Assembly (NCBI GenBank): GCA_041242255.1
Contig: JBESAV010000001.1
Coordinates: 416,001 to 480,000, forward strand
Direction: 5' to 3'
Origin: Candidatus Altimarinota bacterium
GTDB lineage: Bacteria; Patescibacteriota; Gracilibacteria; UBA1369; GCA-2718715
DNA: 64,000 nt
Below, one piece after another: positions 1 through 64,000 of this stretch; positions within the stretch are counted from its first letter, which is position 1; every line of letters begins with the position of its first letter. The notes under the pieces are model-generated. The model was not told where the DNA came from, did no database searches, and was given only the letters and a program-made list of their open reading frames with translations. Made by a program: the position numbers and the translations under genes.

Positions 1-1047
1 AATATACAAGCCAAAATCACTTTCATAGAAAACATACTCAACAACACTGACTTCTTAAAAACTCTCCAAGACAAGAATTTCTCTATCTCAGAGACAACAA
101 ATTCAAACAATGAGTACTCAGTATCAGTTTTAGATCAATCAGATCAAATCATTCTGACTCTTAATATAGACAAGCAAACAGCTCAGACTTTCTTAACTTT
201 CCAAAACGAAACCGAACAACTTAACTTCAAAGATCTAGGTTTCGAACTTCCAGAAATCCAAAAAGAAACAGAGAACCACCTTATACTCGGAAAACATGGA
301 AGCCTCACTGACACCATTATCATCGCCAATTTCAACAACCAAACTAAACAAGTAAAACTTATCTCATTACCAAGAGACCTTTATTTGGAAAACAAAAAAA
401 TAAACTCAATCTATGCCTACCGTGGACTAGAGGCATTAGTAGATGAAGTCGAATCCATTTCAGGACTAAACATAGACAAGTATGCACTAATCGACATGTA
501 CACCTTCATTGATGTAGTAGATAAGCTTGGCGGTATTGAAGTAGAACTAACTAAACCCCTAATCGATCCAAGTTACACAACTTTTGATGACAACCAGTGG
601 GGGACACTAAACCTATCTGCAGGAAAGCATCAAGTTAACGGTCGCCAAGCACTAAGAATAGCTCGTTCTAGACACTCTACCTCAGATTTCGACCGAGCTT
701 ACCGCCAACATCTCATTTTGTCTGGATTCCAAAACCGCATTCATGAACTCGGAATCAAAGACACCAAAACCATAACAGAAATAGGTCTACTAGGCTTAGA
801 GTCAACCGAAACCAATCTCAACTTCCAAGACACACTAAAGTACTACTCACGCTACAAAGATTATGAAGTACAAGACTCAGTCGTTCTATCAACTGCTAAC
901 ATCCTAGAATCCACATACACTGGAGCCTTAAACAGCACTCCAAACGCCACTGAAGAAGCTAAAAACAGGGGAGCCTACATTCTTCTACCCAAAAACAATG
1001 ACTGGTCACTCATTAAAACATTTATCTATAGTTTTCTTAGTCGTTAA
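1..1047 (+). CDS. LCP (LytR-CpsA-Psr) family cell-wall glycopolymer ligase, 5'-partial
   Basis: Frame is open from base 1, upstream of the called TTG at 385. Motifs ILG..TDTIII..ISLPRDL, KINS.Y, F.DVVDKLGGI, ARSRHSTSDFDRAYRQ. Confidence 0.9.
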   Translation, partial: NIQAKITFIENILNNTDFLKTLQDKNFSISETTNSNNEYSVSVLDQSDQIILTLNIDKQTAQTFLTFQNETEQLNFKDLGFELPEIQKETENHLILGKHGSLTDTIIIANFNNQTKQVKLISLPRDLYLENKKINSIYAYRGLEALVDEVESISGLNIDKYALIDMYTFIDVVDKLGGIEVELTKPLIDPSYTTFDDNQWGTLNLSAGKHQVNGRQALRIARSRHSTSDFDRAYRQHLILSGFQNRIHELGIKDTKTITEIGLLGLESTETNLNFQDTLKYYSRYKDYEVQDSVVLSTANILESTYTGALNSTPNATEEAKNRGAYILLPKNNDWSLIKTFIYSFLSR

Positions 1048-2435
1048 CCAAGTTTAACCACCTGCCCACGATTTGGCACAGTGATATCAACCTCAGGTCT
1101 TATCTCACCCAAAATATCCTTAAAGGTAAGACCTTGAGACTCTTCACCATGTACTAAGAATGCCTCTTTTAGACCTTTCATGTGTGACACAAAGTCTATC
1201 AGATCACTTCGATCTGCATGTCCTGAGAATGCATCCACCACAGCTACTTCAGCTCGTACCCTGTAAGAGTCTCCAAATATTTTCACATTTTTCTCTCCAT
1301 CTAGAATCTTTCTCCCCAAAGTATTCGCAGCTTGATATCCAACTACTAAGATTAAGTTAGCTGGATCTTCAATATTATTCTTCAAATGATGCAAAACTCT
1401 ACCATGCTCCATCATCCCAGAAGCAGATATAATAATCATTGGTCCTTTTTTAGAGTTCAAAGCTTTAGAATCATTCACATCTTGAATATACCTCAAAAGC
1501 CCAAACCCAAAAGGATTTACACCATTATGCAGAAACTCTTCATAAACCTGTTTACTAAAACTCTCGGGGTGAGATCTAAACACCTGAGTTACGTTTACAG
1601 CTAGGGGACTATCCACATAAACCGGTATTCTTGGAATTCTTCCAGTCTGCGTCAAAAGGTTTAGGTAATAAACAACCTCTTGCGTTCTCTCCAGTGCAAA
1701 CGCTGGAATAATTATCTTCCCACCTCGCTTTACAGTTTTATTTACTAGCTCTTCAAAATATTCATCTACGTCATCAATGAACTTATGAAATCGATTTCCA
1801 TAAGTTGTTTCAGTTATCAAGTAATCAGAATGCTCAATGTATTCAGGATCTCTAAGTATAGGTAAGCCTTTTCGTCCCAGATCTCCTGTGAAAGTAAGTG
1901 TTTTTCTCTTACCATCTTCTTTGTCATCAATCTCCAAGAAAGTAATAGCCGAACCCAAAATATGCCCAGCATCAAAGAAAGTCATATGAACTCCAGGCAC
2001 TACTTCTGTTCTACGATGGTATGCCACTGTCATCATAAGCTTCATAGTTTCCATAACTTCCTCTTCAGTATATAGAGGCTCTACAACTTTACCTTTTCTT
2101 TTCAAAATATATTCAACTTCTCTTTGCTGAATGTAAGCACTATCCATAAGCATGTGTGTACAAAGATCTCTTGTAGCTGAAGTTGTGTAAATAGGTCCTT
2201 TAAAACCAAGTTTTACAAGATAAGGCAAATCCCCAGAATGATCCATGTGAGCGTGCGACAAAATCACAGCATCAATAACCGAAGCATCAAACATCAGGTC
2301 TTTATTCTTTTCCATCGATTCTTTCCGTCTTCCTTGGAAGATACCACAATCAAGAAGTATATTCTTTCCATTCACCTGCAATAAATGCTTAGAACCAGTC
2401 ACTTCTCGGGCTGCCCCATAAAAACCTAATTTCAC
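1044..2435 (-). CDS. MBL-fold beta-CASP ribonuclease (Ysh1/RNase J-like)
   Basis: GAAREVTGS, LSHAHMDHSG, AGHILGS, TGDLG, ETTYG and FSGHAD motifs. Confidence 0.92.
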   Translation of the reverse strand: MKLGFYGAAREVTGSKHLLQVNGKNILLDCGIFQGRRKESMEKNKDLMFDASVIDAVILSHAHMDHSGDLPYLVKLGFKGPIYTTSATRDLCTHMLMDSAYIQQREVEYILKRKGKVVEPLYTEEEVMETMKLMMTVAYHRRTEVVPGVHMTFFDAGHILGSAITFLEIDDKEDGKRKTLTFTGDLGRKGLPILRDPEYIEHSDYLITETTYGNRFHKFIDDVDEYFEELVNKTVKRGGKIIIPAFALERTQEVVYYLNLLTQTGRIPRIPVYVDSPLAVNVTQVFRSHPESFSKQVYEEFLHNGVNPFGFGLLRYIQDVNDSKALNSKKGPMIIISASGMMEHGRVLHHLKNNIEDPANLILVVGYQAANTLGRKILDGEKNVKIFGDSYRVRAEVAVVDAFSGHADRSDLIDFVSHMKGLKEAFLVHGEESQGLTFKDILGEIRPEVDITVPNRGQVVKLG

Positions 2436-2482
2436 AATACAATATTAAATCTTATAATATTATACCAGAAATTAATAACTCA

Positions 2483-2905
2483 CTAAAGCTCATCATCCCT
2501 TATAAAATCAACCGAACAGTTAAATTTACCTCTGTGAGCTCTTGGAGTAAAACTATTGTAGTGTTCTGTATATTCATTATATATATTCGCAACATGATCC
2601 TGAATCTCACTTATTTCAGAAATGTCAGTAATGATCCGATTAAAAAATGCAATTTTAAAAGACCTATTAAGAGCATGCCATCTATCATATCTATCAAATC
2701 TTCCAACTATCAATCTATACAGAGTATCTAGTTCCTCAGCAGTAAAGTCTTCAAATCCCAAAACTACCGAATCATCAAACGCTTCCTTTATCAAGGATTC
2801 CTCCATTTTCAAAAGCTTATTTATGTTTGCAAAATCTTCAGCCTCGGTATAAGGTTCCCGATTCAAAAGATTCTCTAAATATAAAATCGGTGTACTTCTC
2901 TGCAT
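2483..2905 (-). CDS. hypothetical protein
   Basis: 140-aa ORF co-oriented with its neighbours; no motif recognised. Confidence 0.6.
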   Translation of the reverse strand: MQRSTPILYLENLLNREPYTEAEDFANINKLLKMEESLIKEAFDDSVVLGFEDFTAEELDTLYRLIVGRFDRYDRWHALNRSFKIAFFNRIITDISEISEIQDHVANIYNEYTEHYNSFTPRAHRGKFNCSVDFIRDDEL

Positions 2906-2923
2906 ATCTAAACTTTAAATTGC

Positions 2924-3976
2924 TCAAAATTTTCTTACCCATTCCCTCAAATCTTCCCATTTCAACCATCCATCAATCAAGAAATACTTTGATTCAGAAA
3001 CATTTATGAAACCTAACCTAGCCGACTCTTCAATATAGTTCCCATAAGGCGACCATTTACTGTCTTTAAAAGCATAAACCCTCAAATCTTCCGGATGCCT
3101 ATTCCTATACATTGTACGATACACAGCAGTCAGAGCAACATCTCTCCTTACAAAAGCCGAATCACTTTCTATATCAACTTCTCGACCAGTCACTATCTTC
3201 ATATATCTTTCAAAGTCTTCTTCTAATACATATCCTTTCGCATCATCAAAACTCCATTTTTTATCAATAGAGTAAACAGTGCCACCATAATTATACTCAT
3301 CTATAGAGTATGGAGACTCCACTGGCCTAGCTCCATCCCATTCTATAAAGTCCACATCATCACTGTGCTTGTAGTTTAACCTATCATAATAGGGCTCCGT
3401 ACAAGTTCCAGGCATACCTGGAAGAACTCCATCAAAATTACAAACCAATCCCATTTCACATCTATTTCTAGAAGAGAACCCACAGCTTCCTCCCAAACTT
3501 GATACCCTAGACACTTCCTCTAATACTTTAAAATCAACAACCATGTCTTCCACAGGATTTACCTCAAAAACAGCTCGATACGTACCAGCTTCTAGTCCAC
3601 CAATGTAAAAATCAACATTGACCTCCTCATCAGGCATAAGCCTTAAATCACCATAGTCAAAGTTGATACAAGTTCCATCACCCAAAGACTTATCCCTAAT
3701 AATTCTCTTATCATTATTCAAAAGCCTGTATCCAACATGACAATTAGAGTCTAAGGGCACACTGACCGGATTTCTGCTTATATTTTTTATAGTCACATAA
3801 GCATGATATTCCGCCCCATATGAGATCACTGGGTGATCTGCATTCAAAGTTACTTTTACGTTTCTCCAGGCATCTATATAAGATGTCTTATAAAAATTTG
3901 AGGCGTACCCAATTGCGGGTAGTAACATCATCACTAATGCAACTTTCAACCATAAAAGGCTACCTCTTATTTTCAT
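2924..3976 (-). CDS. exported protein: signal peptide, Ig-like/BsuPI-like region, Cys-rich motif, degenerate SLH-like C-terminus
   Basis: Hydrophobic N-terminus; CGFSSRNRCEMGLVC..C; C-terminal FKDSKWSPYGNYIEESARLGFI resembles SLH. Confidence 0.6.
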   Translation of the reverse strand: MKIRGSLLWLKVALVMMLLPAIGYASNFYKTSYIDAWRNVKVTLNADHPVISYGAEYHAYVTIKNISRNPVSVPLDSNCHVGYRLLNNDKRIIRDKSLGDGTCINFDYGDLRLMPDEEVNVDFYIGGLEAGTYRAVFEVNPVEDMVVDFKVLEEVSRVSSLGGSCGFSSRNRCEMGLVCNFDGVLPGMPGTCTEPYYDRLNYKHSDDVDFIEWDGARPVESPYSIDEYNYGGTVYSIDKKWSFDDAKGYVLEEDFERYMKIVTGREVDIESDSAFVRRDVALTAVYRTMYRNRHPEDLRVYAFKDSKWSPYGNYIEESARLGFINVSESKYFLIDGWLKWEDLREWVRKF

Positions 3977-3985
3977 AAGATAAGC

Positions 3986-4072
3986 TTAATATAAATTCAC
4001 TGTCGAAAGTACAAAGGTAACAACTGATAGAAGTAGTAGAGTGTATAAATAGCTACTCTGGCTAACCTTCAT
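3986..4072 (-). CDS. putative 28-aa hydrophobic small protein, not in the ORF track
   Basis: MKVSQSSYLYTLLLLSVVTFVLSTVNLY*. Lies downstream of the promoter-like site at 4124-4151 and ends 9 nt before the ATG at 3976. Confidence 0.35.
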   Translation of the reverse strand: MKVSQSSYLYTLLLLSVVTFVLSTVNLY

Positions 4073-4123
4073 ATATTGGATTAAATTGTCCCGTGTGCAT
4101 CCATTACTAATCAACGAGATGTG

Positions 4124-4151
4124 ATTATACATACTCTATTTCTGAATGCAA
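4124..4151 (-). promoter_or_regulatory. sigma70-type promoter TTGCAT-16-TATAAT
   Basis: Minus strand reads ttgcat tcagaaatagagtatg tataat. Confidence 0.55.
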
Positions 4152-4180
4152 GCATAAATATTGACAAAATAGCAATTTTG

Positions 4181-5110
4181 TTAGTTCATATGCTTCTTGT
4201 GCACTTCTTTAAGCTGTTTATTGGTCACGTGTGTGTATATTTGAGTAGTTTGAATTGATGAGTGTCCAAGCATCTCTTGTACTGCACGCAAGTCTGCCCC
4301 TTCATTCAAAAGGGTAGTCGCAAAACTATGCCTCAAGGTATGAGGAGTCACTTTTTTTCTAATCCCAGCTTCTAAAGCCTTATTGCGAATCATTTCCTGG
4401 ATACTATACGCAGATAACCTCATAACATCATTTTTTTGTTGTTTAGTCTCACATTTTTCTAGCTTTTTATGAGGCGTCCTATCCCTAATAAATAGGGGAG
4501 CATAGTCATCTTTTCTTTCTTTCAGATACTGCTTTATACATAGCTTAGCTGAAGAATTCAAAAAAACAGGTCTAGGTTTATCACCTTTACCTCTAACCAT
4601 AAATTCTCCTTCTTCTAGGTCGACATCTTCCTTATTTAATCCTACTAGCTCAGAAATCCTTAAACCAGTCGAATAAAGTGTGTAAGCAATAGCTCTATCT
4701 CTAAGATCTCTTAATGTTTTTCCCTGAAAGCTACCTAAAAATCTCTCCACTTCCTCCGGTCTCAAGAAATCAACCGATCTTCTAGAGGTTTTACCCAGAT
4801 CAATTTTCTCAGGAGCCACCACCTTATAGTCCATCTTCACCAAATATTTAAGCAAAGCTCTTAGTGCAATAATATGATAATTCTGTGTTTTCTTAGACAT
4901 TTCCTTTTTGGCAGGCCCAACTTTCATACGATTCAAATGAAGCCTATATTCTTGAACATCATCAAGACCAATTTTTTCAATATCAACATCACCCCAAAAT
5001 TCTTCAGCTCGCCTTAAATAAAGCTGATAGTTCTCAATCGTTTTCGGCGACTGTTGTTTTTCGACCTCACAATGTATCAAAAATTTATGAATTGCCTCAC
5101 TCAATTTCAT
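4181..5110 (-). CDS. xerC: XerC/XerD-family tyrosine recombinase
   Basis: N-terminal SAM-like domain; catalytic motifs STGLRISEL, GKGDK, HTLRHSFAT, LGHSSIQTTQIY. Confidence 0.88.
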   Translation of the reverse strand: MKLSEAIHKFLIHCEVEKQQSPKTIENYQLYLRRAEEFWGDVDIEKIGLDDVQEYRLHLNRMKVGPAKKEMSKKTQNYHIIALRALLKYLVKMDYKVVAPEKIDLGKTSRRSVDFLRPEEVERFLGSFQGKTLRDLRDRAIAYTLYSTGLRISELVGLNKEDVDLEEGEFMVRGKGDKPRPVFLNSSAKLCIKQYLKERKDDYAPLFIRDRTPHKKLEKCETKQQKNDVMRLSAYSIQEMIRNKALEAGIRKKVTPHTLRHSFATTLLNEGADLRAVQEMLGHSSIQTTQIYTHVTNKQLKEVHKKHMN

Positions 5111-5202
5111 ATAAACAATTTAAACAACTAAATACTACCACACACCATAAGTTTTGCTATGATAGAATTATATTGTACAATAGTAGACACTTAATACATC
5201 AA

Positions 5203-5655
5203 ATGCGCTGTCCAAACTGCAACCACAATTCAACCAAAGTCGTAGACTCCCGTGAGGCCAACGACAATACAGAGATCAGAAGACGTCGCTCATGTCCAAA
5301 ATGTGAAAATCGTTTCACAACTTTCGAGCGACTAGCAGAAGTAAACATCTTAGTCCTCAAAAATAATCAAACCAGAGAACCTTACAACCGAGAAAAACTC
5401 GAACGTGGAATCTGGCGAGCCCTTGAGAAAAGAAATGTCACTCCTGACGAAATCAGCCAAATGATAGATAAACTTGAACTTAGTTGGATGAAAGATGGTC
5501 CAGAAGTAACCTCAGGGGAAATAGGCGAGTCAACCATGAAAGCTCTCAAAGAAATAGATGAGGTTGCCTATATCCGTTTCGCTTCAGTTTATAAGGACTT
5601 CAAAGACATTGAAACTTTCGAGAAAGAACTCAAGAAGCTTTCTACATCTCACTGA
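5203..5655 (+). CDS. nrdR: transcriptional repressor NrdR (start revised to ATG 5203)
   Basis: MRCPNC..VVDSR..IRRRRSCPKCENRFTTFE zinc ribbon, ATP cone, DEVAYIRFASVYKDF. Confidence 0.96.
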   Translation: MRCPNCNHNSTKVVDSREANDNTEIRRRRSCPKCENRFTTFERLAEVNILVLKNNQTREPYNREKLERGIWRALEKRNVTPDEISQMIDKLELSWMKDGPEVTSGEIGESTMKALKEIDEVAYIRFASVYKDFKDIETFEKELKKLSTSH

Positions 5656-6790
5656 TACCTCTAGCAACAGCTTCAGCTACTCCCTCTTCAAAGGCAGTTG
5701 GTATAACTCTGTCTTCAGATGGGTTTTCAATCACTGCAGCAAGATTTTCAGCTGCTGCAATAAATACTTTAGAGCTAAAAGCCTTTTGCCCTGAATCTAA
5801 AATCCCTTTAAACAAGCCTGGAAATGCCAGAACGTTATTAACCTGATTTGGGTAATCAGCCCTTCCTGTAGCCACTATTTTTGCCCCAGCTTTTTTAGCT
5901 AAATCATAATCAATTTCAGGTACAGGATTCGCCAAAGCAAACACTATTGGATCCTTAGCCATACTTCTTATATCGTCTTCTCCCAAAAGATTTGCTACAG
6001 AAACACCAATAAAAATATCAGCACTCTCCAGGTTCTCCTTCAAACTCCCACGATACTCATGAGGGTTAGTTATCTCAACCAATGCATCTTTGTATTTATT
6101 CATACCTTCACGTCCCTTGTACATAACACCTCTACTATCTAAAACAGTTACATTTTTTGCTCCATACTCCAAAAGTAGCTTACTAATAGCGGTCCCGGCA
6201 GCTCCTGCTCCATTTACAATTATCTTACAATCCTCAATTTTTCGATCCGTAACCTTCAAAGCATTAATAATTCCGGCAAGTACCACAACAGCAGTCCCAT
6301 GTTGATCATCATGAAGCACTGGAATACCTAGACTCTCTACTAACCTTTGCTCAACCTCAAAGCACTCAGGAGCTTTAATATCTTCAAGATGAATTGCTCC
6401 AAATGTGGGCTCAATCATCTCACAAAATCGTACAATCTCGTCAACTGATTTAGATGATATACATAAAGGGAAAGCATCCAGATCAGCAAATTTCTTGAAG
6501 ACTAAAGATTTACCTTCCATCACAGGCAGTCCCGCTTCAGGTCCAATATTTCCAAATCCCAAAACTGCACTTCCATCCGAAACAACTGCTATACTTCTAG
6601 ATTTCATTGTATACTCAGAAACCTTAGATTTATCATCTCTGATCTCTTCAGTGGCATAAGCCATCCCAGGTGTATAAACCATTCCAAGGTCATCTAAACT
6701 ATCAAATTTTACTTTAGATGAAATCTCCACTTTACCCTTTGATTCTCTGTGAAATTGTAAAGCTTTTTCTCTTATATCTTTTGAACTCAT
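5642..6790 (-). CDS. NAD(P)-dependent malic enzyme (short type)
   Basis: VYTPG, DGSAVLGFGNIGPEAGLPVMEGK, LEDIKAPECF, HDDQHGTA, GAGAAG, NQVNNVLAFPG. Confidence 0.94.
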   Translation of the reverse strand: MSSKDIREKALQFHRESKGKVEISSKVKFDSLDDLGMVYTPGMAYATEEIRDDKSKVSEYTMKSRSIAVVSDGSAVLGFGNIGPEAGLPVMEGKSLVFKKFADLDAFPLCISSKSVDEIVRFCEMIEPTFGAIHLEDIKAPECFEVEQRLVESLGIPVLHDDQHGTAVVVLAGIINALKVTDRKIEDCKIIVNGAGAAGTAISKLLLEYGAKNVTVLDSRGVMYKGREGMNKYKDALVEITNPHEYRGSLKENLESADIFIGVSVANLLGEDDIRSMAKDPIVFALANPVPEIDYDLAKKAGAKIVATGRADYPNQVNNVLAFPGLFKGILDSGQKAFSSKVFIAAAENLAAVIENPSEDRVIPTAFEEGVAEAVARGISEM

Positions 6791-6795
6791 TTTTT

Positions 6796-7023
6796 TTAGT
6801 TAGATGGAGGCGGACTAGTAGGACCTTTAATCACAGGAGGGGAGCTAGGCCCTTTCACGCTTGGAATCATACTACCAGATGCAGCATTATTTTCACTCTC
6901 AATATCAGTATTTTGGACTTCATCACCTACTTCAACTTCAAGGGGTTCAATATCTTCCAGCTCATTACCTCCACATGCTACTAGCAAAGCAACTATTCCA
7001 ATCAACAAAAATACTCTGTACAT
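6796..7023 (-). CDS. small lipoprotein with Pro-rich tail
   Basis: MYRVFLLIGIVALLVAC lipobox from ATG 7023; C-terminal KGPSSPP/KGPTSPPP repeat. Confidence 0.65.
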   Translation of the reverse strand: MYRVFLLIGIVALLVACGGNELEDIEPLEVEVGDEVQNTDIESENNAASGSMIPSVKGPSSPPVIKGPTSPPPSN

Positions 7024-7036
7024 CTTTTCAAAAAGT

Positions 7037-8350
7037 TTAAAAATCAATAGTTTCACCTTCCATAATATCCAAAATCACATCGTCAGCTCTCTCATACTTC
7101 AAAGTATAATCAATCAATGGTACATAGTAATAATCAACAGGCCCAGTCCCAACCCCAACAACATCGGTTTCAATAATAGTTTTATCAATAAACAACTCAA
7201 TCGTATCCATTCCAGCACCTTCAACTAAAATAGACTTTCGAACCTCATTCAGTCTTTCCTGAATAGTTGCAATTCCAGGTGAGTCAGAAGCTACAACCTG
7301 CCTAAACAAGGCTTCATAAACTTTCTCAAAGTCATATCTCTTTAAACTATCTCCATTAAATTCAACTTCACCAATAATAACTTTCCCATTCTCAACCCAG
7401 TAATGATATCTAATCATTCCTTCTCCAATATTCGACGCAATCAAAAACTTCCCATCTAACTTCGCTTCTTCATAAAATTCCCAACCAGACCCAAGTCCAG
7501 TTTTTACTTCACTAAGGTAATCATCTGCTCCAAGGTCTTCATTAATTCCGGACATATACATCAATGCCCTAGACTCATTTAACTCTCGATCTAGAAAATC
7601 AATTTTTAAACCTTCTTCCAGATCATTTCCAACCAAAACTCCATTTCCTCCAAAATCAAATGACTTCCATTCAACCGGCAAACTCAAACTAACTGCTGTT
7701 CTCCCAGAATGCTTTTTCCAATTATAAGTTATATCAAATTCACCGTTAGAAGGTAACGCTCTAACTCTATACATAAGCTCAGTAAATTCTGCCCTGCTCA
7801 TCAGTTTTCCTGGATTTAGACTTCCATCTACCTCTGAATCAAACAAGTTAACATCATACCCGTAACTAAACATATTCGAATACCATTGGCCTGCCCCAAT
7901 ATCCTCTCTGACATTTCTAAATTCTAAGCTAGTAGTATCAACACCCTTTGCTTCAAGCCCCATTTTCAAAGCTTCCACAAAGTTAACCTGATTCCCAGGT
8001 CTAAAGCTTCCATCACCATATCCTTGTACAATCCCTTTCTCAACTCCTACTGAAACATACTGCCCAAACCAATCGTCATCAGAAACATCATTGAAGATAA
8101 TTTCAGCTTGTTTAGAATTTTCCAATTGAAAGGCTATCAAAACAATCTTCAGTGCCTCAGCTCTATTAATCGGCTGATTTGGTTTGAAAGTTCCATCATC
8201 ATAACCCTGAATGATTCCTTCAGATGTAAACACATCAACAGCTTTAAAGTACTCAGACTCACGTTCTACATCCAGCAAATTTGCAGCCATACTAGCTTGA
8301 GTAGGAACTAAAATTATTCCAGCTAGTAAACTTAAAAGAACTTTTTTCAT
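7037..8350 (-). CDS. S-layer homology (SLH) domain protein
   Basis: Signal peptide; repeats GIIQGYDDGTFKPNQPINRAEA, GIVQGYGDGSFRPGNQVNF and a third ending MSRAEF. Confidence 0.88.
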   Translation of the reverse strand: MKKVLLSLLAGIILVPTQASMAANLLDVERESEYFKAVDVFTSEGIIQGYDDGTFKPNQPINRAEALKIVLIAFQLENSKQAEIIFNDVSDDDWFGQYVSVGVEKGIVQGYGDGSFRPGNQVNFVEALKMGLEAKGVDTTSLEFRNVREDIGAGQWYSNMFSYGYDVNLFDSEVDGSLNPGKLMSRAEFTELMYRVRALPSNGEFDITYNWKKHSGRTAVSLSLPVEWKSFDFGGNGVLVGNDLEEGLKIDFLDRELNESRALMYMSGINEDLGADDYLSEVKTGLGSGWEFYEEAKLDGKFLIASNIGEGMIRYHYWVENGKVIIGEVEFNGDSLKRYDFEKVYEALFRQVVASDSPGIATIQERLNEVRKSILVEGAGMDTIELFIDKTIIETDVVGVGTGPVDYYYVPLIDYTLKYERADDVILDIMEGETIDF

Positions 8351-8351
8351 T

Positions 8352-9611
8352 CTATTCTTGGTTAGATTGAATTTCTTGATTTAGTATATCATCAACAAGC
8401 TTCATAAACTCATTTTCCGGATAATATCCCAATATCACACCATATGAAGTATTTGGAGCTTGGTTTATAAAGAAAGCCGGAGCACCAATTACTCCTAAAG
8501 TATTTATATCATTTCTATGAGACTGAACTAGATCAGCAAATTCTTGATTATCAGCATCATAACAGTCGAAGAAATCAGTATAACCAACTCCAGCTCTAGG
8601 TACATAGCTATTCAGCAGACCTCTAAATCTATCAACAGACGAGTCAGATATATTACTATAATTATCTTTAAGCACTTCAAACATCGAATCAAATCTGTCT
8701 AAATCAGCTGCACATTCAAGTGCTTTTGCCACACTTACATCGGTTTCATTTCTAAAGAAATATTTATAATAGACAGCTGCATCTTCGTAAGCTTCGCTAA
8801 CTTTTATAAGCTCGTCTACAGAGTTAACAGACTGTTCTGAAGAAAGACTCAAGAAAGCTACAATCTCAATTTCACTTTCTGGGTTACCATATAGAAGTTT
8901 AGCATTATCAGTATTGATTTCATTTAAAGTTCTATATGGAAGTACTTGTAGTAAATATTCTTCATCAGATCTAGAAATAAACTTATCTTTTATCTCTTCA
9001 AAGTTTCCAAGCTTTTCAATCGTATCATTAAAAGCAAAAGTAGGTAGTAAGTTAACTCCAAGCTGCTCAGTTCGAGAAGCAAATTTCGGATCAGATATAT
9101 CGACCATTTCAATGTCAACTAGGGGAGTTACGGTCTTTTTAATCTGATTTAGATAAGGATCAATCTCACATTCAGGACGTTTACAACTTTGATCATAAAA
9201 AACCTGCACATCAACCAGCGGATGATTGTAAACTACGTAGGTCTTACCATTTTTTTCTAATATAGTTGGATCATTTGGGTTCTCTAAGCTTCTATTTTCT
9301 ACCTCCATCAAGCTTACCAAGAAATTAATATTTCTATTGAAAGTAGGATTCAACCTATATAAAAAGTAAAAACTAACTAAAATCAAAACAGTTAGCCCAA
9401 CCAAAACAACTGGTTGGATACCCTTTGCTCTAAATAGGCGCTTATTGTTAGCTCTACTTGGTTCATTAGCTTTTTTGGCTAATCCCAAAAGTTTAATCAG
9501 CTCTTCCTTTGATTGTTTTTCATTTGGCTCAATTCCTTCTTTTCTAAGCATTCGTATAATCTCTTTCTTCTTCATTCTCAATAGTCCTTTGTTCAAATTT
9601 TGACTATTCAT
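8352..9611 (-). CDS. membrane-anchored DsbA/thioredoxin-fold protein
   Basis: TM helix; CKRPEC; GNPESEIEIVAF; ALECA; LGVIGAPAFFIN cis-Pro loop. Confidence 0.7.
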   Translation of the reverse strand: MNSQNLNKGLLRMKKKEIIRMLRKEGIEPNEKQSKEELIKLLGLAKKANEPSRANNKRLFRAKGIQPVVLVGLTVLILVSFYFLYRLNPTFNRNINFLVSLMEVENRSLENPNDPTILEKNGKTYVVYNHPLVDVQVFYDQSCKRPECEIDPYLNQIKKTVTPLVDIEMVDISDPKFASRTEQLGVNLLPTFAFNDTIEKLGNFEEIKDKFISRSDEEYLLQVLPYRTLNEINTDNAKLLYGNPESEIEIVAFLSLSSEQSVNSVDELIKVSEAYEDAAVYYKYFFRNETDVSVAKALECAADLDRFDSMFEVLKDNYSNISDSSVDRFRGLLNSYVPRAGVGYTDFFDCYDADNQEFADLVQSHRNDINTLGVIGAPAFFINQAPNTSYGVILGYYPENEFMKLVDDILNQEIQSNQE

Positions 9612-9683
9612 AAATAACGTTATTCTTAAACACCAAAGACTATACCACTAATTTTTCATCATTGAAAGACCAGCAAGCTCTAT

Positions 9684-11000
9684 CTAAAGTAGTTCTCCTG
9701 GAGAATACTTGTCAAGATTCTCTTCTCCAATTCTTTTTACCATTTCAGGAATAACCATGTCTAAAGGAACCTTCTTCTGAGTACCCTTTTTCATCTCCCT
9801 AATAATAGCTACACCCTCTCTAACTTCAGTAATTCCAATCAAAATCATATAAGGAGCTTTGAAGGAAGTAGCCATAGCAATCTGGTCTTTCATACTTGAT
9901 TCACCGATTGCACCAATTGCTTTAATACCTTCATCATGCATTTCAGTTAAAAGTTTAAGACACTTCACTTTAGCTTTTTTACCAAGCTGAGCTACAAATA
10001 CGTGCAAATCATCTTTAGAAGGGGCTTTAACTTTTTTGATCTTCATTTGCGCAACGGTTCTTTCTACCCCTCCAACATAATGCACAGCCGGAACAGGCTT
10101 TTCTCCAAGTCTTTCGATCAAGTTATCATAGCGTCCACCTCCACCAACTGCTCTCTTTCTACCTCTATTCTTTTCCCAAAACTCAAAAATAACTCCAGAA
10201 TAATAAGGTAATCTTCTGAACATTTTATGATCAACAGTGTACTCGATTCCAAGCTCATCTAAATACTCCTTCAAATCTTCAAAATACTTCTTCGACTCAT
10301 CAGACCAATAGTCTTCGATACTAGGAGCCATTTCACATAAAATTTTCAGATCTTCGTCTTCTATCAAAAATAGTTGTAATGGATCCCTATCAATAAGATC
10401 AACATAATCAAATGGAACTGCTCTCTCTTTACCTTTAAAGAAATCTTTCAAAGCCATGATGTATTCTTCCTTAGATTCCATATCACCATAACTATTAATC
10501 ACTAGATCCAATCTATCTTCAATTTTTAGATCTTTATTGATGCGGTCTGCCAAATATATAACTTGAGCATCCAAAGCTGCATCACTTTGTCCAATTACCT
10601 CCATCCCAAACTGATGAAAGTGTCTGTAATAACCAGATTTAACATCTGTGTACCTAGCTTGTTGCTCGATATGATAGAGAGATATTGGTTGAGGCATTTC
10701 ATCAAATTCATGCTCAACATATGCTCTTGCAATACCAATTGTATTTCCAGCTCTTAGCGTCAGATCTTCACCTTCAGGATCACGTAATGAGTACATTCTT
10801 CTTTCAACCTGGTCAGCCTCCTCAGCCAAAGCTTTCTTAACAACCTCTGTTTTCTCAAACATTGGGGTAGAAATACGCTTAAAACCAGCTTGTCTACATC
10901 TATGCCTCACAACCTTCTTAAGAAAAGTCAAATAATCATGATCTTTTGGCAGAACATCATTCATTCCTTTAGGAGATAGCGATTTGGCATTATTTGACAT
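9684..11000 (-). CDS. hisS: histidine--tRNA ligase (divergent)
   Basis: PKGMND, ISTPMFE, FHQFGMEVIG, GGGRYDNL and a C-terminal anticodon-binding domain. Several active-site motifs are altered. Start placed at ATG 11000. Confidence 0.78.
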   Translation of the reverse strand: MSNNAKSLSPKGMNDVLPKDHDYLTFLKKVVRHRCRQAGFKRISTPMFEKTEVVKKALAEEADQVERRMYSLRDPEGEDLTLRAGNTIGIARAYVEHEFDEMPQPISLYHIEQQARYTDVKSGYYRHFHQFGMEVIGQSDAALDAQVIYLADRINKDLKIEDRLDLVINSYGDMESKEEYIMALKDFFKGKERAVPFDYVDLIDRDPLQLFLIEDEDLKILCEMAPSIEDYWSDESKKYFEDLKEYLDELGIEYTVDHKMFRRLPYYSGVIFEFWEKNRGRKRAVGGGGRYDNLIERLGEKPVPAVHYVGGVERTVAQMKIKKVKAPSKDDLHVFVAQLGKKAKVKCLKLLTEMHDEGIKAIGAIGESSMKDQIAMATSFKAPYMILIGITEVREGVAIIREMKKGTQKKVPLDMVIPEMVKRIGEENLDKYSPGELL

Positions 11001-11157
11001 AGAAGAATTTATATAATTTACACCTAGTATATGGCTTATTGTAAAGAAAATCAAATCAACTTTACTTCAATACTAAAATCAGGCTAGATGAGTCAAAGTA
11101 GAAACCTACAAAATAAAATCAAATATGTAAAGCTAGGTATTTTTACTTATTCTAAAG

Positions 11158-12186
11158 CTAAAAGTCCCATTCCAACAATGCCTCCACTGGGTCTCCAGGA
11201 TTTATCCATTTAGATTCATCCACAAATCTAGCAGCGCCTCCAATCATAGCTGCATTGTCAGTACAGTATCCAAAACTCAAAGGGAATCTAAATTTAAACC
11301 TTCCACTAATAGCTTCCTCAAATTGCCTTCGCAACTCTTTATTAGCCGACACTCCACCAACCAAGTGGATCTCTTTAACCCCAAACTCTTCAGCTGCTTT
11401 TACTGTTTTATCCACTAAGTTGTTATTAATAGTCCATTGGAAACTTGCAGCTACATCTGCCACATCACTTTCAGACATTTCTTCTAACCCACCTAATTCT
11501 TCAACCAAATACTTAACGTTAGTCTTCAAACCAGAAAAACTAAAGTTAAAAGGCTGATCTCGAAGAGGGTAGGGAAGGTCAAATCTCCTAGAGTCACCTT
11601 CTAAAGCAACTCTAGAAATCTCCGGTCCACCTGGATACTCAAGACCTAGAGTTTTAGCAACTTTATCGTAGGCTTCACCCGCTGCATCATCCAGTGTTTG
11701 ACCTAGTTTTTCAATATCATCCCAATCACGAACTAAATACAAATCATTATGTCCCCCAGAAACTGAAAGCACCACAATCGGAAATTCAAATTCATCCAGG
11801 CTTCGATCCAATGTACAGCTCAATATATGACCTTTGATATGATTGGTCGGAATCAGCTTTTTCTCATGAAGAAAACTCTGAACCCCCATAAAGGTGGTCC
11901 CACAAACTAAAGCAGTCAAAAGCCCAGGTCCTTGCGTCACGGCAAAATAATCAATCTCATCAAGCTTCACCCCAGCCTCAGCCAGAGCTTTATCAAACAC
12001 CAATTGTAGTTTTCCCACATGCTTTCGGGCCGCTACCTCCGGCACAACCCCTGCCGTCTTCTTATGAGTTTCAATCTGAGAAGCAATCACGTTACTCAAA
12101 ACCTTACCATCTCCTCGCACAACTGCTGCGGCAGTCTCATCACATGAACTCTCGAGTGCTAATACTAATGCTTTTGAATCAATCAC
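11158..12186 (-). CDS. tsaD: tRNA N6-threonylcarbamoyltransferase TsaD
   Basis: LESSCDETAAA, GVVPEVAARKH, NHIKGH, VSGGH, DDAAGEAYDKVA, FSFSGLKT, CTDNAAMI. Confidence 0.97.
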   Translation of the reverse strand: MIDSKALVLALESSCDETAAAVVRGDGKVLSNVIASQIETHKKTAGVVPEVAARKHVGKLQLVFDKALAEAGVKLDEIDYFAVTQGPGLLTALVCGTTFMGVQSFLHEKKLIPTNHIKGHILSCTLDRSLDEFEFPIVVLSVSGGHNDLYLVRDWDDIEKLGQTLDDAAGEAYDKVAKTLGLEYPGGPEISRVALEGDSRRFDLPYPLRDQPFNFSFSGLKTNVKYLVEELGGLEEMSESDVADVAASFQWTINNNLVDKTVKAAEEFGVKEIHLVGGVSANKELRRQFEEAISGRFKFRFPLSFGYCTDNAAMIGGAARFVDESKWINPGDPVEALLEWDF

Positions 12187-12271
12187 AATTACTCCTAAAT
12201 TTTATACCAATTATATTGTATAATTATAAGAGAACAAATATTTCTTTTCTAAAAGCCCAATAAACCCTCAA

Positions 12272-13579
12272 ATGTCCAAAGTAACCTCCTACAAAGTAAT
12301 CGAAACTCTCCAATCCAAAGGATATCAAGCTCTATATGCCGGAGGTTGTGTTCGCGACATGCTTTTAGGTATTAAGCCAAAAGACTTCGACATTGTTACA
12401 AATGCACTCCCAGATGATGTTGAAGATATCTTCCCTAAGACAATCCCAATAGGAAAAGAATTCGGTATAATCATGGCTATAGTTGATGACCACGAGTTCG
12501 AAATCGCCACATTCCGTAAAGATTCTGATTCCTCTGATGGAAGAAGGCCCGATGAGGTTATGTTCACCGAGGCCAAAGAAGATGCCCAGAGAAGAGACTT
12601 CACCATAAACGGAATTTTCATGGATCCAGTCACAACTGAGATCCTAGATTTCGTCGGTGGAAAAGAAGATCTTGATATGAAAGTTGTTAGATTTATTGGA
12701 GATCCATCTACTCGGATCCAAGAAGACCATCTTCGTATGCTTAGAGCAGTAAGATTCAAAAATAACCTAGATTTCCAATATCATCCAGAAACATTCCAGG
12801 CTATCAAGCAACATTCCCATCTTATCCTCGACATATCCCAAGAACGAATCCAACAGGAGTTAGTCAAAATGCTCCGCGACAAAAACCGCCATCAATCCAT
12901 CAAAGACCTAGAAGACCTCGGTTTACTAGAACACATATTACCAGAAATCCAAGCAATGAAAGGAATCGGCCAACCACCAGAGTTTCATAAAGAAGGGGAT
13001 ACGTTCGATCATACAATGCTCTGTCTCCAAAAAATGCCTGAAGGTTTAAACGATTCTCTCTACTGGGCAGTTATGTTCCACGATTGTGGAAAAGCTGACA
13101 CATTTGACTATAACGATGGACGAATAACTTTCTACGACCACGCCTCAGTTTCTGGAGACCATGCTCGCAACCGACTCCGCATACTAAAATTCTCGAAGAG
13201 ATTCATCGATCATGTAGCCTGGCTTTGCGATCATCACATGACTTTATTCCAGATCTTTGATCTCAAAAAAGAAACCCGCATCAAGTGGTACCGCAAAGAA
13301 TGGTTCTTAGATCTTCTCGAAGTCCACAAGTACGACGTTCTCGGAACAATCCCTTCTGATCTTTCCAACTACCACAAAATCGAAAAAATGTACGACGAAG
13401 AAACCTCCCACCTCCCACCAGAACTCCCAAAACTAATATCCGGAAAAGACATCATGCAAATCCTCCAAATCGAACCAGGCCCAAAAGTCCAAGAAGTCCT
13501 AGATAAAATCCATGAGCAACAGCTCCTCGGAAAACTCAAAACAAAGCAAGAAGCTATAAGTTTTTTAAGTAAATTGTAA
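12272..13579 (+). CDS. cca: CCA tRNA nucleotidyltransferase with HD domain
   Basis: GGCVRD, DFDIVT, EIATFR, DAQRRDFTIN, EDHLRMLRAVRF, HDCGK. Confidence 0.9.
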   Translation: MSKVTSYKVIETLQSKGYQALYAGGCVRDMLLGIKPKDFDIVTNALPDDVEDIFPKTIPIGKEFGIIMAIVDDHEFEIATFRKDSDSSDGRRPDEVMFTEAKEDAQRRDFTINGIFMDPVTTEILDFVGGKEDLDMKVVRFIGDPSTRIQEDHLRMLRAVRFKNNLDFQYHPETFQAIKQHSHLILDISQERIQQELVKMLRDKNRHQSIKDLEDLGLLEHILPEIQAMKGIGQPPEFHKEGDTFDHTMLCLQKMPEGLNDSLYWAVMFHDCGKADTFDYNDGRITFYDHASVSGDHARNRLRILKFSKRFIDHVAWLCDHHMTLFQIFDLKKETRIKWYRKEWFLDLLEVHKYDVLGTIPSDLSNYHKIEKMYDEETSHLPPELPKLISGKDIMQILQIEPGPKVQEVLDKIHEQQLLGKLKTKQEAISFLSKL

Positions 13580-13582
13580 GAC

Positions 13583-14041
13583 TCAATAGTCATAACTTTT
13601 CCCACTCAAAATAGCGAAAGCCCTATACACCTGCTCCAAAAGCAAAACCCTCACAAACTCATGCGTAAAAGTCATCTTTCCAAATGACACTCTTTTATCG
13701 TACCTTTCTTTGAATTCTTCACTAAAACCATAAGGCCCTCCAATCACAAAACAAATCTTCCCACCATCATAGTTCCTCACACGCCCCAAATATTGAGCAA
13801 ACTTTTTACTAGAAAATTCATCTCCCACCGCATCCATCACAACTCGTATATATCCTTCAGGTAAAGCCTTAAGTACGCTCTCTTCATCCTCAGCAATACG
13901 ACGATCTATATCTTTAACTTTAGACTCTTTCACCTCTACGATAGACACATTCCATTTATTAAGTTGAATCATATATTTTTCAACCAACTCTTTGAATGGT
14001 TTATGTTTTAATTTTCCAACGCAAATCACCTTTATATACAC
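13583..14041 (-). CDS. rlmH: 23S rRNA pseudouridine-1915 N3-methyltransferase (start revised to GTG 14041)
   Basis: IKVICVGKLK, FVIGGPYGFS, SFGKMTFTHEFVRVLLLEQVYRA SPOUT motifs. Confidence 0.93.
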   Translation of the reverse strand: MYIKVICVGKLKHKPFKELVEKYMIQLNKWNVSIVEVKESKVKDIDRRIAEDEESVLKALPEGYIRVVMDAVGDEFSSKKFAQYLGRVRNYDGGKICFVIGGPYGFSEEFKERYDKRVSFGKMTFTHEFVRVLLLEQVYRAFAILSGKSYDY

Positions 14042-14081
14042 CTGAAAACGCTTTAATATCGCCCCAACATTAACAGAACCT

Positions 14082-15530
14082 ATGAAATTAAAAAAGGGAA
14101 CCCAACTCCAACTCCAAGTAACCAGTCTCAACATGAAAGGAAAGGGGATTGCCAAGCACACCATTTCAAACCCACACTTCAAAGAAAACTCATCTGATTA
14201 TTACAATTCCCAAAAAGAATTAACCTACAACATAGCCATCGATGGACTATACCCAGGCGATGAAGCTTTAGTCGAGATCTACAAATCCAAAAAACTTTAT
14301 TCAGAAGCAAAAGTCATTGAACTCATCAAAGAATCCCCAGACCGAGTAAAACCCAAAAACAATTACGCCAACATCTCTGGTGCCACTCCACTCGAATGCC
14401 TGGATTACTCAAAACAACTTGAATATAAAGAAAATGAAGTTCACCGCATCCTTCAAAACATCTTAAACAAACCAGCCAAAACCCAGATCAACCCAATCCT
14501 AGGAATGCAAGATCCATGGTTTTACCGAAACAAAATGCAATACTCCTTCGGACACACCGAAGATATGCAGCCAACTCTTGGTCTACACGTAAAAAGAAGA
14601 AGGTACGACATAGTTCCTGTTACGGATTGCTATCTCCACGAAGAAAATATCAATCAGATCCTAAACTTCTTCCAAGAAAAAGCTTTCCAGTCACCATATG
14701 ACTTCACTCCTTATCAACACTCCAAAAATGAAGGCGACCTCAGAAACCTAACCACAAAGTCCAATAAACTCCATCCAGAAAAGCAAAACATGATCATCCT
14801 AGAGATATCTCAAAACGCTGATCTACAAAAAGCCAAACAACTCATGCAAGAGTTCATTGAACAATTCCCAGAAATAACTTCGACTTATATCGATCAAATC
14901 CACGTCCAAAAAGGCCAAAGGACAACTTCCACCCTGCACCACCTCCATGGAGAAGCTCACATAAAAGAAACTCTTAAAGTAGAAGACCAAACCCTCACTT
15001 TCAACATTGGTCCCCACACTTTCTTCCAACCAAATCCATCCCAAGCCCAAAAGATTTACAGTCTAGCTGCCCAAGAAGTCCCAGATCAGAAAGACCAAGT
15101 TATTTACGATCTTTTCTCAGGAACTGGAACACTAGGTCTCTCTGTAGCACATAGAGCTAACCACATTTACGGAATCGACATCGAAGAAACTTCTATCCAG
15201 TCAGCTCACCAAAACCAAGAGCAAAACAATATCCAAAACGCCACTTACATCACTGGTGACGTCTTCAAAGATCTTCCCACTCAAAATTGGCCAAAACCTG
15301 ACATCATAATCGTAGACCCACCACGAAGCGGAATGCATGAGAAAACCGTTGAATTCATAGACCAGCTCAATCCACAAAAAGTTGTCTATGTTTCCTGCAA
15401 CATCAAGACCTTCGCTCAAAACCTTCAGCAATTCCAGGCCCTAGGTTGGAATTTGCAAAAAATAACTCCAGTCGATCAATTCCCACACACTCGACATTTA
15501 GAGATCGTATCTGTAATATCAAAACAATAA
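14082..15530 (+). CDS. rlmD: 23S rRNA m5U1939 methyltransferase RlmD
   Basis: TRAM domain, YRNKM, FFQPN, DLFSGTG, VDPPRSG, YVSCN, DQFPHTRHLE. Confidence 0.9.
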   Translation: MKLKKGTQLQLQVTSLNMKGKGIAKHTISNPHFKENSSDYYNSQKELTYNIAIDGLYPGDEALVEIYKSKKLYSEAKVIELIKESPDRVKPKNNYANISGATPLECLDYSKQLEYKENEVHRILQNILNKPAKTQINPILGMQDPWFYRNKMQYSFGHTEDMQPTLGLHVKRRRYDIVPVTDCYLHEENINQILNFFQEKAFQSPYDFTPYQHSKNEGDLRNLTTKSNKLHPEKQNMIILEISQNADLQKAKQLMQEFIEQFPEITSTYIDQIHVQKGQRTTSTLHHLHGEAHIKETLKVEDQTLTFNIGPHTFFQPNPSQAQKIYSLAAQEVPDQKDQVIYDLFSGTGTLGLSVAHRANHIYGIDIEETSIQSAHQNQEQNNIQNATYITGDVFKDLPTQNWPKPDIIIVDPPRSGMHEKTVEFIDQLNPQKVVYVSCNIKTFAQNLQQFQALGWNLQKITPVDQFPHTRHLEIVSVISKQ

Positions 15531-15549
15531 TTTTTAACCACTCCAAAAA

Positions 15550-16950
15550 GTGAAAAAAATAATTTTATTATCTTTAGCTATTGGTCTGCTTGCCGCTCCA
15601 ATTGCTAATGCAAATTCAACCGAGGTCTACTTTACAGATCTTGATACAGACCACCCTCAATACAATGAGATTCAATGGTTAGCCAGAAGTGGAATCATCC
15701 AAGGTTACCCAGATGGATCTTTTCGTGCTGAGGAATGCGTAAACAGAGCTGAATTCCTTAAGCTTCTGTACTTAACAACAGAAATGGACGCAGTACAAAG
15801 AGTTGAAAATCCATTCCCAGATGTAAATGAAAATGCATGGTACGGAAATTATGTCTTAGCAGCCTACCAAGACGGAGTTGTTTCAGGATATGGAGACGGA
15901 ACTTTTCAGCCAGAAAGTTGTGTTACTAAACCAGAAGTACTAAAAATGGCTTCTGAAGCATATTACACAGACGAAGACATCAACGTACCTTTAAACACTG
16001 ATGATCCAATGCCTAACGGAGTAACTCAAGACGCTTGGTTCTTCAAATATTATAATTTTGCTATGCCAAAAAACTTAGCAGTATATGATGAAGAGTTTAC
16101 AGAGCTTTACCCAATTACTTTCCAAGGTGCTACTAGAGGCGATGTAGCCGAAACTTTATGGAGGTTCCAAGCTTTGCAGGATAATAATCAAGCAGTGTTT
16201 AGTTCTCAGACATCTGCCCCACAGGAAATCTTCCAGCAGTATCAAGGAGTAGATGAAATGTTAAGCTTCTATTTTCCAGCAGACTGGGAGATAACTGCAG
16301 ATTACTTCTACGAAACAGCAGGTGGAGCAGTATCAGAAAAAGCAACTATAGAGCTTATGACTCCAATTGGAGATGAAGTTATCATAAACGGTAGAATGAT
16401 TCAGTGTGGAGCACTAGAAGATTTCGAGGCTAGATGTTACGAGACTAAATTAGGTTATCTAATTGCAACATTCTCTCCATCTGGAGATATATTTGATGGA
16501 ATACATAAAATCAAAGAAACACTTACCTATGAGTCTCCTGAGTTTCAAGATGAACCTCTTGTTAGATATGAATGGGAAGAACAAGGTTTAAGTTTAAACA
16601 TTCCAAAGTCGTACTACATACAAGGTTTCAGTTCCAATAGCTTCCGCCTATCAGAGGAAGTTAAACCAGTAGAATCTGATTCAATAGTATTTTTGACAAG
16701 AGTAAGTGTTATTAATCAGTCAATTGAAGAGCATTTAGCAGAAGTTCAAGAAAATACAGAAATCGAAATCTCACAAGATATGTACGGAGATAATTTTTAC
16801 ACTACATATTCTTATTACAGCGAGTTCGGAGGATTTACTCAGTATGTTCATTTGATGGAACTAGAAGAGGGAAGAACAGTACAAGTTTTCTCAGGTCCAA
16901 ACCAAGGAAAAATGTCAGCAGAAATTCTTCGCAGCCTTCAATCTAATTAG
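15550..16950 (+). CDS. SLH domain-containing exported protein
   Basis: Signal peptide; GIIQGYPDGSFRAEECVNRAEF and GVVSGYGDGTFQPE repeats. Confidence 0.88.
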   Translation: MKKIILLSLAIGLLAAPIANANSTEVYFTDLDTDHPQYNEIQWLARSGIIQGYPDGSFRAEECVNRAEFLKLLYLTTEMDAVQRVENPFPDVNENAWYGNYVLAAYQDGVVSGYGDGTFQPESCVTKPEVLKMASEAYYTDEDINVPLNTDDPMPNGVTQDAWFFKYYNFAMPKNLAVYDEEFTELYPITFQGATRGDVAETLWRFQALQDNNQAVFSSQTSAPQEIFQQYQGVDEMLSFYFPADWEITADYFYETAGGAVSEKATIELMTPIGDEVIINGRMIQCGALEDFEARCYETKLGYLIATFSPSGDIFDGIHKIKETLTYESPEFQDEPLVRYEWEEQGLSLNIPKSYYIQGFSSNSFRLSEEVKPVESDSIVFLTRVSVINQSIEEHLAEVQENTEIEISQDMYGDNFYTTYSYYSEFGGFTQYVHLMELEEGRTVQVFSGPNQGKMSAEILRSLQSN

Positions 16951-16960
16951 TCTTAGACTT

Positions 16961-16993
16961 AAAAGCCCACTCAAATCATAAGTGGGCTTTTTT
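16961..16993. terminator. bidirectional intrinsic terminator
   Basis: aaaagcccact-N9-agtgggctttttt between convergent genes. Confidence 0.85.
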
Positions 16994-17021
16994 AGTATTC
17001 ACATTAAGTTCATAGATTTAA

Positions 17022-18233
17022 TCAATCTAAAAAAGTAAACATTCCATTTTTATAAATTACCTCACTCGATCCATCTCTAAGCTGAGCAGTCACCACACGA
17101 TCAACAGTCGAAACTATATCCGTATGTACAGCACTTTCATTGAATCCAAGCTTATTCCAATCATCCTTACTCAAGTCTTTCATATCATCTCCAGTGTAAC
17201 TGTCCTTATAAGCCGAACCTAAGGCAATATGAGTATTTCCATATTCACCTCCATAATTCTCATCAAAAAGTGTATCAGCCATAAACCGATCAATTCTACT
17301 CAAGCGTTTATCAGTTAAACTAAATTCACCAACCTGATCAGCACCCTCAACCGCTATCATATCTTTCAACACTTGTTCATTCTTATGTGCTTTTGCACAA
17401 GTTACTTTACCATCTTCAAACTCCAAGCAAATACCTTCAATCAAATTTCCATATCTGTACAAAGGCTGATCAAACTTGATCCAACCCTCAGTTCCTCTAA
17501 AGTCAGGAGATATAAACACCTCAAACGAAGGTACATTATGTCCACTTCCTCCAAGCCATTTTCTCTTTTCACCTATCTTGACTTTTAGATCACAATTCTC
17601 ACTCTCAATATGTACACTTTCGATATCAAGCTTATTTAAGTACTGAATAACGTAATCAATCTTCGCAAAAGTATCTTTCCAAGCCGCAATAGGATCATCC
17701 AGATCCAAGTAACAAGCCTTAATTATTTGTTTCCAGTACTCTTCCAAAGTTAAACCAGCTTCAGCCGCCATCCCTTCAGTTCCATATCTGCACAGTGTCC
17801 AGAAAGCATCGCCTCTATCACATTTCTCAAATAAGGCTTCCTTGTAGAAACTCCCAGCCTTCAACCTTTTCATAATCTTACCAGAATCCATTCCTTGCAT
17901 CTCAAGCGGATCATACTCCGATAAAACCCTAATCCAATGAGTCACATCTTCAATTCTTCCAAGCATCGCACTTTTACTGTAGTACTCAAGTTGCTCATCC
18001 GAAGCAAGTTCATAAAAAGTTCGCCCAAGTCCTTCAGGATGAAGCCTTACAATAGGATTTGCTCCCGCTTTTAGAATGGCTTCATACATAAAAGGCAACA
18101 TTCGTCGACCACTTTCAGATATATCAAGCATTACAACTTCTCCTTTTTGAACACCTTTTCCACCCCAAGGAGCAAAATTAACCATTACATCCGCATACTT
18201 TTTTAGGATTTCATCCGTCAAAACTTGTTTCAT
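17022..18233 (-). CDS. M29 family aminopeptidase (AmpS/AmpT-like)
   Basis: NVPSFEVFISP, GEFSL, TLFDEN, HIALGSAY, NESAVHTDIV. Confidence 0.92.
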   Translation of the reverse strand: MKQVLTDEILKKYADVMVNFAPWGGKGVQKGEVVMLDISESGRRMLPFMYEAILKAGANPIVRLHPEGLGRTFYELASDEQLEYYSKSAMLGRIEDVTHWIRVLSEYDPLEMQGMDSGKIMKRLKAGSFYKEALFEKCDRGDAFWTLCRYGTEGMAAEAGLTLEEYWKQIIKACYLDLDDPIAAWKDTFAKIDYVIQYLNKLDIESVHIESENCDLKVKIGEKRKWLGGSGHNVPSFEVFISPDFRGTEGWIKFDQPLYRYGNLIEGICLEFEDGKVTCAKAHKNEQVLKDMIAVEGADQVGEFSLTDKRLSRIDRFMADTLFDENYGGEYGNTHIALGSAYKDSYTGDDMKDLSKDDWNKLGFNESAVHTDIVSTVDRVVTAQLRDGSSEVIYKNGMFTFLD

Positions 18234-18325
18234 AATAAACTACATATTTAAATTCCCAGTCAATATAACTTATTTTCACCCAACTTAAAAAGAGCTAATA
18301 TATAACAAACTTAATTCAAAAAATA

Positions 18326-19006
18326 TTGATAATTTTTGACAAGGTTTCAAAGAACTACGACAGCAGCCTAAACGTAATCGACAACCTTAACTTAAAGATT
18401 AAATCAGGAGAATTCGTTTCTATAATCGGCCAATCCGGAGCAGGGAAGTCAACTATATTTCATATGTTGATAGGTGCAGACAAACCAACCAACGGCCGCA
18501 TCACTGTAGATGAAATTGATATCTCCAGACTCAACTCAAAAAAACTACAACTCTACCGCCGCAAAGTCGGAATGGTTTGGCAAAACTTCAAGCTACTCCC
18601 AAAGAAAACAGTTTTTGAAAACATATTCTTTGCCTTAGAGGCAGTCGGAGATACAAATCCTTCTTCAGTTCAAAAAGTTCTAGAAATCATTGATCAAGTT
18701 GGACTACAAGGTAAACAAGATTATTTCCCAGCCCAACTTTCAGGAGGAGAAAAGCAAAGATGCGCAATAGCCAGAGCTCTAGTCCATGACCCAAAGCTTA
18801 TCATTGCCGATGAACCTACCGGAAATCTAGACCCCAAAACCTCTCAAGAGATCCTCAACCTTTTAAAGCAGATCAACGATAAAGGTGTAACAATCATTCT
18901 TTCTAGCCACGACACTCATCTAGTTGACCAGCTTCAAAAGAGAGTTCTTCATCTAGAAGGAGGAAAGATAGTCCGAGACGAACAAAATGCATCGTATCAT
19001 CAATAG
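18326..19006 (+). CDS. ftsE: cell division ATP-binding protein FtsE
   Basis: [42 protein letters not shown] and a typical FtsE C-terminus. Confidence 0.85.
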
Positions 19007-19057
19007 TTTTATTTTTATTAAACTTAACTGTTCATACTAATCCATATAACTTATCAT

Positions 19058-19801
19058 ATGGATTTTTTACAAATACCTAAAGATTCCTTTCCAAGAGTTT
19101 TCCCAACTCTTTCACATGAAGAGTATCCTCAGGTTCTAGAATACGAAGGTAATTCAGAACCATTATTTTCTAAGAATCCCCGTATAGCAATCGTAGGCAC
19201 AAGAAACATCACGCCATACGGCCTCAAAATTCTCCAGACAATTATTCCTGATCTAGCGACCAAGGGTTTTACTATAGTAAGTGGAGGAGCTTTTGGTGTA
19301 GATATCGAGTCACAAAAAATAGCTTCTCACTTCACTTCAAAACTTATAACAGTCCTTGGCTCTGGCCTTCACCATAAAGCTCCCAAAACTAACAAAAAAC
19401 ACTTTCTCAATTTTATCAATAATGGAGGCTGTCTTCTTAGTCCATTCGGATCTGATATTCATCCTACTCGATTTACGTTTGTTCAAAGAAATCAGATCAT
19501 AGCCTCCCTTTCAGATTTAGTTATCGTCATAGAAGCAGGTCCCAAAAGTGGAAGCATCCATACAGCCAATTACGCCTCAGAGCAGGGGATACCAGTAGCC
19601 TGTTTCCCTGGTTCAATTCATTCTGAGCTATCTCAAGGCACCAACCACCTTATCCAGAACGGTGCTCATCTCGTCACTTCTACTGAAGAGATACTTACTC
19701 TAATCCCAAATCATAAGCTTCAAAACCTCAAATCAACTATCAACAAAAAAACTATCCCTAGATCCAACCTATACGATGATCTTTATCAAATGATTAGTTA
19801 A
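19058..19801 (+). CDS. dprA: DNA-processing protein DprA (Rossmann core only)
   Basis: IAIVGTR, IVSGGAFGVD, FVQRNQIIA, EAGPKSGS, PGSI..SQGTNHLI. Confidence 0.92.
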   Translation: MDFLQIPKDSFPRVFPTLSHEEYPQVLEYEGNSEPLFSKNPRIAIVGTRNITPYGLKILQTIIPDLATKGFTIVSGGAFGVDIESQKIASHFTSKLITVLGSGLHHKAPKTNKKHFLNFINNGGCLLSPFGSDIHPTRFTFVQRNQIIASLSDLVIVIEAGPKSGSIHTANYASEQGIPVACFPGSIHSELSQGTNHLIQNGAHLVTSTEEILTLIPNHKLQNLKSTINKKTIPRSNLYDDLYQMIS

Positions 19802-21464
19802 TAACCCTTTGAACTTCCATTATTGTGGTCTCCTTATCAATAACTTTCAAAATCCCATCCTGTTTGAGGTTCAGGTAACCTTTCTTTTCAACCTCTTCTT
19901 GTAGTTTTACAATTGATTCTCCATCCAAAATCATAGTCTTCAGGTCCTCATCAACTTTGATCACTTCAGCAATAACCATTCTACTTTTATAACCTGTATG
20001 ATTACAAATTGCACAACCTATCGGAAAAGGTAAAGTTTCTGGGACAGATTTTTCAATTCCTGAAATTCGTTTAATTTCAGCAAGTTCTTTTTCTAAGTAA
20101 GCTCGTGTTTTTTCACTTACTGGCTCTTCTTTTCTACAACTCGGACAAACAGTTCTTACTAGCCTCTGAGCAACCAATATATCCAATGCCGGTCCAATCA
20201 TAAAGTTATCCACTTCCATATTTTGAAGTCTTGGAATCGCCTCTATTGCACTATTCGTATGTAAGGTTGTAAGGACTACGTGCCCGGTCAATGCAGCTTG
20301 CAAAGCAGTTTTACCAACTTCTTTATTTCTAATCTCACCAACCATCACTACATCCGGATCCTGTCTTAGTACTGATTCCAAAGCATTATCAAAACCATAA
20401 CCTTTTTCATCCTCAATCTGACTCTGCACAATCCTCTGCAAATGATACTCAATCGGATCTTCCAGAGTGATGATTTTTTTATCCGGCGTATTAAACTCAG
20501 TTAGCATAGAGTAAAGCGTTGTCGTTTTACCAGATCCAGTCGGCCCTGTGATTAGTATCATTCCATGCTTCATTTTGGTTGTCTCATTCAGAATATCCAT
20601 ATGCCGCTCAGCAAATCCCAATTCACTAAAAGAGGCAAATTTCTTCCCAGAATCTAAAATCCTTATCACAATATTCGCCCCAAACTCGGACGGAATAACT
20701 GAAACCCTCAAATCAATCTTCCTATCATTCAACATAAAACTATATCTCCCATCTTGAGGAATATCATCAACATTTATCTTCATTCCACTGTCGTATTTGA
20801 TCTGCTGGGAAATCTGATCATAAATCTCTCGGGTAACCACAGAAACCCTCTGTAAGATACCGTCCACTCTAAATCTTATTAAAGCATCCTTCTCTTGAGG
20901 CTGAAAATGAATATCCGAAGCCCCAACCCTTACAGCTCCAACTAAAATCTTTTGTAAACCTTCCTTCACTGAGGAAAGCTCAATATCCTTTGCAATCTCG
21001 GAAATAGTAACCAATTCTTCAGCCACCTCTCTAACTTCTTCACTTACCTTAGCTTGCTCTTCTACTTTCATATCATCTTGATACTCTTGTATCTTCCCAA
21101 GCATATAGTCCAAACTATCCTTCGAAGTAATACTTAAAACTACTTCAAACTTTTTCTCAATCATCTCATCAATAATCTTCCTCGTTTCGTCAGAATATGG
21201 ATCAATCACAGCAAGATTAATCTTCCTTCCAACTCTAAAGTAGGGAGCAACCTGATATCTCTTTAGTTTTTCTATTTCCATCAAACCAAAAATATCTGAA
21301 TTCAAAGGAAACTTTCTCAAGTCTACATAGTCAAATTGACCACCTGAACTCTCAGCCTTCTTCTTCAAAGATTCTTCAAACATCTCAGCTTGAATCTCTG
21401 AGTTTATCTCAGTGGGGGACAAGTCAGCCTTCTTTTTACTCAATTCAACTTTAATATCCTTCAT
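19794..21464 (-). CDS. pilB: GspE/PilB type IV pilus assembly ATPase
   Basis: ASDIH, RFRVDG, PQDGR, GPTGSGKTTT, TLEDPIEY, LRQDPD, TGHVVLTTLHTN and a tetracysteine motif. Confidence 0.9.
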   Translation of the reverse strand: MKDIKVELSKKKADLSPTEINSEIQAEMFEESLKKKAESSGGQFDYVDLRKFPLNSDIFGLMEIEKLKRYQVAPYFRVGRKINLAVIDPYSDETRKIIDEMIEKKFEVVLSITSKDSLDYMLGKIQEYQDDMKVEEQAKVSEEVREVAEELVTISEIAKDIELSSVKEGLQKILVGAVRVGASDIHFQPQEKDALIRFRVDGILQRVSVVTREIYDQISQQIKYDSGMKINVDDIPQDGRYSFMLNDRKIDLRVSVIPSEFGANIVIRILDSGKKFASFSELGFAERHMDILNETTKMKHGMILITGPTGSGKTTTLYSMLTEFNTPDKKIITLEDPIEYHLQRIVQSQIEDEKGYGFDNALESVLRQDPDVVMVGEIRNKEVGKTALQAALTGHVVLTTLHTNSAIEAIPRLQNMEVDNFMIGPALDILVAQRLVRTVCPSCRKEEPVSEKTRAYLEKELAEIKRISGIEKSVPETLPFPIGCAICNHTGYKSRMVIAEVIKVDEDLKTMILDGESIVKLQEEVEKKGYLNLKQDGILKVIDKETTIMEVQRVIN

Positions 21465-22018
21465 TAATTTGGTTTATCATCCATAAATTCCATAATCTTT
21501 TTCATTCCTTCCCAGTTCATATCAGTTCCTTTCAAAAGTTTTACAAATTCAATTGCTTCAATTGCTTTCTCAAGCTGTTTGATAAGTTTCCCCAAAATAA
21601 CTCTCATTTCTTCTGCAATCTCTTTCCCTTCTTTCGACTCAATTCCAACAGTTTTTAATTTATCTGCTGCCGCTTCAAATTCAGCAATCAAAGCCACCAC
21701 TTCTGCAGCTGCTCTAGTGATATATTCTCCAGCAGTTGAGTCTTTCAACCAAATAGCAGCATCTTTCAAAACATGAAGCACTTCCAATACATGGTCAAGT
21801 TCCTCCATTACATCTAGATCTACGTCCAAAAACTCAGTCAGCTCTCTCAAAACTCCCTCCACAAACATCGCCTTTTCAGCCAAATCAATACTTTCATTCA
21901 AAGAATTTTCTATGTTATCAGGAATATAATCACCATACTCTTGAACATTAGCTTTCAACTTCGCTAGTTTATCCTTCAAACTCACCTCACCATTTCTTTT
22001 TTCAATAGAACCTTCCAT
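21464..22018 (-). CDS. hypothetical helical protein, translationally coupled to pilB
   Basis: Its stop overlaps the pilB start (TAATG at 21464). Confidence 0.7.
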   Translation of the reverse strand: MEGSIEKRNGEVSLKDKLAKLKANVQEYGDYIPDNIENSLNESIDLAEKAMFVEGVLRELTEFLDVDLDVMEELDHVLEVLHVLKDAAIWLKDSTAGEYITRAAAEVVALIAEFEAAADKLKTVGIESKEGKEIAEEMRVILGKLIKQLEKAIEAIEFVKLLKGTDMNWEGMKKIMEFMDDKPN

Positions 22019-22027
22019 ATGTTTTTG

Positions 22028-23653
22028 TTATCTAATAATTATATCACAATCATCAAAAATTGCCAGGTACTTCCCATCCTTATTCAAATACTTCCGCCCT
22101 TTTCTCTCAGTAGCAACTAATGCATCTTTCCCATGATAACCTCTTGGGTATGTCACACTAAAAGGCACTTCAAGCTCATCATCTCCAAATATATCTCCCA
22201 AACCAACATGTGTTTGAAGTTTAGTGACAATCCCTGTCATCAAATTCCTAAAACTAACTCTCCACCCAAAAGGCGTTTCTTCTAGTATTAATTTCCTTAC
22301 CAATTCTCTATTTTCATAGCTAAATTTTCTTATTTCTTCCTTCTCACCTTGTAGAACTTTCAAAAATTCTCCTTTAAATTCATCCAAGTTATTCTGTGCT
22401 TTCTCTTCTTTAAATTCAGGAATTCCATACAACCCCCAAAAATATTCTTGCATTATCTCATCCATCTTCTGATCATCCACTGAAGGAGCTACCTCTTCCA
22501 CTTCATTTTCATATCTATCATCCCACAATTTAGTCCCAACTCCTATTTGCTCATTATCCTCTTCTCTTTGAATCCACATTGAAATCCATTTTTTAAAATG
22601 CTCACTTTTTTGCAAAATACTCAAGTCATTCTGAGCCACAAAGTCCAGTAGTACACTCACAGCTTCTGATTGGTCTCCAGGTGGTAGAACAATTATATAC
22701 CTTATCATTGCCTCTAACCCTCCTCTAAGGTTCACAATCCCCAACTCAGGTAATTTTTTATGCAACATTCTCAATAATTTTTCATGAATCTCAGGATTAG
22801 TTAAAAAATCATACCCATCACTCAAAGAAGCAATGTATTTCATCTCAAGTCGTTTCCCAGCAATCCCAGCCATTCCAGCAAATTTCACAAATTTACCCAT
22901 TTTATTTAATCCACTTAGGCTCCCAGTCAAAACAGAAATCATTATAAAAGCTGTAACTTTCCCAGCCAAAAAAGAAGCATAAGCTCCATCTGACTCATAG
23001 ATCTTCTTCCACATATCTTCAGACACAACACCTGCAACCTCTTGAAGCATTGGCCATAACTCACTCCAATCTTGTTGAAACAGTATTTCAAAACTATCTT
23101 CCAGCATCTGTGATGCTCTTTCAGGATCCTCTTTAAAAATCTCAAAATAAGTATGTACCTGCTTTCCTTCATTCATCATAGTCAGAGCAAACCCTCTCAC
23201 AAAGTCCGAATGCAACTCATCTGCACTTTGCTCCAAATCAACCACAAATCTCAATGGTGAATCTTCAAACAGTTTTCTGAGCTTTTCCCCAAGCAGTCCA
23301 TCTGAACTTTTTAATTCATCCAAGAACTCAATTACAATTTGTTCATTTCTAAGTTTTTCCAATTCCAAGTCAATCAACGGCATCTCATACATCAACTCTT
23401 GAGGCGGCTCCAACATAAGATCACTATATAGCTCTCTCATATTTTCAAGCATCTCAATTCTTTTCTCTATATGACTCCGAGAAGGATCACTCTCTATAAA
23501 TAGCTTATAGCTTTCTACTCTAGTTTCTAAGTTAGCAATAATCTTTCTTTGTTTCTCTAAAAATTCTTGCTTATTTTCAATCCAGTCTAAATTTTTTATT
23601 TGTTCACTCTTCAAAACAGTTTTTCCAAGCCCAGTAGGGAAGCCAGTATTCAT
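22028..23653 (-). CDS. hypothetical protein with central hydrophobic segment
   Basis: 541-aa ORF; coiled-coil-like N-terminus and a hydrophobic Gly/Ala-rich stretch. Confidence 0.75.
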   Translation of the reverse strand: MNTGFPTGLGKTVLKSEQIKNLDWIENKQEFLEKQRKIIANLETRVESYKLFIESDPSRSHIEKRIEMLENMRELYSDLMLEPPQELMYEMPLIDLELEKLRNEQIVIEFLDELKSSDGLLGEKLRKLFEDSPLRFVVDLEQSADELHSDFVRGFALTMMNEGKQVHTYFEIFKEDPERASQMLEDSFEILFQQDWSELWPMLQEVAGVVSEDMWKKIYESDGAYASFLAGKVTAFIMISVLTGSLSGLNKMGKFVKFAGMAGIAGKRLEMKYIASLSDGYDFLTNPEIHEKLLRMLHKKLPELGIVNLRGGLEAMIRYIIVLPPGDQSEAVSVLLDFVAQNDLSILQKSEHFKKWISMWIQREEDNEQIGVGTKLWDDRYENEVEEVAPSVDDQKMDEIMQEYFWGLYGIPEFKEEKAQNNLDEFKGEFLKVLQGEKEEIRKFSYENRELVRKLILEETPFGWRVSFRNLMTGIVTKLQTHVGLGDIFGDDELEVPFSVTYPRGYHGKDALVATERKGRKYLNKDGKYLAIFDDCDIIIR

Positions 23654-23685
23654 ACAAATTATTAAATCTAGTTTAATTATACCAA

Positions 23686-23716
23686 AAAAGTCTACAATCC
23701 TTCGATCATAGACTTT
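23686..23716 (-). terminator. putative terminator after nusA
   Basis: aaaagtcta...tagactttt inverted repeat, followed by a T-run on the minus strand. Confidence 0.5.
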
Positions 23717-23734
23717 TCAAAATATGTGTAAGTA

Positions 23735-25030
23735 TTAAGCTTCTTTAACTGCTTCAAATACTTCCTTAGCACCTTCTTCACCAAGACCTTCAATATATTG
23801 TAGGTCATCTACAGATAGACCTTTAAGTTGTGAAACCATAGTAAGTCCAGCATTTTCAAGTGCTTCTACGTACTCTTTCTTCACATCCATTGAAGACATC
23901 ATAATCTCCTCAACATTTGCTTTCTCTTCAGTTTCACTACTACCTTCAGATTTTTCAACTTTCATAGTCGGAGCAAGTCTTTTCTTGTCTTCATCAGAAA
24001 GCTCTGAGATATCCATAATATCAATTTCCAATTCGGTAAGCTTAGAAGCAAGTCTAACATTTTGCCCTTTTCTACCAATAGCCATAGCTCTTTCAGATTC
24101 TTCCACGTATACCTTCACACTGTTATTCTCTTCATCAAGATCAATATAACTAATCTTAGCTGGCTCCAAAGATCTTCTTAAGAAGTCCAACCTATTTTCA
24201 GTATAAGGGATTACATCAATACGCTCTCCGTTTAGTTCATCCATGATCGCTTGAACTCTCACACCTTTTTGCCCAACACATGCTCCAACCGGATCTACTT
24301 TTTCATCGTTTGAAGTAACAGCAATCTTACATCTCATACCTGGATCACGAGCAATTTTCTTAACTTCTACAACACCTTGAGAGATCTCTGGAATCTCAAG
24401 TTCAAGAAGCTTTCTAACCAACTCAGGATGAGTCCTAGAGATTACCAATCTAGGTCCCTTAGTAGTTTTCATAACCTTATCTAGGTACAGTTTCAACCTT
24501 TGACCAGCATAGTATCTTTCACCTGGAATTTTATGCTCCCTCGGGAGTTCAAGAATGATTTTACCCATATCAATGTAAACTCTATCACCTTGAACTCTAT
24601 GAACTTGAGTATTTAAAAGTTCATTTTCTCTATCTTTGAAAGTTTCATACATAAGATTTCTTTCAGCCTCTTGAAGTTTCTGCATGATTACCTGCTTAGC
24701 AGACTGAGCCGCAATTCTTCCATATTCCATTGGAGTCACATCAATCTTAACTTTATCTCCAACTTTAGCTTTTTTATTGTATTTCTTAGCATCTTTTTCA
24801 GATATTTCTAAGTCTTCATCTTCAACTTTCTCCACAACTTCTTTCTCTAAGAAAATATTTGCAGATTCTCCAGTTTCAGATAGCTCTACAATAATCTCTT
24901 GATCTTTAGTCCCATAGTCTTTTCTATAGGCAGTTTTGAAAGCAGCTTCAATAACTTCCATTACTGTTTCTTTCGGCAGATTTTTCTCTGCTACTAGCTG
25001 GTTAACTGCAGCTATAAATTGAGTTTGCAT
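23735..25030 (-). CDS. nusA: transcription factor NusA
   Basis: YGRIAAQSAKQVIMQK, S1 and KH domains, IARDPG, GACVGQKGVRV, AIGRKGQNVRLA. Confidence 0.97.
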   Translation of the reverse strand: MQTQFIAAVNQLVAEKNLPKETVMEVIEAAFKTAYRKDYGTKDQEIIVELSETGESANIFLEKEVVEKVEDEDLEISEKDAKKYNKKAKVGDKVKIDVTPMEYGRIAAQSAKQVIMQKLQEAERNLMYETFKDRENELLNTQVHRVQGDRVYIDMGKIILELPREHKIPGERYYAGQRLKLYLDKVMKTTKGPRLVISRTHPELVRKLLELEIPEISQGVVEVKKIARDPGMRCKIAVTSNDEKVDPVGACVGQKGVRVQAIMDELNGERIDVIPYTENRLDFLRRSLEPAKISYIDLDEENNSVKVYVEESERAMAIGRKGQNVRLASKLTELEIDIMDISELSDEDKKRLAPTMKVEKSEGSSETEEKANVEEIMMSSMDVKKEYVEALENAGLTMVSQLKGLSVDDLQYIEGLGEEGAKEVFEAVKEA

Positions 25031-25055
25031 TTTTAATCATTAAATTTTTCCAAAT

Positions 25056-25085
25056 AAAAAAGTTATTTCTGGCGAAATAACTCTC
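25056..25085 (-). terminator. terminator/attenuator hairpin between recX and nusA
   Basis: Minus strand gagagttatttc-gcca-gaaataactttttt, about 25 nt before the nusA ATG. Confidence 0.7.
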
Positions 25086-25113
25086 AACAAGAAATAATAT
25101 TTCTATATATATA

Positions 25114-25635
25114 CTAACCAATCTCCTCGGCTTTGGCAACCACTCTTTCCATTTCTATAAAGGGTAAACCCCGGTATGCAAGAAACCTATTTATCTTAGC
25201 TCTAAGTTTTTGTTTGTCATCATATTCCATTTCTTCCCACTTCCTTAAATCTCTACTATATTTTTTAGAAACTTCTTCTTCTGCAATTTCTTGAAAATCA
25301 GTTTCTTCCATTTTTTCATCATATGTCTCAGAAATACCTTTCATCTTTAGTTCACGACGTATTCGTCTTGGCCCAATCCCTTTTCTAATCTTTGATCTAA
25401 CAAAGACCTCTTTAAATCTCTCATCAGATTGCCAACCCTTCTCTTCTAAATAATCCAGCACAGTTCCAATAAGCTCACTAAATTCACTTCCATATTTTCT
25501 AAGTAGTTTCCTTTCAAGCTCTTTCTTTGCGTAATCTCTCCTCCCCAAATAAAAGCAGGCCTTTTTAAATATGACCTGCTTTTTTTCTTTCTCATCAAGA
25601 CCATTAAACCAATTCTGAAATCTTTGTTTCTTCAT
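25114..25635 (-). CDS. recX: RecX regulator
   Basis: YLGRRDYAKKELERKL, SDERF, GPRRIRRELKMKGI, FLAYRG; directly downstream of recA. Confidence 0.9.
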   Translation of the reverse strand: MKKQRFQNWFNGLDEKEKKQVIFKKACFYLGRRDYAKKELERKLLRKYGSEFSELIGTVLDYLEEKGWQSDERFKEVFVRSKIRKGIGPRRIRRELKMKGISETYDEKMEETDFQEIAEEEVSKKYSRDLRKWEEMEYDDKQKLRAKINRFLAYRGLPFIEMERVVAKAEEIG

Positions 25636-25638
25636 TGA

Positions 25639-26712
25639 TTATGCTTCTTGAGAGTCCTTAATAATCTGCACCACTTCTTTTTCAATCTTAGACATTACAT
25701 CCGGATTCTCTTTCAGGTAAATCTTACTATTTTCACGTCCTTGTCCAATAGTTTCATCATTGTATGAGTAGTAAGCCCCTTTCTTACGAGTTACTGCATA
25801 TTTTTCAGATAGATCGAGTAGTTCACCTTCTCGAGATATACCTTTGTTAAACATGATGTCAAACTCAGCAATTCTAAACGGTGGAGCAACTTTATTCTTC
25901 ACAACTTTTACTTTAGTTTGATTACCAATCAGAACCTTACCTTCTGGACTATTTCCTTCAATTTTAGACTTTCTTCTAATCTCCATTCTTACAGAAGAGT
26001 AAAACTTCAAGGCATTACCACCAGTTGTAGTTTCAGGATTACCAAACATAACTCCAATTTTCATTCTAATCTGATTAATGAAGATAATAGTACATTTTGA
26101 TTTATTAACAGCTCCAGTCAGCTTTCTTAAGGCCTGACTCATAAGCCTTGCTTGTAGTCCCATATGACTATCTCCCATCTCTCCTTCAATCTCAGCTTTT
26201 GGAGTAAGTGCCGCAACAGAATCCACTACAATCAGATCCACCGCATTTGAACGAACAAGTGTTTCTACAATCTCAAGTGCCTGTTCACCACTATCAGGTT
26301 GAGCTACAAGTAGATTGTCAGTATCAACTCCGATTTTCTTGGCATATTGTGGGTCTAAAGCATGCTCTGCATCTACAAAGGCAGCCATACCACCTTGCTT
26401 TTGTGTTTCAGCAATCGCATGTAAAGTTACAGTAGTCTTACCTGAACTTTCAGGACCATATATTTCTATGATTCTACCTTTTGGTATACCTCCACCAAGG
26501 GCAATATCTAGTGAGATAGAACCAGTTGGAATAGTCTCTACATTAATATTCTTAGATTCACCAAGTTTCATAATGGCTCCTTTTCCATAATTTTTCTCAA
26601 TTTGAGCCATAGCCATATCCACAGCTTTTTTCTTATTAGGATCCATTTCTGGAGCTTTTGGCTTGGTAGCCTCTTCTTTCTTTTTAGTGTTTTTTGCTTT
26701 ATCTTCAGCCAT
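25639..26712 (-). CDS. recA: recombinase RecA
   Basis: [55 protein letters not shown]. Confidence 0.99.
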
Positions 26713-26742
26713 TTGTGTAGATTAAAATTATTTTACGAAACA

Positions 26743-26771
26743 ATTGTAGGTGAGAAGGTTCTCACCGTCAA
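26743..26771 (-). promoter_or_regulatory. recA promoter TTGACG-17-TACAAT with palindromic operator GGTGAGAA-N2-TTCTCACC
   Basis: Perfect 8-bp-arm inverted repeat at 26749-26766 fills the spacer between -35 and -10. Confidence 0.75.
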
Positions 26772-26991
26772 CATTTCTAAAATAATCATATAAAAACACA
26801 CTTTCAGAATCTTTAAATATTCATAGATCAATCAATAAGCCAAAAAACTCAAGCTACGAATTCGATATATACAAAAATTTAAAATAAAAACACAAACTTA
26901 CGTCAAATCAAAAAGTCTCCACAGAAGACATACATTTTGTACTAGGTGATCTCAAAGTTATAATCCACATAGTTTATAAACACTGTCAAAT

Positions 26992-28101
26992 TTGCCAAAG
27001 CAACTAATTAAAATTGCTACAGATATTCGTGAAGCCATAGCTCCAAACAAAGCTGGAAAAGGGGAGTACAACTTTCACATAGTCCAAAATCTTATCCAAC
27101 TTAGTAAAAAGAACCCAAAAACCGAACTAATTCTGTTCAACGATAACCGATTCACTCCACCAAAAGAATGGCAAAAATATACTATAAATATCCCACACCA
27201 AGGATTGAAATGGCACAAGGAAGTTGCTAAGTCATGTCATAAGCAAGGTATAAGTAATTACTTTTCTCCAACAAGTTACATCACCCCTCATTACATACAT
27301 AGGTTTAGCTCAGATACCAAAACTCTAACCACAGTCCACGACCTTATCGTTTTTTTACATCCTCAAAGCCACCCTTTAAAACCTAGGTTAATAGAAAACT
27401 ATTATCTCAAAAAACTAACAAAGCTCACTAACAACACTTTCACTACTGTCTCAGACAGTACCAAAAAAGATCTCCAAAAAATATTTCCTAGGCTAGCAAG
27501 TGACCAAATAAAAGTAATCAAAAATGGACTAAAAGATTTTCCAAAACCATCAACAAAAACAAGTAAGAAAGCTAAGCCCTTTATCCTTTCCGTTTCTACT
27601 ATTTTACCAAGAAAGAACTATATAACTCTTCTTAAAGCTTTTAATATAATCAAATCCCTAATACCTCACGAAATACATATCATAGGTAAATACGACAAAA
27701 AAAATCTTGCTCCACTGTTAAAATACATAAAAGACCATCAGCTAGAAAAAAGAGTGAAAATTCTGGGTTACGTCTCTTCCAAAAAATTATCTTCTGAGTA
27801 CGCTAATGCAGACATGTTAGTGATTCCATCCACCTACGAAGGTTTTGGACTACCAGTTATAGAAGGACTAAAGAGGGGATTGCCAGTAATTTGTTCAGAT
27901 ATACCAGTTTTCCATGAAGTAGCTGACCCTGCTGCTCTTTTCTTTAAACCTTTAAATCCAGTCGACCTAGCTAACCAAATCATTTTCCTCCATAAAAATC
28001 AGGAGCAAAAGCAAATCCTTTCCAAAGAAGGTCCAAAATTAGTAAAAAAGTACAACTGGAAAAAATCATCTCAAAAAATTTGGAAGATACTTCTCAAGTA
28101 A
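26992..28101 (+). CDS. glycosyltransferase family 4
   Basis: TVHDL, TVSDSTKKDL, PRKNY, PSTYEGFGLPVIEG, SDIPVFHEV. Confidence 0.92.
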   Translation: MPKQLIKIATDIREAIAPNKAGKGEYNFHIVQNLIQLSKKNPKTELILFNDNRFTPPKEWQKYTINIPHQGLKWHKEVAKSCHKQGISNYFSPTSYITPHYIHRFSSDTKTLTTVHDLIVFLHPQSHPLKPRLIENYYLKKLTKLTNNTFTTVSDSTKKDLQKIFPRLASDQIKVIKNGLKDFPKPSTKTSKKAKPFILSVSTILPRKNYITLLKAFNIIKSLIPHEIHIIGKYDKKNLAPLLKYIKDHQLEKRVKILGYVSSKKLSSEYANADMLVIPSTYEGFGLPVIEGLKRGLPVICSDIPVFHEVADPAALFFKPLNPVDLANQIIFLHKNQEQKQILSKEGPKLVKKYNWKKSSQKIWKILLK

Positions 28102-29307
28102 TCAAATCACTACTTTCCAGTAACTCTCCAACATCTCATCATAAGAAAATCTACTCACGGCAACATCTAAATTCTTAGAAACATTTTTTATCATATCTCG
28201 GTTTTCAACTATTTCCAGGCATCGATCTACAAAGTCTTCAGGCTTGCATATGAACGCCTCTTTTCTGTCTTCTAAGTGGTAAGCTACCCCACATTTGTCA
28301 GTTAGAAGCACTGGTGTACCAGCATGCATTGCTTCCAAAACTACAAGCCCAAAAGGATCAGTTTTTGTTGCTGGTAAAACAAGTAGGTCAATATTTTGCA
28401 TAAAACAAGGAACAAGCTTTTTATCTAACCACATATTATCTATTTCAGCTTTATCCAGTTTTTTCTTGTAATCACCATCACCACAACATATAAACCCAGC
28501 CTCAGGAATCTTTTCTGCAATTTCCAGAATCAGTTTCATACCTTTATCTTCGCTAAATCTTCCCACAAAACCAATGTCAAAATTCTTCTTAGCAAAAGCC
28601 CTTCTCATCTCTAAAGGTAGGGTAGAAGCATCTTTAATCTTCTTAAATCTTCTACCATCTATCGCATTTGTTATTACTTTAACCCAAGCCATCTTCATCT
28701 CTTTTTTCATAAGTTCAGACACCGTTACCACCGTCACATTTGATCTTTTAGACCAAAACTTATATCCCAATTTCCATAGGTTCTTATGAAACCAGTTACC
28801 CATTCGAGCATGTTCCACCCATATACTTTTAACTCCAAACAACCATAACCATGGCCCATAAATCAATTTTTCAGTAAACGAAAGCATATACATTCTTAGT
28901 TGCTGGCCGTGTTTCAGTTTCAATCTACCTACATCCCAACCACCCTTCAAAAAAAGCATAGGTGAAATCAAACTAAACCAAACCAACCGCAATAAAGTTA
29001 CTGGTGGTTTAGAAAGCCATCTATTGCTGAACTTGTAATTATTCTCTTTAAATAACTTTCTTAAAACTTTACAAGATCCCCAAAATTCTACGTGTGCTCC
29101 TTGAGATCTATAAAAACTAGCAATTTCCATTGTATGTCCCTCCTCACCACCATAGCTTGAGCTAAATGGGAATCGAGTAACTACTATCTTTAATGGTTCA
29201 GCATACTCATCTGTCGCAACCTTTGTATTTTCAAGCAATGCATCAGTTGACTCCAAAAGGGCTGTTGAATGTTCAATTTTCGACACAGTAAAATTCTTAA
29301 TGTACAA
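28102..29307 (-). CDS. glycosyltransferase family 4
   Basis: YGGEE, FVGRFSEDKG, DPFGLVVLEAMHAGTPV. Start uncertain. Confidence 0.88.
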   Translation of the reverse strand: MYIKNFTVSKIEHSTALLESTDALLENTKVATDEYAEPLKIVVTRFPFSSSYGGEEGHTMEIASFYRSQGAHVEFWGSCKVLRKLFKENNYKFSNRWLSKPPVTLLRLVWFSLISPMLFLKGGWDVGRLKLKHGQQLRMYMLSFTEKLIYGPWLWLFGVKSIWVEHARMGNWFHKNLWKLGYKFWSKRSNVTVVTVSELMKKEMKMAWVKVITNAIDGRRFKKIKDASTLPLEMRRAFAKKNFDIGFVGRFSEDKGMKLILEIAEKIPEAGFICCGDGDYKKKLDKAEIDNMWLDKKLVPCFMQNIDLLVLPATKTDPFGLVVLEAMHAGTPVLLTDKCGVAYHLEDRKEAFICKPEDFVDRCLEIVENRDMIKNVSKNLDVAVSRFSYDEMLESYWKVVI

Positions 29308-29334
29308 TCAAAATATATACTAAGACCTTCACCT

Positions 29335-30192
29335 TTGCCAAAATTCCAGTCAGTTTCTTTTATCGGAAAACCAAACCTCAGCTCTCATACAAAAGAGCTA
29401 CAATCAATCATAAGTTTTTTTGAAGGATCAGATCTTCATTTTGATATTCATTTTTCAAAGGAGTTCTCCAAACCAACCTCCACCAAACAAGAGCTAACCA
29501 GTACTGATCTTATTTTAGTTTTTGGAGGTGACGGAACACTCATCAAGACAATTCGTCAAATCAAAAACTCCAATTCAAAAATACTATCCATCAACCTTGG
29601 AAATCTAGGTTTCCTCACTGAGATAGACATCGAAGAGTTCTCCCAAACCATGATTAAAATCCAAAAAGGGGAGTATGAGTTAGATAAGCGTAAACTCCTT
29701 ACCGTGCACATCATGCGTGAAGGTAAGCGTATCTTAGAAAATCAAATTGTTAACGAGGCAGTTATCCACCAAGGAGGTAAGGCTCGCCTAATAAACCTAC
29801 ATATAGAAGTCAGCGGACAATCCATGTGTAGCCTCAAAGCTGATGGCCTAATAATATCAACTGCAACCGGAAGTACTGGTCACTCTCTTTCAGCTGGAGG
29901 ACCAATCATCCATCCTCACATAAACGCTATACTCATCAATCCTATCGCCCCAATATCTCTCTCCAATAGGCCCATAGCAGTTCCTTCAGACAGATGCGTA
30001 GAAGTGGATATAGATAAAAACCGCCAATTCGCCGAGCGAGTAGGCTTAACTATCGATGGACAAGAAAGCTACCAACTAGAATACAAAGATAAAATCTATA
30101 TAAAAGAGTCGAGCCACGAAGCCCAACTCATCCGTCTCTTAAATTCTAACTACTACCAGTCTCTACGAGATAAACTCAATTGGACAAAGTAA
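29335..30192 (+). CDS. nadK: NAD(+) kinase (start likely TTG 29335)
   Basis: GGDGT, INLGNLGFL, NE, ADGLIISTATGST..SLSAGGP. Confidence 0.93.
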   Translation: MPKFQSVSFIGKPNLSSHTKELQSIISFFEGSDLHFDIHFSKEFSKPTSTKQELTSTDLILVFGGDGTLIKTIRQIKNSNSKILSINLGNLGFLTEIDIEEFSQTMIKIQKGEYELDKRKLLTVHIMREGKRILENQIVNEAVIHQGGKARLINLHIEVSGQSMCSLKADGLIISTATGSTGHSLSAGGPIIHPHINAILINPIAPISLSNRPIAVPSDRCVEVDIDKNRQFAERVGLTIDGQESYQLEYKDKIYIKESSHEAQLIRLLNSNYYQSLRDKLNWTK

Positions 30193-30193
30193 A

Positions 30194-30697
30194 CTACATC
30201 AAGTCTTTCTCTATCTCATCCAAAGTCTTACCATAGGCTTCTATCGAGTTTAGACCTTCTTTTCTGTAGTTTTCATACATGTCTATGTATTTACCAGTAA
30301 AAGTATAAATAGAGTAATATTTGGAATGCTCACCAGCAAAACCTTTGTCTTGAGCTATTTTTGCTAACCTCTGAGCTATTTCAAAAACATTTTTAGCATC
30401 ATGATATTCTTCAATTTCCTCCTTTCTTAGAAGTGTTCTTTTTTCATCATATTCAGTCTCATTATCTAACTCAAGAATCCTTACAGCAGCATCCAATTTA
30501 TCCTTAATACTACTTTTTCTCTTATTTTCAACTTTATCTCCAGTTCCTAGTATAGACATCCTTCTCTGAAGCTCTTCCTGCACTTCAGCAATACTATGAA
30601 TTCCTGCATATCCCTTTTCTAAATCTTCTTGTTTTTTAACTTCTGCTGCAAAACTTTCATCTAGAATTACTTTTGGTTTATTATTTTCTGACATCAT
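30194..30697 (-). CDS. hypothetical protein
   Basis: 167-aa ORF; no motif recognised. Confidence 0.65.
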   Translation of the reverse strand: MMSENNKPKVILDESFAAEVKKQEDLEKGYAGIHSIAEVQEELQRRMSILGTGDKVENKRKSSIKDKLDAAVRILELDNETEYDEKRTLLRKEEIEEYHDAKNVFEIAQRLAKIAQDKGFAGEHSKYYSIYTFTGKYIDMYENYRKEGLNSIEAYGKTLDEIEKDLM

Positions 30698-30772
30698 AAA
30701 TATTAAATAATCATATAATTATACTACAACTCCTCAAAAAACCCAACCACATGCCGAAATACAAAGCTAAGA

Positions 30773-31426
30773 CTAATTAGAAACTCTAACCAAAACTTCA
30801 CTTCGTTTCAAAAACCAAGGAGTCAAAGGTGGATCATAATAAGCAAAAGATGTTTCCCCAATCATATAATCACTTTCTTGTAGCTCAGTTATAAGCTCTT
30901 GCTTGGCTTCTTTCATTTTTTGATCAGTAGAACGACCCCTTACCGTTTTCACAGCAAAAAGGGGAGTATCAACTCTTTCTAATTCAACTCTATCATCGTT
31001 AGGTACTGGTAATGTCTCCAATGTATATTTGCTAGGCATTACAAAACTCACATATTTTTTCCCATCAACTACTTCACTCGAAACTGGGCTAGTCATTTTT
31101 ATTTCTTCAGAGTTTTCAGTACTACTCAAGACTGGGGAAGTCATCTTTATCTCTTCACTCAGATTTTCATTAGCAGAAGTATTATTACCAAAAATATAAT
31201 CAGCCAAAATAACAAACCCTTCATTCAAACCATCCTGCCCATCTCTCTCTACTTCAACTTTAGCCACAATGTAACTCTCATACTGCCTTATCTCATATCC
31301 ATTTTTTTCCTCAACCACTTCATATACAGGTTTCTCCAAGAAATAACCTTGATAGATGCTATATCCAACTGACCAAACCAATAATACAATGGCTACAAAC
31401 CCCAAAAAATATAAAAAATATTTCAT
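30773..31426 (-). CDS. SOUL heme-binding family protein
   Basis: EKPVYEVV, YEIRQY, GF.ILADYIFGNN, IKMTSPV twice, SFVMPSKY, YDPPLTPWF.RSEV. Confidence 0.9.
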   Translation of the reverse strand: MKYFLYFLGFVAIVLLVWSVGYSIYQGYFLEKPVYEVVEEKNGYEIRQYESYIVAKVEVERDGQDGLNEGFVILADYIFGNNTSANENLSEEIKMTSPVLSSTENSEEIKMTSPVSSEVVDGKKYVSFVMPSKYTLETLPVPNDDRVELERVDTPLFAVKTVRGRSTDQKMKEAKQELITELQESDYMIGETSFAYYDPPLTPWFLKRSEVLVRVSN

Positions 31427-31440
31427 CTAAACCTGTTAAA

Positions 31441-33321
31441 TTATTCTAGAACAGCCTTAATTCTTCGGATTCCTTTACCAGAACTTTTCTCTTTTTTAAT
31501 CTTAAAAGTACCCATCCCCTTGGTATTTTCTACATGCGGTCCTCCACATATCTCAAAGGAATAATCACCAATCCAATAAACACTTACCTCATCATCGTAT
31601 TTATCAGTAAATAAACCAATAGCTCCTTTCTCTTTAGCTTCTTCAACTGACATTTTTGCAGTTTTCACCTCTAGTCCACGCTCTATCTGATGATTTACAA
31701 TTTCTTCTACTTTAGCTTTCTGCTCATCAGTCATTGCTTCATCATAATTAAAGTCAAACCTCAGTCTCTCCGGAGTAATATTTGAACCCTTTTGATTTAC
31801 CTCGTCACCAAGCACGTCTTTCAAAGCCTGGTGCATCAAATGAGTAGCTGTATGTAAGCGTGTAGTAGCCTCAGAGTTATCTGCCAATCCACCTTTAAAT
31901 TTCTGCTCAGCCCCAGCTCTAGATTTTTCCTGATGCTTTTCAAAGGCTTTATCATATCCTCTCTCGTCTACTTCAAAACCATTTTCACGAGCTAGTTCTT
32001 TAGTCATCTCAAGAGGGAAACCATAAGTGTCGTAAAGCTTAAACGCAACCTTTCCAGATATAGTTGTATTGTTAAATTCCTTCATCTTTTCTGCTACTTT
32101 TTCAAATTCTTTCTGACCAGTTTTTAAAGTTTTACTAAATTGCTCTTCTTCTTTCAAAAGCTCATTTAAAATCATTGCAGAGTTTTCTTCTAGTTCCGTA
32201 TAATGATGTTTGTATTCTTCGATAAACTTCTCAGCAATCCTTACCAAAAATTGTTCTTCAATCCCAAGCCTATGAAGATGTCTTACCGCACGTCTTATAA
32301 GCTTTCTCAAAACATAACCTTGATCCTTATTTGATGGAGTAACCGATGTCACAGGGTCTCCAATCATAAATACCGCTGCCCTTACATGGTCAGCAATAAT
32401 CCTTTTTGATTTCTCAGCTTCAGACACTCCAGCAAACTCAGATTCTCCCATCTTATCAACAACTGCAGAGTCAGCAGCTTGTTCTAAAAGCTCCATTACT
32501 GGTTTAAATAACTCAGTCTCATAAGCAGAGGAAACTCCTTGTAAAGCAGCAGTTGTTCTTTCTAGTCCCATACCGGTATCTATATTTTTCTTTTCTAGCT
32601 CAAAACAATTACCATCAGAATCCCTATAAAACTGCATAAATACGTTATTCCAAATCTCCATATATAAGTCAGCTTCATCATTTACATGGTACTCTCCATT
32701 CAAAAACTTCTCATCTTCTACGTCACCCATATAGTAAAAAATCTCAGTATCAGGTCCACAAAGACCAACTGGTCCTAGATCCCACCAATTTTCTTCAACT
32801 CCAAAGAAGTAAATCCTATTCATATTCCCATCACCAGCTGTGCATTCAGAGGCTCTTACAAATCCCAAGCTTTCCCACACCTTTGCCGCTTCTTCATCCT
32901 TAGGAGCATTTTCATCACCTTCAAAACATGTGACACATATACGACGAGCATCTAGCCCAAGACCACCTTCAGCTTTAGGTGCAGTCAAAAATTTCCAACT
33001 CATCTCAATCGATTCTTTTTTGAAATAGTCACCCAGGGACCAATTTCCAAGCATTTCAAAGAAAGTATGATGCGAATTATCACCAATTTCATCTATGTCA
33101 TTTGTACGAATACATTTCTGAGAGTTCACAAGCCTTGATCCAGAAGCATGCTCTTTACCCATAAGATAAGGAATAAGCGGTTGCATTCCAGCAGTATTAA
33201 AAAGCACAGTCGGGTCATTTTCTGGTACAACTGATGCAGATCCAATTTCTGCATGATCAAAATTCTTAACAAAAAAGTCGATATATTTACGGCGAAGCTC
33301 TCGAGCCAACATAGTATTCAA
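31441..33321 (-). CDS. alaS: alanine--tRNA ligase, short form lacking the C-Ala domain
   Basis: DPTVLFNTAGM, HHTFFEMLGN, DTGMGLER, LYDTYGFP, HTATHL, EICGGPHV; ends at GIRRIKAVLE. Confidence 0.96.
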   Translation of the reverse strand: MNTMLARELRRKYIDFFVKNFDHAEIGSASVVPENDPTVLFNTAGMQPLIPYLMGKEHASGSRLVNSQKCIRTNDIDEIGDNSHHTFFEMLGNWSLGDYFKKESIEMSWKFLTAPKAEGGLGLDARRICVTCFEGDENAPKDEEAAKVWESLGFVRASECTAGDGNMNRIYFFGVEENWWDLGPVGLCGPDTEIFYYMGDVEDEKFLNGEYHVNDEADLYMEIWNNVFMQFYRDSDGNCFELEKKNIDTGMGLERTTAALQGVSSAYETELFKPVMELLEQAADSAVVDKMGESEFAGVSEAEKSKRIIADHVRAAVFMIGDPVTSVTPSNKDQGYVLRKLIRRAVRHLHRLGIEEQFLVRIAEKFIEEYKHHYTELEENSAMILNELLKEEEQFSKTLKTGQKEFEKVAEKMKEFNNTTISGKVAFKLYDTYGFPLEMTKELARENGFEVDERGYDKAFEKHQEKSRAGAEQKFKGGLADNSEATTRLHTATHLMHQALKDVLGDEVNQKGSNITPERLRFDFNYDEAMTDEQKAKVEEIVNHQIERGLEVKTAKMSVEEAKEKGAIGLFTDKYDDEVSVYWIGDYSFEICGGPHVENTKGMGTFKIKKEKSSGKGIRRIKAVLE

Positions 33322-33404
33322 ATTACAGTCAAGCCGATTCTAACACTTAGTTTTCACCTTTTAAAGAACATTTTCTACTATGTATCTAATCTTAGAAACC
33401 AATC

Positions 33405-35036
33405 ATGGCCAAGAAAAAAAAGCAAAAAAAGTCAAAAGTTGAACAGACAAAAAAAGCTACCCAAAAAAAGATCAATGATGCCCAAGCAAAACCAACCAAA
33501 GATGTAGATAACTCATCTGAAAAGTTCATCGACCACCTAAACACAATTTTCAGAAGTCAATTTTCCCGCGGAGTTCTATCTTTCACAATTTTACTAATAC
33601 TCGGATATTCACTTTATAGCTACACACAACACAAACTCTACCAGGGCACATTAGTCAATCTTCTTCCAGCAGATACTACCTTTGCTTTCCTTGAGGTAAA
33701 CCAAAATTTATATTTAGACCAAGTCAAAAGACTCTCTAATCACAAAAATCAAGAAGAGATAAGGCAGCTTATCGATCCTGAAACATCCCTTCTCAACCAA
33801 ACCAACATTACTCCAGTACTCAATAGAGCCCTCAAAAAAAATCTATCTATCCAGTATTCTCAAGATCAAAAAAAATACCTTTTCTTATACAAACTACTCC
33901 CAGAAGATGCAGAAAAAATAAAATTCCCAGTCAGAGTAATTCAAACCAAATCCGATCAAAAATGGTACTACTCAAAAAAAGGGGATATACTATCTATCTC
34001 AAACGACAAAACAATCAGCAAAAATCCATTCCAAGAATTACCAAAGTTCACAAACCAAAGAGCCTTCCTAGATTCTAGCCTAAATATTCCTCAACAGAAC
34101 TTAGCCTGGTTCAGCATCAACCATAGCTTCATACCTGAGCTATCCTCAGACCCACTTTTCCCTAACAATAAACTTTCTAGTCTTAAAGCAATTTCTCCAA
34201 TATTTGGATTTACTAGTGGATATTTCAATGTAAATACACAAGGTTTATTAGTTGGAACCTATACCAATCCAAACCCAAACCTTAACCTAACACTTAGCCC
34301 ATTACGACAATTGGACAAATTCCAATCAAACCTTCAGCAGTACACACCACCACTTCAGTCTTTAGACTTTATAATATCCGGGACAGAAATATCTACGATG
34401 ACTCAACACTTCACAGACAAATCTCCTGAAATTCTAATAAGCCTCCAAAACATTGCTACACGCCACAATTTATCTCCCCAAAACCAAGCTACAATCCAAG
34501 AAATTCTTCAAAATGAGTATTTAGTTTACAAACAAGAGGATTCTTATTCTTTACTCCTACCAAAGCAAAACCCAGAAACAGAAACTCAAATTCTAGATAT
34601 ATTCTCAAATCTTGAAGCTTACTATTCACCGACTATCAACTCTTACCTTCTGGAAGACAACACTCGTGCCAGAACCAAAGTTCCATCAGAGCCAGTTATT
34701 CGTGAACCAAACGAGGATCAATTACATACTTTCAACATGAAAGAGCTATCCACCCAGGTCCATGTAGACTTTTCTCATCCTCAATATATCCAGATAACCT
34801 ACAATCCTCCAACTACTCAAACAATCTCTCAACCAAAACAAACTTCAGTCGAGCCAGAAAATCCAGATTTCTTCCAGAATCTATTGCCTCAAGGTAGTAG
34901 CCATATCTACATGTCACAAGACCAAGTTTTAGAGCTAATTACTGAAGAAGACCTTAGTTTTTACCCATTTAATGTAAACTCTTCCACTTACTTTTTTGAT
35001 GATGGTATTCAAGCCTTATTCCAATTAACATGGTAA
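33405..35036 (+). CDS. membrane-anchored hypothetical protein (DUF3352-like layout)
   Basis: Basic N-terminus, one TM helix, then a LLPADTTFAFLEVN motif. Confidence 0.65.
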   Translation: MAKKKKQKKSKVEQTKKATQKKINDAQAKPTKDVDNSSEKFIDHLNTIFRSQFSRGVLSFTILLILGYSLYSYTQHKLYQGTLVNLLPADTTFAFLEVNQNLYLDQVKRLSNHKNQEEIRQLIDPETSLLNQTNITPVLNRALKKNLSIQYSQDQKKYLFLYKLLPEDAEKIKFPVRVIQTKSDQKWYYSKKGDILSISNDKTISKNPFQELPKFTNQRAFLDSSLNIPQQNLAWFSINHSFIPELSSDPLFPNNKLSSLKAISPIFGFTSGYFNVNTQGLLVGTYTNPNPNLNLTLSPLRQLDKFQSNLQQYTPPLQSLDFIISGTEISTMTQHFTDKSPEILISLQNIATRHNLSPQNQATIQEILQNEYLVYKQEDSYSLLLPKQNPETETQILDIFSNLEAYYSPTINSYLLEDNTRARTKVPSEPVIREPNEDQLHTFNMKELSTQVHVDFSHPQYIQITYNPPTTQTISQPKQTSVEPENPDFFQNLLPQGSSHIYMSQDQVLELITEEDLSFYPFNVNSSTYFFDDGIQALFQLTW

Positions 35037-36940
35037 ACCAAAACAAATTTTTCTATTTCATTGTTTCACTACTAATAGTCTTTTTTGTTTTAAATATATT
35101 CTCTTCAGCTCTAAACATATCTCAAATAACCAAACTAAATTTAAGCTCTCTAAGAGAAGCAGTTTCCTCTATATCCTCAGCCAAAGACAATACCCAAAGT
35201 TTAAATCTCGAAGAAGCCTCAAAAAATTTCACTCAAGCTAGCCAGTATTTCCAGGATTTAAAAGATTCATCGATTTACTTCGAAAACGATCTTTTATCTC
35301 CTCAAGAAATATCCCAAGCCGGACTAATATTAAGTAGGTTAGGAGAAAACTTAACCAATTCAGTAGCAAACCTAAAAGCCTTGCCAACTGAAATGTTTGA
35401 GATAAACAAGCAGGTCTTTTTAGGTGAAACACAATCCAAAAGATCCCAGTCTTTAACTACCCAAATTTCCCAAACCAAATCCACCATCGAGCTATCAATC
35501 TCTCAAGCAACTCAAGCTTCACAACTACTATCAGACCAATCCTACCAATTACTGCCTCCAAAACTTAAAAATGAATACAAGGACGCCCTACAAAAGCTAG
35601 ACCAAGTCCAAACAATCCTTCAAAGAGTAGACGCCCTTTTAGCAGGAACATTAGATTTACTAGGACATCGGACGCCACATCGTTACTTAGTACTCCTTCA
35701 AAATCAAAATGAGCTACGCCCACTCGGCGGTTTCTTAGGAAGTGTGATGTCATTCCAGGTAGATCAAGGAATCATAACTGATATTAATTTCCAAGATATA
35801 TACGACATCGATGGTCAGGCTCAAAAAACTTTAGATGTGCCACCAGAGTTCCAAGGTTTCTCTACAGAGATTTTCTCAAGAGATGCCAACTACAGCCCAA
35901 TTCCAGAGGTATCCATCCAAAAAATCCAAAACTTATTCAGCCACTCTAAGCAAACAAACTACAGATCATACATCATTCTAAATCATAATTTTCTAGCTAA
36001 GCTTCTTGAAAAAGCAGGCCCACTCTCTTTGCAAATTGACGGTAAAACCTATCAAATAACTTCAACTAATTTTTCACTTATTCTCAACACCATTGTTGAG
36101 ATCGAACAAAACAAAGATGTTGTAAACAAGATATTGGAAGATACCCAAACACACATTTTTCAAAACATATCTCAAGAAGATTTATTTCAAGTTATTTACA
36201 CATCAATTCAAGATAGAGATCTACAATTCTTTACTCTAAACCAAACCATCCAAAGCGAGATCGACAAAGCACCACTTTACAAACCAATATCCATCAACAC
36301 ACCACCCGAAACAGATTATCTTTTAGTCACAGAAACCAACATCGGGGGAAACAAGTCTGACCAATACATGCAGACAAACATTACCCACTCAACTAAGTTT
36401 TCTTCCAATCAAATCCTCAACACCATCAATCTATCCAAAACCCACACGTACTCAAATCAAACTGAAATCATCAATAATTCTATACTCCAGTCCAACAACA
36501 TACCTTCAATCCCTGATGAATTACGATTTATATTAGGAAGAGGGGACAATAAAACAATGACTAAACTGTATATCCCAGAGGGTTCAACCTTAGTAAGCTA
36601 TGAGGGTGATTTTACTAAAGATCCAGAAGTTTACCGAGACACAGATTTTCAAAAAACATATATATTATTCGAAACCCAAACAGCTCCAGGCCAAACCTCA
36701 AACGTTCAGATTACCTACAGACCAAAACTAAAAATACCTAATCAAAAAGTACAAACCTACCAGCTCCTTCTTCAAAAACCATCCGGATTTAGTTTCCAAT
36801 TCCAGAAAGAATTAGTTACTGACCAAACCATCAGGTTAAACACTCCAAACTTCCAAACCACTCAAAACCAACCCTTCAAAATCTCATCAACTACTCAAAG
36901 AATAAATCAAGATACCACATTCCAAAACTACTTCTATTGA
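35030..36940 (+). CDS. DUF4012 domain membrane protein
   Basis: YLVLLQNQNELRPLGGFLGS, DIYDIDGQ, RDANYSP, NIGGNKSD. Confidence 0.85.
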   Translation: MVNQNKFFYFIVSLLIVFFVLNIFSSALNISQITKLNLSSLREAVSSISSAKDNTQSLNLEEASKNFTQASQYFQDLKDSSIYFENDLLSPQEISQAGLILSRLGENLTNSVANLKALPTEMFEINKQVFLGETQSKRSQSLTTQISQTKSTIELSISQATQASQLLSDQSYQLLPPKLKNEYKDALQKLDQVQTILQRVDALLAGTLDLLGHRTPHRYLVLLQNQNELRPLGGFLGSVMSFQVDQGIITDINFQDIYDIDGQAQKTLDVPPEFQGFSTEIFSRDANYSPIPEVSIQKIQNLFSHSKQTNYRSYIILNHNFLAKLLEKAGPLSLQIDGKTYQITSTNFSLILNTIVEIEQNKDVVNKILEDTQTHIFQNISQEDLFQVIYTSIQDRDLQFFTLNQTIQSEIDKAPLYKPISINTPPETDYLLVTETNIGGNKSDQYMQTNITHSTKFSSNQILNTINLSKTHTYSNQTEIINNSILQSNNIPSIPDELRFILGRGDNKTMTKLYIPEGSTLVSYEGDFTKDPEVYRDTDFQKTYILFETQTAPGQTSNVQITYRPKLKIPNQKVQTYQLLLQKPSGFSFQFQKELVTDQTIRLNTPNFQTTQNQPFKISSTTQRINQDTTFQNYFY

Positions 36941-37809
36941 AATAATACATTGAAGTAACTTGTTGTATTAGCATAATGTCCAGTATATTCATAAGAATTA
37001 GTATAACCAATAATCTCTGGATCTTTTTTCATCAAGCGAGCAAGCTCAACTCCAATCAAAAGTGAAGGAGGGGAGTCTACATTATCAATTTTCAAATCTT
37101 CAACATCCATCGACATAATAGCCTCACGAGTCTCCTGATCATAAACACCCGCCTGATTTACAGTCCTGTAATGATTAAAATCAACACTGATCACAAACTT
37201 TGCTTCATCATAATATTTAGTCAGAAATTTTGCCAACTCACGACTTTCCTTGTTCCCAGCTGAAGAGGACACAGATATAGGAACTATCCTAGCTTCAGGA
37301 TTTGTCATTTTTATATAATCAGCTTGCACTCCAATAGAGTGTTCTTTTTCAAAACAACCAGGCTCCATATTCACAAACCCACTTTCAACCAATTCTTCAA
37401 CAATACTCGGCTCACTCTCTAACAATCCAAAATTAGTTTTATAATCATGGTCTCCAGTGCTGAAAACATCCTCACATTTTTCCGGATGGTCAGGTCCAAT
37501 TACAATAAAAAGATCATCTTCATCACTCAAAAATTGCTCATAAAACTCACCAACAAAATCAGCTGCCACAGGCAAATGATGCGAGGTTATACCAATTCTA
37601 CTTGTTGATTCTTCTATGCTTTCTGGCCTACTAAAACTTCTCTCTATAGCCAGCTTATATTTAGAGTTATTACTATCTATCACTAGGTTTCCAACTTCAA
37701 TACTTTGAAGTGAACTTTCCTGAAAAGGGGAGTCCACTCCAGCGTAGCCCTGGCATCCAGCCAAGGCTACTAAACTAAGAATTAAGATACTAGGTTTATA
37801 GGTTTTCAT
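36934..37809 (-). CDS. MEMO1/AmmeMemoRadiSam protein B-fold lipoprotein
   Basis: Lipobox LAGC; SHH, IGPDH, EHSIGVQ and SVDFNHY motifs. ATG overlaps the A2M stop (TAATG). Confidence 0.82.
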   Translation of the reverse strand: MKTYKPSILILSLVALAGCQGYAGVDSPFQESSLQSIEVGNLVIDSNNSKYKLAIERSFSRPESIEESTSRIGITSHHLPVAADFVGEFYEQFLSDEDDLFIVIGPDHPEKCEDVFSTGDHDYKTNFGLLESEPSIVEELVESGFVNMEPGCFEKEHSIGVQADYIKMTNPEARIVPISVSSSAGNKESRELAKFLTKYYDEAKFVISVDFNHYRTVNQAGVYDQETREAIMSMDVEDLKIDNVDSPPSLLIGVELARLMKKDPEIIGYTNSYEYTGHYANTTSYFNVLFQ

Positions 37810-40800
37810 TATCTGATAGTTATATTTCCATCTTCTCCTCTAGCCACATTATCAGCATCATACTCTTTGATTTGGGCACCTTGCACTTTAAATTCTCCAT
37901 CAGATACAACTCTAGCAAAGTAACTTATCTCACCATCATTACAGTTGTTATAACGCTCTAAAGAGTAACTAGATCGACTGAAAGTAATCACATTCCCAAC
38001 ACTCTTACCTCCATACCAATTATAACTACATGTCTCACTATTAAATTGATACCTAGTCACATTATTTATCACTGGTCTTAATCCAGAAGGTAAATAATCA
38101 ATAATCTGGTAATTCTTATATTCATCTTCATTGTAAATAGAGTCTTCAATATCTATCACAACTCGAACCAAGTCACCACTTTCAAACTGACTCGTTTCTA
38201 CTCCATCCACAAGATACCTCTTACTTATACTTAGATTTTGACTATTCCCAGCTAGGTCACCACTTTCTCTATAGCTAGCTACAAGCATTACCTCTCCATC
38301 AATACTTTCAACTTCCAGAGCCTCAGCTTGAGCTTTAGTTATCTTCTCATATCTCGAGAATCCATCACTCAAGTCAAACTCCATAACCTCATCTCCAATC
38401 CTTAAACTAACCAAAGACTCAACCAACTCAACATTTGATATAACTTTTTCCATTGCCATCACACCAGCAATACCATACACAGAACCATCACTTTCAAATA
38501 CTTCCAAAGCCTCTCCATCTACAGGCAAACCAATTCTAGCTCTCAAAAGATTATTTAACTGAGTAAACTGACCCTCTACTAAGTCACTCGAGATAGAGTT
38601 GTTATACATCGCTCTAGCACCTTCTTTATCTCCCATCTTCTCAAGCCCAAGCGCTACATATATTTCACCAAGTTTAGTATTCTCAGAGCTTCTAGCTACT
38701 TCTTTAAGTTCAGCCAAAACATTTTCTCCCAAACTTGCTAATCCATATAAGGCAATAGAGGTTCTCTCAATGTCTGCAGTCTTGTTAACCATCTGCTCTC
38801 TTAGATAACTAGAAGTCTTAGCTTTCAAAATATCATCCCCAAGAATATCAGAGACTAAAGCTGTTAATTCCAGGTCAGCATCACCATAAGTAAACAACGC
38901 CAATCCATTATTATCAGGCACATAGTAATCATTCAGATTCAAATCAATTTTTTCAGGTTCATTATTCCCAAACTGTTCACTCATCAAATCAACAATGTAG
39001 TTTCTTGTTACAATCTGATCCAACCTATTATTCACAACATAAAGTCCAGATCTCAACTCAGGTAAAAATTTACCTTTCCCAACTGTAGCTAATTCTAGAT
39101 CAACCATTCCCTCAGCAGGAACCTCTAGTCCAACTGCTCCAGTACTATCAATCAACACATCCTCAAATGCTAATCTTTGACCATATGATTCAATCACCTC
39201 AAAAGGCAATACCAATGTGTCAGCATTATCTCCCTGTCTTACAGTCAACTTAGCTTCGTGTATCCCAAGTTGAAGTTCTTCGATCTGGAAACCATAAGAA
39301 GTTTCACTACTAGTAACCTCTTCCAAAATCCCTAGCGATTCAATTTCCAAAACATAATCAATCTCATCTCCAATCACCAAGTCCTCCCCATAAGCTCTGA
39401 TCTCCATAACTGGTTTATCCTCTAGCAGGTAAGTGTCATTAATACTCGTTGCAGCAAACACAGGCAAGCTAACAGGCACTTTTATGTTATCTTGCCCAGC
39501 CAAAATTCTTTCATTTTCAAATGCCTTTGCTGAGATCCTCCATGAAGTTAAGTTATCAGGAAGATCAAAGAAAGCAGTTGCACTACCACCAGCATTTGTT
39601 TCGAAAGTATCAAACAAGCTTACATCTTTAAACTCAGATCTTTCAGCTCCACCTTTCTCAGCATTATGTACATAAATCCCATCCGCAAAGTATGTATGGG
39701 TTTTATCTACATTCAAGTTATACACTCTAGTTGCAGGCTTATTTACATATTCAATTTTTTCAATCCTAACAATCTCTCCATTTTCTCCAATCAATTCATC
39801 TCCAACCTCAGCCATCCCAGCCAATCTCCATTTTCCATTTAAGAAGATTTCATGTTCACCTGTTACTTCCAGCTCATCATTAATAATCATGTAACCATCT
39901 ACCAAATAGCTATGAACACCTTGCACAGTTACAATCTTCTTATTACCAGAATTTTCATTAGCGAAGCTCAAGACTTGGTCTCCAACTCGAACCTCCTCAA
40001 TCGGTTTACTTTCACCATTCGACATTAATACCATTGTCCCAGGTAAGAAACATCCTCCTTGCTCAGCACCAGCATCCATATTAGCCGCTTCAAGGCGTTC
40101 ATTTTTATTTGCCCCACTTTGCGGACTATCAATATTATCAATGTACAAAGTACTTAATATATCTTTCTCATACTCATAAGGTAAAACATGGAATAATGCC
40201 TCATCCACAGAAGCCAGGTTAACTTCAGCCTTTACCGGATCACCATTCACATCAGTTACTTCCATCTCAATCTCAACTCTTTCTCCAGGTCTATATCTAT
40301 CCTTGTCTGTTTGCATGTTTATGGAAAGCTCACTTTGCAATTCATCATACGAAGCAATCACTCTATTTGTATCCTCAAATCCAGTCTCAGTCAAAACAAC
40401 AGCCTGGTAAGCAAACCCAGGAATAAACTCTTCTTTAAATACTTTCGATACATTCTCCGAAGGAGTAACCTCAAAATCATCTATTGCAGTCTGGTACCCA
40501 TAGTATAAGTACTCCTCAGATTGTAGAGTCTTCTCTTCTGGAACATCCAATTCAAGCTCAAACTCTTCGCCTATTTTCAATTCAGGCTCCTGAGATCTAC
40601 TATTCAAGCTCAAAGTGATCCTTGAATCATCATAGAAACCAAAAGATCTATATCCTATATAGTTTTTAGTTTCAAAATTCACACCTCTGTCATCAGTCGA
40701 ACTTAAGATCACATAGTAAGAAGTATATAGATCTTTCTGTTGTTCAGTTGGCTCAAAGGTAAACTCAAATTCACCCTCACCATTTGTAACACCTTGCTTA

Positions 40801-43181
40801 GAGGTTAAAAAGTTTTCTCTGAACTCATACCTATATTGTTGCTGAGAAGTTTTCGAAACAGGATCATAGTAAAACCCATCTTCTATTTTTTCATAATAAG
40901 TTCCATAAATAGTTGCAGTCACACCTTTTCCAGTATCTGGATCACCGATGAACTCACTTCTGTAATAACCCCTCGAATCAGAGGTGGCATTTGCTAGGTT
41001 AACTTCATTAAGTTTTGCAGTGAGATTATATAAATCATCATCACTAGAAACATCATTTATTAATTGCATATAAACATCTTCCTCAAACACCAAAACTTCA
41101 GTCTGTGCACTTATCTCTCCTTGTTCAGGACTACCAGTTCTAAGGTAAATATTTCTAGAGTTTGGTCCATAACTAAATTCATCATCAGATCTATATGCAG
41201 TCGCACTGATAACTCCTTGTCCGTTCTCATCTAACTGCAGAGTGCTTTCTGAATTGTTGTAGTAATTTTGAGAAATATAATCACTGTACTGAACTTCTAG
41301 ATTTGGCACAGGTGTTCCATCAAAGAACTTAGCCTCAACCTCAATATCAACTGTTTCACCAGCAAACATGGAGTCTCGACTAGGAGTAGCAATCAACTGG
41401 TAAGCCGGCGTCTCAAAATCAACAATCTGCAAGCTCGAAGTAGAAATCACTTCATCATCTTTCTCTACTTGTAGTGTGTAGTAACCCGGTTCAATACCCT
41501 CAAAACTCAAAGATCCTTTAATCGTATCAAAGCTACTCACAACCGCCGTAGAAGAGGCAAGTTTATTATCATCCCAGTAACCATAGTAGTAGTAACTTCC
41601 ACCAGTCAAACTAACAGTTACTTTATCATTTTTTAGATCATCCTCTCGACCTTTAACCACTCCCCAAAAGTTTATCTCATCCGTAGGCCTATAAACATAA
41701 CGATCACTACTCAAGAAATTCCAATATCTATCAGCTTTAGGATAATAAAAACCATACCAGTTTGAATCTTCCATCATACTCAAATATGTTTCACCATTCC
41801 ATTCAACCATAAACGAACTAGGCCTATTATCTCCCATACCTTCAGATCTTTCTTTAAGGTAATCAGGCGCATTGTAATTCAATAATCCTTTCTCATTAGT
41901 TCGACCAAGGTCAGTAGTCTCACCACCTCCGATCAAACTAACATCAGCTCCATCCAAGAAAGATCCATTCTCAAAATCATACAACCATAATAACCCCGTT
42001 TCACTTGTATAAGTGTAGTAGTGGGCTAGGGGAGAAACCTGGAACCAAACAATCGACCTATCTCCATTATTACTATTTTCAATCTCAATTGCATATGTCC
42101 CAGTTTCCAGCTCATCTGCTAGATAAAGCACTCTTGAGTAATTTTGCTCAACAATCTCCGGCGAAACCTCATATAGTTTTGTAGCTTTCTCCAAACTCAA
42201 CTCATCATCAAAACTATTTTTATAAATTGAAGTCCAGTACCAGTTCCAATTCTTACTCTGACCATACTCTTCCATAAAGTCCTCAGTCGATTCGTATCTA
42301 TAAATACTTGTCGTATAATCTTCGTTAAATCCTTCTGTATCTAGCTCAGTATAACCAATACTAAAGAACTTATCTCCTCCTGGGAAAAAGCTTTCGTAAT
42401 CACTCCAGAAATTGATACCTCTTTCATTATAAGCCTCTGAAGATGTTTCAAATGTAAACACAAAGTCCTCTCCAAAGCTAGAATCTCTCTCATCAAACAA
42501 AGCTTGATCAACCGTCACAGTGTAAACTGTACCTTCTTGCATCCCAGCATGCACCAAAACTAGTTTCTCATCTTCTACTCGCACATCATAGTCCAAACTA
42601 GGCTCCACACTCACAAAACTAGCATCACCTTCAGTAACATCTTCGTTAAATTCAATCTCTATCGAAGAATCAATTGGCACATACGTCCCTCTGTTTCTTG
42701 GTAAACTAGATATCACCTGAAAGTCAGCTTCCACAGCAAAAGCCCAAGAATAATCTCTATTAGACTCTATGTTTGCCACCAAAAGCTCACCTTTAGGCAG
42801 CTCAACACTCGGAGTTAGAGTATATGAGTAGGTAGCATTACTATTTAGCTCTGCCCCCTGTGCTTTAGCTTGAGGAATCATACTCAGTATTCCACCTTGC
42901 TTCTCAACTTTAAACTCAATTTCAGGCTCAAAACTCACCAACTCTCTCACATCACTCTCAGATAATTCAACCTTACTATCCAGTGTGAAAGAAGATCCAG
43001 CTTTAGTCACAAAGTCTTCAAAAGTATCATTAGCTCTCAAGCTAAACAAAGTTTCTTCATCACTTTTATCAAAGTCATTAATCCCACTATCAAAAAGCAA
43101 ATCTCTGTACATAAAACCAACACCCACCAAAAGAATCACCAATAGGGAAGTCACTATTGGTAGAATAAATTTCTTATTCAT
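37809..43181 (-). CDS. bacterial alpha-2-macroglobulin family protein with Ig-like (Big_5) domain and internal Hint domain
   Basis: N-terminal TM; Big_5-like FQVISSLP..IEIEFNEDV; MG motifs SDRYVYRPTD, FFDGTP, TDKDRYRPGE, VNLASVDEALF; post-bait RSEF..LPDNLTSWRI; C-terminal IIDYLPSGL..YFARVV. Confidence 0.9.
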   Translation of the reverse strand: MNKKFILPIVTSLLVILLVGVGFMYRDLLFDSGINDFDKSDEETLFSLRANDTFEDFVTKAGSSFTLDSKVELSESDVRELVSFEPEIEFKVEKQGGILSMIPQAKAQGAELNSNATYSYTLTPSVELPKGELLVANIESNRDYSWAFAVEADFQVISSLPRNRGTYVPIDSSIEIEFNEDVTEGDASFVSVEPSLDYDVRVEDEKLVLVHAGMQEGTVYTVTVDQALFDERDSSFGEDFVFTFETSSEAYNERGINFWSDYESFFPGGDKFFSIGYTELDTEGFNEDYTTSIYRYESTEDFMEEYGQSKNWNWYWTSIYKNSFDDELSLEKATKLYEVSPEIVEQNYSRVLYLADELETGTYAIEIENSNNGDRSIVWFQVSPLAHYYTYTSETGLLWLYDFENGSFLDGADVSLIGGGETTDLGRTNEKGLLNYNAPDYLKERSEGMGDNRPSSFMVEWNGETYLSMMEDSNWYGFYYPKADRYWNFLSSDRYVYRPTDEINFWGVVKGREDDLKNDKVTVSLTGGSYYYYGYWDDNKLASSTAVVSSFDTIKGSLSFEGIEPGYYTLQVEKDDEVISTSSLQIVDFETPAYQLIATPSRDSMFAGETVDIEVEAKFFDGTPVPNLEVQYSDYISQNYYNNSESTLQLDENGQGVISATAYRSDDEFSYGPNSRNIYLRTGSPEQGEISAQTEVLVFEEDVYMQLINDVSSDDDLYNLTAKLNEVNLANATSDSRGYYRSEFIGDPDTGKGVTATIYGTYYEKIEDGFYYDPVSKTSQQQYRYEFRENFLTSKQGVTNGEGEFEFTFEPTEQQKDLYTSYYVILSSTDDRGVNFETKNYIGYRSFGFYDDSRITLSLNSRSQEPELKIGEEFELELDVPEEKTLQSEEYLYYGYQTAIDDFEVTPSENVSKVFKEEFIPGFAYQAVVLTETGFEDTNRVIASYDELQSELSINMQTDKDRYRPGERVEIEMEVTDVNGDPVKAEVNLASVDEALFHVLPYEYEKDILSTLYIDNIDSPQSGANKNERLEAANMDAGAEQGGCFLPGTMVLMSNGESKPIEEVRVGDQVLSFANENSGNKKIVTVQGVHSYLVDGYMIINDELEVTGEHEIFLNGKWRLAGMAEVGDELIGENGEIVRIEKIEYVNKPATRVYNLNVDKTHTYFADGIYVHNAEKGGAERSEFKDVSLFDTFETNAGGSATAFFDLPDNLTSWRISAKAFENERILAGQDNIKVPVSLPVFAATSINDTYLLEDKPVMEIRAYGEDLVIGDEIDYVLEIESLGILEEVTSSETSYGFQIEELQLGIHEAKLTVRQGDNADTLVLPFEVIESYGQRLAFEDVLIDSTGAVGLEVPAEGMVDLELATVGKGKFLPELRSGLYVVNNRLDQIVTRNYIVDLMSEQFGNNEPEKIDLNLNDYYVPDNNGLALFTYGDADLELTALVSDILGDDILKAKTSSYLREQMVNKTADIERTSIALYGLASLGENVLAELKEVARSSENTKLGEIYVALGLEKMGDKEGARAMYNNSISSDLVEGQFTQLNNLLRARIGLPVDGEALEVFESDGSVYGIAGVMAMEKVISNVELVESLVSLRIGDEVMEFDLSDGFSRYEKITKAQAEALEVESIDGEVMLVASYRESGDLAGNSQNLSISKRYLVDGVETSQFESGDLVRVVIDIEDSIYNEDEYKNYQIIDYLPSGLRPVINNVTRYQFNSETCSYNWYGGKSVGNVITFSRSSYSLERYNNCNDGEISYFARVVSDGEFKVQGAQIKEYDADNVARGEDGNITIR
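39663..40052 (-). other. Hint / bacterial intein-like (BIL) domain, aa 1044-1173 of the A2M
   Basis: CFLPGTMV (block A), VTGEHEIF (block B TxxH), VYNLNV..HTYFADGIYVHN (blocks F/G). The +1 residue is Ala, and there is no endonuclease domain. Confidence 0.93.
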
Positions 43182-43241
43182 AAATTAAAATTAGATTTGC
43201 TGGAATTATAGCAATCTCAATTTAAATACACAAAAATTGTT

Positions 43242-44639
43242 CTAGACCAAAGTCCCTTCTAGTAACCAATCAGTCGACTTGTCCACATAAACATCAACCA
43301 TTTGTCCAATCAAACTTTCATCACCATCAAATGCAACTTCCTTGTAGTGTTCAGTCCTCCCTTGATACTTTCCAACTCTTTCATTGTATCTTTCCACCAA
43401 AACCTTCACCGTTTTTCCTTCAAACACATCATGTCTTGCTCTAGCACTTTTTCTTAGCACTTCATTCATACTGTGCCACCTTCTTTTCTTTTCCTCTCTA
43501 GAAACAGTATCTTCCATCAACATTTCTGCCGGTGTTCCTTTCCTAGGTGAAAACTGACTGATGAAAGCTAGATCAAATCCAATCTCCTCAAAAAACTCAC
43601 AACTTTCCTTAAACATCTCTTCTGTCTCACCACAAAAACCAACAATCATATCAGTTGATATAGAGCAATCAGGCATATATTTTCGAATAGTTTTCACAAT
43701 CTCCCTAAACTTCTCAGTATCATAATTACGATTCATTTTCTTCAGCATAGCATTCGAACCAGACTGCAAAGGCAAGTGAATATATGGCATCAAGGTTCTT
43801 CCGTCAGCAATGGTTTTAACAACTTCTTCAGTGATATCCTGCGGGTGCGGTGAAGTAAATCTAAGTCTCTCAAGCCCTTCAATCGTATCCAATTTCTTCA
43901 AAAGTTGCACAAAAGGATTCTCATGATACTCAAACAAACCACTTTTCTTATCTTCCCAGCTCATACCAAAACTATTCACGTTTTGCCCAAGCAAAGTAAT
44001 CTCTAAGCAACCATTCTCCACAAGCTCAAGCGCCTCTTTATAAACAGACTCAATCGGACGGCTCTTTTCACGCCCACGAGAGTAGGGAACTATACAATAA
44101 GTACAAAACTTATCACACCCAGACATGATTGGAATATACGCCTGAAAGTCATTTATATATTTAGGCTGAATCTTAAAGTAATTCTCAAGATCAGCTTCTT
44201 TCTGCTCTAATTCAGAAAACTTAGGATCAACTTCAGTCAGCAATTCACCAAGCTTAGGCAGATCAGCAATCGGAAAAACTATATCCAAACAGTCCACTCT
44301 ATTCAGCAATGGATCTTTCTCTTTTGATTTCCTAGTAGATGCAGTTCTAGTCATGCAACCAGTTATCCCAACCAATAATTTATCATTCTTCCTCTTCAAC
44401 TTCTTCATATGTTTCATCATCCCAAGCACCTTATCTTCAGCCTTCTGTTTGATAGAACAAGTATTGAATATAATGAAATCAGCCTCAGCCTCCTCTTCAG
44501 TTGGCTTATAACCATAACTTTCAAGCAATCCACTCAATCTTTCTGAATCAGAATGATTCATCTGACATCCATGAGTTCGGACCAAATACTTTAACTCTTT
44601 TTCTTCTACAAAGTTCATATCAAACTTTAAATCAATCAA
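43242..44639 (-). CDS. miaB: tRNA-2-methylthio-N6-dimethylallyladenosine synthase MiaB
   Basis: GCQMNHSDSE, NTCSI, GCM, GCDKFCTYCIVPYSRG, LLGQNVNS and a TRAM domain. Confidence 0.95.
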   Translation of the reverse strand: MIDLKFDMNFVEEKELKYLVRTHGCQMNHSDSERLSGLLESYGYKPTEEEAEADFIIFNTCSIKQKAEDKVLGMMKHMKKLKRKNDKLLVGITGCMTRTASTRKSKEKDPLLNRVDCLDIVFPIADLPKLGELLTEVDPKFSELEQKEADLENYFKIQPKYINDFQAYIPIMSGCDKFCTYCIVPYSRGREKSRPIESVYKEALELVENGCLEITLLGQNVNSFGMSWEDKKSGLFEYHENPFVQLLKKLDTIEGLERLRFTSPHPQDITEEVVKTIADGRTLMPYIHLPLQSGSNAMLKKMNRNYDTEKFREIVKTIRKYMPDCSISTDMIVGFCGETEEMFKESCEFFEEIGFDLAFISQFSPRKGTPAEMLMEDTVSREEKKRRWHSMNEVLRKSARARHDVFEGKTVKVLVERYNERVGKYQGRTEHYKEVAFDGDESLIGQMVDVYVDKSTDWLLEGTLV

Positions 44640-44752
44640 ATTATATAAATTTATCCAAAAAACTCAACCAATCCCAACCCCATCTACAAGCTATTCTGTA
44701 ATCCCAAAACCTAATCTACAAAACAAACATACAAATAATGCAAATACATTAC

Positions 44753-44781
44753 TTGTACACTTATTAAAAATTTGGTATAGT
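44753..44781 (+). promoter_or_regulatory. sigma70 promoter TTGTAC-17-TATAGT with extended -10 TG
   Basis: ttgtac acttattaaaaatttgg tatagt. Confidence 0.7.
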
Positions 44782-44786
44782 TATAC

Positions 44787-45250
44787 GAAGTCCAAAGAAA
44801 AAGGCTTCACAAAAGAAGTGAGAACAGACGTAGTTGACTCAAACGGTGCGCACCCAGAGTAATAAACTCACAGATCATTTACAGACAGAGACACAGCCAA
44901 AGAGTAGAGACTGAAATCTATACTCAATCAAAACTTTTAGTTTCCCTCTTTTGCTTTGTGATTGGATAAGAACTAACCATTCTTACCCGATATAAACCCT
45001 TTGCTTGGTAGACTATTTTTTAGCCTTGTGCCTTGTCACACTATCAAATCTTCTACACAAAAACAAGCGGTCCGGTGGTAAGACTTGAAACTAACCGAAG
45101 CACAGCAAAAGATAAACTGGATAGATGGTTACTATCAATCGGAAAGCCTTCCTAGACCGAAAGTTCCCGGTGATTGACGTAATTTTTAATCACTATCAAG
45201 GGAACAGTCTAAGAAAGCCTGCCGAGGAAGACCCTTAGGGGTCTTTTTTT
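44787..45250 (+). ncRNA. putative large structured non-coding RNA of about 460 nt, family not recognised
   Basis: No long ORF; bounded by a promoter and a terminator; many nested helices and complementary hairpin loops (see findings). Confidence 0.7.
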
Positions 45251-45251
45251 T
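45228..45251 (+). terminator. intrinsic terminator
   Basis: aagaccc-ttag-gggtctt followed by a T-run. Confidence 0.85.
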
Positions 45252-45333
45252 ATGTTCTATGCTCAAAAATAAACTTACACTCTTTGCAAAAAGCGCAATT
45301 TGTGTTATCATTCTTTAATGATAATAAAAGTTT

Positions 45334-45504
45334 ATGGCCCTACTATTCACGGAGTCTAGAAAGCTATTCATAATTTTCACAACCGTTTTACTGCTTGTTT
45401 TCTCTGTATCTACACTTTTCCTCTGGGATAACCACGAAATGGGGGACATAGCCGACCACGGAAAAGCCAGCTCCCTCCACGCCCCAAGCGTAGTTCCATA
45501 TTAA
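45334..45504 (+). CDS. 56-aa single-TM small protein, not in the ORF track
   Basis: MALLFTESRKLFIIFTTVLLLVFSVSTLFLWDNHEMGDIADHGKASSLHAPSVVPY*. Preceded by TTGCAA-16-(TGn)TATCAT at 45284-45311. Confidence 0.6.
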   Translation: MALLFTESRKLFIIFTTVLLLVFSVSTLFLWDNHEMGDIADHGKASSLHAPSVVPY

Positions 45505-45512
45505 AATATTTC

Positions 45513-45540
45513 AAAAAAAACCAACCTTTTACAGTTGGTT
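45513..45540 (-). terminator. intrinsic terminator of 45560..45883
   Basis: Minus strand aaccaact-gtaaaa-ggttggtt followed by a T-run. Confidence 0.8.
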
Positions 45541-45559
45541 AGCATTCAAAACAAAGATT

Positions 45560-45883
45560 CTATCCACCTCCTTCTAGGAATCTTTCCCTAGTGTTTTCAT
45601 AGGTCTTAATAGCTAGATTGTACCGAGCATCGTGGTCATAACCCTCTTCGTTTTTTGTAGAAAGGTCCTCATACAATTCATCTCGAGATATACCACGGTC
45701 ATCCTGGTAGCCTCTAATTAAAAACTCTGGAAACCAAAAACAAGTTTCATTTTCCTTTTTTTCAGCTAGAGGTACATTTTTCCCATCTTCAAAACGTTTA
45801 ATGACATGAAAAATTTGAATTAGTCTCTCTTCTCTAATTGGATTAGAGATTTTAGGGAAAACATCAAAGCTTTTCAGCTCCAT
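45560..45883 (-). CDS. hypothetical protein (cassette A)
   Basis: 107 aa; SD AAGGAG; own promoter and terminator. Confidence 0.75.
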   Translation of the reverse strand: MELKSFDVFPKISNPIREERLIQIFHVIKRFEDGKNVPLAEKKENETCFWFPEFLIRGYQDDRGISRDELYEDLSTKNEEGYDHDARYNLAIKTYENTRERFLEGGG

Positions 45884-45907
45884 TGGAAACTCCTTTTCTT
45901 TGTTTTT

Positions 45908-45991
45908 TGAATGAACATTAGTGAGAACTAAACACCACTATGGATTTAGCTTCAACATTTGCATTAAATACTTAAAAAGTTGATATATCAA
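45908..45991 (-). promoter_or_regulatory. promoter TTGATA-17-TTTAAT plus leader hairpin, copy A
   Basis: Similar to 46392-46475; stem gaagctaaat-cca-tag-tgg-t-gtttagttc. Confidence 0.65.
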
Positions 45992-46004
45992 GTAAGGTAT
46001 CAAT

Positions 46005-46035
46005 AAAAAAAAGACCACCTTTCAAAGGCAGTCTT
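46005..46035 (-). terminator. intrinsic terminator of 46045..46374
   Basis: Minus strand aagactgcct-ttgaa-aggtggtctt followed by a T-run. Confidence 0.8.
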
Positions 46036-46044
46036 CTGAAACAT

Positions 46045-46374
46045 TCAGTAAGATAAGTCTTCCATTAAACGTTGCCTAAAACCTTCTAAATCATCATCTT
46101 CATGCCAGAACATTGAAAATTCACAGTTTTCAATCTTCAAGAAATAAAACCCAGTTGCATCATCAAATTGAATTTCTGACAAAGCTTCTGAATTATTCAT
46201 CGCATTAAAGTTTTCAGTACTTATCCATTTGTAATAAGGCATAAACTTATAGCAACACCCACTGTCAATCAGTATAGGACTAAACCTTTCACTATAGTCA
46301 ACTAAAATTTCAATTATCCTTTTAGCCTTTTTCAGTTCAAGTCCATATCTTTGTCTACTCGTAAAGTGCAGCAT
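46045..46374 (-). CDS. hypothetical protein (cassette B)
   Basis: 109 aa; SD AGGAGGT; own promoter and terminator. Confidence 0.75.
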   Translation of the reverse strand: MLHFTSRQRYGLELKKAKRIIEILVDYSERFSPILIDSGCCYKFMPYYKWISTENFNAMNNSEALSEIQFDDATGFYFLKIENCEFSMFWHEDDDLEGFRQRLMEDLSY

Positions 46375-46391
46375 ACTTACCTCCTATTGTA

Positions 46392-46475
46392 TGAATGAAC
46401 AGTTACAGAAGTTAAACTCGACAATCGATTCAACTTCATTGAGTTCATTAAAGTGTAGATGCCTGCTTTTGTCAA
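46392..46475 (-). promoter_or_regulatory. promoter TTGACA-17-TTTAAT plus leader hairpin, copy B
   Basis: Stem gaagttgaat-cga-ttg-tcg-a-gtttaacttc, then gttcattca as in copy A. Confidence 0.68.
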
Positions 46476-46519
46476 ATCTAAGGTCTACCAGTATAATATC
46501 TAGAACCTATCAATAAAAT

Positions 46520-46834
46520 ATGAAACATTTCTTCATCACTATCCAAACCCATTTATATATAGAGGATAAACTTCAAGATTGCATCAATTTCTCTACATAC
46601 TACATTCAAGCCAAAGACGAGTCTGAAGCCACTCAATATATAAAGAAGCTTCAACCAATTACATATAAAAATATCAATGACCAAACCTGCCAGTGGAGAT
46701 TTCATCGAATTCAATCAATCGATCAATTATCAGATCTTTCAACATCAAAAGAGATCTCAGGTTTCATAGTTTCACCCCAAGACCTCCAGTCAGACTTAAA
46801 AAACTCTACAAAGCTTACTTCACAACAAAGTTAA
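46520..46834 (+). CDS. DUF4288-like small protein
   Basis: Pattern IQAKDESEA..YKN..QTCQWRF..I..L....EI resembles DUF4288. Confidence 0.6.
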   Translation: MKHFFITIQTHLYIEDKLQDCINFSTYYIQAKDESEATQYIKKLQPITYKNINDQTCQWRFHRIQSIDQLSDLSTSKEISGFIVSPQDLQSDLKNSTKLTSQQS

Positions 46835-49247
46835 TAATCTTCCCAGGAACGTAGATCTCTTTCACCACATCTTTACCTTCTAGAGAACCTGCCACTACTT
46901 CACGTGATTTTTCCAAAGCTGACTCACGAGCTTCATCTACACCAAGCTCCACTTCACCACGAAGCTTCCCATTAACTTGAACTCCAAGAGTCACCACATC
47001 GTCCACCAACATTTCTGGATTAGCCTCAGGCCAAACTTTCCCCGCAGCAAACAAACTTTCCTCATGCTCTAAAACATCCATCCAGATCTCTTCAGCCATA
47101 TGAGGAGCAAGAGGGGAGATAAGGGTAACAATTTTTTCTTTAGCATCACGAGTTAACCCTTTCTTAGAGGCTAGATTGGTGAATTCCATCAAAGCACTCA
47201 GACAAGTGTTAAACTGCAGGTTTTCCATATCAGTAGTAATACTATCAATGACCTTATGAAGTTTTTTCTCCACTTCCTTATCCAGCTCAGAAACTTCCGG
47301 AGATAAAAGCATCTTCCAGAATTTATCTCTAAATCTCAAAACTCCAGTTATCCCAGTATCACTCCAGTCACCACCGTCAGCAAAAGGTCCCATAAACATC
47401 AAGTACATTTTCAAGATATCACTTCCATGTTTCTCTACATATTCATCGGGATTTACGACATTACCTTTAGACTTACTCATTTTCGCACCATCTTTGGTGA
47501 TTAGACCTTGATGGAAAAGCCTAAGTGTAGGTTCTTTATGATCCACATATCCAAGCTTTTGCATCACCATATTCACAAACCTCACATACAAAAGGTGCAT
47601 AGTCGCATGTTCCGAACCACCGATGTACATATCAATCGGTGCCCATTTCTTAGCCAAAGCTTTATCAATTGCTTGAGTATCATCATTTGCGTTAGGGTAT
47701 CTCAAGTAGTACCACGAAGAACACACAAAAGTATCCAAAGTATCAGTTTCACGTTTTGCATTACCACCGCAAGAAGGACACTTACAATTCACAAACTCTT
47801 CTGAGGTCGCCAAAGGAGCTTTCCATTTCGGCTGATAATCTACATCTCTAGGTAGTTCTACCGGAAGATCGCTTACTGGTACAGGAACAACCCCACAGTC
47901 ATCACAGTACACCACTGGAATTGGCGCTCCCCAATACCTCTGGCGAGAAACCGACCAATCCCTAAGTCTATAAGTTGTTTTAGCTGAACCTTTCCCAATA
48001 GCTTCAAGTTTTGCAGTAATACCTTCTTTCACTTTCTCAGAAATCTCCCCGTCAAATTCACCAGAGTTCTTAGCAATTCCATAACCAGTAAAGATTTCTT
48101 CCTCTCCTTTATCTCCATCTATGACTTCTATGATATCCAGTTTGTATTTCTTAGCAAATTCATAGTCTCGTTTATCATGAGCCGGAACAGCCATGATAGC
48201 TCCAGTTCCATAACTTCCAATCACATAATCCGCCACCCAAATCGGAACAGGCTTACCATTAATAGGGTTTTCAGCATATGAACCAGTAAATACACCAGTC
48301 TTTTCTTTACCTTCTGCCGATCTTTCAATTTCATTTTTCATCAAAGCAGCCTTGATGTACTTCTCACATTGCTCTCTGTAATCATCAGCCAAAAGCTCAT
48401 CAACCATTGGATGCTCTGGTGCCACAACCATATAAGTCGCACCATACAAGGTATCCGCTCTTGTTGAGAAAGCTACTAGGCTTTCTCCAGTTTTTTCCGT
48501 ATACCCACTATCTTCACTTAAAAGATCAAACACTATCTCAGTTCCTTCACTTTTCCCAATCCAATTCTCCTGCATTTTTCGGGTTTTTTCTGGCCAATCC
48601 GTTCCACTAAAGTCCAAAAGATCTTCTGCAAAATCAGTAATCTTAAAGTACCACTGTTTCATAAGTTTTTTCTCAACCACAGCTCCTGATCTCTCAGCAG
48701 TTCCATCCGCTAGAACCTGCTCGTTCGCTAAAACAGTTTGGTCAACTGGATCCCAATTCACCAAAGACTCAGCTTGGTAAGCCAAACCTTCTTCCAGCAT
48801 TTTCAAAAACAACCATTGCGTCCACTTATAGTACTCTGGAGAAGAAGTGATCACCTGCTTACTCCAGTCCCACATTCCACCCATTTCTGAGATTTGTTTT
48901 TTCATTGTAGCTACGTTTGTCGAGATACTATCCTCAGGATGTACCCCAGTTTTGATCGCATAATTCTCAGCTGGCAAACCAAAACTATCAAACCCCATAG
49001 GTTGAAAAACAGTCTTACCTGTTAGCCTCATATATCTTCCAAAAGTATCAACACCTCCGTAATTCAACCAGTGTCCCATATGCAAATTCGACCCAGAAGG
49101 GTAGGGAAACATGGTTAGATTATAAAACTTATCCTCCTCAGGAGTACCCTCAATATCTACTTCATGTAGTTTATCTTCCGCCCATTTCTTTCTCCACTTC
49201 TTTTCAACCTCTACTGCATTGTATTCTCTAACTTTATTTTTAGACAT
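46815..49247 (-). CDS. leuS: leucine--tRNA ligase
   Basis: MFPYPSG.LHMGH, editing domain, RDWSVSRQRYWG, KMSKSKGN, VQVNGKLRG. Confidence 0.98.
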   Translation of the reverse strand: MSKNKVREYNAVEVEKKWRKKWAEDKLHEVDIEGTPEEDKFYNLTMFPYPSGSNLHMGHWLNYGGVDTFGRYMRLTGKTVFQPMGFDSFGLPAENYAIKTGVHPEDSISTNVATMKKQISEMGGMWDWSKQVITSSPEYYKWTQWLFLKMLEEGLAYQAESLVNWDPVDQTVLANEQVLADGTAERSGAVVEKKLMKQWYFKITDFAEDLLDFSGTDWPEKTRKMQENWIGKSEGTEIVFDLLSEDSGYTEKTGESLVAFSTRADTLYGATYMVVAPEHPMVDELLADDYREQCEKYIKAALMKNEIERSAEGKEKTGVFTGSYAENPINGKPVPIWVADYVIGSYGTGAIMAVPAHDKRDYEFAKKYKLDIIEVIDGDKGEEEIFTGYGIAKNSGEFDGEISEKVKEGITAKLEAIGKGSAKTTYRLRDWSVSRQRYWGAPIPVVYCDDCGVVPVPVSDLPVELPRDVDYQPKWKAPLATSEEFVNCKCPSCGGNAKRETDTLDTFVCSSWYYLRYPNANDDTQAIDKALAKKWAPIDMYIGGSEHATMHLLYVRFVNMVMQKLGYVDHKEPTLRLFHQGLITKDGAKMSKSKGNVVNPDEYVEKHGSDILKMYLMFMGPFADGGDWSDTGITGVLRFRDKFWKMLLSPEVSELDKEVEKKLHKVIDSITTDMENLQFNTCLSALMEFTNLASKKGLTRDAKEKIVTLISPLAPHMAEEIWMDVLEHEESLFAAGKVWPEANPEMLVDDVVTLGVQVNGKLRGEVELGVDEARESALEKSREVVAGSLEGKDVVKEIYVPGKIINFVVK

Positions 49248-49300
49248 ATTTGAAAATTAATTTGCTCCAAATATATCAGCAATAAGCCACTTCCACAACT

Positions 49301-49966
49301 CTATCCAGCAATCTTAAAACTAATCAACTCAGCCTTTTTCCTAAGCTCAAAAAGCATGTAAATTCTTTTAGCTTTTACCACATACCCTTTCTCAATCATC
49401 AAATCTAAAAACCATCTTTGCCTAGGAGATAATTCAAGCCCATAACTTCTAAAACCACTTAATCCCTCCACCTCAGCCTCAACTATTTCATCCAATCTCA
49501 TTTTGATCCTCTCCAGATTTCTTTTTTGCCTATCTACTTCAAATTCCAGATCTGATTGCCCATATCTATTCAAGTATTGAAGTTTACCTGAGTAGTAAGG
49601 CCAAGTTTGAATCTTATTTAAAACACCGTATATTCGACAAACCTCTTCAGTAAGTTCCAGATTATCATCTTTAATCCATTTATCCTCCAGGTCATCTCTA
49701 AGGATATGAGACAAACAAACATTCACATACATATCCACACTAGAAACAATTTCCTCAATTTCTTTTGCTTCATTTTCATCATAGAACTCAATTTCTTTTT
49801 CACTAATAGCATCTTCATAATCCATAATTAGGGGACCATCATCCAAAACCTCAGGTGAACTTTTACAAGAACCTATAAAAACACTCAAAACCAAAAATAC
49901 TTTCAAAGCATTCGAAAATTCAAACTCATCCAGATATCTAAACCCATTAAGTTTATCCATATACAA
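49301..49966 (-). CDS. hypothetical protein, possible lipoprotein
   Basis: Hydrophobic segment ending FIGSC. Confidence 0.6.
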   Translation of the reverse strand: MYMDKLNGFRYLDEFEFSNALKVFLVLSVFIGSCKSSPEVLDDGPLIMDYEDAISEKEIEFYDENEAKEIEEIVSSVDMYVNVCLSHILRDDLEDKWIKDDNLELTEEVCRIYGVLNKIQTWPYYSGKLQYLNRYGQSDLEFEVDRQKRNLERIKMRLDEIVEAEVEGLSGFRSYGLELSPRQRWFLDLMIEKGYVVKAKRIYMLFELRKKAELISFKIAG

Positions 49967-50013
49967 AAATAAAGGCTTTCATTATAAAACTAATTCACTA
50001 TAAAGCAAACTAC

Positions 50014-50715
50014 TTACAACTCAAACCCCTTAGGCCCAACTATTACCACAAATTCACCCTTTAGAGACTTTCTTCCACCAAACTCTTCAGCAGCCTCCTT
50101 TAGATTTCCTCTCCAAAACTCCTCATACATTTTAGTAATCTCTCTTCCCACACATATCATCCGAGAATCATCTACAAAATCATTCATCTGCTTCAAGGTC
50201 TTCGTAATCCTATGAACAGATTCATAAAAAACTACAGACTTATCCGAAAGCTCATCCTCAATTTGTTTAAAAATAGTCTGACGTCCTTTCTTTGCTGGCA
50301 AAAATCCTAAGTAAGTAAACTTATCAGCGGGAAATCCAGATGCACTCAAGGCTCCAATCACAGCCGACGCCCCGGGAATAGGGGATACAGTAAGCCCAGC
50401 TGATACAGCACCATTCACTAGCAAGTAACCCGGATCAGATATACAAGGCGTACCAGCGTCCGAAACAAGAGCTACACTTTTACCATCTTTCAACTCTTCC
50501 AATAAGCTATCAACTTTCCCCGAACCACTTCTACTGTGAAAACTAACCAGTCTCCCATTATTTGGGATCTCAAGTCTTTCCAAAAGTTTCCCTGTTACTC
50601 TCGTATCTTCACAAGCAATTACATCAACCTCCTCCAAAGTCCTCATAGCTCTTACAGTAATATCCTCCATATTTCCAATTGGAGTCGCAACCACAAACAA
50701 AGTTCCAGTTTCCAT
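50014..50715 (-). CDS. rsmI: 16S rRNA C1402 2'-O-methyltransferase
   Basis: VATPIGNMEDIT.RA, ACEDTRVT, VSDAGTPCISDPG, YESVHRI, REITKMYEE, KGEFV. Confidence 0.96.
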   Translation of the reverse strand: METGTLFVVATPIGNMEDITVRAMRTLEEVDVIACEDTRVTGKLLERLEIPNNGRLVSFHSRSGSGKVDSLLEELKDGKSVALVSDAGTPCISDPGYLLVNGAVSAGLTVSPIPGASAVIGALSASGFPADKFTYLGFLPAKKGRQTIFKQIEDELSDKSVVFYESVHRITKTLKQMNDFVDDSRMICVGREITKMYEEFWRGNLKEAAEEFGGRKSLKGEFVVIVGPKGFEL

Positions 50716-50885
50716 TATCTAAGATTTTTTAAAAAACCTGGTGCCAAAAAGTGCACTAACAAAACCATTATAGCCGGTACCCACCAAGGATACATTGGCA
50801 CAAATAGGAATAAAATTGTTAGAAGTAAAAGATTTACCTTAACAAAGAATACTATCCACGCCTCAAATGATCTAGATTCTAACAT
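50715..50885 (-). CDS. 56-aa two-TM small membrane protein, not in the ORF track
   Basis: MLESRSFEAWIVFFVKVNLLLLTILFLFVPMYPWWVPAIMVLLVHFLAPGFLKNLR*. Its TAA overlaps the rsmI ATG (TAATG). Confidence 0.7.
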   Translation of the reverse strand: MLESRSFEAWIVFFVKVNLLLLTILFLFVPMYPWWVPAIMVLLVHFLAPGFLKNLR

Positions 50886-50941
50886 TTTAAATCAATTTAT
50901 ATTGTTTCAAACCTACCACAAATTCAAAAATCATCAACCCC

Positions 50942-51499
50942 TCAAGCCTTAGGCTTAGTTATATTCGGCTCTTTTACATAGTTTGGTTCCAATCCCTCCA
51001 CGTCTTTGACCAAAGCACCCATTTCCATAATTTCTCTAAATCTTTCTTCAAAAACTTCTTGAACCTTCATCTCAGAAACCAAAAATCCATCTACCTCATC
51101 TTTTTCAACTAACTCAAAACTAGCATCCTTCATATCAACCTTATACATTTTTCCACTACCAGCATTTAAGTAAACTAATTCATACTTATCTGCTATAGCT
51201 CCTTTCAAATATTCAAAAGTATTCATAGTCACTAAGTCTATCTTTAATCCAACCGCTAAAGCTCGTCCAACAATAAATCCAATTCTCACTGTCGTAAAAG
51301 AACCAGGCCCAATCACAACTACAACCTCCTTCAGGTCATCTTTTACCAGACCATTATCTTTCAACATTTTGTCTATATTTGGTAATAGCTTCTTTGATTC
51401 CTGACGGTCTACCTTCCAAGACCTAGTATCTACTAGGCCTTCAGAGCTAATCACTGCTATCAAAACTTCATGTAGGCACGTATTTATAAAAAGTTTCAT
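50942..51499 (-). CDS. tsaB: tRNA threonylcarbamoyladenosine biosynthesis protein TsaB
   Basis: LFINT, SKKLLPNI, GPGSFTTVRIG, LEPNYVKEPNIT. Confidence 0.88.
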   Translation of the reverse strand: MKLFINTCLHEVLIAVISSEGLVDTRSWKVDRQESKKLLPNIDKMLKDNGLVKDDLKEVVVVIGPGSFTTVRIGFIVGRALAVGLKIDLVTMNTFEYLKGAIADKYELVYLNAGSGKMYKVDMKDASFELVEKDEVDGFLVSEMKVQEVFEERFREIMEMGALVKDVEGLEPNYVKEPNITKPKA

Positions 51500-51508
51500 C
51501 TAAATTTC

Positions 51509-54118
51509 TTAATATTTTTCTACTATCTCAATTCCTTTCAAGTAGTAATTTATGATTTCCTCATAAGTATAACCAATCTCTGCCATTCCACTAGCCCCAC
51601 ATCCGGATATACCTACACCATGACCCCATAGTTTACCTTCACCACCTTTACAGAAACTATCATCAACACTAGTCAAATAAGGAGCTTTAAACCTAGACCA
51701 ACCCCAAACTTCTCTTGGAGTTCTAGTTCTACCATCACTTTCACTAAAGTAGGGGATAACTACATCATAATCAAACCAAGTAATAGTCTCTCCTTTGGTA
51801 GCAAGTACCGCTTTTTTGTTTAGGGAACTTCTCATCTCAAAACCATATCCAAGGTATTTTTGACTACTCTCAGGTGAGTCATTTAGATGATACGGTTTTC
51901 CTTTATACTTCAAACCTCGACCGTGTCCATTTGAGTAATAATAAGCATAACTCCTCGCAGCTACTACAATAGTCTTTGCCTTTTCAATATGTTCACTATC
52001 AGGAACCTCAGCTAATCCTAGCAGGTAAGACTCTATCCCAAGTTCATTTATCAATCTCATCTTCCCATCAACAATCCTAAACTCACTTACCCCTCTAAAC
52101 TTATTATCATTTAGTTTTGTATTCCAAGCCGGTCTATTAGCATAGTTTACTATTTTCAAAACCTTTTCATCCACCTCGCCTTCAGGAATTATCCTAATCA
52201 CACTTCCTTGCCACTCTTCATCATCTTTTTTAACCTTCAATGCCTCACCCTCCTGCCAAATAGTAATCTGTTCATCAACTCCAATCTCAACAGACTCACC
52301 ATCAACTACAATACTAAATTCATCACTACCTTCTACGTAAGTTTTTTCTAGATCAAATTTACTAATTAGCACTCTCACTCTCGGGTCATTGACTTCAACT
52401 GCACTATTACTAGTCACACTATACGAACTTGAACTATTAACTTGAAAAACATTATTTGTTGTACTCGTATTGCTTGTAGAGACATTGGTACTCGAAGTTG
52501 TGCTCGATGAACTACTCGAAGTATTTCGGTTTCTATAAAAAGCAGCAAAAGGATTAGCTATAGTTGGAGCATCATCTTGTGAACCTTCAGGAACTGAATC
52601 ATTTTCATTCACTTCATATTCGATATCTGGCTTAACATAAGCTCCAAGTTTTAAATCAGAGTTTGAAACTTTCCTTCCATTCACATATAGCTCAGCATCT
52701 ATCTCATATAAGCCCGCCGCAGCTTTACCATAAAACTGTCCATCAAAAGTTCCTATCTGCCCACTACGTGTATTATCCTTAAGCATAAATTTTGTCTGCT
52801 CAGAACCAAGTACGTCATTATTAGAATGACTCACCAAGAGATAGGTGTTACTACTATTCCAAGATTTTCCACTCAGATTTCTAACTGAAGGATCAAGATT
52901 TCCAGTAGTCAGATAACCACTATTTACATCACCAGTCAGACTAGTAATCGATTCAACCTCATAATCCAAGTTATCATCAGCTTTACTAACCAAGTTTCTC
53001 AAAATCGGTAAAAAGGATCTCCCGTATATTCCAGGACAAGAAGTAGCACTGTAGTCACCATGCCCACCAAGTACAGGGTAGCTTCTTCCTTCATAAGTAT
53101 CGTAGCTATTCACATCAAGATTGTAATCATCAGCTAACGATCTAAGTAGTTTAGCCAAAGACTCCAAAGTAGCTTCAGGCACATCCTCATTCTGATAATT
53201 TCCTAAAAGCGAAATCCCAACAGAGACTTTATTAACCTCTCTAGAGTGCCCACCAATCACATCTCTACCACCAGCTCTTCCTTCATAAATATTTCCTTGT
53301 CTATCGATTATATAGTTATACCCAATATCACCCCATCCTCTACTAACAGCATGGTAATATTGAATATTCCTAATAGCCTGCCTCGGATCATCTAAGTTTG
53401 CTGTCGTAGCTGTGTGATGAACCGCTAGAAATTTCACGTCATTTGTATACTGCAAAGGCCATTTCAAAAGATTCCCATCCATTTCAGTTTCAATCCTTGA
53501 AACATTCTCATTTTCCAAGTACTCAGCTACTGCCTCCCAGTCTTCATCTGTATATTCATCAGTATAATTCAAACTATCATCAGCCCCCCAAGAATTTCTA
53601 GATATGATTAAGAAATTATCATTTATATCTTCAAGACTGGCCACTTGGGAAGTACTAGCCACTACATTTTCAAAATTCTCATTAACATTAATTACTTCCC
53701 AGTTAACCAAATCCACCATCGGTAAAACTGAATCAGCTCCACTTCTCATATTAAATCGAAACTGAAAACCATATGAATCATTTGAGTTAACCAAATTCTC
53801 AAAGTTTTCGTAAACATCATGACTGTGAGATCTTACATCTGTATTTTCAGTTAATAAAACCCACTCAGACCAGCCACCATTTTCATCCAGTAATCTGACA
53901 TACCCATTAATCAAATCATCAGCCGACATTTTCACATCAAACTCATATATCAGACCAGTAAATTTCTCAGTTTTATACTCTTGTGATAAAAAAGTCTGAC
54001 TACTAAGTCTAGTTTTATTACCAACCTTAAAATCTCCACTTTTCCCAGAAGAATAACCAGGTAAAACCAAAATTGTTAATATCAATCCCGTTAATAGCCT
54101 CACAAAATTACTCCTCAT
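51509..54118 (-). CDS. exported Amidase_2 (PGRP-like) plus SpoIID/LytB-domain fusion
   Basis: ISRNSWGA, VHHTA, WGDIGYNY, GHGDYSATSCPG; Ser/Thr linker; INELGIESYLLGLAE, AARSYA, GHGVGISGCGA..MA. Confidence 0.88.
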   Translation of the reverse strand: MRSNFVRLLTGLILTILVLPGYSSGKSGDFKVGNKTRLSSQTFLSQEYKTEKFTGLIYEFDVKMSADDLINGYVRLLDENGGWSEWVLLTENTDVRSHSHDVYENFENLVNSNDSYGFQFRFNMRSGADSVLPMVDLVNWEVINVNENFENVVASTSQVASLEDINDNFLIISRNSWGADDSLNYTDEYTDEDWEAVAEYLENENVSRIETEMDGNLLKWPLQYTNDVKFLAVHHTATTANLDDPRQAIRNIQYYHAVSRGWGDIGYNYIIDRQGNIYEGRAGGRDVIGGHSREVNKVSVGISLLGNYQNEDVPEATLESLAKLLRSLADDYNLDVNSYDTYEGRSYPVLGGHGDYSATSCPGIYGRSFLPILRNLVSKADDNLDYEVESITSLTGDVNSGYLTTGNLDPSVRNLSGKSWNSSNTYLLVSHSNNDVLGSEQTKFMLKDNTRSGQIGTFDGQFYGKAAAGLYEIDAELYVNGRKVSNSDLKLGAYVKPDIEYEVNENDSVPEGSQDDAPTIANPFAAFYRNRNTSSSSSSTTSSTNVSTSNTSTTNNVFQVNSSSSYSVTSNSAVEVNDPRVRVLISKFDLEKTYVEGSDEFSIVVDGESVEIGVDEQITIWQEGEALKVKKDDEEWQGSVIRIIPEGEVDEKVLKIVNYANRPAWNTKLNDNKFRGVSEFRIVDGKMRLINELGIESYLLGLAEVPDSEHIEKAKTIVVAARSYAYYYSNGHGRGLKYKGKPYHLNDSPESSQKYLGYGFEMRSSLNKKAVLATKGETITWFDYDVVIPYFSESDGRTRTPREVWGWSRFKAPYLTSVDDSFCKGGEGKLWGHGVGISGCGASGMAEIGYTYEEIINYYLKGIEIVEKY

Positions 54119-54212
54119 ATCAAAAAATTATGTATATCAATTATACTCCCAACCAGTTTCCATACAAATTGTAATTCGGTATAATGATTACATAAGATTT
54201 AAACAAACAACC

Positions 54213-54527
54213 ATGCAAGTTGTAACTAAAGACGAATTAAACAATTTACTTGAATCATCAGATACTCCAGTATTTGTTGACTACTACGCAGATTGGTGTG
54301 GTCCTTGCAAAATGCTTGCCCCAATCATCGAAAAACTAGCTCCTGAATTCGAAGGGAAAGTAAAAATCGTAAAAGTAGATATCGACGACCAAGAAGAATT
54401 AGCCGGAGAACAAAACGTTCGATCAATCCCAACACTTATCGCATACAAAGACGGAAAAGAACACGAAAGAATTGTTGGGTTTCAGTCAGAAGATGCCCTC
54501 AGAAAAACACTTGAAGGTCTAAGCTAA
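54213..54527 (+). CDS. trxA: thioredoxin
   Basis: WCGPC, VRSIPT. Confidence 0.96.
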   Translation: MQVVTKDELNNLLESSDTPVFVDYYADWCGPCKMLAPIIEKLAPEFEGKVKIVKVDIDDQEELAGEQNVRSIPTLIAYKDGKEHERIVGFQSEDALRKTLEGLS

Positions 54528-54538
54528 TTCCAAATTCC

Positions 54539-54571
54539 AAAAAAGCCTTATCAAAACGTAAGGCTTTTTTT
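54539..54571 (+). terminator. intrinsic terminator after trxA
   Basis: aaaaaagcctta-N8-taaggcttttttt. Confidence 0.8.
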
Positions 54572-54584
54572 ATTATAGTCAAAA

Positions 54585-55298
54585 ATGAACTCACAAATCC
54601 AACTTCCACAAGACTGGCTCAATCTCCTAAAAGACGAATTCCAAAAACCATATTTCCAAAAAATAAAACTTTTCCTAGAGCAAGAAATCCGAGATAACCA
54701 AACTTTCTACCCAAAACCATCTGAGATATTTAATGCCTTCAAGCAAACTGCCCTCCAAGATTTAAAAGTTATAATTCTTGGACAAGACCCGTACCATTCA
54801 GTCGAATTCCTAGACCAACAAAAATTACCACACGCTCACGGTTTAAGCTTCTCTATACCTATCGATGCCAAGAAAGTACCTCCAAGTCTCAAAAACATCT
54901 ACAAAGAATTAAAAGAAGATCTCGGTAAAGAAAACTTCATCATCCCAACTCACGGAAACCTCACCAAGTGGGCCAACCAAGGAGTTCTCCTCCTCAACTC
55001 GACCTTAACCGTCCGCGCCCACCAAGCAAATTCACATTCTAAAATTGGCTGGCAGGAATTCACAGATACAGTCATCAAAAAAATATCTTCAGAAACAGAA
55101 AACAAAGTTTTCATTCTTTGGGGAAACTATGCCCGTTCCAAAAAAGAACTAATTGATACCACGAGACATCTGGTCTTAGAGTCACCGCATCCATCTCCAT
55201 TTTCTGCTCGAAAAGGCTTCTTTGGGAGCAAACCTTTCTCCAAAGCCAACCAATACCTTCAAAATCACAATCAAAAACCTATTGATTGGCAACCTTAG
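54585..55298 (+). CDS. ung: uracil-DNA glycosylase family 1
   Basis: GQDPYH, AHGLSFS, PPSLKNI, GVLLLN, HPSPFS. Confidence 0.97.
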   Translation: MNSQIQLPQDWLNLLKDEFQKPYFQKIKLFLEQEIRDNQTFYPKPSEIFNAFKQTALQDLKVIILGQDPYHSVEFLDQQKLPHAHGLSFSIPIDAKKVPPSLKNIYKELKEDLGKENFIIPTHGNLTKWANQGVLLLNSTLTVRAHQANSHSKIGWQEFTDTVIKKISSETENKVFILWGNYARSKKELIDTTRHLVLESPHPSPFSARKGFFGSKPFSKANQYLQNHNQKPIDWQP

Positions 55299-55731
55299 TC
55301 GCTTCCATTCTGGCAAGATCATCTACCCTTTCATTCTCTGGGTGACCATTATGAGCTTTTACCCATTTCCAGTGAAATTTATTATTTCTTCGTAAGCATT
55401 TCATATAGTGAGCATCAATCGGTCCCCATAGATCAGTATTAGCCTTCTTCTTCCAACCTTTTGTAAAAGTAGACACCACTAAGTTAGAATCAGAATAAAC
55501 ATAAACCACGGAGTCACTAATATTATGATGGTTAAAAAGCTCAAGCATCTTAAGTATAGCTGTCATCTCCATCCTGTTATTTGTTGTCTTTGGCTGACCT
55601 CCAGACCATTCAATTTCATTGATAAGCTCATGACTATCAAAATCTTTTTTCTTCAGAAGTAAACCCCAACCTCCCGGCCCAGGATTTCCTAAACAACTAC
55701 CATCACTATAAACTTCTATTATAAATTTCAT
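55279..55731 (-). CDS. rnhA: ribonuclease HI
   Basis: YSDGSCLGNPGPGGWG, TTNNRMEM, SDS, WVKAHNGHPENERVD. Confidence 0.95.
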   Translation of the reverse strand: MKFIIEVYSDGSCLGNPGPGGWGLLLKKKDFDSHELINEIEWSGGQPKTTNNRMEMTAILKMLELFNHHNISDSVVYVYSDSNLVVSTFTKGWKKKANTDLWGPIDAHYMKCLRRNNKFHWKWVKAHNGHPENERVDDLARMEATKVANQ

Positions 55732-55870
55732 GCAAATAATTATTTTCAACATCATATATCCTCACAACATAATTTCAAACTACTTGACAAATTAGAATAA
55801 ATTGTCAAAAATAAAGCTAGTAGAAATAAGCCTCATTCCGAGCGCTTATAACTCAAACAGGAGGAAGACA

Positions 55871-56041
55871 ATGTTCTTTGGATTCTCTTTGACTCCCAAA
55901 AACATCCTTATTCTGATGGTCGTTTCCATCCTCAGTGAGATAGACCTGATGGTAATGAGGCTCGAAGAAATACCATTTATTGGTTCGATAGTCGCCTTCA
56001 CACATTGGGCCATCAGGGGAGACCACCGCGTCGGCTTCTGA
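55871..56041 (+). CDS. 56-aa hydrophobic small protein with strong SD
   Basis: AGGAGG at 55859-55864, ATG at 55871, terminator downstream. Confidence 0.65.
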   Translation: MFFGFSLTPKNILILMVVSILSEIDLMVMRLEEIPFIGSIVAFTHWAIRGDHRVGF

Positions 56042-56057
56042 AGGCCCACCTCCACCC

Positions 56058-56093
56058 GACCCACATAGTCAAAAGCTGTGTGGGTCTTTCTTT
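56058..56093 (+). terminator. intrinsic terminator
   Basis: gacccacatag-tcaaaag-ctgtgtgggtc-tttcttt. Confidence 0.85.
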
Positions 56094-56155
56094 ATACTCC
56101 ATTGACACCAAACCACAAAACCCTACAATTCACCCAACAAATAAACCAAAGCCAA

Positions 56156-57250
56156 ATGTCACTTCAAATAGGAATCGTCGGACTCCCAAACGTTGGGAAA
56201 TCAACTCTCTTCAATGCCCTGACTAAATCCCAAGGAGCCCAAGCAGCCAACTACCCATTCTGTACAATCGACCCAAATGTCGGAATAGTAGAAGTTCCAG
56301 ACGACCGCCTCAAAAAAATAACTGCCATAGCCGAACCAGAAAAAGTTATTCCGACAATCATCGAATTCGTTGATATCGCCGGACTAGTGAAAGGTGCCTC
56401 AGAAGGGGAGGGCCTAGGTAACCAGTTCTTAGCTAACATCAGACAAGTTGATGCCATTGCCCATGTAGTAAGAATGTTCGAAGATGACGACATTCATCAT
56501 GTCCACGGAAAAGTTGACCCTGCCTCTGATAGGGAAGTCATCGAAATGGAATTAATCCTGGCTGACCTCCAAACAGTTACTAAAAGATACGAGAAATCCA
56601 AATCAGAAGCTAAGTCAGGAAACAAAGAAAAGTTAGCCTACCTTGAACTAATTACTGGGCTCAAAGAACACCTAGAAGCAGGGGAGAAAGCTATCACTTT
56701 CACTCAAGACGAAGAAAAACTAAAACTTCTCAAAGATCTTCATCTACTCACAGCCAAAAAATTCATGTACATCTGTAACCTTCTTGAAAGCGATGTTGCC
56801 GAAGCAAACCCAGATGATCTTAGAAGTAAGTTAGGTCTTAGCCAAAACGAACCAGTAATCCCAGTTTCTGCTCAAGTAGAACAAGAATTAATCTCCTTCG
56901 ACGAAGAAGAAGCCAAGGAGTTCCTTCAAGAACTAGGCCTAAAAGAATCAGGTCTAAACGCAGTTATAAGAACTGCTTATGACTTGCTTGATCTACAAAC
57001 CTACTTTACGGCTGGAAAGAAAGAAGTTCGAGCCTGGACAGTTCGCAAAGGAGCCACAGCTCCACAAGCAGCCGGAGTTATCCACACTGATTTTGAAAAA
57101 GGCTTCATCAAAGCCGAAGTCATTGCTTACCAAGACTACATCGACTGCAATGGAGAATCTGGAGCAAAAGAAAAAGGAAAACTCCGCCTGGAAGGTAAAG
57201 ACTACCTAGTCCAAGACGGAGATGTAATGCACTTCAAGTTCAACAACTAA
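56156..57250 (+). CDS. ychF: ribosome-binding ATPase YchF (start revised to ATG 56156)
   Basis: GIVGLPNVGKSTLFN, ANYPFCTIDPN, DIAGLVKGAS, AAGVIHTDF. Promoter TTGACA-16-TACAAT at 56102-56129. Confidence 0.97.
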   Translation: MSLQIGIVGLPNVGKSTLFNALTKSQGAQAANYPFCTIDPNVGIVEVPDDRLKKITAIAEPEKVIPTIIEFVDIAGLVKGASEGEGLGNQFLANIRQVDAIAHVVRMFEDDDIHHVHGKVDPASDREVIEMELILADLQTVTKRYEKSKSEAKSGNKEKLAYLELITGLKEHLEAGEKAITFTQDEEKLKLLKDLHLLTAKKFMYICNLLESDVAEANPDDLRSKLGLSQNEPVIPVSAQVEQELISFDEEEAKEFLQELGLKESGLNAVIRTAYDLLDLQTYFTAGKKEVRAWTVRKGATAPQAAGVIHTDFEKGFIKAEVIAYQDYIDCNGESGAKEKGKLRLEGKDYLVQDGDVMHFKFNN

Positions 57251-58560
57251 CGAAGTAAACCTTGTCTAATATCACTTACCAAACCTTCCACGTTTTCTAT
57301 ATATCCCTGGTTTCTGTCTGAGTTATCTATTCCAGACATTTCTCCCTCAAAGTGAGTCGCCAGACTCATAATTTCTGAGTATTCATCACCAGTGAAAAAG
57401 GTCATCACTTTTGTCGGATTAGCAAGGTTTGTTGGGATAACTTTTCCTCGGAACTCATCTCTATCACAAAGTTCTAATACTTTTTCTGATGTAGAGTTTC
57501 CACGTGCAATATTCATCCCAGCCCAGACTTGATTATCATTCAAAAAACCAGCTTTATTTAGTTTTGAAGCTAACTCCATATACTGGAAAGTACCAGTAAG
57601 ACGGTAGTTAATTTCCGCAGGAAAGGTTTCGTAGTTTTTAGTTATCATAAAATCACAACCAGCAGGTCCATAAGCTTCAGTGCTAGCACATAATTGAATA
57701 ATTTTTCGGATCATCCCATCCATAGCAGTCATACTCAAAAATGGTATATAAACATTCCCTAAGTGTACTGATGGAGGTGTATCAGGTGAATCACTTTCCA
57801 ATAATTGCATACTCAAAGTTGTGTTCGAAAAAGTACCATCAACATGTGTTTCATATATAACAGATGGGGAAGTACTAACATCAATCATCTTCTGTAACAC
57901 ATACCCATCTTCAGTATCACTTTCTTCCCAGTTCTCATAAAATTCTAAAAGTTCATAAGGATCTCCTAGCTTCATACCTTGTCCACTTGCCCCTCTCTTC
58001 TTTTTTAAAACACCTTTTTTAAACCTTTCAAAGTTTGAAGTATCATGTAAGAAATCCCAAAGATCTCCATTTAGTACGGCGGTATCTGGAAGATCAATTC
58101 CAATCTGTCTCATAAATGTAATAAACTCTACTTTGCAATTAAACCTTTCAGCCATTTCAAATGAGGCAACAGTAGATAATCCAGTTTTCCTAGCAATCTC
58201 ATCAATTGTTTGATGCTGAATAAAAGGATCAAGAATAGATCCTGCAAATCTTCTTTTAATAGCTCTTAGTGCCTCAGTATTCAAATTAAGCGACTCAGCT
58301 AGTGTTTGATCTTGAATCTGAGGTATGTACAAGAATTCATTTAATTCACCTAAAACTATTCCAAACTTATCTCTTAAAAATCCATGTAACAATCTAATAG
58401 GGTCTTCATATTCTTCTAGGGCAACCAGTATGTCGTTTGGGTTTAATCGTGTTATATGTCTCGGAGCATAGCTTGAAAGAGAAATACCACCATTACCAGA
58501 GTGTCCATTTAATATTTCTTTGTCTAAATCATAGACTCCAATTCTTCTTTGCAGTGTCAT
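57247..58560 (-). CDS. ATP-grasp fold protein (PGM1/peptide-ligase-like)
   Basis: VLKKKRGASGQG, VLQKMID..SPSV, HLGN, GPAGCDFM, EINYRLTG. Confidence 0.7.
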   Translation of the reverse strand: MTLQRRIGVYDLDKEILNGHSGNGGISLSSYAPRHITRLNPNDILVALEEYEDPIRLLHGFLRDKFGIVLGELNEFLYIPQIQDQTLAESLNLNTEALRAIKRRFAGSILDPFIQHQTIDEIARKTGLSTVASFEMAERFNCKVEFITFMRQIGIDLPDTAVLNGDLWDFLHDTSNFERFKKGVLKKKRGASGQGMKLGDPYELLEFYENWEESDTEDGYVLQKMIDVSTSPSVIYETHVDGTFSNTTLSMQLLESDSPDTPPSVHLGNVYIPFLSMTAMDGMIRKIIQLCASTEAYGPAGCDFMITKNYETFPAEINYRLTGTFQYMELASKLNKAGFLNDNQVWAGMNIARGNSTSEKVLELCDRDEFRGKVIPTNLANPTKVMTFFTGDEYSEIMSLATHFEGEMSGIDNSDRNQGYIENVEGLVSDIRQGLLR

Positions 58561-58623
58561 ATCAAAATTTTAAAAGCCAATTCAAAATATACACACAAGT
58601 TATATACGTCAAATCAAATCCTA

Positions 58624-59049
58624 TTACTCCTTCCAAATATTGATAACCTCAGCCCCTGTTTCCACATCAGAGTTTTCAGCCCCAACAAGATTTTCATAAA
58701 TCATAGGTACCTCAATCCTTAAACCATATTTTATTTCAACTCCCCAACATATCTCACTAAAGGGTTCATATACAAAATCATTATAAAAGTTTCTATCTAG
58801 AACCCTCACCACCATCACATCATATTCATGGCATATCATTCCAATAGCCTCCACTTTTTCACCTATTATTTCACCTGGATTTTCCTTACCCCAGCCATCT
58901 TCCATGAAATCCAAAATCATTCTACTCAAAGCAGGAATAAAGACAGCATACAAAAGGTCAAATTTACCTTCTTGTAAGCTAAGCTCTCTCAAGTTATTTA
59001 AATCTGCAAACACAACAGCAACTCTTTTTTCCATAATCGTGTTTAACAT
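58624..59049 (-). CDS. hypothetical protein
   Basis: 141-aa ORF; no motif recognised. Confidence 0.6.
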   Translation of the reverse strand: MLNTIMEKRVAVVFADLNNLRELSLQEGKFDLLYAVFIPALSRMILDFMEDGWGKENPGEIIGEKVEAIGMICHEYDVMVVRVLDRNFYNDFVYEPFSEICWGVEIKYGLRIEVPMIYENLVGAENSDVETGAEVINIWKE

Positions 59050-59092
59050 TATTTAATTTAACTATAATATAAACCTATATAAAACCAAACAA

Positions 59093-59539
59093 ATGGCCCT
59101 CAAACTAACTTCACCATCTTTCCAAAATAATGACGACATCCCAGTTCAATTCACCTGCCAAGGCGATGACATCAACCCAGAGCTTCAGATCCAAGGAGTT
59201 CCAGAAGATACAGAGAGCCTTCTTCTACTTGTAACAGACCCAGATGCTCCATCTAAAACTTGGCTACACTGGTGCATGTTCGATATCCACCCAGAAACCA
59301 ATCACATTCCAGAAAACTGCCCAGCCAACTACGCCAAACAAACCCATAACGATTTCGGAAACCCAGGTTATGGAGGACCATGCCCACCAAAGCACAAGCA
59401 TCAATATGTTTTCAGATTATATGCTCTAAAAAGCAAAATAGGCCTACACGAAGAGTCATCCTTAGCCGACATCCTATTTGCCATCGAAGATGAAGTTATC
59501 GAGAGTGCTGAGCTTGTAGGCTACTTCCAAAAGTCTTAA
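59093..59539 (+). CDS. YbhB/YbcL family PEBP (Raf kinase inhibitor-like)
   Basis: TDPDAP, WLHW, NDFG..GYGGPCPP, HQYVFRLYAL. Confidence 0.93.
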   Translation: MALKLTSPSFQNNDDIPVQFTCQGDDINPELQIQGVPEDTESLLLLVTDPDAPSKTWLHWCMFDIHPETNHIPENCPANYAKQTHNDFGNPGYGGPCPPKHKHQYVFRLYALKSKIGLHEESSLADILFAIEDEVIESAELVGYFQKS

Positions 59540-60237
59540 GTCTTCTTCAAAAGTCCTTTGAACTTCCCCAAAATATAGTAAACCATCCCTACACCAGCCA
59601 ATACCAAAAGTACTGTTAGTGCTTTATCATATTTTTCTAATATCTCACCACCAATAGTTACCCCAACCACAATCCAAGGCGTCACACCCAAAACTGTAGC
59701 AATCAAAAACTTTCCATATTTCATCCCTAAGGCTCCAGCCAAATATGAAATAGAATCAAACGAAGTTGCAGGGTTTAACCTAAGTAAAGTTAATTCCTTC
59801 ACACCTCCTCCTTTCATTTTTTCAATCAAGCTCAAGTATTTTTCATTCTTCACAAAAGCCCCTGCCACAAACTTACCTTGCCAATAGTTAAATGAGTTAC
59901 CGACAACATTACCAATGGAAATCAAAACAATTCCCCAAATACTCCCTGTCATAAGTCCAACCACTGGGTACATAGCCACTGCTGGAATTATCCCAATAAT
60001 TACTTCAACCAAAACTAGAACTAAAATAATCAACGAGGTTTGCCACAAAGCAAAATCCCTAAAGTAGTCCTGAATCACCTGAGCATCCCCCTGACTTACA
60101 ATGTACATCAAACCTCCAGAGTAGTAATTCCATATCAAAAATACAAATACACTCAAGATCCCAATTACATTCAGACTAGCCAACAATTTTTTACGCTTAG
60201 CAAAGCTTTTTTCCGAAATACTAGATACTCTATTCAC
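59536..60237 (-). CDS. TVP38/TMEM64 (DedA/VTT) membrane protein
   Basis: Multiple TM helices; LLRLNP..SFD.ISYLAG and FLIATVLG motifs. Confidence 0.85.
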   Translation of the reverse strand: MNRVSSISEKSFAKRKKLLASLNVIGILSVFVFLIWNYYSGGLMYIVSQGDAQVIQDYFRDFALWQTSLIILVLVLVEVIIGIIPAVAMYPVVGLMTGSIWGIVLISIGNVVGNSFNYWQGKFVAGAFVKNEKYLSLIEKMKGGGVKELTLLRLNPATSFDSISYLAGALGMKYGKFLIATVLGVTPWIVVGVTIGGEILEKYDKALTVLLVLAGVGMVYYILGKFKGLLKKT

Positions 60238-60298
60238 AGGTCAATTTTATTTTCAATTTCAACTGATATGATTATATCGTAATTATAACTCCAAAGCC

Positions 60299-61117
60299 AT
60301 GCGTCAATATCTTAGTTTAGTTGAAGAAGTTCTTGAGAACGGCGAACAAAAAGGGGATAGAACCGGTACCGGAACCATTTCAGTTTTTGGTATCCAAAGA
60401 AAATATGACCTCAGAGAAGGATTTCCTCTTCTAACCACCAAAAAAGTACTTTTCAGCGCAGTCATTCGTGAGCTACTTTGGTTCCTTAAAGGATCAACCA
60501 ATATCAACGACGACCTCACTCAACACACTCCAATCTGGGACGCATGGGCAGACGAAAAGGGAGAACTAGGTCCAGTCTACGGTCACCAATGGATCAAATG
60601 GCCAAAGTACACTTTAGTAAATCCAGAAACCAACGAATACAAAGTCGAACCAATCAACCAAATCCAAAACGCCATCGACACCATCAAAAACAACCCAAAC
60701 TCCAGAAGAATTATAGTATCAGCCTGGAACGTAGCTGACATCGAAAACATGAAGCTCCCACCCTGCCACGCCTTCTTTCAGTTCTACGTAGTCAATGGCC
60801 GCCTCGACCTCCAGCTTTACCAAAGAAGTGCCGATATTGCCCTTGGGGTTCCTTTCAATATTGCTAGTTACGCCGCTCTTCTAATGATGGTGGCCCAAGA
60901 GTGCAACCTAACTCCAGGGATATTCACACACACACTAGGTGACGCTCATATCTACAACAATCATGTAGAAGGACTTCAAAAACAACTCCAAAGAAAGCCT
61001 CACAAACTTCCAACTCTTGAAATCGCCAATAAGCCTTTCTGGGAGCTTAAATTTGAAGACTTCCAACTCAAAGACTATACCCACGACAAATTCATCAAAT
61101 TCAAAGTAGCCGTTTAA
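60299..61117 (+). CDS. thyA: thymidylate synthase
   Basis: [47 protein letters not shown]. Confidence 0.98.
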
Positions 61118-61126
61118 CCAACCCAC

Positions 61127-61651
61127 ATGAAACCAATTCATCTTATAGCCGCCATCGACTCCAAAAGGGGACTGGGTAAAGATAACGATCTTGCCTGGCA
61201 TCTTCCTCCGGACATGAAACATTTCAAAGAAAAAACCACCTCCACTCAAGACCCTGACAAACAAAACGCTGTCATCATGGGGCGTAAAACCTGGGAATCA
61301 ATCCCAGAAAAATTCCGCCCACTTAAAGACCGCATAAACGTAGTTCTCTCCAAAACCTTATCCGAAACACCCACTGGAGCTCAAGTTTGCACAAGTTTAG
61401 AAGATGCCCTCCAAGACCTTAACCAAAACCCAAGCATTGAAACCGTTTTCATCATCGGTGGATCCAAACTCTACAACCAATCCTTAGATCAAGAAATCCC
61501 AGACAAAATCATCCTTACTCAACTCCAACAAGATTTTGACTGTGACGTGTTCCTAAATCCACTCCCAAAATCATACACTTTGACCAGCCAAACAGATCCA
61601 ATCTCACACGAGCAGATAACTTTCCAATACCAAGAATTCTCAAAAAACTAA
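61127..61651 (+). CDS. folA: dihydrofolate reductase
   Basis: LAWHLPPDMKHF, VIMGRKTWESI, RPLKDRINVVLS, IIGG. Confidence 0.95.
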   Translation: MKPIHLIAAIDSKRGLGKDNDLAWHLPPDMKHFKEKTTSTQDPDKQNAVIMGRKTWESIPEKFRPLKDRINVVLSKTLSETPTGAQVCTSLEDALQDLNQNPSIETVFIIGGSKLYNQSLDQEIPDKIILTQLQQDFDCDVFLNPLPKSYTLTSQTDPISHEQITFQYQEFSKN

Positions 61652-61732
61652 ACCAATACCAGTCAATCACTCACAGACTTTTAGATTGTATTTTAAACCA
61701 CTTAATGATATAAATTTACGCGACAGACAGTA

Positions 61733-61807
61733 GCCGGGGTAGCTCAGTGGTAGAGCAGAGGCCTGAAAAGCCTTGTGTCGGTGGTTCAATTCCGCCCCTC
61801 GGCACCA
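61733..61807 (+). tRNA. tRNA-Phe (GAA), CCA encoded
   Basis: GCCGGGG..TAGCTCAGTGGTAGAGCA, anticodon arm GAGGC-CTGAAAA-GCCTT, T arm GGTTCAATTCC, ends CCTCGGCACCA. Confidence 0.97.
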
Positions 61808-61863
61808 TTTGAAAATAGATCCCTCCCATGGGAGCTATTTTATTTTAATTCCAAAAAGACAAT

Positions 61864-62358
61864 TCACTTTTCAGCCTTCTCTTTCTCCTCCAAAACTTGT
61901 TTATACATCTCACTATACCTATCTACCAAAAAGCTAAGAATTCTTCGAGCTGAAAAAGTATCAATCACTAGCAGTGTATTTTCTATCAAAACTCTAGTAA
62001 TAACTGCCCTAGCCCTCACATTCTTAACTTGATCAAGCCATAACATAGCTTGTTCCAAAACTTGTTGATTTTCGTTACTCAAAAATGTCATACCTCCAAC
62101 TTCATCCTCCCATATCTCAAGCACTGTCAAAAGAATATTGTTTCTAAAATCGTTATCCTCTTCCCGCAAAATATCAATAATAACTTGCATTTTTTCTCTT
62201 CTAGTCAAAGATTCATCAGCAATCGAGTACTCCATACCTCCCAGTCCAAGAGCTTCACGGTCAAGATCATTTCGATCAAATTCACCAGTTCGTTTCTTTT
62301 CATCAATTACACTTGATTCCACATCTAACCCGATTCCAACTTTGAGTTTATCTGACAT
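61864..62358 (-). CDS. hypothetical protein
   Basis: 164-aa ORF with the E/V/L-rich composition typical of minus-strand genes here. Confidence 0.65.
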   Translation of the reverse strand: MSDKLKVGIGLDVESSVIDEKKRTGEFDRNDLDREALGLGGMEYSIADESLTRREKMQVIIDILREEDNDFRNNILLTVLEIWEDEVGGMTFLSNENQQVLEQAMLWLDQVKNVRARAVITRVLIENTLLVIDTFSARRILSFLVDRYSEMYKQVLEEKEKAEK

Positions 62359-62481
62359 CTATAATATTTAAACAATCCCACTCTAAAAAATTTTAAACAA
62401 TCAATCAAAGCCAAATCATATCAAACAAACATTTTCTAAAAGTAGTCAATTCATATATATTTAAGAAAATTAAAACAAAAT

Positions 62482-62727
62482 ATGAACAAGCAAAAAGAAC
62501 CAAAGAACATAGAATACCAAGACTTCATAAACTACCTCCACTCCCCAAAAAGACTCATGCTTACAAATTTACTAGCAGGAATCTTCCGAGGAATAGGAGG
62601 AGTGATAGGGGCCACTTTAGTCGTAGCAATCTTGATCTACTTACTAAACATCTTTGTTGATTTCCCACTAATCGGTGAATACTTCCAAGACTTAAAAGAG
62701 ATACTAGATCGAGCTACTCAAGCTTAG
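62482..62727 (+). CDS. DUF5665 family membrane protein
   Basis: SPKRLMLTNLLAGIFRGIGGVIGAT..PLIG. Confidence 0.8.
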   Translation: MNKQKEPKNIEYQDFINYLHSPKRLMLTNLLAGIFRGIGGVIGATLVVAILIYLLNIFVDFPLIGEYFQDLKEILDRATQA

Positions 62728-62963
62728 TTCCCAAAGTTAGACTCCAAGTACTCGATTATATCAGCTGATTCATACATAATCACATTGTTCGACTGATCTA
62801 CCAGCAAAGGCACTTGAGTTTTCCCACCAATCTTAAAACCCCATGAGCTTTCACCTTTATCAAACTTATGAGATCTAAAAATATAATCTAATCCCAACTC
62901 AGTCATCTTTTTCATAACCTTCAAGCAATAAGGACAATCCGGATTTGCATACAGTTCTAACAT
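62724..62963 (-). CDS. glutaredoxin / GST-N-like protein
   Basis: CPYC, GGKTQVPLLVD, MYESADII. Confidence 0.88.
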   Translation of the reverse strand: MLELYANPDCPYCLKVMKKMTELGLDYIFRSHKFDKGESSWGFKIGGKTQVPLLVDQSNNVIMYESADIIEYLESNFGN

Positions 62964-63005
62964 ATTTCAAATTAAATCTAACACCACAATCTTACACTGC
63001 TTGAA

Positions 63006-64000
63006 CTACAATGTCGTGTTGTTATTTCCTTCTCTTCTAATAGGCATAACACTCATATTTGCATACGTATTTACATATGCCTCACTTTGAATCATACCTT
63101 TTTTTAGTAATTTATAGCTCTCTCCAATCCTCTCAAAGCAGTAAGGTATAAGGCAAAAACCTTTGTCTTCTCTATCATAATATTTTTGAATCAACGATCC
63201 ATTTAGATCAGAATTATATGCTAAGACAAATACAAAGATACCTTTATCATTTTCGCACTGTATTTCTATATCTCCATTTATAATTTGAACATCAATCTTT
63301 TCAAAGTAACTAGAAATTATTTTTGTATACTCATCAGCAAGCCACTCTGATTTATCTCTTCCTATAAATAATCCAGCACTAATTCCTCGAAACAACTCTC
63401 TACCACTAGCGTATTGAATAAAATCAGTATATAACCTCCTAAAAGTAGCGTCCTGAGGTAGAGTCTCGTGTACTTTTTTTCCTCTAAGTTTATTATATAT
63501 AAAATTTGAACGCCTAATTATTTCTGCACCGTTTAAACCCTCTTCACTTAAATAACTTCTAATTTTTTTATAGAATTTTACAGTTTCTTCGGTTGAAGCA
63601 TAAATCTCAATACCTAGCACTTTCATAAATTCAACAACCTCCTTACTTGCCGGAGGCAAATAGATATACTCACCATATGTAATATTTTCAAACATAATAT
63701 TAATATCAATTTCAGTAGGTACCAGATCATCCAATGCCTCACTAACTTCAGTGTTCATACCAAGGTTTAAACCACCTTTTAGTGTATCCGTATTACCATT
63801 CCTAAAATCTCTTTCCCTTGGTCTAGGAGAATAAAATTCAAGTTTCAAATCAACCATTTTACCCTCCAATAGATTTGATAAGTCACTATCTCCAAGTCTC
63901 TCTAATGCACACTCCACCATCATCGAGGTTCTACTATTTCCAGTAATAACAGTAACCTTATCTGAAATCTTAACTGGTAATGACTCAAATCTTTTCTTGA
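63006..64000 (-). CDS. hypothetical protein, 5'-partial
   Basis: Frame stays open from 63923 to the window end (KKRFESLPVKISDKVTVITGNSRTS-MMVE). Confidence 0.65.
   Translation of the reverse strand, partial: KKRFESLPVKISDKVTVITGNSRTSMMVECALERLGDSDLSNLLEGKMVDLKLEFYSPRPRERDFRNGNTDTLKGGLNLGMNTEVSEALDDLVPTEIDINIMFENITYGEYIYLPPASKEVVEFMKVLGIEIYASTEETVKFYKKIRSYLSEEGLNGAEIIRRSNFIYNKLRGKKVHETLPQDATFRRLYTDFIQYASGRELFRGISAGLFIGRDKSEWLADEYTKIISSYFEKIDVQIINGDIEIQCENDKGIFVFVLAYNSDLNGSLIQKYYDREDKGFCLIPYCFERIGESYKLLKKGMIQSEAYVNTYANMSVMPIRREGNNNTTL

Follow-up and report, generated by a model that had tools for sequence, protein, structure and literature searches.

A predicted self-processing Hint domain in the bait region of a thioester-less alpha-2-macroglobulin homologue from a Candidatus Altimarinota bacterium

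The stretch of DNA analyzed here, called the window, comprises 64,000 nucleotides from the genome of a tiny, marine Candidatus Altimarinota bacterium (contig JBESAV010000001.1, positions 416,001 to 480,000). Judged from its sequence, the window's gene at 37809-43181 (-) is that of an extracytoplasmic alpha-2-macroglobulin (A2M)-like surface protein with a predicted N-terminal membrane anchor (Table 1). Sequence and hydropathy scan leave almost no cytoplasmic stretch ahead of the N-terminal helix. The gene is flanked by a MiaB-like radical SAM gene and by a Memo-like gene, the latter sharing a single base with the A2M stop.

Table 1. Features of the Hint-bearing A2M gene and its downstream partner, in window coordinates.
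Feature	Residues	Position	Strand	Basis
A2M homologue gene, 1790 aa, thioester-less, Hint inserted; precursor 201.5 kDa		37809..43181	(-)	ORF translation, Pfam, computed mass
Hydrophobic helix near N-terminus, inferred membrane anchor	6-25	43107..43166	(-)	Sequence, hydropathy scan
Big_5 Ig-like domain	154-246	42444..42722	(-)	Pfam
A2M_BRD bait-region domain	864-997	40191..40592	(-)	Pfam; ECAM block matched by family profile
Bait-like linker, variable, with conserved G-A-E-x-G-G motif at end	998-1043	40053..40190	(-)	Alignments
Hint / BIL-type domain, 130 aa, 14.5 kDa: Cys1044, Thr1107, His1110, His1172, Asn1173		39663..40052	(-)	Pfam, NCBIfam, PDB profile search, translation, residue conservation
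C-extein start A-E-K-G-G; Ala1174 is the non-nucleophilic +1 residue, Lys1176 the conserved Lys	1174-1178	39648..39662	(-)	Translation, alignment
A2M domain (Pfam), conserved P-D-N-L-T-S-W; MG domain after bait region	1189-1243	39453..39617	(-)	Pfam, alignments, PDB profile search
RLDQ at position of CxEQ thioester motif	1386-1389	39015..39026	(-)	Alignment, translation
bMG10 C-terminal macroglobulin domain	1662-1773	37863..38198	(-)	Pfam; family profile matches ECAM TED through MG10
Memo-like / AmmeMemoRadiSam system protein B homologue, downstream partner, lipoprotein signal (Cys19 after L-A-G)		36934..37809	(-)	ORF, sequence, neighborhood comparison

Three domains of the protein, A2M_BRD, A2M and bMG10, exceeded their Pfam cut-offs; MG2 fell below its own, and the Pfam TED model had no match in the 1790 residues. 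By Pfam and family profile, the bait-region, A2M and C-terminal macroglobulin (MG) domains follow one another in the canonical order of the A2M superfamily. In a PDB profile search, ECAM was matched by the family profile in several blocks (E 1.5e-34), with an alignment to ECAM chain positions 1190-1609 that reached into the C-terminal MG domain. ECAM (YfhM) and the Salmonella A2M, both of type I, were the best profile relatives (5a42/4ziq, E 1.5e-34; 4u48, E 3.7e-27) and have MG domains, bait-region domain and MG10 in the same order, with a TED-like region that in the superfamily lies between CUB and MG10 and is putative in the window's protein. They differ in possessing CxEQ and in being paired with PBP1c (PMC5764988), whereas the window's protein has RLDQ for CxEQ, an inserted Hint and no adjacent PBP1c gene. 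A type I (thioester) assignment was rejected on the absence of CxEQ and of a PBP1c operon. A bait region without CxEQ is what the protein has in common with type II A2Ms (MagD/YfaS type). MagD of Pseudomonas aeruginosa is likewise described as a large multi-MG protein that lacks CxEQ, has a bait region and associates with the cytoplasmic membrane (PMC5764988). In contrast, MagD comes from a mag operon of six genes and has a bait that proteases cut; no mag operon was found among the genes flanking the window's A2M, which has a Memo-like lipoprotein as neighbor and a Hint in its bait linker.

Translation of 39663-40052 (-) gave exactly 130 residues, with Cys first, TGEH midway and His-Asn last. 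Pfam placed PT-HINT at residues 1058-1174 (E 1.6e-13; 51.5 bits, the cut-off being 27.7) and NCBIfam placed intein_Cterm at residues 1153-1173. Searched against PDB sequences, the family Hint profile matched best to Tetrahymena BIL2, from the BUBL1 locus (6TMM/6Y75, E 4e-20), and next to the BIL domain 2LWY of Clostridium thermocellum (E 5.8e-20). Having a profile score above the curated cut-off, Cys1, block-B TxxH, terminal His-Asn and a non-nucleophilic +1 residue, the window's Hint is a complete domain of the A-type BIL / PT-HINT kind, with autoprocessing predicted. The original prediction had named an A2M with a complete, BIL-type Hint, and Pfam (PT-HINT, A2M_BRD, A2M, bMG10), the Ala at +1 and the two PDB matches bore this out; its coordinates and its residue numbers C1044 and N1173 were exact on translation. 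A canonical class 1 intein was rejected because +1 is Ala rather than Cys, Ser or Thr, and also because the 130-aa Hint has no homing endonuclease and sits in a Gly-rich linker rather than at a conserved position in an essential protein. A polymorphic toxin was rejected as well, the Hint being followed by an ordinary A2M C-terminal half and not a toxin domain (Pfam, profile search). A-type BIL domains are reported from the variable parts of proteins that bacteria secrete (PMC7765530); here, by contrast, the domain occupies one fixed site in one protein family, between conserved Gly-Gly and Lys flanks.

In the Pfam domain order the Hint follows the bait-region domain and precedes the next MG domain, which sets it on the C-terminal margin of the bait region. 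When the family profile was compared with PDB sequences, the Hint-flanking blocks matched ECAM chain positions 816-882 and 936-1000 of 5a42. The gap between these matches spans the reported ECAM bait, Arg923-Leu942 (PMC4498604), at any numbering offset from 0 to +17, the latter being the shift seen between ECAM chains in the same search. The claim that the Hint lies in the bait region thus stands, with ECAM matched on either side of the bait; it is here that attacking proteases ordinarily cut the protease-trapping A2Ms. The block just after the Hint matched human A2M from chain residue 727. Furthermore, the chain break of C5 brackets the Hint (profile ~1011-1140), with 6rqj_B residues 439-609 of 655 matching profile 818-985 and, on the alpha-chain side, 6rqj_A residues 108-269 matching profile 1168-1314. 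With the end of the C5 beta chain on one side and the start of the alpha-chain match on the other, the Hint site corresponds to a position at which chains of the superfamily are naturally broken. In complement C3, C4 and C5 this processing is by a host protease, and an anaphylatoxin domain follows; the C5 break has the same fold position as the Hint, whereas a cut at the Hint would be autocatalytic.

The architecture is far from unique to the window's gene. The Hint was found at the same site in all 80 genome loci examined and in 145 representatives (full-length, Hint-bearing, 50%-identity clusters), and a Hint-bearing A2M is encoded in 19 of the 300 further genomes sampled from the phylum. 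Conservation across the 145 representatives was 100% for Cys1, block-B His and terminal His-Asn, and 98% for block-B Thr. The Hint is better preserved than its flanks, with mean pairwise identities of 44% as opposed to 29% and 26% over 1770 pairs from 60 sequences. Invariance of the catalytic residues argues that both junction chemistries are under selection. At +1 the representatives had D58, E33, A22, Q18, S7, N3 and 4 others, so that D/E/A/Q accounted for 131 of 145 and Ser for only 7, and the 80 loci had E28, D25, A11, Q7, S5, N3 and K1; this distribution indicates that a canonical +1 nucleophile is not selected. Preceding Cys1, Gly was found at -1 in 137 and at -2 in 132 of the 145, and Lys followed the Hint at +2 (94) or +3 (48) in 142. 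Hint-less sisters (n=26) had a linker Lys anywhere in only two cases, neither at the Hint-linked place, and Lys was absent from that place in all six readable Hint-less linkers of the same phylum. In alignments, the Hint-less sisters keep an intact, short Gly-rich linker where the Hint would sit. The literature searched describes no A2M among BIL or PT-HINT host proteins and contains no account of a Hint in an A2M. We could not find there any description of a Hint at the A2M bait site, common as it is to many related genomes, in agreement with the original view that the architecture is undescribed.

A MAFFT alignment of 31 C-terminal halves (33 chosen, 2 left out for want of the anchor motif) placed the RxDQ columns in line with Y-P-Y-G-C-x-E-Q of thioester A2Ms. 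RLDQ therefore stands at the CxEQ position, as originally stated, and CxEQ was found nowhere in the 1790 residues. The protein belongs to a distinct A2M clade marked by this replacement of the thioester Cys (RxDQ). The further suggestion that the Hint accompanies or replaces the lost thioester did not survive the comparison across A2Ms that had been proposed with it. RxDQ was also found in 26 Hint-less sister clusters, canonical CxEQ is kept in two Hint-bearing clusters (P0034 and P0232), and Hint presence consequently does not track the loss of CxEQ. That loss required 1 change on a 78-row tree, as against 6 for Hint presence, at least 2 of the latter forced by well-supported branches. These patterns indicate that the Hint is probably not a substitute for the CxEQ thioester.

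Of the 80 loci, 51 have a Memo-like lipoprotein gene downstream of the Hint-A2M and about one-third have an ECF sigma gene upstream; these were the only recurrent neighbors across the 80, and this conserved neighborhood is likewise new. Relatives preceded by an ECF sigma gene have a cytoplasmic N-terminus of 34-90 aa before the membrane helix, and this combination of sigma gene and cytoplasmic segment was seen in 29 of the 71 relatives whose 5' end is intact and, among Hint-less loci, in 6 of 9. In this they resemble autoproteolytic anti-sigma factors (RsgI; FecR/FoxR type), in which self-cleavage of the ectodomain is reported as an established signaling step (PMC10328401, PMC12036975, PMC9249621). 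In those factors, however, an Asn-Pro or Gly-Thr bond is cleaved near the membrane, whereas the Hint is ~1000 residues away. Three N-terminal segments had no Pfam match, and hhalign against the FecR-type partner with which the host genome's ECF sigma is paired gave a probability of 0.8%. An anti-sigma role was rejected for the window's gene, upstream of which no ECF sigma gene was found and whose helix starts at residue 6, with no cytoplasmic segment before it; for the family such a role is putative.

We tentatively propose, with somewhat less than even confidence, that the Hint excises itself after export and that the Gly1043 acyl group passes to an amine, likeliest that of Lys1176 in cis, with the two halves rejoined. 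The Hint would fold once the protein is exported; Cys1044, with Thr1107/His1110, would turn the Gly1043-Cys1044 bond into a thioester, Gly1043 being its predicted bearer; and cyclization of Asn1173 would break the Asn1173-Ala1174 bond and release the 14.5-kDa Hint. The canonical intein route would be closed to the Gly1043 acyl group because +1 offers no nucleophile, and the group would be transferred to an amine. The favored acceptor, the Lys1176 side chain in cis, would leave an A2M stitched by an isopeptide bond and bearing a stub of two residues; the alternative is the freed alpha-amine of Ala1174. With either acceptor the 118.8- and 68.1-kDa halves would be rejoined and the bait would stay tethered as in the Hint-less sisters, making the Hint a self-removing passenger or a step in maturing the bait linker. 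Cis transfer, not capture of a foreign protein, is indicated by the invariance of the terminal Asn together with the conserved post-Hint Lys. Re-ligation is argued because cutting the bait segment of A2Ms untethers the bait and triggers a conformational change (PMC4498604, PMC9181621), so that a Hint leaving the chain cut would fire every molecule, and because the sisters have an intact linker at the Hint site. The conserved Lys could serve another role, as a feature of the Hint module instead of an acceptor, because tandem-Hint proteins of the same Hint subfamily have a Lys directly after His-Asn.

BIL2 of Tetrahymena thermophila (BUBL1 polyubiquitin-like locus), the top PDB match, is a zinc-dependent domain whose N-extein likewise ends in Gly-Gly; unlike the A2M Hint, with its predicted activity, it is eukaryotic and cytosolic and has ubiquitin-like exteins. 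In a short account, its authors report that the C-terminus of the N-extein becomes joined to a Lys epsilon-amine as an isopeptide and that the N-extein is conjugated, in an ATP-free reaction, to Lys residues of ubl5 and Ras GTPase (PMC8616854). By analogy, the A2M Hint might be a single-use, ATP-free transpeptidase that moves the Gly-Gly of the 119-kDa N-half through a thioester to a Lys side chain, a reading that we regard as unlikely. Of the two mechanisms originally put forward, bait self-cutting and coupling of a Gly-Cys thioester to amines, the second has gained a real precedent in these isopeptides.

Were the thioester hydrolyzed and the other side cut by Asn cyclization, the product would be a non-covalent two-chain A2M comparable to two-chain complement proteins, its 118.8-kDa N-half membrane anchored and its 68.1-kDa C-half held to it, either constitutively 'fired' or primed without a protease. 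BIL domains without a +1 nucleophile are reported to give cleavage and some ligation (PMC7664689, PMC7765530), and the predominance of N- and C-cleaved over ligated products in published assays (PMC7664689) favors this outcome, as does the C5 chain break on either side of the Hint position. Such a product could still be functional, since bait-cleaved MagD fragments are reported to remain associated without a covalent link (PMC5764988). We nonetheless consider bait self-cutting an unlikely account: the linker is intact in Hint-less sisters, one cut would be enough yet both junctions are invariant, and the Hint-linked Lys at +2/+3 and Gly-Gly at -2/-1 would go unexplained. Improbable in our estimation is coupling of the N-half to a second protein (for example the Memo-like partner, a protein on the surface of a host cell or an attacking protease) through attack of a Lys of that protein on the Gly1043 thioester. 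The conjugation reported for BIL2 (PMC8616854), the Gly-Gly end of the N-extein and a family without the CxEQ thioester are in line with it. However, Hint presence does not follow CxEQ loss, an external nucleophile needs no terminal Asn yet this residue is invariant, the half coupled would be the membrane-anchored and not the free one, and no candidate acceptor is known.

The remaining alternatives concern what the Hint is for. It may have spread from one A2M gene to another, always at the same site, as a mini-intein-like element that is tolerated for removing itself and brings the host no gain, which we judge somewhat unlikely and which overlaps the preferred excision and re-ligation because it concerns the Hint's role and not its chemistry. 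Interleaving of Hint-bearing and Hint-less forms on the 78-row host tree fits such spread. So does identity: Hints of the two CxEQ hosts are 42-43% identical to those of RxDQ hosts, which share 44% among themselves, whereas the host parts of the same pairs are far more distant (17% versus 29%). The correlation of Hint and host distances is weak (Spearman 0.32, versus 0.71 between the two host halves), although this may just reflect the short length of the Hint, and A2M Hints cluster apart from other Hints (SH-aLRT 90, not starred) on a tree that is poorly resolved at only 129 columns. Against a selfish element, the 130-aa Hint is without a homing endonuclease, its site is a flexible linker and not a conserved active site, and no decayed copy was found among the 145 representatives and 79 readable loci. 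The termini of the Hint fold are close together, so that an insert that no longer processes, merely enlarging or decorating the bait loop, need not disturb its host. We consider this very improbable, given catalytic residues that are invariant or nearly so in the 145 representatives despite host identity of ~26-29%.

If the Hint does act as a BIL2-like transpeptidase, transfer in cis to Lys1176 would make this protein a naturally isopeptide-stitched, branched A2M. Transfer in trans would constitute a second, non-CxEQ route of covalent capture in the macroglobulin superfamily, located within the bait region itself.

The gene under study encodes an alpha-2-macroglobulin (A2M) homologue in a single open frame. 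Translation confirmed the original prediction of a complete 130-residue Hint domain that begins with Cys1, carries a TxxH motif and ends in His-Asn; an intein C-terminal splicing motif was also matched in the protein by NCBIfam. No CxEQ motif occurs across its whole length. Because a hydrophobic helix stands near the N-terminus with hardly any sequence ahead of it, the protein is predicted to be membrane anchored with its bulk outside the cell. The host genome, a single 1.00-Mb contig of 98.5% completeness, contains one PT-HINT match and one A2M match, and both fall within this gene. No difference in GC content separates the Hint (0.364) from the remainder of the gene (0.376). Across the window, GC content is 34-41%, GC skew is strongly negative in all 2-kb bins (-0.15 to -0.43), and the majority of long ORFs are encoded by the minus strand. 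Sequencing runs containing the Hint-A2M stretch were marine metagenomes; among the eight matches listed for window positions 38800-40800, all metagenome contigs, none was an RNA run. Matches in the ESM Atlas were limited to generic A2M clusters.

Features of the Hint-A2M gene, its neighbors and sigma-linked loci
Feature	Position (strand)	Residues	Basis or remark
A2M homologue	37809-43181 (-)	1-1790	1790 codons
Hydrophobic helix		6-25	
Big_5 Ig-like domain		154-246	Pfam
A2M bait-region domain		864-997	Pfam
Hint, translated	39663-40052 (-)		Cys first, TGEH inside, His-Asn last, Ala next
Pretoxin-type Hint		1058-1174	Pfam, E 1.6e-13, 51.5 bits (cut-off 27.7)
A2M domain		1189-1243	Pfam
RLDQ	39015-39026 (-)		
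Bacterial MG10 domain		1662-1773	Pfam
Memo-like protein	36934-37809 (-)		Directly downstream; 1-base overlap with A2M stop
543-aa protein	33405-35036 (+)		No Pfam/NCBIfam family
636-aa protein	35030-36940 (+)		DUF4012 alone
ECF-type sigma, 191 aa	G000:C1:947500-952500 (L092)		Followed by a 610-aa FecR + DUF5667 membrane protein
Sigma-linked loci			L002, L006, L008, L023, L042, L059, L074, L081 and others; Hint-less L083-L088, L091

Comparison with structures in the PDB was based on a profile of 57 relatives (alignment A1), which matched E. coli ECAM (E 1.5e-34) and Salmonella A2M (3.7e-27). The block ending directly ahead of the Hint matched ECAM 5a42 chain residues 816-882 and the block C-terminal to the Hint matched 936-1000. 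The ECAM bait, Arg923-Leu942 (PMC4498604, in part), falls within the unaligned stretch between these blocks, which is true for any numbering offset from 0 to +17, the offset among ECAM chains in the A1 search. A tighter profile (A2) paired the first residue past the Hint with residue 727 of the human A2M chain, and in the A1 comparison the end of the C5 beta chain and the start of the matching part of C5 alpha flank the Hint position. At the level of sequence alignment, the proposal that the Hint lies inside the bait region is borne out, and its site is the position of the bait or chain break in the A2M superfamily. The proposal that RLDQ stands at the thioester position likewise held in an alignment of 31 C-terminal halves (33 were picked, and two without the anchor motif left out). 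Here the R-x-D-Q columns coincide with C-x-E-Q of thioester A2Ms, with the next helix and a downstream Gly-Gly-aromatic motif in register.

The original prediction also linked the Hint to loss of the thioester, as a replacement for it, and the correlation check went against this. RxDQ is found in 26 Hint-less sister clusters, and canonical CxEQ in two clusters that do have the Hint, P0034 (named Daviesbacteria) and P0232, both of which are placed within the CxEQ clade of a 78-row maximum likelihood tree of C-terminal halves (quick search, LG+G4). On this tree the CxEQ state changes once, with 100% support for the RxDQ clade, whereas the Hint state changes six times, at least two of these changes being forced by well-supported branches.

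A word-indexed search with residues 850-1350 recovered another 32 clusters in which A2M and Hint domains occur together, at identities down to 32%. It also recovered 26 clusters of comparable length that lack the Hint (P0035-P0060), and A2Ms at greater distance that carry CxEQ. HMMER, run exhaustively against 1.84 billion representatives, found 460 matches at E <= 1e-30, and nearly all of the best 150 of these span flank, Hint and flank in one stretch. Scanning one genome per species confirmed at least 542 relatives. All 80 loci kept from this set have the Hint, which lies 30-39 residues ahead of a conserved P-D-N-L-T-S-W motif in 79; an apparent truncation in locus L073 was rejected, the end of that Hint being unread bases rather than decay. 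According to record labels, candidate phyla within the Patescibacteria radiation account for 39 of the 80 loci, while 23 are placed at domain level only (many named 'Patescibacteria group') and one has no placement. The same labels assign 15 to Pseudomonadota, all third-party assemblies of uncultured organisms, and one each to Bacteroidota and a Nanobdellota archaeon. These 17 loci (L005, L010, L011, L025, L028, L045, L046, L049, L053, L056, L060, L065, L075, L077, L078, L064 and L026) are either mislabeled bins or transfers beyond Patescibacteria. Distribution of the gene within the window's phylum is patchy rather than universal, since 19 of 300 other genomes sampled matched through flank, Hint and flank and nine had a strong flank match without the Hint.

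Among 145 full-length Hint-bearing representatives there is no variation at Cys1, at the block-B His or in the terminal His-Asn, and the block-B Thr is 98% conserved. The +1 residue is Asp in 58, Glu in 33, Ala in 22, Gln in 18, Ser in seven, Asn in three and others in four. A canonical class 1 intein was rejected because this position shows no selected nucleophile. A polymorphic toxin was also rejected, as Pfam found no toxin domain C-terminal to the Hint; automatic annotation already flags the domain, and the NCBI title of cluster representative P0009, 'polymorphic toxin-type HINT domain-containing protein', reflects the Hint model alone. Mean pairwise identity is 44% for the Hint versus 29% and 26% for the host flanks. 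The top PDB match of the family profile was BIL2, the Tetrahymena BUBL1 Hint (6TMM/6Y75, E 4e-20), followed by a BIL (bacterial-intein-like) domain from Clostridium thermocellum (2LWY, 5.8e-20), with the best true intein, a RecA mini-intein, far behind (3.9e-9). BIL domains lack a +1 nucleophile and yield chiefly cleavage products (PMC7664689, in part); their hosts are secreted bacterial proteins, in which they occupy variable regions (PMC7765530, in part). According to its authors, BIL2 joins the C-terminus of the N-extein to a lysine side chain as an isopeptide, an ATP-independent attachment of a ubiquitin-like domain to substrates (PMC8616854, in part). Hints of the same subfamily also occur outside the window in tandem, three to 10 per protein (P0135, P0213, P0033, P0189 and P0236), separated by just Lys-Gly, Lys-Gly-Gly or similar; P0135 also has Tim44-like domains.

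The G-A-E-x-G-G motif ahead of the Hint is common to Hint-bearing and Hint-less proteins and is thus a host motif. By comparison, a lysine follows the Hint in 142 of 145 representatives (at +2 in 94 and +3 in 48), whereas only two of 26 Hint-less sisters have a lysine anywhere in the linker, neither past the insertion point; on this evidence the lysine goes with the Hint. A 'scar' of precise Hint loss, Lys after Gly-Gly, was looked for in Hint-less relatives from the window's phylum and seen in none of six readable linkers; the other three of nine loci had no open frame carrying the anchor motif. Other than as an acyl acceptor, the lysine could assist Asn cyclization or have come down as part of the Hint module, since the tandem Hints, too, have Lys directly after His-Asn.

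Residues for a thioester between Gly1043 and Cys1044 and for cyclization of Asn1173 are present and strongly selected, and an inactive insert is very improbable. We tentatively favor self-excision of the Hint followed by re-ligation in cis to an amine. The Gly1043 acyl group would be passed to Lys1176, a transfer suggested by the lysine that follows the Hint, the Gly-Gly pair at -2/-1 and the example set by BIL2. In A2Ms a cut in the bait segment sets off the conformational change (PMC4498604, in part; PMC9181621); an unrepaired cut would leave every molecule fired, which argues for re-ligation, and we count the intact linker of Hint-less sisters on the same side. Hydrolysis, which would give a two-chain protein of 118.8 and 68.1 kDa, is a somewhat unlikely outcome that draws on published assays in which BIL domains mostly cleave (PMC7664689, in part) and on MagD, whose halves remain together after bait cleavage (PMC5764988, in part). 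Conjugation in trans is improbable: it would make the invariant Asn superfluous, and the Hint is unlinked to CxEQ loss.

Whether the Hint serves its host is a separate question, and we consider a mobile, intein-like passenger somewhat unlikely. Such a passenger would fit the interleaving of Hint-bearing and Hint-less forms on the 78-row tree and the weak correlation of Hint and host distances (0.32, versus 0.71 between the two host halves). Consistent with it, Hints of CxEQ hosts are 42-43% identical to other Hints, as close as those are to each other, with hosts at 17%, and A2M Hints cluster together (SH-aLRT 90, on a poorly resolved tree of 129 columns). Against it, an endonuclease is absent and no decayed Hint copy was seen.

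The gene directly downstream encodes a Memo-like protein that bears a lipoprotein signal and matches both Pfam Memo and the NCBIfam family AmmeMemoRadiSam system protein B (E 3e-24). Of the 80 Hint-bearing loci (L002-L081), 51 have a same-strand homologue immediately downstream, and six of the other 29 have fewer than 300 bases there; a homologue is also downstream in five of six Hint-less loci with downstream DNA (L083-L089). The two bacterial A2M types described so far have other contexts, PBP1c and the mag operon (PMC5764988, in part). Two further genes of the window converge on the A2M/Memo pair, and neither adjoins A2M elsewhere among the 80 loci. Directly upstream, 34 of the 80 loci have an ECF-type sigma gene by clustering (by adjacency, 29 of 71 with an intact 5' end; identity confirmed by Pfam for four examples), as do six of nine Hint-less loci, and the sigma stop codon abuts or overlaps the start of the A2M gene. 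Ahead of the membrane helix, each of the 29 sigma-linked A2Ms carries 34-90 residues, and most others fewer than 30. In layout, sigma-linked members resemble anti-sigma factors with an A2M ectodomain; Pfam recognized no anti-sigma domain in their N-terminal segments, and hhalign showed these segments to have no similarity to the FecR-type protein of the genome. Anti-sigma ectodomain autoproteolysis is a known signaling step (PMC10328401, in part), which makes the sigma link in relatives worth testing. The window's own A2M gene has neither an upstream sigma gene nor a long segment before the helix, and the genome's only short ECF-type sigma forms a conventional sigma/anti-sigma pair with the FecR protein, far from the window.

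The A2M family is defined by a bait that is cut by a foreign protease and by a buried thioester. Bacterial A2Ms without a thioester are already known, and so, separately, are BIL/PT-HINT domains. In agreement with the original prediction, we found no description of an A2M whose bait linker carries a Hint in the main text of open-access papers and bioRxiv, although supplementary files could include one; macroglobulins paired with anti-sigma and ECF factors gave nothing related in the same sources. 'Hint' and 'intein' were absent from the Patescibacteria papers checked, and 'macroglobulin' appeared in just a reference-list entry. The present clade has lost the thioester, yet its bait linker holds a type of domain that forms a thioester and cuts peptide bonds unaided. 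If the chain is rejoined via lysine, significance rises: this would be the first instance in bacteria of BIL2-type isopeptide splicing and a natural ligation module, whose defined flanks are Gly-Gly on the N-terminal side of the Hint and x-Lys or x-Glu-Lys on the C-terminal side. If the chain is left cut, the process would be an autocatalytic parallel to complement two-chain maturation. The family is among the largest predicted surface proteins of genome-reduced Patescibacteria; the gene occupies 5.4 kb of a 1.0-Mb genome. Its Memo-like lipoprotein partner, joined in many members by an ECF sigma factor, suggests an unstudied envelope sensing module.

Follow-up and report, generated by a model that had tools for sequence, protein, structure and literature searches.

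The interval 44787-45251 on the + strand of the window (that is, the whole stretch of 64,000 nt of DNA that was analysed) is very likely a gene with its own transcript, a structured RNA of ~465 nt that represents a new family and would be trans-acting. A first-pass annotation, made from the letters of the DNA, had proposed a large structured noncoding RNA, possibly of a new class, and this proposal has stood up well: the RNA matches no Rfam family, and homologues were found in which its helices covary strongly, including the long-range helix P2 and a kissing loop between the hairpins H1 and H2. The RNA would act in trans through its fold and would be neither a cis regulator nor an mRNA.

The locus and its boundaries

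The RNA gene lies in a 920-bp gap of a host genome that is assembled as a single contig (1,000,477 bp, 36% G+C, 98.5% complete), and the genes on both sides of the gap are on the - strand. Its upstream edge is formed by a gene for a MiaB-like radical-SAM methylthiotransferase (43242-44639, -) and its downstream edge by a gene whose 107-aa product matches nothing in Pfam (45560-45883, -). A further downstream gene (46045-46374) also runs on the strand opposite to the RNA, and an unconserved 56-aa ORF (45334-45504, +) is located 3' of the RNA gene.

Within this gap, the RNA gene is enclosed by a promoter-like site and an intrinsic terminator on the + strand, both of which had been pointed out in the first-pass annotation and were recovered by consensus scans. 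The sigma-70-like promoter site (44753-44781, +) consists of TGTACA, a 16-nt spacer and TATAGT with an upstream TG (TG-n-TATAGT), giving matches at 9 of the 12 consensus positions and an extended -10 box. The terminator (45224-45251, +) is a GC-rich hairpin followed by eight T, and this T tail is present on the + strand only. Both ends of the predicted transcript are placed by consensus scans alone, which would put its start near 44787. Distant homologues carry TTGAC-type boxes together with TATACT or TGGTACTAT boxes at an equivalent distance.

The strand of the RNA cannot be read from folding energy. The + strand folds at -115.6 kcal/mol (z = -3.35 versus dinucleotide shuffles), but the reverse strand of the RNA gene folds well too (z = -4.79 versus dinucleotide shuffles). 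The + strand is assigned on the basis of the T tail and of the frequent G.U at conserved pairs, which would become A.C mismatches on the other strand; GU is found in 32 sequences at pair 138-240 of the 64-sequence model alignment, and two P2 pairs of the MAFFT alignment are UG in 28 and 26 sequences. The G content is also in line with the earlier description of a G-rich stretch, being 19.1% in the RNA versus 12.9% for the + strand of the whole window and 4.8-14.3% for the stretches adjoining the RNA gene.

No ORF of more than 41 aa is present inside 44785-45251 on either strand, in keeping with the earlier statement that the stretch has no long ORF. ORFs of 30-41 aa do overlap the RNA region, and one could imagine that the region encodes small proteins and that its structure is incidental. 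None of these ORFs was seen to be kept among the homologues, however; indels throughout the alignments are not multiples of three, substitutions track base-pair partners and not codon positions, and a 20-58-nt hairpin is inserted in the core of some members. The chance that the region is a coding one is therefore negligible.

Secondary structure and covariation

The comparisons show a conserved core of ~200 nt organized by the long helix P2, which holds an invariant tandem G.A / A.A loop. P2 opens into a junction containing H1, the P3/P3b arm and a compact P4/P5 pseudoknot with an A-rich strand. H2 is located just outside P2, with its loop pairing to that of H1 through 5-8 Watson-Crick pairs. 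On the 5' side the core is flanked by the hairpin P1, and on the 3' side by a stem domain that has the terminator at its end or is itself the terminator.

The part of this core that extends from P3 to H2 is captured by three covariance models (136-146 positions), and because all three span this part only, P2, H1 and the kissing loop were examined by other means. In the 64-sequence model alignment, which was fitted to the model structure and so leans towards it, 93.5% of the cells are paired over the 21 pairs of P3, P3b, P4, the first two P5 pairs and H2, compared with 66.3% in shuffles and 23.6-43.1% with slid partners, and 18 of the 21 pairs have changed on both sides. The sequences are related, so that shuffle controls overstate the significance of such differences.

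P3 (45003-07 with 45064-68, +) and P3b (45008-12 with 45052-56, +) together form an arm at 45003-45068, whose apical part (45013-51) varies and whose A-rich internal loop on the 3' side is conserved. In the model alignment, 99.0% of the P3 cells and 93.2% of the P3b cells are paired, and all ten pairs have changed on both sides. This arm is the helix that had been drawn by eye as ttgcttg-gtaga/tctac-caagcgg (45003-12 with 45052-68), and its compensatory changes bear that drawing out. The same can be said of the gatag/ctatc helix, which is H2 (45120-45136, +; loop 45125-31, the 3' kissing partner), with 82.1% of the cells paired and compensatory changes at 5 of 5 pairs, and of the taagaa/ttctta helix, which is H1 (44967-44985, +; loop 44973-79, the 5' kissing partner) and likewise has compensatory changes. 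In one family, f19 (L033, L035, L041), the model misplaces H2; inspection by eye points to a downstream hairpin whose loop pairs with the H1 loop.

Between the P3 arm and the 3' strand of P2 lies the P4/P5 element (45069-45096, +). P4 is formed by 45069-72 with 45082-85 and P5 by 45077-79 with 45094-96, and because the 5' strand of P5 is located between both strands of P4, the element is an H-type pseudoknot. P4 is paired in 98.4% of the cells, with 3 of its 4 pairs compensatory. The third pair of P5 is canonical in 51 of the 64 sequences (U-A in 25, C-G in 17, A-U in 8 and G-C in 1) and non-canonical in the other 13. The strand leading from P4 to the 3' strand of P5, which is the third loop of the pseudoknot, is A-rich throughout, and in some homologues a hairpin of ~20-58 nt is inserted between the 5' strands of P4 and P5. 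One of the two UGAAA motifs that had been interpreted as T-loop-like hairpin loops is in fact this A-rich pseudoknot strand and closes no hairpin, and the proposed T-loops are not supported.

The long-range helix P2 is formed by a 5' strand at 44947-44965 (+) and a 3' strand at 45095-45112 (+). In a MAFFT alignment of 64 sequences, which is not fitted to a structure, 87.9% of the P2 cells are paired, whereas shuffles reach 75.3% and slid partners 37-44%; changes on both sides are seen at 8 of 10 pairs. Its internal loop, read by eye, is a tandem G.A / A.A and is invariant in the sequences inspected. A long-range helix at this place had been suggested, and its core, 44947-55 with 45104-12, covaries; by contrast, the tagttt/aaactg extension clashes with P1, and for gtg/cac the comparison gives a different, shifted register.

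The regions flanking the core were compared within the family, using RNAalifold on 10 sequences, and 32 of the 64 pairs predicted have compensatory changes. Hairpin P1 (44907-44944, +; 44907-15 with 44936-44) has nine pairs, five of which show compensation in the family, and it is incompatible with the gagta/tactc hairpin (44902-25) drawn earlier. P1 and the P4/P5 pseudoknot were both missing from the first-pass annotation. The 3' domain (45141-45222, +) is a long irregular stem enclosing a hairpin, and the majority of its 28 pairs show compensatory changes in the family; the long 3' hairpin proposed from the sequence is thus kept, whereas the proposed closing helix between the 5' and 3' ends (44801-07 with 45144-50) clashes with the conserved stem of this domain. 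In 6 of the 10 family sequences aligned, the 3'-domain stem and a U run themselves constitute the terminator. The variable 5' leader (44787-44906, +) has a local hairpin in the host and a short conserved A-rich stretch before P1; its length varies and no common fold emerges from the 10 family sequences. The helix drawn at 44819-41 falls within this leader and is not supported.

The loop-loop contact predicted between UAACCA of H1 (44974-79) and UGGUUA of H2 (45126-31) is strongly supported by comparison. In the host genome, it extends to seven Watson-Crick pairs, and it covaries through about ten sequence variants. These include, written as H1/H2, UUACCA/UGGUAA, UAACUA/UAGUUA, UAAACCAA/UUGGUUUA (each side longer by one base), UGACCA(A)/(U)UGGUCA, UGACUA/UAGUCA, (A)GACGA/UCGUC(U), GACCG/CGGUC, GAACG/CGUUC and GAACC/GGUUC. 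Because MAFFT put the H1 loop in different columns by group, a search in each sequence with permutation controls was used. The model aligns an H2 loop in 61 sequences, and among these the Watson-Crick run is at least five in 43, at least six in 28 and at least seven in 9, and it is shorter than five in 18. In 34 of the 43, at least four contiguous pairs close the hairpin loop that contains the 5' partner, and these stems are of 32 distinct kinds. In the permutation test, which took one representative for each of 37 distinct H2 loops, the mean run was 5.14 for cognate partners versus 4.14 +/- 0.14 for permuted ones, and 0 of 20000 permutations reached the observed match. In family f26 (L065, L072, L081, L083, L085), the 5' partner was not located.

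Homologues, genomic setting and catalogued RNAs

A scan of the whole window against Rfam 15 (4227 families) at the gathering score returned only tRNA-Phe (61733-61804), so that no family covers the RNA. With E up to 10, 44600-45600 gave nothing meaningful or consistent, the best permissive match being Atu_C8, at 20.5 bits versus a cut-off of 50, on the terminator hairpin. Among 20 distant homologous loci there was likewise no match at the gathering score, and with E up to 1, seven distant homologues had nothing on the RNA core. In particular, the RNA reaches none of the gathering thresholds for ROOL, GOLLD, OLE, raiA, HEARO, 6S, SRP, RNase P and tmRNA. A search of the literature, covering the main text of articles, found no description of this RNA, and motif lists in supplements may bear on its novelty. 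The family is thus absent from Rfam and was not found in print.

BLAST found the RNA in 7 of 9 same-family genomes and in 0 of 51 genomes of other families of the order. Model R1 (146 positions, P3 to H2) matched 9 of 9 same-family genomes and, within the order, 35 of 151. For model R2, which was rebuilt on 30 sequences, the class gave 33 matching genomes out of 151, and the other classes of the phylum gave none out of 143. Model R3, built from the 75-row alignment A7 with 64 distinct sequences and used with E up to 0.01 in the class scan, matched 42 of 151 genomes of the class. By family, R3 matches range from 11 of 13 genomes in f28, 6 of 7 in f43 and 7 of 15 in f26 to 0 of 14, 0 of 12 and 0 of 10 in f29, f34 and f40, respectively. 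These searches used a partial model and the stricter filters of Infernal, so that "not found" does not equal absent, and families with no match indicate either that the RNA is not universal in the class or that it has diverged too far for detection. An exact-pattern scan of one genome per species over 185,579 species gave 18 matches, whose titles name Peribacteria (7), Peregrinibacteria (4), Gracilibacteria (2) and the Patescibacteria group (3), with two unlabelled. Within the range of these searches, the family is restricted to some of the Gracilibacteria, a class of the Patescibacteria (CPR).

The genes around the RNA are ordinary ones. A MiaB-like gene is upstream in 9 loci (f1), whereas in 12 loci of other families the upstream gene is CofE-like, with an MscS-like gene downstream in 10; no partner gene is common to both synteny groups. 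Second copies of the RNA adjoin CarA, a DinG-like helicase, peptide deformylase (Def), an M23 peptidase, Lgt or Pfam-less ORFs, and PurN is also among the neighbours examined. The synteny kept within families (9 and 12 loci) argues for vertical descent.

This setting bears on the idea that the RNA is a leader or riboswitch acting in cis, with its terminator controlling the gene that follows. The RNA does end in an intrinsic terminator, and in two relatives (G005 and G008) a + strand gene begins ~60 nt after it; yet that gene has its own extended -10 box in both cases. In the window, the next downstream genes are on the opposite strand and the + strand offers only the unconserved 56-aa ORF, and among the groups the downstream gene differs (LeuRS, an MscS-like channel and others) and is mostly on the other strand. 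Furthermore, at ~465 nt the RNA is far larger than known leaders and its terminator is constitutive by sequence. Regulation in cis is thus hardly credible.

The same neighbours can be read with regard to mobile elements. Two or three copies are present in 15 of the 42 R3-positive genomes, one genome has two copies 5.7 kb apart that are 91% identical over 592 nt, and the RNA is unevenly spread over the families of the class, all of which could suggest the RNA component of a prophage, a mobile element or a defence system (a guide or scaffold RNA like HEARO/omega RNA, a retron RNA, or phage-borne ROOL/GOLLD). Against this, there is no Rfam match to mobile-element or defence RNAs, no transposase, integrase, reverse transcriptase, nuclease or phage gene was seen among the examined neighbours, and synteny within families favours vertical descent. 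In the duplicated case only the RNA gene is duplicated. Pfam matches are lacking for seven ORFs near the duplicated copies in G260, which makes the setting of that locus less certain. We consider a mobile or defence origin to be highly improbable.

A further alternative is a very divergent housekeeping RNA (RNase P RNA, tmRNA, SRP 4.5S RNA or 6S RNA) that the models have missed. Its size, its own promoter and terminator, its vertical inheritance and the strong conservation of its junction nucleotides are what one would expect of such an RNA, and two slots look empty in this 98.5%-complete genome, since the models for 6S (RF00013) and SRP RNA (RF00169, RF01854) match nothing anywhere in it. RNase P RNA and tmRNA, however, are encoded elsewhere in the host, at genome positions 837117-837483 (RF00010, 188.9 bits) and 210147-210569 (RF00023, 102.8 bits), respectively; in agreement with the first-pass annotation, the region itself has no tmRNA, RNase P or SRP match, and ARAGORN found no tmRNA in the window. 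6S RNA is a rod of ~180 nt with a large central bubble mimicking an open promoter, and the branched fold, pseudoknot, kissing loop and up to three copies of the present RNA are unlike it. An SRP RNA, in turn, would lack its partner, as the SRP proteins are missing in the host and in the order, class and phylum samples. Overall, a disguised housekeeping RNA is very unlikely, and a new family remains the preferred reading.

As regards the SRP proteins, PF02978 and PF00448 gave no true match to Ffh or FtsY in the host, only weak P-loop matches with a Mur ligase as the best candidate, and six-frame motif scans, which matched 14 of 14 control genomes, found no SRP-type GTPase, Ffh or FtsY there. 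Ffh and FtsY are likewise absent from the genomes sampled in the order (41), class (61) and phylum (81). This loss is already in print, at least in part: two SRP subunits are described as absent in Vampirococcus and many other CPR bacteria in one report (PMC8080830). The notion that the RNA is a stand-in for the missing SRP RNA was dropped, and no link is drawn between the two, because the SRP loss extends over the phylum sample, far wider than the range of an RNA found in one class only.

A hint of expression comes from small shares of two metatranscriptome runs of a single study. Each run has one contig of 196 nt, which is identical in one case to 44948-45143 and in the other to 44950-45145. 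A check of metatranscriptomes had been suggested, and it is answered in part: the contigs cover the core, at the low depths of 2.6 and 4, and they show neither strand nor ends and could derive from DNA carry-over. The remaining ~3.5 kb of the 3.7-kb query has no contigs in those runs, which does not make the flanking genes silent. The contigs hint at a core RNA that is abundant or stable.

Mode of action and comparison with known RNAs

Since the genomes of CPR bacteria, at ~1 Mb, have shed many functions, a conserved RNA of ~465 nt, of which some genomes maintain two or three copies, is unlikely to be without a use. It would most likely act as a ribonucleoprotein core or as a self-associating architectural RNA. 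Taken one at a time, a ribonucleoprotein core or protein-binding scaffold is a serious candidate that still falls somewhat short of an even chance; association with itself or with a paralogue through the loop pair is a rather unlikely mode, and a catalytic RNA is more doubtful still; what remains is left to something else. Tentatively, the RNA could be a hitherto unrecognized class of functional RNA machine specific to Gracilibacteria, either a ribonucleoprotein core or ribozyme kept in ~1 Mb genomes or an RNA that assembles with itself or its paralogues via H1 and H2.

The kissing loop is central to these possibilities, as it would either clamp H1 and H2 alongside P2 in one molecule or bridge two molecules. 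H1 and H2 are located on the two sides of P2, and by a rough estimate, H1, the kissing duplex and H2 stacked on one another have about the length of P2, which makes the intramolecular clamp geometrically plausible. For a bridge, the loops of ROOL and GOLLD provide the precedent (PMC12286853). Selection to keep assemblies apart, or to combine defined ones, would yield paralogues with differing loop pairs, and in two genomes (G192 and G263) the paralogues do have different pairs, GAACG/CGUUC versus GAACC/GGUUC; since both genomes are from one family, this counts as one event.

To our knowledge, large and intricately folded bacterial RNAs are rare, with RNase P, tmRNA, group I/II introns, OLE, ROOL, GOLLD and raiA as the classes that we know of, and each known class has taught new RNA biology or structural principles. 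The present RNA, with its compact core, well-defined pseudoknot and natural kissing-loop variants, is a ready target for structural and partner work. In addition, the alignments and models would allow curation of the family and annotation of Gracilibacteria genomes.

Similarly to the housekeeping RNAs (RNase P, SRP, tmRNA and 6S), this RNA has its own promoter and terminator, vertical inheritance and conserved synteny, and its near-invariant nucleotides are concentrated at the junctions and the pseudoknot; unlike them, it occurs in part of one class only and often in two or three copies. Luteoviral frameshift pseudoknots are of the H type with an A-rich third loop, and P4/P5 seems to resemble them in having two short interleaved stems and an A-rich strand placed so as to follow the first stem. 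This likeness does not imply triplex contacts, and the pseudoknot here is one module in the junction of a large noncoding RNA.

The first-pass annotation compared the RNA in style to ROOL, GOLLD and OLE, and the comparison is apt as regards size, complexity and orphan status, but there is no homology and there are no phage or mobile neighbours. Like those RNAs, it is several hundred nucleotides long, with many helices, covarying long-range pairings and an orphan role; it differs in matching none of their Rfam models, in being smaller (~200-nt core, ~465 nt in total) and in residing in Gracilibacteria among ordinary chromosomal neighbours, with no prophage or partner-protein operon. Covarying loop-loop contacts are shared with ROOL and GOLLD, in both of which cryo-EM showed that contacts initially taken for tertiary ones are intermolecular bridges (PMC12286853). 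The raiA motif RNA is presented in another report as free-standing, conserved and multi-helix, with a function that is not known (PMC12968392); the present RNA differs from it in having no Rfam match, in its lineage and in a fold with a pseudoknot and a kissing loop. Overall, this is a new family inside a known kind, the large structured bacterial RNAs, from whose other members it is distinct in fold, lineage and genomic setting.

Insertions and duplication among homologous RNA loci

In some homologues of the RNA, the H-type pseudoknot formed by the interleaved helices P4 and P5 (window 45069-45096) is expanded by a hairpin, roughly 20 nt long, inserted between the 5' strands of the two helices. 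The loci with this hairpin are L004/L023 in genome G003, L007/L024 in G006, L006/L029 in G007 and L008/L022 in G009, together with L028 and L030, and the version of the P4-P5 insertion found in G003 is a 58-nt segment.

The RNA gene is duplicated in genome G260, where locus L107 (C35) has copies at 2184-2773 and 7862-8447 that are spaced 5.7 kb apart and share 91% identity across 592 nt. None of the seven ORFs between and around these copies matches Pfam.

A separate observation concerns genome G101, in which a Hammerhead_3 match lies about 400 nt downstream of the RNA copy (L031 899-965, minus strand; 36.5 bits, E = 1.1e-4, with a higher gathering score of 48.5). This match may be a genuine type III hammerhead or else a chance similarity.

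Protein-coding neighbors in the window

Between the terminator of the RNA and a minus-strand terminator at 45519-45540 there is an ORF of 56 aa (45334-45504, plus strand) that includes a hydrophobic segment. Two neighboring small proteins of 107 and 109 aa (45560-45883 and 46045-46374, both minus strand) are encoded in the interval from the RNA gene to leuS, the LeuRS gene. Pfam yields no match for any of these three products. The window also encodes, at 37809-43181 on the minus strand, a 1790-aa protein that combines the alpha-2-macroglobulin-type domains A2M_BRD, MG2, A2M and bMG10 with a Big_5 domain, and that has a Hint/intein-like module (PT-HINT) inserted mid-protein at residues 1058-1174.

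Signal recognition particle components

Neither SRP RNA nor Ffh or FtsY (SRP54-type GTPase, SRP_SPB domain) was detected in the source genome, G000. True matches to PF00448 numbered zero among the 41 order, 61 class and 81 phylum genomes sampled, while all 14 control genomes matched. Many CPR bacteria are described in PMC8080830 as being without SRP subunits.
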